Shown here piece after piece: positions 1 through 16,550 of a stretch of 16,550 nt of DNA. Position numbers and translations under genes: made by a program. The stretch comes from Longivirga aurantiaca (lineage in GTDB: Bacteria > Actinomycetota > Actinomycetes > S36-B12 > CAIYMF01). The stretch is taken from positions 1-16,550 of the forward strand of contig NZ_JBHSTI010000033.1 of assembly GCF_042660085.1 (NCBI RefSeq), given 5' to 3'. The notes beneath the pieces were generated by a model. That model was not told the origin of the DNA, did no database searches, and saw nothing but the letters and a program-made list of their open reading frames with translations. Every line of letters begins with the position of its first letter. Positions within the stretch are counted from its first letter, which is position 1.

Positions 1-942
1 GACGACGCGCGCCGGGCTCAGCTCGCCGAGGTGCACCCGGGGGTGCCCGCGCTGGCCTCGCTGCGCGAGCTCGTCGACGCCGGCGCCGAGGCCGTCGCGA
101 TCAGCTCCACCACCGGCACGCATGCAGCGCTCGCGCACGAGGCGCTCGACCTCGGCCTGCACGTGGTGGTCGACAAGCCGCTCGCGGTCGACGCCGCCTC
201 GGCGGCCGAGGTCGTCGAGCACGCCGACCGCGCCGGGCTGCTGCTGTCGGTGTTCCAGAACCGGCGCTGGGACTCGGACTTCCTCACGGTGAAGCGGGTG
301 CTCGCCGAGGGGACGCTCGGCGAGGTGTTCCGGTTCGAGTCGCGCTTCGAGCGCTGGTCGCCCGGGCCCCCGCGCGCGTGGTGGCGCAGCGAGCTCCCGC
401 CGTCCGAGGGCGGCGGCGTACGCCTGGACCTCGGCACCCACCTCGTCGACCAGGCGGTGGCGCTGTTCGGGCCGGTCGCGTCGGTGTACGCCGAGGCCTT
501 CACCCGCCGGCCGACGGGGCGCGCCGAGGACGACCTCACGGTGGTGCTGACGCACGCGAACGGCGTGGTGTCGACGCTCGCGGCCAACACCTGGAGCGGC
601 GACATCACGCGGCGGTTCCGCGTGCTCGGCCGCGAGGGCGCGTACGTCGTCGGCGGTGCGGACAGCCAGGAGGACCTGCTGCGCGCGGGGCTGACGCCGG
701 CGTCCGAGGGCGATGCGTGGGGCAGCGAGCCGGTGGAGAGCTGGGGGCACGTGCACCGCGGCGAGGAGCGCACGGTGGTGCCGACCGAGCGCGGCCGGTG
801 GGACACGTTCTACCCTGCGTTCGCCGCCGCCGTCCGGGGCGAGGGCGACGTACCCGTCGACCCGCGCGAGGCCCTGGCCGTCCTGCGCGTGCTCGACGCC
901 GCCGCCGAGAGCGCCGCCACCGCCCGCATCGTCACCCTCTGA
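1..942 (+). CDS. Gfo/Idh/MocA-family NAD(P)-dependent oxidoreductase, 5' end outside the window
   Basis: The frame is open from base 1 (DDARRAQLAE precedes the listed Met at 31). The stop is TGA at 940-942. VVVDKPLA and FQNRRWDSDF are typical of the end of the Gfo/Idh/MocA Rossmann domain and the start of its C-terminal alpha/beta domain. GC3 is high. Confidence 0.8.
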   Translation, partial: DDARRAQLAEVHPGVPALASLRELVDAGAEAVAISSTTGTHAALAHEALDLGLHVVVDKPLAVDAASAAEVVEHADRAGLLLSVFQNRRWDSDFLTVKRVLAEGTLGEVFRFESRFERWSPGPPRAWWRSELPPSEGGGVRLDLGTHLVDQAVALFGPVASVYAEAFTRRPTGRAEDDLTVVLTHANGVVSTLAANTWSGDITRRFRVLGREGAYVVGGADSQEDLLRAGLTPASEGDAWGSEPVESWGHVHRGEERTVVPTERGRWDTFYPAFAAAVRGEGDVPVDPREALAVLRVLDAAAESAATARIVTL

Positions 943-1013
943 CCCCGGCTTTGGGCCCTGAGGGTCGATCACGGCAGTTCACCTGCACTCCTTGACCCCT
1001 ACTCGCGATCTTG

Positions 1014-1041
1014 GTCCCGCCGTCATGCCGTACGGCGGGAC
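1014..1041. terminator. GC-rich hairpin in the convergent gap, candidate factor-independent terminator
   Basis: GTCCCGCCGT (1014-1023) pairs perfectly with ACGGCGGGAC (1032-1041) around an 8-nt loop. It abuts the stop codon of the minus-strand hydrolase (1041-1043). There is no U-tract. Confidence 0.4.
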
Positions 1042-3011
1042 TACTCGAAGACGGCCTCGCGGAACTCCTCGCGCTGTTGGCAGGCGGTCTTGATCGCCTC
1101 GAGCTGCTCGTCCGAGCACTCGAGGTCGAACACGTCGCGGATGAACTCGGGCAGGTCCGCGCGGTAGTCGTGCGCCCAGGCGCGGTACGAGCCCGGCAGC
1201 TGCGCGTTCTTCATGTCGACGAGCAGCTGGAAGAACGTCGTGATCGGACGCCACCGCATCGACGACGGGATGCCGCGCGGCGACCGGCCCGGCAGCTCCT
1301 CGAGCCGCGGGCGGTTGGGCCCGAGCCACTCCGGACGCCGGTTGAGGAGGTTCGCCCCGAACTTGGTGACGCCGTCGTTGTCGTGCGACAGGAGCACGTA
1401 GTGCTTGCGCTCCTTGGCCTCCTCGCCGTACGCCAGGAACTGCTCGTAGTCGTTGACGACTGCCACGGCGTCGTGATCGACGTCGAGGCGGTCCGGGTCG
1501 AGCAGCTCGTGCCGCCACTTGCTGCCCTCGGGCGTGCCGATCCAGAGCGCGCGGTCGATGCCGAGCGCCTGCGGGCCGAGAGTGCCCCAGCCCACGAACG
1601 CCGACTGGCTCGTGTGGGCACCGAGCGACTCGCCGAACAGCACGACCCGCGGACGCTTCTCCGGCGGCATCTCGCGGATGCGCTGCAGGATCCGCAGCCA
1701 CAGCAGGCGGTTCTGCTCCTTGGCGTCGCCGATCTTGCCCAGCGACAGCGGGGACGGGCGCTTGGAGTACTGCAGCGTCACCGACGCCATGTCGCCGCGC
1801 GTCATGTACTGCGTCGCTGCGATGGCGACGTAGTTGACGTAGCCGGTGCCGGTGGGTGAGACGAGCATGATCAGCGACCGCGACCACGCGTCGGTGCGGT
1901 CCATCTCGGCGAGTGCGAGCTCGACGCGCTCCTTCGCCGTCGCCGCGCTGTCGAGACCGATGAAGATCTGGATCGGCGTGGCCTTGGCCGGCTCCTTCAT
2001 CACCGTCTTGATCGACAGCTCGGGGCGCTCGACGCCGTTGATCATGGCCGGCGCGCTCTCCCACTTCTCCGGGCGCACGTAGGTCACGACGTGACGCCGA
2101 CCCTCGCGGCCGAGGGTCTCCCAGCGCACGAGGCTCTCGGGGTCACCGCTCACGAGCGGGTGGGTCCACACCCCGGGCGCGGACTCGTCGATCCCCTCGT
2201 CGTACGTCGAGGTGCCCGCCTCGATACCGTGCATGGCCCGCTTCCAGAGCAGGCTGGTGCCGTAGCCGACACCACCGAGCATCGCGAGGTGCCCGGCGCG
2301 GCGCCACGTGGTCTCCGAGCCCGGCAGCACGCGGCTGCCGACCGAGCCGAGCTGGCGGGCGGCCCACGACTCGCCGATCGCGAGGCCGGCGATGCCGAGG
2401 ACGACACCCATTCCGGCCGCGAGCCCGAGGGCGGGGTTGGACTTCGCCGGGTCGGAGTAGTGCTCGGGCGGGGTCTCGCGCTGGCGGATGCTCTCGATCA
2501 CGCCGGCGGTCACGAGGCCGACCGGGATGGCGATCGGCAGGCGCTCGATGCGGCCGTTGGCCCCGACCAGCTCGTCGAACGCCTTCGTGCCCCACATCGC
2601 GGCGGCGAGGATCGTGGCACCTGCGCCCGTGACGGCGAAGCGCCAGCCGAGCTGACGGATGAGGCCCCGCGTGGCCGTCTCGTTCGGCCGGTGGCCGATG
2701 AAGGCGACGACGCCGAACCCGACGGGGACCACGGCGACGTCGAGCAGGAGCGACGCCGCCCGCTGGCGCTGGTCCATCGTCCAGTGCTCGGGGAACGGGA
2801 AGACGGTCGACATCGCGCCGCCAGCGCCCTCGATGACATCCTGCGCGACTGCCGTCAGGAGGAAGTGGGTGCCGGTCGCGAGGCCCGTGATGAGCCCCTG
2901 GTCGATCCAGCTGCGGTCCGAGAGGGACCGCGTGAAGGTGCCGGGCACCGCTGCCGACGCGAGCACCAGACCGACCTGCTGGCCCCGCCCGACGATCTCC
3001 TTGCTGACCAC
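1041..3011 (-). CDS. Membrane-anchored alpha/beta hydrolase (Abhydrolase_9-like: polytopic N-terminal domain plus C-terminal hydrolase domain), 656 aa
   Basis: This is the C-terminal 656 codons of the 1157-aa track ORF. A GTG at 3011 is preceded by AGGGGAGG 5 nt upstream on the minus strand. The N-terminal half has several hydrophobic helices. The C-terminal half carries the nucleophile elbow FGESLGAH (GxSxG). The track ORF upstream of 3011 translates to an Arg/Gly/Pro-rich sequence antisense to two other genes. Confidence 0.8.
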   Translation of the reverse strand: MVSKEIVGRGQQVGLVLASAAVPGTFTRSLSDRSWIDQGLITGLATGTHFLLTAVAQDVIEGAGGAMSTVFPFPEHWTMDQRQRAASLLLDVAVVPVGFGVVAFIGHRPNETATRGLIRQLGWRFAVTGAGATILAAAMWGTKAFDELVGANGRIERLPIAIPVGLVTAGVIESIRQRETPPEHYSDPAKSNPALGLAAGMGVVLGIAGLAIGESWAARQLGSVGSRVLPGSETTWRRAGHLAMLGGVGYGTSLLWKRAMHGIEAGTSTYDEGIDESAPGVWTHPLVSGDPESLVRWETLGREGRRHVVTYVRPEKWESAPAMINGVERPELSIKTVMKEPAKATPIQIFIGLDSAATAKERVELALAEMDRTDAWSRSLIMLVSPTGTGYVNYVAIAATQYMTRGDMASVTLQYSKRPSPLSLGKIGDAKEQNRLLWLRILQRIREMPPEKRPRVVLFGESLGAHTSQSAFVGWGTLGPQALGIDRALWIGTPEGSKWRHELLDPDRLDVDHDAVAVVNDYEQFLAYGEEAKERKHYVLLSHDNDGVTKFGANLLNRRPEWLGPNRPRLEELPGRSPRGIPSSMRWRPITTFFQLLVDMKNAQLPGSYRAWAHDYRADLPEFIRDVFDLECSDEQLEAIKTACQQREEFREAVFE

Positions 3012-3089
3012 GTCAACCTCCCCTGGCCTGCGCCGACCACGTCCGTCTGCGACCGTAGTGCACCAGGACGGGTGAGGGAGAGGCGACCG

Positions 3090-3875
3090 GTGAAGGTGCT
3101 CAGCCGCACGGCGGGCGGCGTGGCGCTCGTGGCGGGCATCGTCATGGGCGTCTGGCTGCTCGGCGACATCGGCGCCATGGCCGGGGTCGTGCTCGCGATG
3201 CTCGGCTTCCAGGCCCTCACCCGGAAGGTCGAGGGCCAGCACTACGTCAGCGCCGCCCTCATCACCACCGCCGGCCTCATCGTCATCGGCTGGAAGCACG
3301 GCGTCACGCTGACCGAGCTCGGGCTCGGACGCAGCACCTGGCTCACCGGTCTCATCTGGTCGGTCGGCATCATCCTGACGATCGGGATCGTGATCGGGAT
3401 CGCCGGCGGCATCCCGCGCATGCACAAGTACTTCGCGGACGACCGGGTCTCCGACGCCGACGGCGTCCTCACGTCGAGGCGCGTGCTGCTCGACATCCCC
3501 TTCGGCACGGTTCTCGTGGAGGAGTTCGCCTTTCGCGGACTGCTCCTCGCGCTCATGACCGCGCAGTGGGGGGTCGTCTGGGCGGTCGCGATCACGTCGC
3601 TGCTCTTCGGGCTCTGGCACATCGGGCCGGCGCTGGAGATGCACAGCGCGCACCAGGAGGCGACGGGCCACGTGCTCGTCACCGTCGGCTCGACCGTGCT
3701 GTTCACCGGCCTGTCCGGCGTGGGGTTCGCAGTGCTGCGGATCTTCACCGGCAGCCTGTTCCCGCCGGCCGCCCTGCACTGGGCCGCCAACGGCACCGGC
3801 GTCGTGGTCGGCTTCTTCGTCAACCGCCGCCTGCGCCACCAGGCCGAGGCCGCAGCCCTCGACCCCCCGGCATAG
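3090..3875 (+). CDS. CPBP-family intramembrane glutamic endopeptidase (CAAX protease / Abi family), 261 aa
   Basis: A GTG at 3090 is preceded by GGGAGAGG at 3075-3082. All three CPBP signature motifs are present: VEEFAFRG (EExxxR), FGLWH (FxxxH) and HWAAN (HxxxN). The protein is hydrophobic throughout. The stop is TAG at 3873-3875. Confidence 0.8.
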   Translation: MKVLSRTAGGVALVAGIVMGVWLLGDIGAMAGVVLAMLGFQALTRKVEGQHYVSAALITTAGLIVIGWKHGVTLTELGLGRSTWLTGLIWSVGIILTIGIVIGIAGGIPRMHKYFADDRVSDADGVLTSRRVLLDIPFGTVLVEEFAFRGLLLALMTAQWGVVWAVAITSLLFGLWHIGPALEMHSAHQEATGHVLVTVGSTVLFTGLSGVGFAVLRIFTGSLFPPAALHWAANGTGVVVGFFVNRRLRHQAEAAALDPPA

Positions 3876-3925
3876 CGCTGGGCGAGGGCTCCCCCGGCGG
3901 CGGCCAGGTCGCGCCGAAGTAGCGG

Positions 3926-4624
3926 CTACGCGCCCCAGGAATCGGGGTGAGCCGTCGGGCCGGACACCTCGGTCAGCGTGGCCACGACGTCGCCCGTCGT
4001 ACGCCGGAGCAGCAGCCCACCGGGGCCCACGACGTCCTCGCCCGACCGGTCGAGCCCGTCCCCGCTGAGCCGCCAGTGCCGCAGCGTGCCATCGACGTCC
4101 GAGCCGCCGACCATCACCACCTCGTCGCCGGCGTCCTGCACGGACACCTCGACCGGCACCGGCACGAGGAAGGTCGACGCGTCGAGCGCATCGCCCACCT
4201 CGAAGGAGTACGCCGGGCCCGCGGCGAGCCGTCCGCCGAGCACCAGGGCGGGGAGCACGAGCGGGCCGCCGACCGAGACGGGCTCGAGCTCGACGTCGTC
4301 GACGAACCGGCGCACCTCGACGGCACCCGGCACCTCGACGCAGGCGACCGTCGCGCCCCGGACGACTCCGGTGCCCGAGCCGACCCAGCGCAGGACGACG
4401 GCGAAGACCTCGGCCGACCAGCGCGCGTCGACCTCGAGCCGGCTCACCGGGGCCGCCGCGATCCGGGTCGAGCGCACCCGCCAGGCGCCCGGACCGACCT
4501 CGCCCGCCACCCACTGCTCGTCGACCCCGGCAGCACCGCCGTCCACCCGCCGGTGGAGGTAGCGCCCTCGTGACCGGTCGGCGTCCTTCGGCATATCGGG
4601 CATCGCGGGATCAGCAGCGCTCAC
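3926..4624 (-). CDS. Hypothetical protein with no motif I recognise (about 225-232 aa)
   Basis: GC3 is strongly G/C in this minus frame along the whole ORF. A GTG at 4624 is preceded by GGGAGGA 7 nt upstream. An alternative start is the ATG at 4603 (MPDMPKD). The sequence is rich in Val, Gly, Asp and Glu, consistent with beta structure, and has no TM segment. Confidence 0.55.
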   Translation of the reverse strand: MSAADPAMPDMPKDADRSRGRYLHRRVDGGAAGVDEQWVAGEVGPGAWRVRSTRIAAAPVSRLEVDARWSAEVFAVVLRWVGSGTGVVRGATVACVEVPGAVEVRRFVDDVELEPVSVGGPLVLPALVLGGRLAAGPAYSFEVGDALDASTFLVPVPVEVSVQDAGDEVVMVGGSDVDGTLRHWRLSGDGLDRSGEDVVGPGGLLLRRTTGDVVATLTEVSGPTAHPDSWGA

Positions 4625-4710
4625 GCCCTCATCCTCCCAGCCGCCCGCGGGCCCGCACCTCGCCGACACCGCGACCTCGGTCACCACGGGGCCGTGCCTC
4701 GCGACAGGAT

Positions 4711-5280
4711 GTGCCCGTGGAGCTTCAGGGAGCCGTGCGACCCGACCAGCCGCTGCTCGTCGTCGCGCTCGACCTCGAGGCGGCGCAGCTCGGCGACCGT
4801 CTGCCCGTGCTGCTGACCGGCGTCGGCAAGGTCCGGGCGGCCATCGCGGTGACGCGGCTGCTCGCCACCGCGCGGCCCTCGATGGTCGTCAACATCGGCA
4901 CCGCGGGCGGCCTCCGGCATGGGCTCGACGGCGTCCACGAGATCGGGACCGTCCTCCAGCACGACTTCGCCAGCGAGGCGATCGAGAAGATCACCGGCAT
5001 CCGGTTCGGGCCGCCGATCGAGCTGGGCGCAGGGCTCACGCTCGCGACCGGCGACCAGTTCGTGCAGGGCGGACCGGTCCGCGACGCGCTCGCCGAGCGC
5101 GCCGACCTCGTCGACATGGAGGCGTACGCCGTCGCCGCGGCGTGCCGTGAGGCCGACGTGCCGGTGCGCATCGTGAAGCTCGTGAGCGACGACGCCGACG
5201 AGCACGCGCTGCGGTCGTGGGTCGACACCGTCTCCGACCACGCCCGCACCCTCGCGACCTGGGTCGACGAGCACCTGTAG
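4711..5280 (+). CDS. PNP_UDP_1-family nucleosidase (MTA/SAH nucleosidase-like or futalosine-hydrolase-like), about 189 aa
   Basis: TGVGKVRAA, NIGTAGG, DMEAYAVAAAC and VSDDAD match conserved blocks of MtnN/Pfs-type nucleosidases. The start is ambiguous among in-frame GTGs at 4711, 4717 and 4735. The track ORF from 4570 has a Pro/Arg-rich, non-protein-like N-terminus. Confidence 0.7.
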   Translation: MPVELQGAVRPDQPLLVVALDLEAAQLGDRLPVLLTGVGKVRAAIAVTRLLATARPSMVVNIGTAGGLRHGLDGVHEIGTVLQHDFASEAIEKITGIRFGPPIELGAGLTLATGDQFVQGGPVRDALAERADLVDMEAYAVAAACREADVPVRIVKLVSDDADEHALRSWVDTVSDHARTLATWVDEHL

Positions 5281-5296
5281 ACCAGGCGGCACGGCG

Positions 5297-5417
5297 TAGC
5301 TGAGTCGTGGATCCGTCGCAGAGCGCACGCGCGTTACCCGGGTAACCCGGGTCGCCTCTAGCTGAGTCGTGGATCCGTCGCAGAGCGCACGCTCGTTACC
5401 CGGGTAACCCGGGTCGC
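5297..5417. repeat. Tandem direct repeat, 2 x 59 bp with a 62-bp period, each unit carrying the palindrome GTTACCCGGGTAAC
   Basis: Copy 1 (5297-5355) and copy 2 (5359-5417) are identical except for one base (G at 5331, T at 5393). Unit sequence: TAGCTGAGTCGTGGATCCGTCGCAGAGCGCACGC(G/T)CGTTACCCGGGTAACCCGGGTCGC. The repeat occupies almost all of the 140-bp gap between two convergent stop codons. Confidence 0.9.
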
Positions 5418-5420
5418 GCG

Positions 5421-6296
5421 TCAGGCGCGGAGGATCGGGCGGGTCATGCAGGTGGGGCCGCCCTCGCCCTTGTCGCTCTGCTCGGAGTCGAAGGTGTGCA
5501 CCTCGACACCCTTCTCGCGCAAGGCATCCGCGGTCCGCACGTTGCGCTCGCCCATCAGCACGACGCCGGGACGCACCGCGAGGATGTTGCAGCCGAGGGT
5601 GACGTACTCCTCGTCGTCGACGACGATCCACTCGATGCCGCGCTTGGCCAGCGACTGCAGCATCGCGACGGGCGCGAGCTTCTCGTAGACGACGGCGAGG
5701 TCCTCGCGCACCGGCGAGATGGTCGACATCAGGTGCAGGCAGTACTCCGGGCCGAGGTCGTGCGGGAGGTCGAAGACCTCGACCTTCACGCCGTCGGCGG
5801 CGAGGATCCCACGCACCTGGTCGACCGCGTCCTGGTTCGTGCGGTAGCTGCGGCCGATCGCGACGGTGTCCTCGTCCATCCAGTACATGTCGCCGGCATC
5901 CGCCGTGGCGTCGCCGACGAGACGGCCCACGGTCGGAACGCCGGCCGACTCGAGGCCCGCGATGAGGTGCGCACCCTCACCACGTCGCGCCTCCTTGGCC
6001 GCGACCAGCTCGATCGACCCCGACGGGCCGACGAAGACGGGGTCGTACACGAACACGGCGTCCGGCAGGCCCGGCACGGGGTCGAGCTCGACGACGTCCG
6101 ACCCGAGGTCGCGCAAGGTCTGCACGAAGCCCGCGTGCTGCGCGGCGAGGCGGTCGAGGTCGGGCGTCTGCCAGTGCGCCGCCTCGTACTGCGCGACGAC
6201 GTCGGGGCCGCCGGTGAGCGGGCGGCGCACGGCGACGCGCAGGAGCGGCGCGACCGACGAGCGGACGCCGTACGACGAGGTGGTGGATGCGGTCAT
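5421..6296 (-). CDS. Guanidino-group-modifying enzyme, dimethylarginine dimethylaminohydrolase / amidinotransferase family, 291 aa
   Basis: The start is the ATG at 6296 (MTASTTSSYG). The C-terminal GGPTCMTRPI carries the catalytic Cys context typical of the DDAH / arginine deiminase / amidinotransferase superfamily. FVYDP, GDMYW and CLHLMS blocks are also present. The first 90 residues of the track ORF are non-protein-like. Confidence 0.75.
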   Translation of the reverse strand: MTASTTSSYGVRSSVAPLLRVAVRRPLTGGPDVVAQYEAAHWQTPDLDRLAAQHAGFVQTLRDLGSDVVELDPVPGLPDAVFVYDPVFVGPSGSIELVAAKEARRGEGAHLIAGLESAGVPTVGRLVGDATADAGDMYWMDEDTVAIGRSYRTNQDAVDQVRGILAADGVKVEVFDLPHDLGPEYCLHLMSTISPVREDLAVVYEKLAPVAMLQSLAKRGIEWIVVDDEEYVTLGCNILAVRPGVVLMGERNVRTADALREKGVEVHTFDSEQSDKGEGGPTCMTRPILRA

Positions 6297-6349
6297 GGGC
6301 GGGAGCCTGCCAGAGCGGGGAGGCAGCAGGAAACCCGTGTGCCGACGCC

Positions 6350-6388
6350 GTCGAATCCGGGAGGGTGTGCTCGTACAGGGGGTGAGGG
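6350..6388 (+). promoter_or_regulatory. Candidate ECF-type promoter P1 upstream of DGPF gene 1
   Basis: GTCGAA at 6350-6355, a 15-nt spacer, TCGTACAG at 6371-6378, 3 nt, then GTGAGGG at 6382-6388. It ends 31 nt before the ATG at 6420. The same boxes with the same spacing occur at 6781-6819 and at 15472-15510 on the minus strand. Confidence 0.55.
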
Positions 6389-6419
6389 GCGGCGAGGCGC
6401 CGCCCGCCGAGGAGGAGCC

Positions 6420-6770
6420 ATGGCCTACTACAAGCTGAGCGTCTGCTACCCGAACGGCGTCGCCGAGCCGGACGCCGACGAGCTCGCACGGATCATGGCC
6501 GAGGTGGGAGCGCTGAACGACGACCTCAAGGCGGCGGGCGCCTGGGTGTTCGGTGGCGGCCTGCACGAGCCGTCGACCGCCACGGTGGTCGTGACGACCG
6601 AGGGCAGCACGTCGATGACCGACGGCCCGTTCATCGAGTCCAAGGAGCAGATCGGCGGCTTCACCATCGTGGAGGTCGACGACCTCGACGCCGCGCTCGC
6701 CTGGGCCGCGCGGTTCTCCACCGCGACGGGCACCCCCATCGAGGTCTGGCCGTTCGCCGGCATCGGCTGA
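6420..6770 (+). CDS. YciI/DGPF-family protein, paralog 1, 116 aa
   Basis: An ATG at 6420 is preceded by GGAGGAG. MAYYKLSV..., AAGAWVFGGGL, TDGPFIESKEQIGGF and IEVWPF are the hallmark blocks of YCII-related DGPF-domain proteins. Only the last 116 codons of track ORF 5496-6770 are real. Confidence 0.85.
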   Translation: MAYYKLSVCYPNGVAEPDADELARIMAEVGALNDDLKAAGAWVFGGGLHEPSTATVVVTTEGSTSMTDGPFIESKEQIGGFTIVEVDDLDAALAWAARFSTATGTPIEVWPFAGIG

Positions 6771-6780
6771 GCGCCGTCCT

Positions 6781-6819
6781 GTCGAAGCGGCCCGACGCTG
6801 TTCGTACAGCAGACGAGGG
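6781..6819 (+). promoter_or_regulatory. Candidate ECF-type promoter P2 upstream of DGPF gene 2 and, possibly, the sigma gene
   Basis: (T)GTCGAA at 6780-6786, a 15-nt spacer, TCGTACAG at 6802-6809, 3 nt, then ACGAGGG at 6813-6819. It lies in the 159-bp gap after DGPF gene 1, 110 nt before the ATG at 6930. Confidence 0.55.
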
Positions 6820-6929
6820 CGCCGCGACCGGCCCTCGCGAGGGAGGCCTGGCTGCCTCGTGGGCGGGCAGGGGCACCCTCATGCGGAATCTGAGAACGTT
6901 GTGGCACAGCATCACGAGAGGCGAGAACC

Positions 6930-7283
6930 ATGAGCGAGTACCTGCTGGCAGTGCACGGGTCGGACGACCAGGCCAACTACGCGACCGACGAGGAGATGCA
7001 GGCCGCGTTCGCAGCGGTCAACGCGTTCAACGCCGACCTGCAGGCGGCCGGCGCCTGGGTCTTCGCCGGCGGTCTGATGCCCAAGGAGACGGCGTCCGTC
7101 GTGCGGCCCACGGCCGACGGCGGGTTCACCCGTACCGACGGCCCGTTCCTCGAGAGCAAGGAGCACCTCGGCGGCTTCTGGGTGATCGACGTGGCCGACG
7201 ACGACGCGGCGTTCGAGTGGGCCGCCAAGGGGGCCAAGGCCTGCGCCCAGCCCGTCGAGGTGCGCCCCTTCCAGGGCGTGTGA
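6930..7283 (+). CDS. YciI/DGPF-family protein, paralog 2, 117 aa
   Basis: MSEYLLAVHG..., AAGAWVFAGGL, TDGPFLESKEHLGGFWVIDVAD and VEVRPFQGV. It is closely similar to the protein encoded at 15082-15438. Confidence 0.85.
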   Translation: MSEYLLAVHGSDDQANYATDEEMQAAFAAVNAFNADLQAAGAWVFAGGLMPKETASVVRPTADGGFTRTDGPFLESKEHLGGFWVIDVADDDAAFEWAAKGAKACAQPVEVRPFQGV

Positions 7284-7315
7284 CCCTCCCAGCACCGGTG
7301 GCCCTCCCCGTGAGA

Positions 7316-7362
7316 CTGATCGATCCGTCGCTTCCCGGGCCGGGAGGCGACGGATCGATCAG
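7316..7362. repeat. 47-bp near-perfect palindrome (23-nt arms) between DGPF gene 2 and the sigma gene
   Basis: CTGATCGATCCGTCGCTTCCCGG (7316-7338) pairs with CCGGGAGGCGACGGATCGATCAG (7340-7362). Every position pairs except 7332/7346, which is T opposite G (a U-G wobble in the plus-strand RNA only). It starts 33 nt after the stop at 7283 and ends 13 nt before the GTG at 7375. Confidence 0.85.
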
Positions 7363-7374
7363 GGTGAGCAGGGG

Positions 7375-8637
7375 GTGAGGGTGGACGGAGCAGAGGTCGA
7401 GCGGGTCTTCCGCGCCGACTACGGCCGCGCGGTCGCCACCCTCGCACGCCTCGTCGGCGACATCGGCCTCGCCGAGGAGGCCGTGCAGGAGGCCTTCGCC
7501 ATCGCGCTCGAGCGCTGGCCGCGCGACGGCGTCCCGCCGAGCCCGACCGGCTGGATCGTCACCACCGCGCGCAACCGCGCGATCGACCGCGCCCGCCGCG
7601 AGGCCCTACGCGACGACAAGCACGCCGAGGCCGTCGCCCTCGCCGAGCAGCTGCGCCCCGACGAGCCCGAGGAGGTCGGCCCCGTGCGCGACGACCGCCT
7701 GCGCCTCGTGTTCACGTGCTGCCACCCGGCGCTCGCACCGGAGGCGCGCGTCGCGCTCACGCTGCGCCTGATCGCCGGGCTGCAGACCGCGCAGATCGCC
7801 CGGGCGTTCCTCGTGAGCGAGACGACGATGGCGCAACGCCTCGTCCGAGCGAAGAACAAGATCCGCGCCGCGCGCATCCCCTACCGCGTGCCCGCAGAGC
7901 ACGACCTCCCCGACCGGCTCACGCCCGTGCTCGCCGTCGTCTACCTCGTCTTCAACGAGGGCTACCTGTCGAGCGACGGCGAGAACGCCGAGCGCGCCGA
8001 CCTCGTCGAGGAGTCGGTGCGGCTCGCGCGCCTGCTCGTCGAGCTCATGCCCGACGAGCCCGAGGCGCTCGGCCTCCTCGCCCTTCTGCTGCTCACGCTG
8101 GCTCGGCGTCCGGCGCGGTTCGACGACGCCGGCGACCTCGTGCTGCTGCCGGATCAGGACCGCTCGCTCTGGGACGCGGCTCTGGTGCAGGAGGGGCAGG
8201 ACCTCGTCCGGAAGTGCTTGCGCCGCAATGCACCTGGGCCCTACCAGCTGCAGGCCGCGATCTCGGCGGTCCACTCCGACGCCGCCTCCGCCGAGTCCAC
8301 CGACTGGGCGCAGATCGTCGCGCTCTACGACCATCTCCTCGCCGTCGCGCCGTCGCCGGTGGTGGCGCTCAACCGAGCGGTCGCGGTCGCCGAGCTGCGC
8401 GGCCCGGTCGAGGGGCTGGCGCTCGTCGACGCGCTCGACCTCGACGGCTACCACCTCGCGCATGCGGTCCGCGCCGAGCTCCTGCGTCGTACGGGCGACG
8501 ACGCCGGCGCGCGGACGGCGTACGACCGGGCCCTCGGACTGGTGACGAACCCGGCCGAGCGCCGCCACCTCGAGCGCCGCATCGCCACCCTCACCGCCGA
8601 TCAGATCCTCGAGTTACTGCCCAAAAGGTCGCTCTGA
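7375..8637 (+). CDS. ECF-type sigma-70 family factor with a long C-terminal TPR-like extension (ECF42-type), 420 aa
   Basis: Region 2 (GWIVTTARNRAIDRARR) and the region 4 HTH (LQTAQIARAFLVSETTMAQRLVRAKNKIR) are followed by an extension of about 230 aa containing VYLVFNEGY and GPYQLQAAISAVH. These are typical of the sigma factors found next to DGPF/YciI genes. The start is GTG at 7375 or 7381. Confidence 0.85.
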   Translation: MRVDGAEVERVFRADYGRAVATLARLVGDIGLAEEAVQEAFAIALERWPRDGVPPSPTGWIVTTARNRAIDRARREALRDDKHAEAVALAEQLRPDEPEEVGPVRDDRLRLVFTCCHPALAPEARVALTLRLIAGLQTAQIARAFLVSETTMAQRLVRAKNKIRAARIPYRVPAEHDLPDRLTPVLAVVYLVFNEGYLSSDGENAERADLVEESVRLARLLVELMPDEPEALGLLALLLLTLARRPARFDDAGDLVLLPDQDRSLWDAALVQEGQDLVRKCLRRNAPGPYQLQAAISAVHSDAASAESTDWAQIVALYDHLLAVAPSPVVALNRAVAVAELRGPVEGLALVDALDLDGYHLAHAVRAELLRRTGDDAGARTAYDRALGLVTNPAERRHLERRIATLTADQILELLPKRSL

Positions 8638-8670
8638 GGAGCCTCACAGCGACCTTTTGGGCAGTAACTC
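8611..8670. repeat. 60-bp near-perfect palindrome (29-nt arms, 28 of 29 complementary), locally AT-richer, overlapping the 3' end of the sigma gene
   Basis: GAGTTACTGCCCAAAAGGTCGCTCTGAGG (8611-8639), then AG, then CCTCACAGCGACCTTTTGGGCAGTAACTC (8642-8670). The only mismatch is 8634/8647. The left arm encodes the last 8 codons and the TGA (8635-8637) of the sigma gene. The right arm ends 15 nt before the stop of the convergent acyl-CoA ligase gene (8686). Confidence 0.9.
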
Positions 8671-8685
8671 GCGCACGGGGCGGGG

Positions 8686-10386
8686 TCAGGTGCGGCGGTC
8701 GGGGTGCGACTCGAGGATCTTGCGGACGTCGCGGTGCAGCACCTTGCCGATCAGCGAGCGCGGCAGCTCGTCGAGCACGAACACCTGGCGCGGCACCTTG
8801 TAGCCGGTGAGCGACTCGCGCACCGCCTCCCGCACCGCGGCGGGATCGAGCACGGCGAAGCCCTCGGCCACGACCGCCGCCACGACCGTCTCGCCGCCCG
8901 TGTCGTTGGGCAGGCCCACGGCCGCGGCGTCGGCGACACCGGGCACGCGCCGGAGCGCCTCCTCGACCTCGGACGGGTACACGTTGAACCCGCCCGTGAT
9001 GATGAGCTCCTTGATCCGGTCGACCACGGTGACGAAGCCGTCGTCGTCCATCACGACGATGTCGCCGGTGCGGATCCAACCACCCTCGAGCAACGTCTTC
9101 GCGGTGTCCTCGGGGCGGTTCCAGTAGCCGCTCATCACCTGCGGGCCGCGCACGAGCAGCTCGCCCGGCTCGTCGGTCGCGACGTCGTGCGTCGGGTCGT
9201 TCGGGTCGACCACGCGCACCTCGGTCGAGGGGAACGGCACACCGACCGAGCCCGGCCGGCGCGTGCCGCCGGCCGGGTTCCCGAGGGTCACCGGCGACGT
9301 CTCGGTCATGCCGTAGCCCTCGACGAGCAGGCCGCCCGTCACCGACTCCCACTGCTCGACCGTCGCCGGCGGCAGCGACATCGCACCGGAGATGCCGTAG
9401 CGGATCGTGCTGAGGTCGACCCCGCGCTTCACGGACGCCTCGGCAAGTGCTTGGTACACAGGCGGAACCGCGGGCAGGAACGTCGCCGGCCGACGTACGG
9501 ACGCCTCGAGCACCTGGTCGACGTCGAACCGCGGGAACAGCACGAGCACGGCGCCGATGGAGATCGTGAACGTCAGGCACAGCGTCAGTCCGTACGCGTG
9601 GAAGAGCGGCAGGACGCCGTACACGACCTCCTGGCCGTCCTTCAGGCCGGGCATCCACGCGCGGCCCTGCGCGGCGTTCGACCGCAGGTTGCGGTGCGTC
9701 AGCATCGCGCCCTTGGGGGCACCCGTCGTGCCGCCGGTGTACTGCAGCAGCGCGAGGTCGTCGGCCGAGGGCTTGGGATGGTCGGCGGCCAACGGCGTCG
9801 CCACCTTGAGAAGGCGGTCCCACGTCAGCGTCCCCGGCGCGGGTGCCGTCATCGCCGCGCGCGTCTCGCGCGCCTTCTTCACGGGCAGCATGAGCATGAG
9901 CCGCTGCTTGCGCGGCAGAGCCGTCGTGATGTCGACCGCGATGATCGTGCGCAGGGGCGAGGTCTCCGCGACCTTCTGCAGGGTCCCGGCCACCTTGTCC
10001 CAGGCGATGGCCACCTCGGCCCCGTGGTCGTCGAACTGGTGCTGCAGCTCCTCGCGCGTGTAGAGCGGGTTGTGCTCGACGACGACCGCGCCGAGCCGCA
10101 GCGCGGCGTAGAACGCCACCACGTGCTGCGGGCAGTTGGGCATCACGAGAGCCACGCGATCGCCGCGCCGTACGCCGAGACCGAGCAGGACGTTGGCCAT
10201 GCGCACGACCTGGTCGCCGAGCTCGCGGTACGTCGTCGTGGCGCCGTAGAAGTCGAGCGCCACGAGGTCGGCGAAGCGTGTCACCGACGTCGCGAGCAGG
10301 TCCGCGAGCGACTCGTCGCTGACGTCGATCTCGGCGGGGACGCCCGGCGCGTACTGGGCGAGCCAGGGGCGGTCTGGGGTGCTCAC
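8686..10386 (-). CDS. fadD: Long-chain fatty-acid--CoA ligase (AMP-forming acyl-CoA synthetase), 566 aa
   Basis: A GTG at 10386 is preceded by GAGGAG 5 nt upstream. Adenylate-forming signatures are present: YTGGTTGAPKGAMLTHRN, GYGMTE, TGDIVVMDDDGFVTVVDRIKE and a C-terminal SLIGKV. The 909-aa track ORF is an artefactual upstream extension. Confidence 0.85.
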   Translation of the reverse strand: MSTPDRPWLAQYAPGVPAEIDVSDESLADLLATSVTRFADLVALDFYGATTTYRELGDQVVRMANVLLGLGVRRGDRVALVMPNCPQHVVAFYAALRLGAVVVEHNPLYTREELQHQFDDHGAEVAIAWDKVAGTLQKVAETSPLRTIIAVDITTALPRKQRLMLMLPVKKARETRAAMTAPAPGTLTWDRLLKVATPLAADHPKPSADDLALLQYTGGTTGAPKGAMLTHRNLRSNAAQGRAWMPGLKDGQEVVYGVLPLFHAYGLTLCLTFTISIGAVLVLFPRFDVDQVLEASVRRPATFLPAVPPVYQALAEASVKRGVDLSTIRYGISGAMSLPPATVEQWESVTGGLLVEGYGMTETSPVTLGNPAGGTRRPGSVGVPFPSTEVRVVDPNDPTHDVATDEPGELLVRGPQVMSGYWNRPEDTAKTLLEGGWIRTGDIVVMDDDGFVTVVDRIKELIITGGFNVYPSEVEEALRRVPGVADAAAVGLPNDTGGETVVAAVVAEGFAVLDPAAVREAVRESLTGYKVPRQVFVLDELPRSLIGKVLHRDVRKILESHPDRRT

Positions 10387-10485
10387 GATGACTCCTCGGG
10401 TCGACGTGCCCACCCTCCCACCTGCGCGCACCGGAGGAGGGACGGGGCGGTGGCCGCCTCGGGGTCCGCTCGCTACCGTGGCGCC

Positions 10486-10692
10486 ATGGCGGAGCAGGTG
10501 AAGGGCCCGGCGTCGTACTTCCCCTCGATCGAGAAGAAGTACGGCCAGCCGATCAGCCACTGGATGGACGAGCTGGCCACGGTCGCCGGCGAGCCGCACA
10601 TGAAGCAGGTCGAGTTCCTGAAGACCGAGCACGGTCTCGGCCACGGGCACGCGAACGCCCTCGTCGCGGCGTACCGCGCCGACCACGCCTAG
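10486..10692 (+). CDS. DUF4287-like small protein, 68 aa
   Basis: ATG at 10486. SYFPSIEKKYG...HGLGHGHANALVA resembles the DUF4287 family as I remember it. This is the last 68 codons of track ORF 8704-10692, the rest of which is antisense to the ligase gene. Confidence 0.65.
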   Translation: MAEQVKGPASYFPSIEKKYGQPISHWMDELATVAGEPHMKQVEFLKTEHGLGHGHANALVAAYRADHA

Positions 10693-10752
10693 GTCGCCGA
10701 CTCGCAGATGTAACGCGGCGCGGCACCCGTCAGCCATGCGCGACCCCCGGGC

Positions 10753-11487
10753 GTGGGGCAGGATCGGCCCGTGCGGATCCTGGCGGTGTCGGACCTGCAC
10801 TACCGCCTGCCCCACTACGACTGGCTCGTGAACGCCGCCGACGGCGTCGACGTCGTCGCGCTGGTGGGCGATCTCGCCGATGTCGTCAGCCCCGTGCCCC
10901 TCGGCGTCCAGACGGTCGTGCTGGAGAAGTACCTCGGTCTGCTCGCCGACAGGGCGGTCGTGCTGGCGTCGTCGGGCAACCACGACCTCGACGGCCCCGG
11001 CGAGCACGGCGAGCAGGTCGCCTCCTGGCTGCGCTCGGCCGGTGGCGGCAACGTGCACACCGACGGCATGTCCGTCGACATCGGCGACACCCGGTTCACG
11101 ATCTGCCCCTGGTGGGACGGCCCCGTGTCGCGCGACGCCGTCGCCGCGCAGATCGCGGCCGCCGCGGTCGATCGCCCCGCGCGCTGGGTGTGGCTCTACC
11201 ACTCGCCGCCCGCCGGTACGCCGCTGTGCAAGGACGGCCGCCGCGAGTTCCCCGACCACGAGCTCGCCGCGTGGATCGAGGAGCACTCGCCGGACCTCGT
11301 GCTGTGCGGCCACATCCACCAGGCGCCGTGGATCGAGGGCGGCACCTGGCACGCCGAGCTCGGCAGCACCAAGGTCTTCAACGCGGGCAAGCAGCCGGGC
11401 AAGGTGCCGCCGCACATCACGTTCGACCTCGAGGCGGGCACCGCGGAGTGGTTCGGCGTCTACGACGTCGAGACGATCACGCTCTAG
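10753..11487 (+). CDS. Calcineurin-like metallophosphoesterase, about 238-244 aa
   Basis: The metal-binding motifs occur in order: AVSDLH, GDLAD, GNHD and CGHIH. The start is GTG at 10753 or, more likely, GTG at 10771, which has GGCAGGA upstream. Confidence 0.8.
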   Translation: MGQDRPVRILAVSDLHYRLPHYDWLVNAADGVDVVALVGDLADVVSPVPLGVQTVVLEKYLGLLADRAVVLASSGNHDLDGPGEHGEQVASWLRSAGGGNVHTDGMSVDIGDTRFTICPWWDGPVSRDAVAAQIAAAAVDRPARWVWLYHSPPAGTPLCKDGRREFPDHELAAWIEEHSPDLVLCGHIHQAPWIEGGTWHAELGSTKVFNAGKQPGKVPPHITFDLEAGTAEWFGVYDVETITL

Positions 11488-11496
11488 ACCCTCGGC

Positions 11497-11988
11497 TCAG
11501 TGGACGTGGTCGCCCTCGGGGTCGCGCGCGGACCCCGTGCGGATCTCGGGCGCCTGGTGGTTCACGAGCGTGTCGAGGATGCCCTCGACCATGCCGAGGT
11601 GGCCCTCGAGCTCGGCGAACTGGCCCTTCACGTCCACGAGGTACTGCGTGAGGCCGTCGAGCCGGCTGGCCGTCGTACGCAGCACCGCGAGGGCGGCACC
11701 GGGGTTCACGGTGAGGAACCCCTCGGCGTCATCGGCCACGTGCACCTCGACGTCGGTCTCCGCGCGCACCGTGGCGGTGGCCGGCTTGCGCAGGACGACG
11801 GCCATCTCGCCGAAGACCGCGCCGGGCGACTCGATCCGCGCGAACGAGACGCCGTCGCGCTCGATCGTGACGCTGCCCGACTTCAGCACGTAGAGGCGAC
11901 CGGGGTCGGTGCCCTCCTGGATGAGCGCCGCGCCCGCGGGCACCGTCTCCACAGGCAGTCGCGACGCGAGCGAGAGCAGGTCGGCCAT
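11497..11988 (-). CDS. Stand-alone cyclic-nucleotide-binding domain protein, 163 aa
   Basis: A phosphate-binding-cassette-like segment, FGEMAVVLRKPATATVRA, sits inside a predicted beta-roll (GRLYVLKSGSV...). The roughly 55-aa C-terminal tail has no recognisable HTH. Confidence 0.75.
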   Translation of the reverse strand: MADLLSLASRLPVETVPAGAALIQEGTDPGRLYVLKSGSVTIERDGVSFARIESPGAVFGEMAVVLRKPATATVRAETDVEVHVADDAEGFLTVNPGAALAVLRTTASRLDGLTQYLVDVKGQFAELEGHLGMVEGILDTLVNHQAPEIRTGSARDPEGDHVH

Positions 11989-12062
11989 AGCCTCAGTGTG
12001 CCCGACTCGTGTTACGTGCGAGCGACGAACCCGCGCGACCTCGCCGTACGCCGGGGGTGCGA

Positions 12063-12911
12063 TCAGCCGCGCGGGCCCAGCGCCTCAATCTCGGCCACGA
12101 TCGCGTCGGCGGCCTCCCAGTTGACCGTGTGCCCTGCCCCGGGCACGCGGACGAGCCGTGACCCGGCGATGCCCGCGTGGAGGTCGTCGGTGTGGAACGG
12201 CGGTGTGGTCTTGTCCTTGGACCCGACGAGGATCGTGCAGGGCAGCGAGATGCGCGCGAGGTCCGGGTAGCGGTTCTCCTGCACCATCGCCTCGAGGATC
12301 GGGACGAGCGCCCCGAGCTTCTGGGCACGGAACATCGTCAGGAACGACTCGACCATCGCATCGGTCCTGCTGTCGCCCATGAGGGTGCGCGCGAAGGGCT
12401 TTCCGACGAGGTCGGAGGCCACGAGCTTGGGCAGGATGCCCGAGCGGATGAGCGGGATCTGCATCTTGTTCTGCGCGTTGTCGCGGTTGACGTCGCCGGC
12501 GAAGGTCGCCACGAGCATCGCGCCCCGCAGTCGCTGCGCGACGACGTCCGGATTCTCGACGAGGAACCGGATGCCGACGAAGCCGCCCATCGAGTGCATC
12601 ACGAGCACGCCGTCGGTCACGTCGTACGCCTCGAGCACGGCGGTGTAGTCGCCCGCCATCTGCTTGCTGCCCACGCCGTCCGACCCGATGGTCGTGCGCC
12701 CGTGGCCGCGCTGGTCGAAGGCCACCACGCGGTATCCCCGTTCGACCAGGTCGGACGCGATCACGTTCCACTCGTCGGAGCTGATCGCGAAGCCGTGCGC
12801 CAGCACGACGACTGGCCCCTCGCCCGCGCTCACGGTGTGGATGCTGGTGCCGTCCGCGGTCGTCACCACGCGCACCTCCCCCTGCAGGGGCTCGCGTACG
12901 TCGACAGTCAT
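12063..12911 (-). CDS. Alpha/beta-fold hydrolase, 282 aa
   Basis: The oxyanion-hole segment VVLAHGF, the nucleophile elbow HSMGG, and GAGH near the C-terminus supplying the catalytic His. Confidence 0.8.
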   Translation of the reverse strand: MTVDVREPLQGEVRVVTTADGTSIHTVSAGEGPVVVLAHGFAISSDEWNVIASDLVERGYRVVAFDQRGHGRTTIGSDGVGSKQMAGDYTAVLEAYDVTDGVLVMHSMGGFVGIRFLVENPDVVAQRLRGAMLVATFAGDVNRDNAQNKMQIPLIRSGILPKLVASDLVGKPFARTLMGDSRTDAMVESFLTMFRAQKLGALVPILEAMVQENRYPDLARISLPCTILVGSKDKTTPPFHTDDLHAGIAGSRLVRVPGAGHTVNWEAADAIVAEIEALGPRG

Positions 12912-13050
12912 GTCGGAACGGTAGAGACGCGTCGGCCTCCGCGGGGCTCGAACCCGGAATCAGGGCCCGACGCGGCTGAGGATTGGGCCGACCGGAATGC
13001 GGGTACACCCCCCGGGTCGCGACCGGCGCGACGCCGCAGGAGGGACCGCG

Positions 13051-13227
13051 ATGTCCGACGAGCAGATCATCCCCAGCACCGACGAGCCCGACCCCGGCAC
13101 GCGCGACGGCGTGGGCGAGCGCGTGGAGCACGGCCTCGGAAGCGACGGCGTGCAGCGCATGGAGGGCGAGTTCGGCGACCTCGAGAGCGACGCCCCGACG
13201 CTCGCCGACGACGACCCCACGTCCTAG
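13051..13227 (+). CDS. Small, highly acidic hypothetical protein, 58 aa
   Basis: The ATG at 13051 is preceded by GCAGGAGGGA at 13037-13046. Third codon positions are almost exclusively G or C (one exception by eye). The composition is rich in Asp, Glu, Gly and Pro and looks disordered. I recognise no homology. Confidence 0.55.
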   Translation: MSDEQIIPSTDEPDPGTRDGVGERVEHGLGSDGVQRMEGEFGDLESDAPTLADDDPTS

Positions 13228-13346
13228 CGGGCAGCGTTCGTGCAGGTCATGACGGCGACGTCCGGTTGGGCGCACGCTCGTTGCCCGGTGTGACGACCGC
13301 GTGAAACGCTCGACCCCCTTGCTCGGCATGGCGAGGTCGAGGGGGC

Positions 13347-15008
13347 ATGGCTATGGCAGGAGCGGACGTCGTCGCGCCGACCGCTGAGCGCGAGGTGGCC
13401 CGGCCCGGCTGGGGACCGGCCCGGGTGGCCGCGGTGATCGTCGCGCTCGGCTCGCTCCTCAGCCTCATCACGGCGTGGGGGGCCTGGTCGGCGGACCAGC
13501 GCAACGAGCGCGACCTCCTCGCGGTGCAGACCAAGCAGGCGGCCGCGGTGATCGGAGGGCAGATCCTGACGATCCAGGAGCCGCTCGAGACCGCGTTGCG
13601 CGTCGCGCAGGCGACCGACGGCGACCCGGCCCGGTTCCGGCTGACGATGGGCCGCGCCACAGGTCCCGACGACGTGTTCGTCAGCGCATCTCTGTGGGAC
13701 ACCTCGGGCCCGGAACCCGTGCTGGTCGAGCAGATCGGGACCGAGCCCGTGCTCGATCCCGGCTCGGTCGACGCGCGCGAGCTCGTGCTCAAGGCCCGGG
13801 CGACGGCGGGGTTCGTCGTCACCCGCGCGGACGACGACTACAACCCTGTCTCCTACGCGGCCGGCGACCCGGTCGACCCGCGCTGGGTCGTGTACGCCGA
13901 GCGCGCCATCCCCGCGGACCGCATCGCCCCGGTGCAGCGGACCGCACCGTTCGCCGAGCTCCACTTCGCGACGTACATCGGTGCCGCCGACGACCCGTCG
14001 AACCTTGTCACCACGAACGTGACCATGGACGAGCTCCCCCTGACGGGCGGGACGTCGTCGGTGGAGCTCCCGTTCGGCGACAAGACGCTCACGTTCGTGG
14101 CCACGGCCAAGCGGCACCTCGGGGGCGAGCTCGGATGGCTGCTCCCGTGGCTGATCCTCGCCGTCGGCCTCGCCCTCACGATGATCACGGCGTTCGCAGC
14201 GGCGAACCTGGTGCGCTCCCGACGTCGCGCCGAGGCCGACCGCCGGACGATCGCCGACCTCTACGACCGGCTCGACGTGCTCTACGGCGAGCAGCGCAGC
14301 ATCGCTCAGACCCTGCAGCGGGCCCTGCTCCCGGCGTTCAACCCGGACATCCCCGGGCTCGATATCGCGTCCCGGTACGTCGCCGGCGCGGAGGGCGTCG
14401 ACATCGGCGGCGACTGGTACAGCATCATCCGCCGGGGCGAGCGCGAGGTGTGCTTCGTCGTCGGCGACGTGTCGGGCCGCGGCATCGGTGCGGCCACCGT
14501 GATGGCGCGGCTGCGCTTCACGATCCGCGCCTACCTCGCCGAGGGGCACAGCCCCGGAGTCGTGCTCGGTATGTGCTCCGAGCAGTTCGACATCGACGAG
14601 GACGGCCACATCGCCACGGTGGTGGTCGGCGTCCTCGACCTCGACACCTGCGGCCTCGTGCTTGCCAGCGCCGGACACTTCGCGCCGCTCGTGGTCGACG
14701 CCGAGGGCACGGCGAGATACCTCGAGCTCGACCCCGGGCCGCCGCTCGGCGTCATGGCGACGACCTACCGCGAGACCACGCCGTCGATGGGCGTCGGATC
14801 GACCCTGGTCGCCTTCACCGACGGCCTGGTGGAGCGCCGGGGCGAGAGCCTCGACGTGGGGCTGGACAGGCTTGCCCGCGCCGCCGCCCGCGGGTCGTCC
14901 ACCGTGGATCACCTGCTCGACGTCCTGGTGGGCCATCTGTTGGAGGACGGACCCGAGGACGACACAGCCCTGCTCGCGTTCCGCTGCCTCGGCGACGACA
15001 CGGCCTGA
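13347..15008 (+). CDS. Membrane-bound PP2C/SpoIIE-family serine/threonine phosphatase with an extracytoplasmic sensor-like domain, about 551-553 aa
   Basis: Two hydrophobic segments (AAVIVALGSLLSLITAWGAW and WLLPWLILAVGLALTMITAFAAA) bracket a domain of about 210 aa. The C-terminal half carries SpoIIE/PP2C blocks: DIGGDWY, VVGDVSGRGIGAA and AFTDGLVE. The start is ATG at 13347 or 13353. Confidence 0.8.
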   Translation: MAMAGADVVAPTAEREVARPGWGPARVAAVIVALGSLLSLITAWGAWSADQRNERDLLAVQTKQAAAVIGGQILTIQEPLETALRVAQATDGDPARFRLTMGRATGPDDVFVSASLWDTSGPEPVLVEQIGTEPVLDPGSVDARELVLKARATAGFVVTRADDDYNPVSYAAGDPVDPRWVVYAERAIPADRIAPVQRTAPFAELHFATYIGAADDPSNLVTTNVTMDELPLTGGTSSVELPFGDKTLTFVATAKRHLGGELGWLLPWLILAVGLALTMITAFAAANLVRSRRRAEADRRTIADLYDRLDVLYGEQRSIAQTLQRALLPAFNPDIPGLDIASRYVAGAEGVDIGGDWYSIIRRGEREVCFVVGDVSGRGIGAATVMARLRFTIRAYLAEGHSPGVVLGMCSEQFDIDEDGHIATVVVGVLDLDTCGLVLASAGHFAPLVVDAEGTARYLELDPGPPLGVMATTYRETTPSMGVGSTLVAFTDGLVERRGESLDVGLDRLARAAARGSSTVDHLLDVLVGHLLEDGPEDDTALLAFRCLGDDTA

Positions 15009-15081
15009 GCCCTCGTACGCCGGACGCGGAGGCCGTGAGCTCTCTGCAGGCCGGTGTCGCCGGAACCGCTCGCACCGCGGG

Positions 15082-15438
15082 TCAATCGCCGACGACCCCC
15101 TGGAACGGGCGGACCTCCACCGCGCCCTCGCAGGCCACGGTCGCGCGCTCCGCCCATGCCAGGGCCTCGGCCTCGTCGGCGACGTCGAGCACCCAGAAGC
15201 CGCCGATGTGCTCCTTGCTCTCGAGGTACGGGCCGTCGGTGCGCTCCAGCGCGCCGTCACGCGCGCGGACGACGCGGGCGGTCGTCGACGCCGCGAGCCC
15301 TCCGGCGAAGACGAAGACCCCGGCCTCGCGCATGGCGTCGTTGACCCTCCCGGTCGCCGCGAACGCGCGCTCGGCGTGCTCCGGGGTCGGGTAGACCGGG
15401 GTGTCGTCGTTGTGGACCGACAGCAGGTAGTGGGTCAT
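15082..15438 (-). CDS. YciI/DGPF-family protein, paralog 3, 118 aa
   Basis: The ATG at 15438 is preceded by GAGGAG 6 nt upstream on the minus strand. MTHYLLSVH..., FVFAGGL, TDGPYLESKEHIGGFWVLDVAD and VEVRPFQGV. Confidence 0.85.
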   Translation of the reverse strand: MTHYLLSVHNDDTPVYPTPEHAERAFAATGRVNDAMREAGVFVFAGGLAASTTARVVRARDGALERTDGPYLESKEHIGGFWVLDVADEAEALAWAERATVACEGAVEVRPFQGVVGD

Positions 15439-15471
15439 GCGGGGCTCCTCGGCTGCGGCCGGCGGCTCCGG

Positions 15472-15510
15472 CCCTCACGAACTGCACGATCTGCACGACG
15501 CCGATTCGAC
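15472..15510 (-). promoter_or_regulatory. Candidate ECF-type promoter P3 upstream of DGPF gene 3
   Basis: The minus strand reads GTCGAA (15510-15505), a 15-nt spacer, TCGTGCAG (15489-15482), 3 nt, then GTGAGGG (15478-15472). It ends 33 nt before the ATG at 15438. A second GGTCGAAT box sits 8 nt further upstream (15513-15520). Confidence 0.55.
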
Positions 15511-15599
15511 CATTCGACCGCACGGATCCGCCTCGGAGCGCGGCGGTATCGCCGGCTCGGTGCCGATCCTGCCGCGACCGGGCCGTGCGTGCTGGACCG

Positions 15600-16550
15600 A
15601 TGCCTGCCCCGCTGTGCGGCGTCGGCGATACTCGTGCGGTGAGGGAGCAGTGGTTCACCCGTGCGACCGAGCTGGACCCGATCGGTCCGACGGTCCGCGA
15701 GGTCGACTGGGCCAGCACCTCGTGGGGCCCGCCCGAGGACTGGGCACCGGGGCTCCGGTCGGCGGTGGAGATCTGCCTGAGCACGCGCTTCCCCGTGCTC
15801 GTCACGTGGGGCCCGGACCTCCTCATGCTCTACAACGAGGGCTACCGCGCCATGCTCGGACGCGAGAAGCAGGCAGGTGCGACCGGGCGGCCGGTGGCGC
15901 AGGTCTGGAGCGAGGTGTGGCCCGACATCTCGCCGCTGTTCGGCCAGGTGCTGTCCACCGGCGTCCCCGTCTACCTGGAGGACACCCCGCTGAGGGTGAA
16001 CCGCTCCGGGTACGACGAGGACGCGTGGTTCACGTTCTGCTACTCCGCGCTGAGGGACGAGAGCGGCCAGGTCCAGGGCGTTCTCGACATCGCGTACGAG
16101 ACGACCGAGCAGGTGGTGGCTCGTCGTCGGCTGTCGTTCGTCTCGATGCTGTCGACGCAGCTGCACGCGGCCACCGGGGACGTCGACGCCCTCGGCCGGG
16201 TCGTGTCCGACGTCCTCGGGCGGTCCCTGGACCTGCATGCCGCCGAGCTCTCGCTGCTCGTCGACGAGCGGTTCATCCCCCTCGCCCGGGCCAACCCGCG
16301 CGAAGTGCCGCTGCTGGACCCGTCGACCGTCCCCGAGCTTGTCCGGTCGCACCGGGCCCAGGTGGTCGGAGACACGTTCGTCATGCCGTTGACCGGGTCG
16401 GCCACCGATCCGGTGGTCGGAGTCCTGGCCCTGCGGGCGACCGCGGGACGGGCACCCGACGGCCTGCAGCTCGACTTCATGGAGCTCGTCGGGGTGACGA
16501 TCGCGAGCGCGCTCAGCACCTCGGTGAAGCACATGAGCGAGGTCGGCGAG
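15600..16550 (+). CDS. PAS (PAS_4-like) and GAF-like sensor protein, 3' end outside the window; the output domain is not visible
   Basis: This CDS is not in the supplied ORF track. I read the frame codon by codon from 15600 to 16550 and found no stop. GC3 is high. WGPPEDWAP...FPVLVTWGPDLLMLYNEGYRAMLGREK...DAWFTFCYSALRDESGQVQGVL is a typical PAS_4 N-terminal sensor block, followed by a GAF-like region. The start is tentative: ATG at 15600, with in-frame alternatives GTG at 15585 and 15639. Confidence 0.7.
   Translation, partial: MPAPLCGVGDTRAVREQWFTRATELDPIGPTVREVDWASTSWGPPEDWAPGLRSAVEICLSTRFPVLVTWGPDLLMLYNEGYRAMLGREKQAGATGRPVAQVWSEVWPDISPLFGQVLSTGVPVYLEDTPLRVNRSGYDEDAWFTFCYSALRDESGQVQGVLDIAYETTEQVVARRRLSFVSMLSTQLHAATGDVDALGRVVSDVLGRSLDLHAAELSLLVDERFIPLARANPREVPLLDPSTVPELVRSHRAQVVGDTFVMPLTGSATDPVVGVLALRATAGRAPDGLQLDFMELVGVTIASALSTSVKHMSEVGE

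Follow-up and report, generated by a model that had tools for sequence, protein, structure and literature searches.

Genes and features of the locus

The window analysed here, a stretch of 16,550 nucleotides from Longivirga aurantiaca, holds a sigma factor gene that is preceded directly, on its own strand, by two genes for YCII-domain (DGPF) proteins and followed by a convergent AMP-binding gene, as well as a third DGPF gene 7 kb off on the opposite strand. Each of the three DGPF genes is preceded by a 39-nt pattern of spaced boxes, as a first reading of the sequence (the first-pass annotation) had claimed for every DGPF/YciI gene: all three open reading frames downstream of the pattern match the Pfam YCII family (PF03795), and the window contains no other YCII genes. 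NCBIfam has no model for the DGPF proteins. The start of the first DGPF gene, earlier placed at 6421, is corrected to 6420. The features on which the argument below draws, with promoters and transcription start sites (TSSs) given as predictions, are the following:

6349 to 6388, + strand: predicted promoter P1 (site 1), with -35 element cGTCGAA at 6349-6355 and -10 element cTCGTACAG at 6370-6378
6382 to 6385, + strand: start-site box GTGA of P1, with the TSS predicted at G6384 by analogy with S. meliloti
6387 to 6405, + strand: leader stem-loop 1, GGGCGGCG-AGG-CGCCGCCC, 8 bp, starting 3 nt after the predicted 5' end
6420 to 6770, + strand: DGPF1, a YCII-domain protein of 116 aa (Pfam PF03795, E = 3.6e-17)
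6780 to 6819, + strand: predicted promoter P2 (site 2), beginning 10 nt past the DGPF1 stop codon, with -35 element TGTCGAA at 6780-6786, -10 element GTTCGTACAG at 6800-6809 and predicted TSS G6815
6815 to 6836, + strand: start of leader 2 (115 nt long), with a possible stem GAGGGC/GCCCTC, atypical and tentative
6930 to 7283, + strand: DGPF2, a YCII-domain protein of 117 aa (Pfam PF03795, E = 4.3e-14)
7316 to 7362, + strand: inverted repeat between DGPF2 and the sigma gene, with 23-nt arms that are 96 % complementary and a continuous 22-bp stem
7381 to 8637, + strand: ECF42-type sigma factor of 418 aa, starting at GTG 7381 as in the NCBI protein, with an alternative GTG at 7375
15082 to 15438, - strand: DGPF3, a YCII-domain protein of 118 aa (Pfam PF03795, E = 1.6e-14)
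15457 to 15473, - strand: leader stem-loop 3, GGCCGG-AGCCG-CCGGCC
15472 to 15511, - strand: predicted promoter P3 (site 3), with -35 element gGTCGAA at 15511-15505, -10 element aTCGTGCAG at 15490-15482 and predicted TSS G15476

Three boxes at fixed spacing

Read directly from the sequence, the sites are GTCGAA-TCCGGGAGGGTGTGC-TCGTACAG-GGG-GTGAGGG (site 1, 6350-6388, + strand), GTCGAA-GCGGCCCGACGCTGT-TCGTACAG-CAG-ACGAGGG (site 2, 6781-6819, + strand) and GTCGAA-TCGGCGTCGTGCAGA-TCGTGCAG-TTC-GTGAGGG (site 3, 15472-15510, - strand), with the sequences, coordinates, strands and shared spacing all as first noted, and each is an exact match to the 39-nt pattern. A search with up to two mismatches returns these three and no others in the window, in keeping with the earlier observation that no further GTCGAA-type site there carries the full pattern, and the pattern has no match in 200 dinucleotide-preserving shuffles of the window. 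Specificity resides in the full pattern, because the looser core GTCGA-N15-19-CGTV is common (33 matches in the window versus 12 expected).

When the sites are aligned on the -35 box, 21 of the 39 pattern positions are identical in all three, the chance expectation being about 0.10 per column, and comparison of the 15-nt spacers bears out that these are unrelated. That three paralogous genes should share such boxes might be explained by descent alone, the boxes being neutral remnants of DGPF duplication without present function, and site 3 does bear traces of recent local duplication: here the first-pass annotation needs correction, in that both the -35 and the -10 box sit inside short tandem repeats (period 8 in 2 copies at 15504-15519, and period 9 in 2.6 copies at 15476-15498). 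Against this, the paralogues are 42-57 % identical in protein sequence and 52-63 % at third codon positions; neutral positions between them are therefore saturated, and boxes that have nonetheless stayed intact are no leftover of duplication. The reasoning that conserved boxes with free spacers reflect functional constraint was thus sound, and comparison with other genomes, described below, leads to the same reading.

A sigma factor of ECF42 architecture

The product of the gene at 7381-8637 contains, according to Pfam, Sigma70_r2 (residues 13-75), Sigma70_r4_2 (111-161) and DUF6596 (179-279), its sigma core consisting of regions 2 and 4 only, without region 3, as in ECF sigma factors. Its nearest solved relatives are the ECF sigmas SigK, SigL and SigE, NCBIfam assigns it only to the generic sigma70-ECF superfamily, and its sequence matches that of a Longivirga aurantiaca sigma factor at 100 % identity. 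Members of the ECF42 group have a TPR-rich extension of about 200 residues and a conserved YCII-domain neighbour, and are without an anti-sigma factor (PMC8999054; PMC9023288), the YCII-domain neighbour being singled out in reviews as the hallmark of the group (PMC8999054). In the window, two such neighbours lie immediately upstream of the sigma gene, and none of the window ORFs scanned has an anti-sigma domain.

The protein extends for about 250 aa past region 4, and several lines of evidence point to a TPR-containing C-terminal extension of about 200 aa within it. Sub-threshold Pfam matches to TPR_14, TPR_21 and TPR_2 fall at residues 343-402 (E = 0.1-0.2), and homologues at about 70 % identity have precomputed TPR matches. 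The AF2 model (mean pLDDT 76.5, and above 90 across much of the C-terminal half) consists of helices only beyond region 4, and a Foldseek search of the C-terminus against the PDB returned TPR or TPR-like helical-repeat proteins as its top 50, at E-values of only about 1e-3, which are marginal, with Tom70, consensus TPR designs, TTC0263 and Pex5 among the best matches. These data support an ECF42 architecture for the gene, an assignment made by domains, TPR-like C-terminus and neighbourhood. The likeness extends to known ECF42 systems (S. venezuelae SVEN_0747/4377/7131, S. meliloti RpoE10 and P. putida ECF-10), which share the sigma2-sigma4 core followed by a TPR-type extension of about 200 aa, the lack of an anti-sigma factor, and a YCII/DGPF gene immediately upstream.

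Promoter geometry and its conservation

The TSS-mapped promoters of the S. meliloti ECF42 sigma factor RpoE10 have the form TGTCGG-N17-CGTC and are printed up to the TSS: CCC-TGTCGG-CAGGCGGCATCCTCCTT-CGTC-CTTGGAATg and ACGA-TGTCGG-ATCGGTTGCGGCTGGTG-CGTC-ATCGTATCA (PMC6180224). A third RpoE10 motif in that organism lies before the YCII gene SMc01151, and the YCII-rpoE10 operon itself showed no response to RpoE10 overexpression (PMC6180224). The published ECF42 consensus used here is taken solely from this S. meliloti table; the main text of Rhodius 2013 makes no mention of ECF42, and RIViT-seq is without ECF42 data. All three window sites have the GTCGA-17 nt-CGT geometry of the S. meliloti RpoE10 promoters, which upholds the ECF-type geometry first proposed for them (a -35-like GTCGA, 17 nt, then a -10-like CGT).

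To place these sites in a wider context, 80 sigma-homologous loci from named genomes were fetched, with an alignment of the sigma factor and 12 homologues; most are from Actinomycetota, the others from Acidobacteriota, Chloroflexota, Proteobacteria, Gemmatimonadota, Planctomycetota and Nitrospira. Searched with an HMM made from the window's three DGPF proteins, 76 of the 80 loci prove to contain a DGPF gene, which almost always sits immediately before the sigma gene. In the 200 nt preceding DGPF starts, the core GTCG[AT]-N17-CGT occurs 60 times, a density of 3.86 per kb versus 0.069 per kb elsewhere in the 80 loci, and this 56-fold enrichment upstream of YCII genes in orthologous loci is what the first-pass annotation had proposed to look for. 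Loci without the core at the DGPF gene mostly have the full motif 0.5-1 kb further upstream, with RibD_C, DUF6069 or SMP-30/gluconolactonase-like genes intervening. The distance from GTCGx to CGT is 17 nt in 71 of 76 sites.

A position weight matrix (PWM) was built from 67 sites, all from other genomes, with the consensus T-GTCGAT-yy ... cGTTCGTgTAG-N3-GTGAg. Applied to the window, it scores the three sites at 26.9 (P2, the window maximum), 26.4 (P1) and 19.4 bits (P3), the next position reaching -9.7, a gap of about 29 bits; the range of 19-27 bits is low compared with the median of 41.7 for sites elsewhere. The T upstream of GTCGA (-23), present in 65 of the 67 sites elsewhere, is replaced by C at site 1 and by G at site 3, which leaves P2 as the sole window site with the consensus -35 T. 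A site of at least 15 bits lies within 1.6 kb upstream of the sigma gene in 70 of the 80 loci, a count that is partly circular, the matrix having been trained on most of those sites. Other matches of at least 15 bits number only four in 1.8 M positions scanned, and two of them lie ahead of a second DGPF gene, one ahead of a RibD_C gene and one ahead of a gene for a tricorn-like protease, all plausible regulon genes. No promoter was found with the PWM directly upstream of the window's sigma gene. A motif-first scan of metagenome contigs with the -35/-10 consensus only gave 71 matches, mostly chance occurrences in low-GC coding DNA; as a small independent sample the matches were still informative, in that a DGPF gene follows nine of them, and RibD_C or SGL genes follow several high-GC ones.

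In the closest fully syntenic relatives, whose sigma factors are 86-88 % identical to that of the window, all three promoters keep their boxes and the spacers diverge: P1 retains its boxes with a diverged spacer in relatives L152 and L154, the boxes of P2 are kept in the same two, and those of P3 in L152, L154 and L155. These fixed boxes with diverging spacers, and the occurrence of the same boxes and spacing in 70 of the 80 loci, from several phyla, effectively refute the reading of the boxes as neutral remnants, to which we give next to no credence. The first-pass statement that a TGTCGA-type -35 box belongs to ECF42 sigma factors proves right, because the geometry matches S. meliloti (TGTCGG-N17-CGTC), the motif is kept in 70 of 80 loci, the sigma factor has ECF42 architecture, and its neighbour is the YCII hallmark gene.

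Functional promoters might still be read by a sigma factor other than the adjacent one, be it a member of another ECF group whose motif is similar or an ECF42 paralogue whose gene lies elsewhere. A CGT-type -10 element is used by many ECF groups, and three ECF42 paralogues are reported for S. venezuelae (PMC8999054); moreover, P3 is 7 kb from the sigma gene, and the genome beyond the 16.5-kb contig may hold ECF42 paralogues that serve it. Yet the nearest group shown in the same paper as the RpoE10 promoters, ECF41, has a -35 element TGTCACA, not TGTCGA (PMC6180224), the motif goes closely with sigma genes of this family (70 of the 80 loci, picked by their sigma factor only, carry it), and the synteny of three DGPF genes plus sigma factor is kept in relatives, so that this alternative seems very improbable. 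ECF41 systems (S. meliloti RpoE9, M. tuberculosis SigJ) do resemble the present one in having a fused C-terminal regulatory domain and no anti-sigma factor, a small regulon whose first gene lies right before the sigma gene, a -35 element that begins with TGTC and a -10 element CGTC; they differ in the remainder of the -35 element, in an extension that is SnoaL-like and not TPR, and in a neighbour that encodes a carboxymuconolactone decarboxylase or oxidoreductase and not a YCII protein.

We therefore hold it highly probable that RNA polymerase with an ECF42-group sigma factor, most simply that of 7381-8637, uses the three sites as promoters, and that these drive the three DGPF genes. The sigma factor would read (T)GTCGAA through its region 4 and, 17 nt past GTCGA, the CGT of TCGTRCAG through its region 2, with P1 expected to serve DGPF1, P2 DGPF2 and P3 DGPF3. 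The proposal that the window holds a sigma factor together with at least three of its target promoters thus gains support from geometry, conservation, gene association and sigma architecture, the dependence of P1-P3 on this sigma factor in Longivirga aurantiaca being argued by analogy with mapped systems. Work on Streptomyces venezuelae (Liu et al. 2018) is said to offer a further analogy for both TSS and sigma dependence. The promoters share with known ECF42 systems the form TGTCG(A/G)-N17-CGT(C/A) and a TSS, here predicted, about 12 nt after the C of CGT. They depart from the ECF42 majority, which has GTCGAT and TAG, in having GTCGAA and CAG and, at two sites, no -35 T, and the window differs from known ECF42 systems in its three separately promoted DGPF genes.

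The third box and the predicted transcription start

The third box, RYGAGGG, was presented in the first-pass annotation as part of the promoter-like motif. Its conservation stands, whereas its membership in sigma recognition as usually defined does not, the box being better described as the dinucleotide of the start site and, after it, the opening bases of a hairpin in the leader. Counting from the C of CGT, T is found at +11 in 61, G at +12 in 58 and A at +13 in 48 of the 67 sites, a conservation about equal to that of parts of the -35 and -10 elements. Both mapped S. meliloti TSSs are the 13th nucleotide from the C of CGT (index 12), with a pyrimidine at index 11 (PMC6180224). The (G/A)(T/C)G of RYGAGGG is read as the start site because T11/G12 is conserved and coincides with this pyrimidine(-1)/purine(+1) step. 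The first transcribed base would then be the purine 12 nt past the C of CGT (G6384, G6815 and G15476), in a pyrimidine(-1)/G(+1) step followed by the 5' arm of a GC-rich stem-loop near the mRNA 5' end; the predicted TSSs lie 6 nt after TCGTRCAG, the lower end of the 6-9 nt first suggested. A leaderless small ORF from the GTG of GTGAGGG was considered and rejected, since its frame is not that of DGPF1 and the corresponding triplet at site 2 is ACG.

A probable stem-loop at the head of the leader

The GAGGG of the third box continues into a GC-rich leader stem-loop, of which it forms part of the 5' arm. Among 38 sites chosen by hand because they bear the hairpin, the inner 5 pairs also emerge from an independent RNAalifold prediction, compensatory changes occur at all 7 pairs of the 7-bp helix, and 87.5 % of its cells are paired, versus 75 % in column shuffles (0/500 reaching the observed value); controls in which the partner arm was slid gave 23-45 %. 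Among unselected sites, 35 of 71 (49 %) can form a stem of 6 bp or more that is free of interruptions and begins no further than 12 nt from GTGAG, compared with 9 % of dinucleotide shuffles and 20 % of random genomic positions (Fisher p = 1e-7 versus the latter). About 2-5 nt (median ~4) separate the predicted 5' end from the stem, and the commonest loop is 5 nt. The hairpin is found in Actinomycetota, Acidobacteriota and Proteobacteria, ahead of DGPF, RibD_C, SGL and DUF6069 genes, and is missing from short-leader promoters. A covariance model (CM) built from the 38 sites gave strong recovery of non-seed leaders; Rfam 15, by comparison, has no match at or near the three window leaders, even at E-values up to 10.

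Folded singly, the three window leaders do not exceed shuffles in stability (z = -1.4, -1.4 and +0.4), and the evidence for the hairpin is wholly comparative. Within the window, site 1 has a clear hairpin, site 3 a plausible one and site 2 a doubtful one. Stem-loop 1 appears in both the MFE and the centroid fold and scores 43.1 bits with CM R1; stem-loop 3 scores 34.3 bits with the same model and is not the single-sequence MFE structure. Close relatives have compensatory G:C to A:U changes at both sites, in L152 at site 1, and in L154 and L152 at site 3, where the arms become GACCGG/CCGGTC. The stem at the start of leader 2 is seen in folds and scores only 16.5 bits with the CM (E = 0.64); L154 has a different hairpin there, and L152 has lost the long leader.

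Symmetry of this kind also invites an explanation at the level of DNA, in which the elements are the operator of a conventional regulator, such as a repressor on a palindromic GCCGGC-N5-GCCGGC just downstream, instead of or besides a sigma promoter, and the hairpin is a DNA inverted repeat. A CCGG core occurs in both arms at 31 of 38 aligned sites, symmetric half-site co-variation can mimic RNA covariation, and a strand test comparing G.U with A.C pairs falls short of significance on the unbiased, column-wise MAFFT alignment (16 versus 8, p = 0.08). The preference for G.U is nevertheless 2 to 1 in every count, including a CM-based one of 41 versus 19, which is itself biased, false positives fitted to the model leaning likewise. 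A fixed-spacing dimer is argued against because the dimensions vary, with stems of 5-10 bp, loops of 3-8 nt and 9-12 nt from CCGG to CCGG; the arm sequences are diverse as well (33 distinct 5' arms among 45), and the element follows the promoter whatever gene comes next. The -35/-10 part, for its part, is asymmetric, has a fixed 17-nt spacing and matches mapped ECF42 promoters with the TSS at the right distance. On balance, an operator strikes us as quite improbable, and the sigma promoter followed by an RNA stem-loop remains the preferred reading.

Stem-loops at the 5' terminus stabilise bacterial mRNAs, as in the E. coli ompA leader and the B. subtilis ermC and aprE leaders. The hairpin described here resembles these in lying a few nucleotides from the predicted 5' end whatever gene follows, and differs from generic 5' stabilisers in its unusual tie, across phyla, to the promoters of one sigma factor. 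Our best guess, by analogy, is that it would protect the 5' ends of the transcripts against 5'-end-dependent RNases.

Possible read-through to the sigma factor

Between DGPF2 and the sigma gene, the inverted repeat at 7316-7362 folds far more stably than expected (z = -4.87, with 0 of 200 shuffles as stable), and a long hairpin lies at the same position in relatives L152, L154, L155 and L156, its sequence being different in L152. This sets the window apart from most ECF42 lineages, in which DGPF and sigma genes are translationally coupled: in 48 other loci they lie a median of 4 nt apart, implying autoregulation of the operon in those lineages. The repeat may act as an attenuator, a terminator or a processing site and thereby adjust read-through to the sigma gene. 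Transcripts from P1 and P2 may pass this hairpin into the sigma gene and so provide positive feedback, as in the DGPF-sigma-coupled lineages.

Implications for the ECF42 family

The relationship between ECF42 sigma factors and DGPF promoters has already been described in other bacteria, and the present finding rediscovers it. We found no description in the accessible literature of the start-site box and leader stem-loop, which are modest additions, the leader hairpin being the only detail that is possibly new. A bolder reading, which we regard as rather unlikely, is that the stem-loop, carried by about half of ECF42-dependent transcripts, is an undescribed cis-acting element coupled to the ECF42 sigma family and not a generic stabiliser, one that could be a point of feedback of a DGPF protein or of the sigma TPR extension on early elongation or mRNA fate.

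For the organism, the analysis provides an annotation of value, comprising an ECF42 sigma factor, three predicted promoters with TSS predictions at single-nucleotide resolution, and a putative three-gene DGPF regulon in a little-studied actinobacterium. For the family, it sharpens the ECF42 promoter model by a near-invariant T before GTCGA, a TTCGT -10 element and a T/G start-site step. Because each of its three DGPF paralogues has a predicted promoter of its own and a structured barrier precedes the sigma gene, the locus offers a compact natural system for dissecting feedback in the ECF42 family.

Departures of the window promoters from the cross-genome consensus

The three predicted ECF42 promoters of the window, sites 1, 2 and 3 upstream of the YCII-domain genes DGPF1, DGPF2 and DGPF3, all carry GTCGAA, whereas GTCGAT is the majority form elsewhere, and all have CAG after CGTR where TAG predominates in other genomes. 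A consensus T, found at 65 of the 67 sites outside the window, is replaced by C at site 1 (6349) and by G at site 3 (15511). Since L152 and L154, both close relatives, have this T at site 1, the window allele may be a weakened promoter.

At site 3, the -35 and -10 boxes each fall inside a tandem repeat:
15476-15519, minus strand: GGTCGAAT, 2 copies with period 8, and TCGTGCAGN, 2.6 copies with period 9

Through these repeats another -35/-10 pair arises 9 nt upstream, overlapping the first and spaced by 16 nt. The -10 duplication is common to the window and L154 and absent from L152 and L155.

Site 1 also shares an exact 13-mer with the start of the ECF42-type sigma factor gene:
6376-6388 and 7369-7381: CAGGGGGTGAGGG

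The first copy lies downstream of the site 1 -10 element and the second at the start codons of the sigma gene (GTG 7375 and 7381), with no -35/-10 upstream of this second copy. By a rough estimate, this specific 13-mer would be expected by chance about 0.003 times in the window, and its recurrence may be a rearrangement relic.

Long hairpins around the sigma gene

The sigma gene is bracketed by two unusually long hairpins:
7316-7362, plus strand: inverted repeat, 23-nt arms, 96% complementary
8610-8671: a further long inverted repeat, whose 30-nt arms are 97% complementary

The first, which takes up most of the gap of about 95 nt between DGPF2 and the sigma start, folds into a continuous 22-bp stem (z = -4.87, matched by 0 of 200 shuffles) and may serve in attenuation or processing of read-through into sigma. 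A long hairpin is also kept at this position in the close relatives L152, L154, L155 and L156, that of L152 being unrelated in sequence to the window's; DGPF genes are coupled to sigma in 48 more distant loci, with a median gap of 4 nt. The second, which separates sigma from the convergent AMP-binding gene and overlaps the stop codon of sigma (8635-8637), is probably a bidirectional terminator.

DGPF3 neighbourhood and candidate members of the wider regulon

DGPF3 lies in signalling-rich surroundings, whose synteny is kept in relatives, with these flanking genes:
13347-15008, plus strand: SpoIIE-type PP2C phosphatase gene
~15700-16550, plus strand: PAS/GAF gene (PAS-SpoIIE in relatives)

The surroundings further encode a cNMP-binding protein and a metallophosphoesterase.

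In genomes other than this one, non-DGPF genes too would be driven by this promoter, which is usually accompanied by the same leader hairpin (a GC-rich stem-loop near the predicted 5' end); none of these genes occurs within the window.

Non-DGPF genes behind the promoter, by locus
RibD_C (dihydrofolate-reductase-like) proteins: L004, L006, L009, L014, L025, L069, L095, L108, L122, L131, L136
DUF6069 membrane proteins: L008, L032
SGL (SMP-30/gluconolactonase-like) proteins: L059, L083, L105
Tricorn-like protease: L055

The RibD_C, DUF6069, SGL and tricorn-like genes are candidate members of the wider ECF42 regulon.

Follow-up and report, generated by a model that had tools for sequence, protein, structure and literature searches.

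An ECF42-type sigma factor locus with three DGPF genes and a predicted promoter before each of them in an uncultured actinobacterium

The ECF42 group is among the most widespread groups of sigma factors, and to our knowledge neither an inducing signal for its members nor a biochemical role for the DGPF proteins has been described. A locus assigned to this group by an earlier note, made from the sequence alone, raises the questions of how such a sigma factor is controlled with no anti-sigma gene beside it, and of which genes it reads. In this study, we analysed the window, which is the entire 16.5-kb contig carrying the locus, within the 3.67-Mb genome of an uncultured actinobacterium (a MAG-like assembly). 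The locus is read here as a standard ECF42 module with a tail-bearing sigma factor, no anti-sigma gene, a predicted regulon of DGPF genes only and autoregulation by read-through, a reading to which we give a probability of roughly 0.8. What is new here is that a predicted promoter, TGTCGA(A/T)-N16-CGT(A/G)CAG, precedes each DGPF gene of the window.

Genes were called by third-position GC frame analysis together with Pfam (Table 1). The sigma factor may just as plausibly start at an in-frame GTG at 7381. Gene calls and YCII matches agree with the earlier count of three DGPF paralogs, two in tandem and one, DGPF3, 7.8 kb away from DGPF2. The gene order DGPF1-DGPF2-sigma, with the motif preceding the DGPF genes, is kept genus-wide in most loci, a DGPF gene adjoins the sigma gene in most of 80 related loci, and one genome scan found at least 587 relatives. 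The locus is a typical, common ECF42 arrangement, and a clean example rather than a new type of system. A second ECF42 sigma factor (the 'sigma-2' paralog) and three further DGPF genes are located on another contig, C8, so that the system extends beyond the window locus; the two sigma factors are 55% identical and both carry DUF6596. Given this second set of genes and the uncultured, MAG-like host, calling the locus a compact model was an overstatement.

Table 1. Coordinates of genes, predicted promoters and palindromic elements in the window
Feature	Position	Strand or orientation	Size or sequence	Remarks
DDAH/amidinotransferase-like gene	5421-6296	divergent from operon		flank
Predicted promoter P1	6349-6378	+	cGTCGAA-N16-CGTACAG	before DGPF1; PWM 36.7 bits; predicted start ~6384
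DGPF1 leader	6384-6419	+		GAGG box, 8-bp GC hairpin (6387-6405), GAGGAGG ribosome-binding site
DGPF1	6420-6770	+	116 aa	YCII 3.6e-17 (Pfam); position-1 clade in tree
Predicted promoter P2	6780-6809	+	TGTCGAA-N16-CGTACAG	serves DGPF2, probably sigma gene; PWM 33.2 bits
DGPF2	6930-7283	+	117 aa	YCII 4.3e-14 (Pfam); 'position-2' protein
Hairpin between DGPF2 and sigma gene	7316-7362	+	22-23 bp	near-perfect, no U tract; z -4.1
ECF42-type sigma factor	7375-8637	+	420 aa	sigma-2, sigma-4 with FTCCHP, DUF6596, TPR-like tail
Palindrome	8610-8671		30-nt arms	overlaps sigma stop codon; z -8.1
Acyl-CoA ligase	8686-10377	convergent with sigma gene		flank
DGPF3	15082-15438	-	118 aa	YCII 1.6e-14; distal duplicate of position-2 lineage
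P3 and DGPF3 leader	15439-15511	-		leader with GCCGG/CCGGC hairpin
Predicted promoter P3	15511-15482	-	gGTCGAA-N16-CGTGCAG	before DGPF3; PWM 27.3 bits

A Pfam search of the 420-aa protein, as proposed in the earlier note, matched Sigma70_r2 (residues 15-77), Sigma70_r4_2 (113-163) and DUF6596 (181-281, 4.5e-35). [quoted passage not shown] The tail past sigma-4 comprises about 250 aa (approximately residues 170-420), of which the last 12 or so are encoded by a palindrome, and the previous estimate of about 230 aa was therefore fair. By sequence, the PDB matches of the protein were SigK, SigL and SigE. Its AlphaFold2 (AF2) model (pLDDT 92.4, pTM 0.90) is all-helical, with helical hairpins in the tail, and the pTM value suggests that the modelled domain arrangement is fixed. 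The best Foldseek matches of the model were TPR proteins, such as 2pl2 (rmsd 3.9 over 210 columns).

Extensions of this kind occur in other ECF groups. In ECF41 (SigJ type) and ECF56, a fused SnoaL/NTF2-like C-terminal regulatory domain replaces the anti-sigma factor, and ECF41 promoters are of the style TGTCACA...CGTC, so that the fused-domain logic and a similar promoter style are common to these groups and the locus described here. Membership of ECF41, ECF56 or a similar group would agree with the NCBIfam results, in which the sigma factor lies above the cut-off of TIGR02937 (sigma70-ECF) and has generic ECF matches only, falling below the cut-offs of subfamily and equivalog models. The extension of ECF41 and ECF56 is, however, an alpha+beta NTF2-like domain of about 100 aa, whereas that of the window's sigma factor is about 250 aa long, TPR-like and all-helical, contains DUF6596 and matches neither SnoaL_2 nor NTF2. 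DUF6596 and the TPR-like tail, together with strong matches of the small proteins to YCII and PA1349 (below), effectively refute both another extension-bearing group and small proteins of a family other than DGPF. Assignment of the sigma factor to the ECF42 type is supported by its domains, its tail, the DGPF linkage, the lack of an anti-sigma gene and the promoter type.

No anti-sigma domain was found by Pfam or NCBIfam in the window, either flanking gene included, and the HxxxCxxC motif is absent from all six frames of the contig. Opposite-strand genes limit the sigma operon on both sides, and the three proteins that matched neither Pfam nor NCBIfam (3059-3875, 3926-4687 and 13050-13227) are all encoded outside it. 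The absence of an anti-sigma neighbour, claimed earlier, is borne out by the domain searches, the operon limits and the empty six-frame scan.

The search of the three small proteins against the Pfam family YCII, PF03795, likewise suggested beforehand, gave values between 1.6e-14 and 3.6e-17. The motif D-G-P-(F/Y)...E-x-K-E...G-G is present in all six DGPF genes of the genome, and D70, G71, P72, E78 and G82 are invariant across 69 DGPF sequences. The peptide strings quoted earlier were found in DGPF2 and DGPF3, and DGPF1 had correctly been ranked as the more diverged protein, but 'very similar' overstated the relationship of DGPF2 and DGPF3, which are only 55.6% identical (DGPF1/DGPF2, about 51% over 97 aa; DGPF1/DGPF3, about 42.5%). 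The position-1/position-2 pair is kept throughout the genus. A DGPF profile matched 1S7I (PA1349 of Pseudomonas aeruginosa) in the PDB at 3.5e-35; classical YciI was not reached by this profile search and was reached by the fold search only. The AF2 model of DGPF2 (pLDDT 92.6) resembled 1S7I most closely in Foldseek (TM 0.85, rmsd 2.1 A), followed by HI0828 (1MWQ) and ClcF isomerases, and its predicted fold is ferredoxin-like alpha+beta, of the dimeric alpha/beta-barrel class, as in PA1349 and YciI. The core TDGPF-E-KE-GGF is common to DGPF2 and PA1349 at an identity of about 30%; PA1349 is itself of no known function, so the match names a family and not an activity. A cysteine of DGPF1, at the position of His9 in DGPF2 and DGPF3, was considered as the site of a lost catalytic residue and rejected, the column being unconserved in the 69 sequences.

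The window has three occurrences of the promoter motif where 0.08 would be expected, and P2 begins 10 nt past the DGPF1 stop codon. In the 3.67-Mb genome, the promoter pattern with GTCGAA as its -35 element has exactly three matches, which are P1 to P3, and the pattern with GTCGA(A/T) has five, all immediately upstream of DGPF genes and two of them outside the window. A genome scan with a PWM derived from 75 sites scored the five DGPF sites at 27-42 bits and the next-best site at 16, with a small circularity in that the five sites of this genome were in the training set. The logo of the 75 sites, drawn from several phyla, reads TGTCGA(T/A)...GTTCGT(G/A)...TG and agrees with the promoters of Sinorhizobium meliloti RpoE10 (PMC6180224). 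The pattern TGTCG-N15-20-CGWC was discarded: it gave 9 matches against 10.6 expected and did not pick up the real sites, in which the -10 element reads CGTA or CGTG. As the motif stands only before DGPF genes in this genome, the predicted output of the switch is essentially DGPF proteins.

P1 is conserved in orthologous loci, and P3 with the DGPF3 leader is conserved in G007, G018 and G021. In same-genus genomes with an ECF42 sigma factor, all 18 orphan DGPF genes that stand first in their operon carry the motif, at a distance of 71-80 nt from the start codon, and in the five without a detected ECF42 sigma factor none of 7 does, although these counts are not independent because the compared genomes are related. 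By analogy with Streptomyces venezuelae and S. meliloti, the window's sigma factor, together with core RNA polymerase, would read TGTCGA(A/T)-N16-CGT(A/G)C promoters.

The genome has two sigma factors with DUF6596, and orthologs of the C8 paralog elsewhere lie behind TGTCGAT...CGTC promoters (L099-L101), both of which would fit a reading in which the five GTCGA(A/T) promoters are served mainly by the C8 paralog, or by the two sigma factors interchangeably. This is a possible but doubtful arrangement, as the DGPF gene linked to the C8 paralog in this genome has a divergent motif instead (GTCCTC-N16-CGTCCC, 14 bits), this variant recurs before an unrelated small ORF, which suggests a separate specificity, and P1 and P2 remain in physical linkage with the window's sigma gene throughout the genus.

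Upstream of the sigma gene itself, neither a PWM match of at least 12 bits nor a sigma-70-like promoter was found. Having no motif of its own and standing behind a 22-bp hairpin, the sigma gene probably depends on read-through; transcription would most likely come from P2 (and P1) across the hairpin, and would result in positive autoregulation with DGPF proteins in excess over the sigma factor. The hairpin at 7316-7362 probably acts between the two cistrons as an attenuator or an RNA-stability element; a gating role is put conditionally, since the hairpin has no U tract and one is missing from this position in 5 of 11 orthologous loci. The same palindrome, near-perfect with 23-nt arms, could instead be the DNA operator of a dimeric repressor controlling the sigma gene, and its decamer GATCCGTCGC recurs in tandem repeats at 5297-5417. 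Nearest relatives, however, keep the pairing by compensatory changes and other loci have hairpins of unrelated sequence there, which points to the secondary structure of RNA or DNA, rather than a binding sequence, as the object of selection; with no nearby promoter to control, an operator is improbable and the attenuator or stability element is preferred. For the palindrome at 8610-8671, where the sigma and acyl-CoA ligase genes converge, a role as bidirectional terminator is probable. Rfam gave no relevant match at E<=1.

Downstream of the promoter comes a leader package, consisting of a purine box at the predicted start, a GC hairpin of 5-8 bp with co-varying sequence and then the ribosome-binding site; promoter and package together were seen before DGPF genes in Actinomycetota and several other phyla. 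Counted per sequence against dinucleotide shuffles, a stem of at least 5 bp is present in 72% of DGPF leaders as opposed to 21% of the shuffled sequences, and 32 distinct sequences are found among the arms. Taken singly, the leaders of DGPF1, DGPF2 and DGPF3 are no more stable than shuffles, and only the family-wide statistic is significant. When 55 leaders were aligned with MAFFT, RNAalifold predicted no consensus pairs, because the loops vary in length and throw the 3' arms out of register. The short GC hairpin a few bases past the predicted start of each DGPF mRNA is probably a 5' stabiliser. It is quite unlikely that the leader serves the ECF42 regulon as a post-transcriptional control element of a type not yet described and, in a similar vein, that the invariant Cys-Cys-His-Pro of sigma-4 is the missing signal input, acting as a redox or metal switch. 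Such an element would go beyond mere 5' stabilisation, for example by DGPF protein binding or sensor action.

Among characterised systems, the ECF42 factors Sven_0747, Sven_4377 and Sven_7131 of S. venezuelae (Liu, Pinto & Mascher 2018, as summarised in PMC8999054 and PMC9023288) have, in these summaries, a TPR-containing tail of about 200 aa that is essential for activity. As far as these descriptions go, they share with the window's sigma factor an actinobacterial host (Actinomycetota), a sigma-2/sigma-4 core, a TPR tail and a DGPF/YCII neighbour, and the two genomes, compared by description, share the lack of an anti-sigma factor and the presence of several sigma and DGPF paralogs. Relative to the same descriptions, the present locus differs in its tandem DGPF1 and DGPF2 with their own promoters ahead of the sigma gene, in the strong hairpin between DGPF2 and the sigma gene, and in its DGPF-only predicted regulon. 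S. meliloti RpoE10 (SMc01150), also of ECF42, has target promoters of the form TGTCGG-N17-CGTC and shares with the window's sigma factor a YCII-related gene directly upstream, the promoter type, a long TPR tail and the absence of an anti-sigma factor (PMC6180224). Its targets encode glyoxalase-like and hydrophobic-ligand-binding proteins and its upstream YCII gene is not RpoE10-induced (PMC6180224), whereas in this genome the motif precedes DGPF genes only. By analogy with the ECF42 members of both organisms, the tail would be required for the activity of the window's sigma factor and would modulate it. Contact of the tail's proximal part with helices 2-3 of sigma-4 is a further mark of the ECF42 group.

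One candidate for a partner of the tail is the DGPF proteins themselves, which would then be both the output and the missing regulators, binding the TPR tail to turn the sigma factor on or off. A protein partner of the TPR tail has been proposed in a review, which also describes YCII-ECF sigma fusions in Caulobacter (PMC8999054), Caulobacter vibrioides was matched in our DUF6596 control search, and both the genus-wide position-1/position-2 pair and the DGPF-only predicted regulon would suit this role. The proposal is nevertheless rather unlikely: in their fold, DGPF proteins are similar to small enzymes (YciI and muconolactone isomerases), and DGPF genes persist in genomes of the genus in which no ECF42 sigma factor was detected, which indicates that DGPF proteins have a function independent of the sigma factor. 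A regulatory role of this kind would close a protein-level feedback loop, and the conserved position-1 and position-2 proteins might work together as a heterodimer.

The locus is neither a practical nor a complete model, and it leaves the questions of the ECF42 signal and of DGPF function unchanged. As a standard ECF42 module, it is a very clean minimal case, in which the motif occurs genome-wide only before DGPF genes and, in a single genus, the DGPF genes that remain where the sigma factor is lost have lost the motif too. The exclusivity of the motif, the predicted read-through across the hairpin and the joint loss of sigma factor and motif provide design constraints for reporters in a tractable host.

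The sigma factor and DGPF genes described in the earlier note were borne out when genes were called from third-position GC (window G+C 72%) and then checked against Pfam and NCBIfam, and all three small proteins matched the YCII model. The features are collected in the table below; the sigma gene could instead start at the in-frame GTG at 7381. No window protein matched an anti-sigma family in Pfam or NCBIfam, even at lenient thresholds, and the HxxxCxxC motif was absent from all six frames of the window. Since the operon is flanked by one divergent and one convergent gene, there is no space for a co-transcribed anti-sigma gene, and the claim that the sigma gene has no such neighbour was thus upheld.

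Features of the sigma locus and of the distant DGPF3 gene (window positions)
Feature	Position	Strand or orientation	Details
Motif before DGPF1	6350-6378	+	GTCGAA-N16-CGT(A/G)CAG
DGPF1	6420-6770	+	116 aa, YCII 3.6e-17
Motif before DGPF2	6781-6809	+	GTCGAA-N16-CGT(A/G)CAG
DGPF2	6930-7283	+	117 aa, YCII 4.3e-14
Sigma factor	7375-8637	+	420 aa; Sigma70_r2 15-77, Sigma70_r4_2 113-163, DUF6596 181-281 (4.5e-35)
DGPF3	15082-15438	-	118 aa, YCII 1.6e-14
Motif before DGPF3	15510-15482	-	GTCGAA-N16-CGT(A/G)CAG
DDAH/amidinotransferase-like gene	5421-6296	divergent from operon	one operon boundary
Acyl-CoA ligase gene	8686-10377	convergent with operon	other operon boundary

ECF42 sigma factors are defined by a TPR-containing tail of ~200 aa that is essential for activity, by having no anti-sigma factor and by a conserved YCII-related neighbour (PMC8999054, PMC7826278, PMC9023288), and the window's sigma factor likewise has a TPR-like tail and YCII-related neighbours and no anti-sigma gene. 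Its AlphaFold2 model (60 homologs from many phyla; pLDDT 92.4, pTM 0.90) was all-helical, and the top Foldseek matches in the PDB were TPR proteins, namely consensus TPR arrays, Tom70, OGT and TTC0263 (the last with an rmsd of 3.9 A over 210 columns). Sequence matches to solved ECF sigmas (SigK, SigL, SigE) were confined to the sigma-2/sigma-4 part, and the sequence search found no ECF42 protein among solved structures. An ECF41 or ECF56 type was ruled out because the sigma factor had no SnoaL_2/NTF2 match. All testable features fit ECF42 and none speaks against it. The residues F-T-C-C-H-P (113-118; 7711-7728) stand at the start of sigma-4, a place without cysteines in ordinary ECF sigmas. 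All 60 ECF42-type sigmas compared, which come from many phyla, have them unchanged, as does the genome's second sigma; judged from sequence, they may form a redox or metal site.

Reading of the intergenic regions revealed GTCGAA-N16-CGT(A/G)CAG upstream of all three DGPF genes of the window (0.08 matches expected in the window), and these were its only sites in the whole genome. The relaxed form GTCGA(A/T) gave five matches genome-wide against a roughly estimated ~0.3 by chance, the extra two lying directly before two orphan DGPF genes on contig C8. With a position weight matrix built from 75 such sites of many genomes, the five DGPF sites scored 27-42 bits and the genome's next best site 16 bits. 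The logo reads TGTCGA(T/A)-N13-GTT-CGT(G/A)-N-A-N5-TG, its last TG coinciding with the expected start site, and the motif matches the experimentally supported promoters of the ECF42 factor RpoE10 of S. meliloti, TGTCGG-N17-CGTC (PMC6180224).

One scan yielded at least 587 relatives of the sigma factor, spread over Actinomycetota, Chloroflexota, Acidobacteriota, Planctomycetota and other phyla. As a rule a DGPF gene lay immediately upstream of the sigma gene, and the same motif preceded the start codon of this DGPF gene by ~75-80 nt. The order DGPF1-DGPF2-sigma was kept in ten other genomes of the genus, with the motif on most of these DGPF genes. In genus genomes with an ECF42 sigma, all 18 first-in-operon orphan DGPF genes had the motif 71-80 nt before the start codon (15-45 bits), against none of 7 DGPF genes in five genus genomes without a detected ECF42 sigma (best scores below -12), although the genomes are related and the counts non-independent. 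This pattern of presence and absence is the one expected of a sigma-dependent promoter.

No promoter was found before the sigma gene itself, neither a matrix match of at least 12 bits nor a sigma-70-like one. The 91-nt gap between DGPF2 and the sigma gene consists almost wholly of a near-perfect hairpin of 22 bp (7316-7362; z -4.1, centroid -44.8 kcal/mol) without a U tract, which is kept in the nearest relatives via compensatory changes; at the same position, three other orthologous loci have unrelated strong hairpins and five a short gap instead. The sigma gene would be transcribed by read-through from P2, the predicted promoter before DGPF2, and also from P1, that before DGPF1, because P2 begins only 10 nt past the DGPF1 stop codon. 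Such read-through would bring about positive autoregulation, with the sigma factor made in smaller amount than the DGPF proteins. Where the sigma and acyl-CoA ligase genes converge, there is a palindrome with 30-nt arms (8610-8671; 97% complementary, z -8.1). It contains the last ~9-12 codons and stop codon of the sigma gene and probably acts as a bidirectional terminator. The sigma tail 'DQILELLPKRSL' reaches past the point at which the consensus of the family alignment ends.

Past the predicted start, most DGPF leaders contain a purine box (GAGAGG), which is followed by a short GC hairpin and then by the ribosome-binding site (GGAGG). A perfect stem of at least 5 bp, 4-8 nt from the predicted start, was present in 72% of 75 leaders against 21% (maximum 39%) of dinucleotide shuffles, and stems of at least 6 bp in 56% against 8%. 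The arms had 32 different sequences, and the mean folding z-score was -0.76. The element is most simply read as a 5' stabilising hairpin. The DGPF2 leader (6810-6929) is ~115 nt long here and in the two nearest relatives, compared with ~40-50 nt elsewhere in the genus; the extra length is an insertion, whose fold was no better than that of shuffles.

The DGPF profile (69 sequences) matched one solved protein, PA1349 of P. aeruginosa (1S7I; 3.5e-35), on which the DGPF2 model (pLDDT 92.6) superposed well (TM 0.85, rmsd 2.1 A). YciI (HI0828) and chloromuconolactone isomerases were weaker fold matches, all of these having a ferredoxin-like alpha+beta fold. Residues D70, G71, P72, E78 and G82 are invariant. 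A meaning for the N-terminal His/Cys difference of DGPF1 was rejected, the column being non-conserved. DGPF2 and DGPF3 do contain the motifs quoted in the earlier note, but at 55.6% identity its 'very similar' was generous (DGPF1/DGPF2 ~51%, DGPF1/DGPF3 ~42.5%). The genus DGPF tree separated the genes by place in the DGPF1-DGPF2-sigma order, into position-1 and position-2 clades (SH-aLRT 98). Only the three nearest genomes have DGPF3 orthologs, each time at a distance of 8-9 kb from the sigma gene. DGPF3 nests among other species' position-2 genes, and DGPF2 of the four nearest genomes is on a longer branch; this indicates that DGPF3 is a recent duplicate of a position-2 gene and that the sigma-adjacent copy diverged faster.

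The window is the entire contig C33 (16,550 bp), one of 71 in a 3.67-Mb assembly that is 96% complete. Among named relatives, the acyl-CoA ligase is closest (89-93% identity) to those from MAGs that bear the label Candidatus Nanopelagicales or uncultured Actinomycetes; the host is therefore uncultured. The genome holds two DUF6596 sigmas and six DGPF genes, including the two orphans. The second sigma (C8:42857-43990; 55% identical) has its own DGPF gene directly upstream, with the divergent motif GTCCTC-N16-CGTCCC. The variant GTCCT-N-GTTCGTCC occurs on C8 at 44460 (-), before this DGPF-sigma operon, and at 2155430 (+), ~95 nt upstream of a Cys/His-rich ORF of 58 aa (MGYSFACADAGAPCPG...) that by eye resembles a small metal-binding protein; its recurrence hints at a separate specificity and regulon of the second sigma.

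Two orthologous sigma loci in close same-genus genomes looked interrupted: one (G018:C1:1181282-1182503) matched in two pieces overlapping by a few residues, which may be a frameshift, and the other (G021:C10:80535-81770) had an in-frame TAA inside the match. Both are either decaying genes or assembly errors. In the region 13347-16550, DGPF3 is flanked on one side by a SpoIIE/PP2C phosphatase, whose N-terminal region is long, and on the other by a PAS/GAF protein; the contig has neither a STAS domain nor an anti-sigma kinase partner. At 10480-11988, a cyclic-nucleotide module with no relation to the sigma locus may be made up of a small DUF4287 protein, a calcineurin-like metallophosphoesterase and, convergent, a stand-alone cNMP-binding protein. 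The frame-supported genes at 3059-3875 and 3926-4687 had no Pfam or NCBIfam match; the product of the first is hydrophobic, with EEFAFRG...H motifs, and by eye resembles CPBP/CAAX-type intramembrane proteases. Overlapping palindromes around TTACCCGGGTAACCCGGGT take up the gap at 5297-5417, on which a nucleoside phosphorylase-like gene and the DDAH-like gene converge.

By all the features covered, the locus is of the ECF42 type, a known kind of system. Its two tandem DGPF genes with a predicted promoter each, the hairpin between DGPF2 and the sigma gene and the predicted DGPF-only regulon are local details within that published system.
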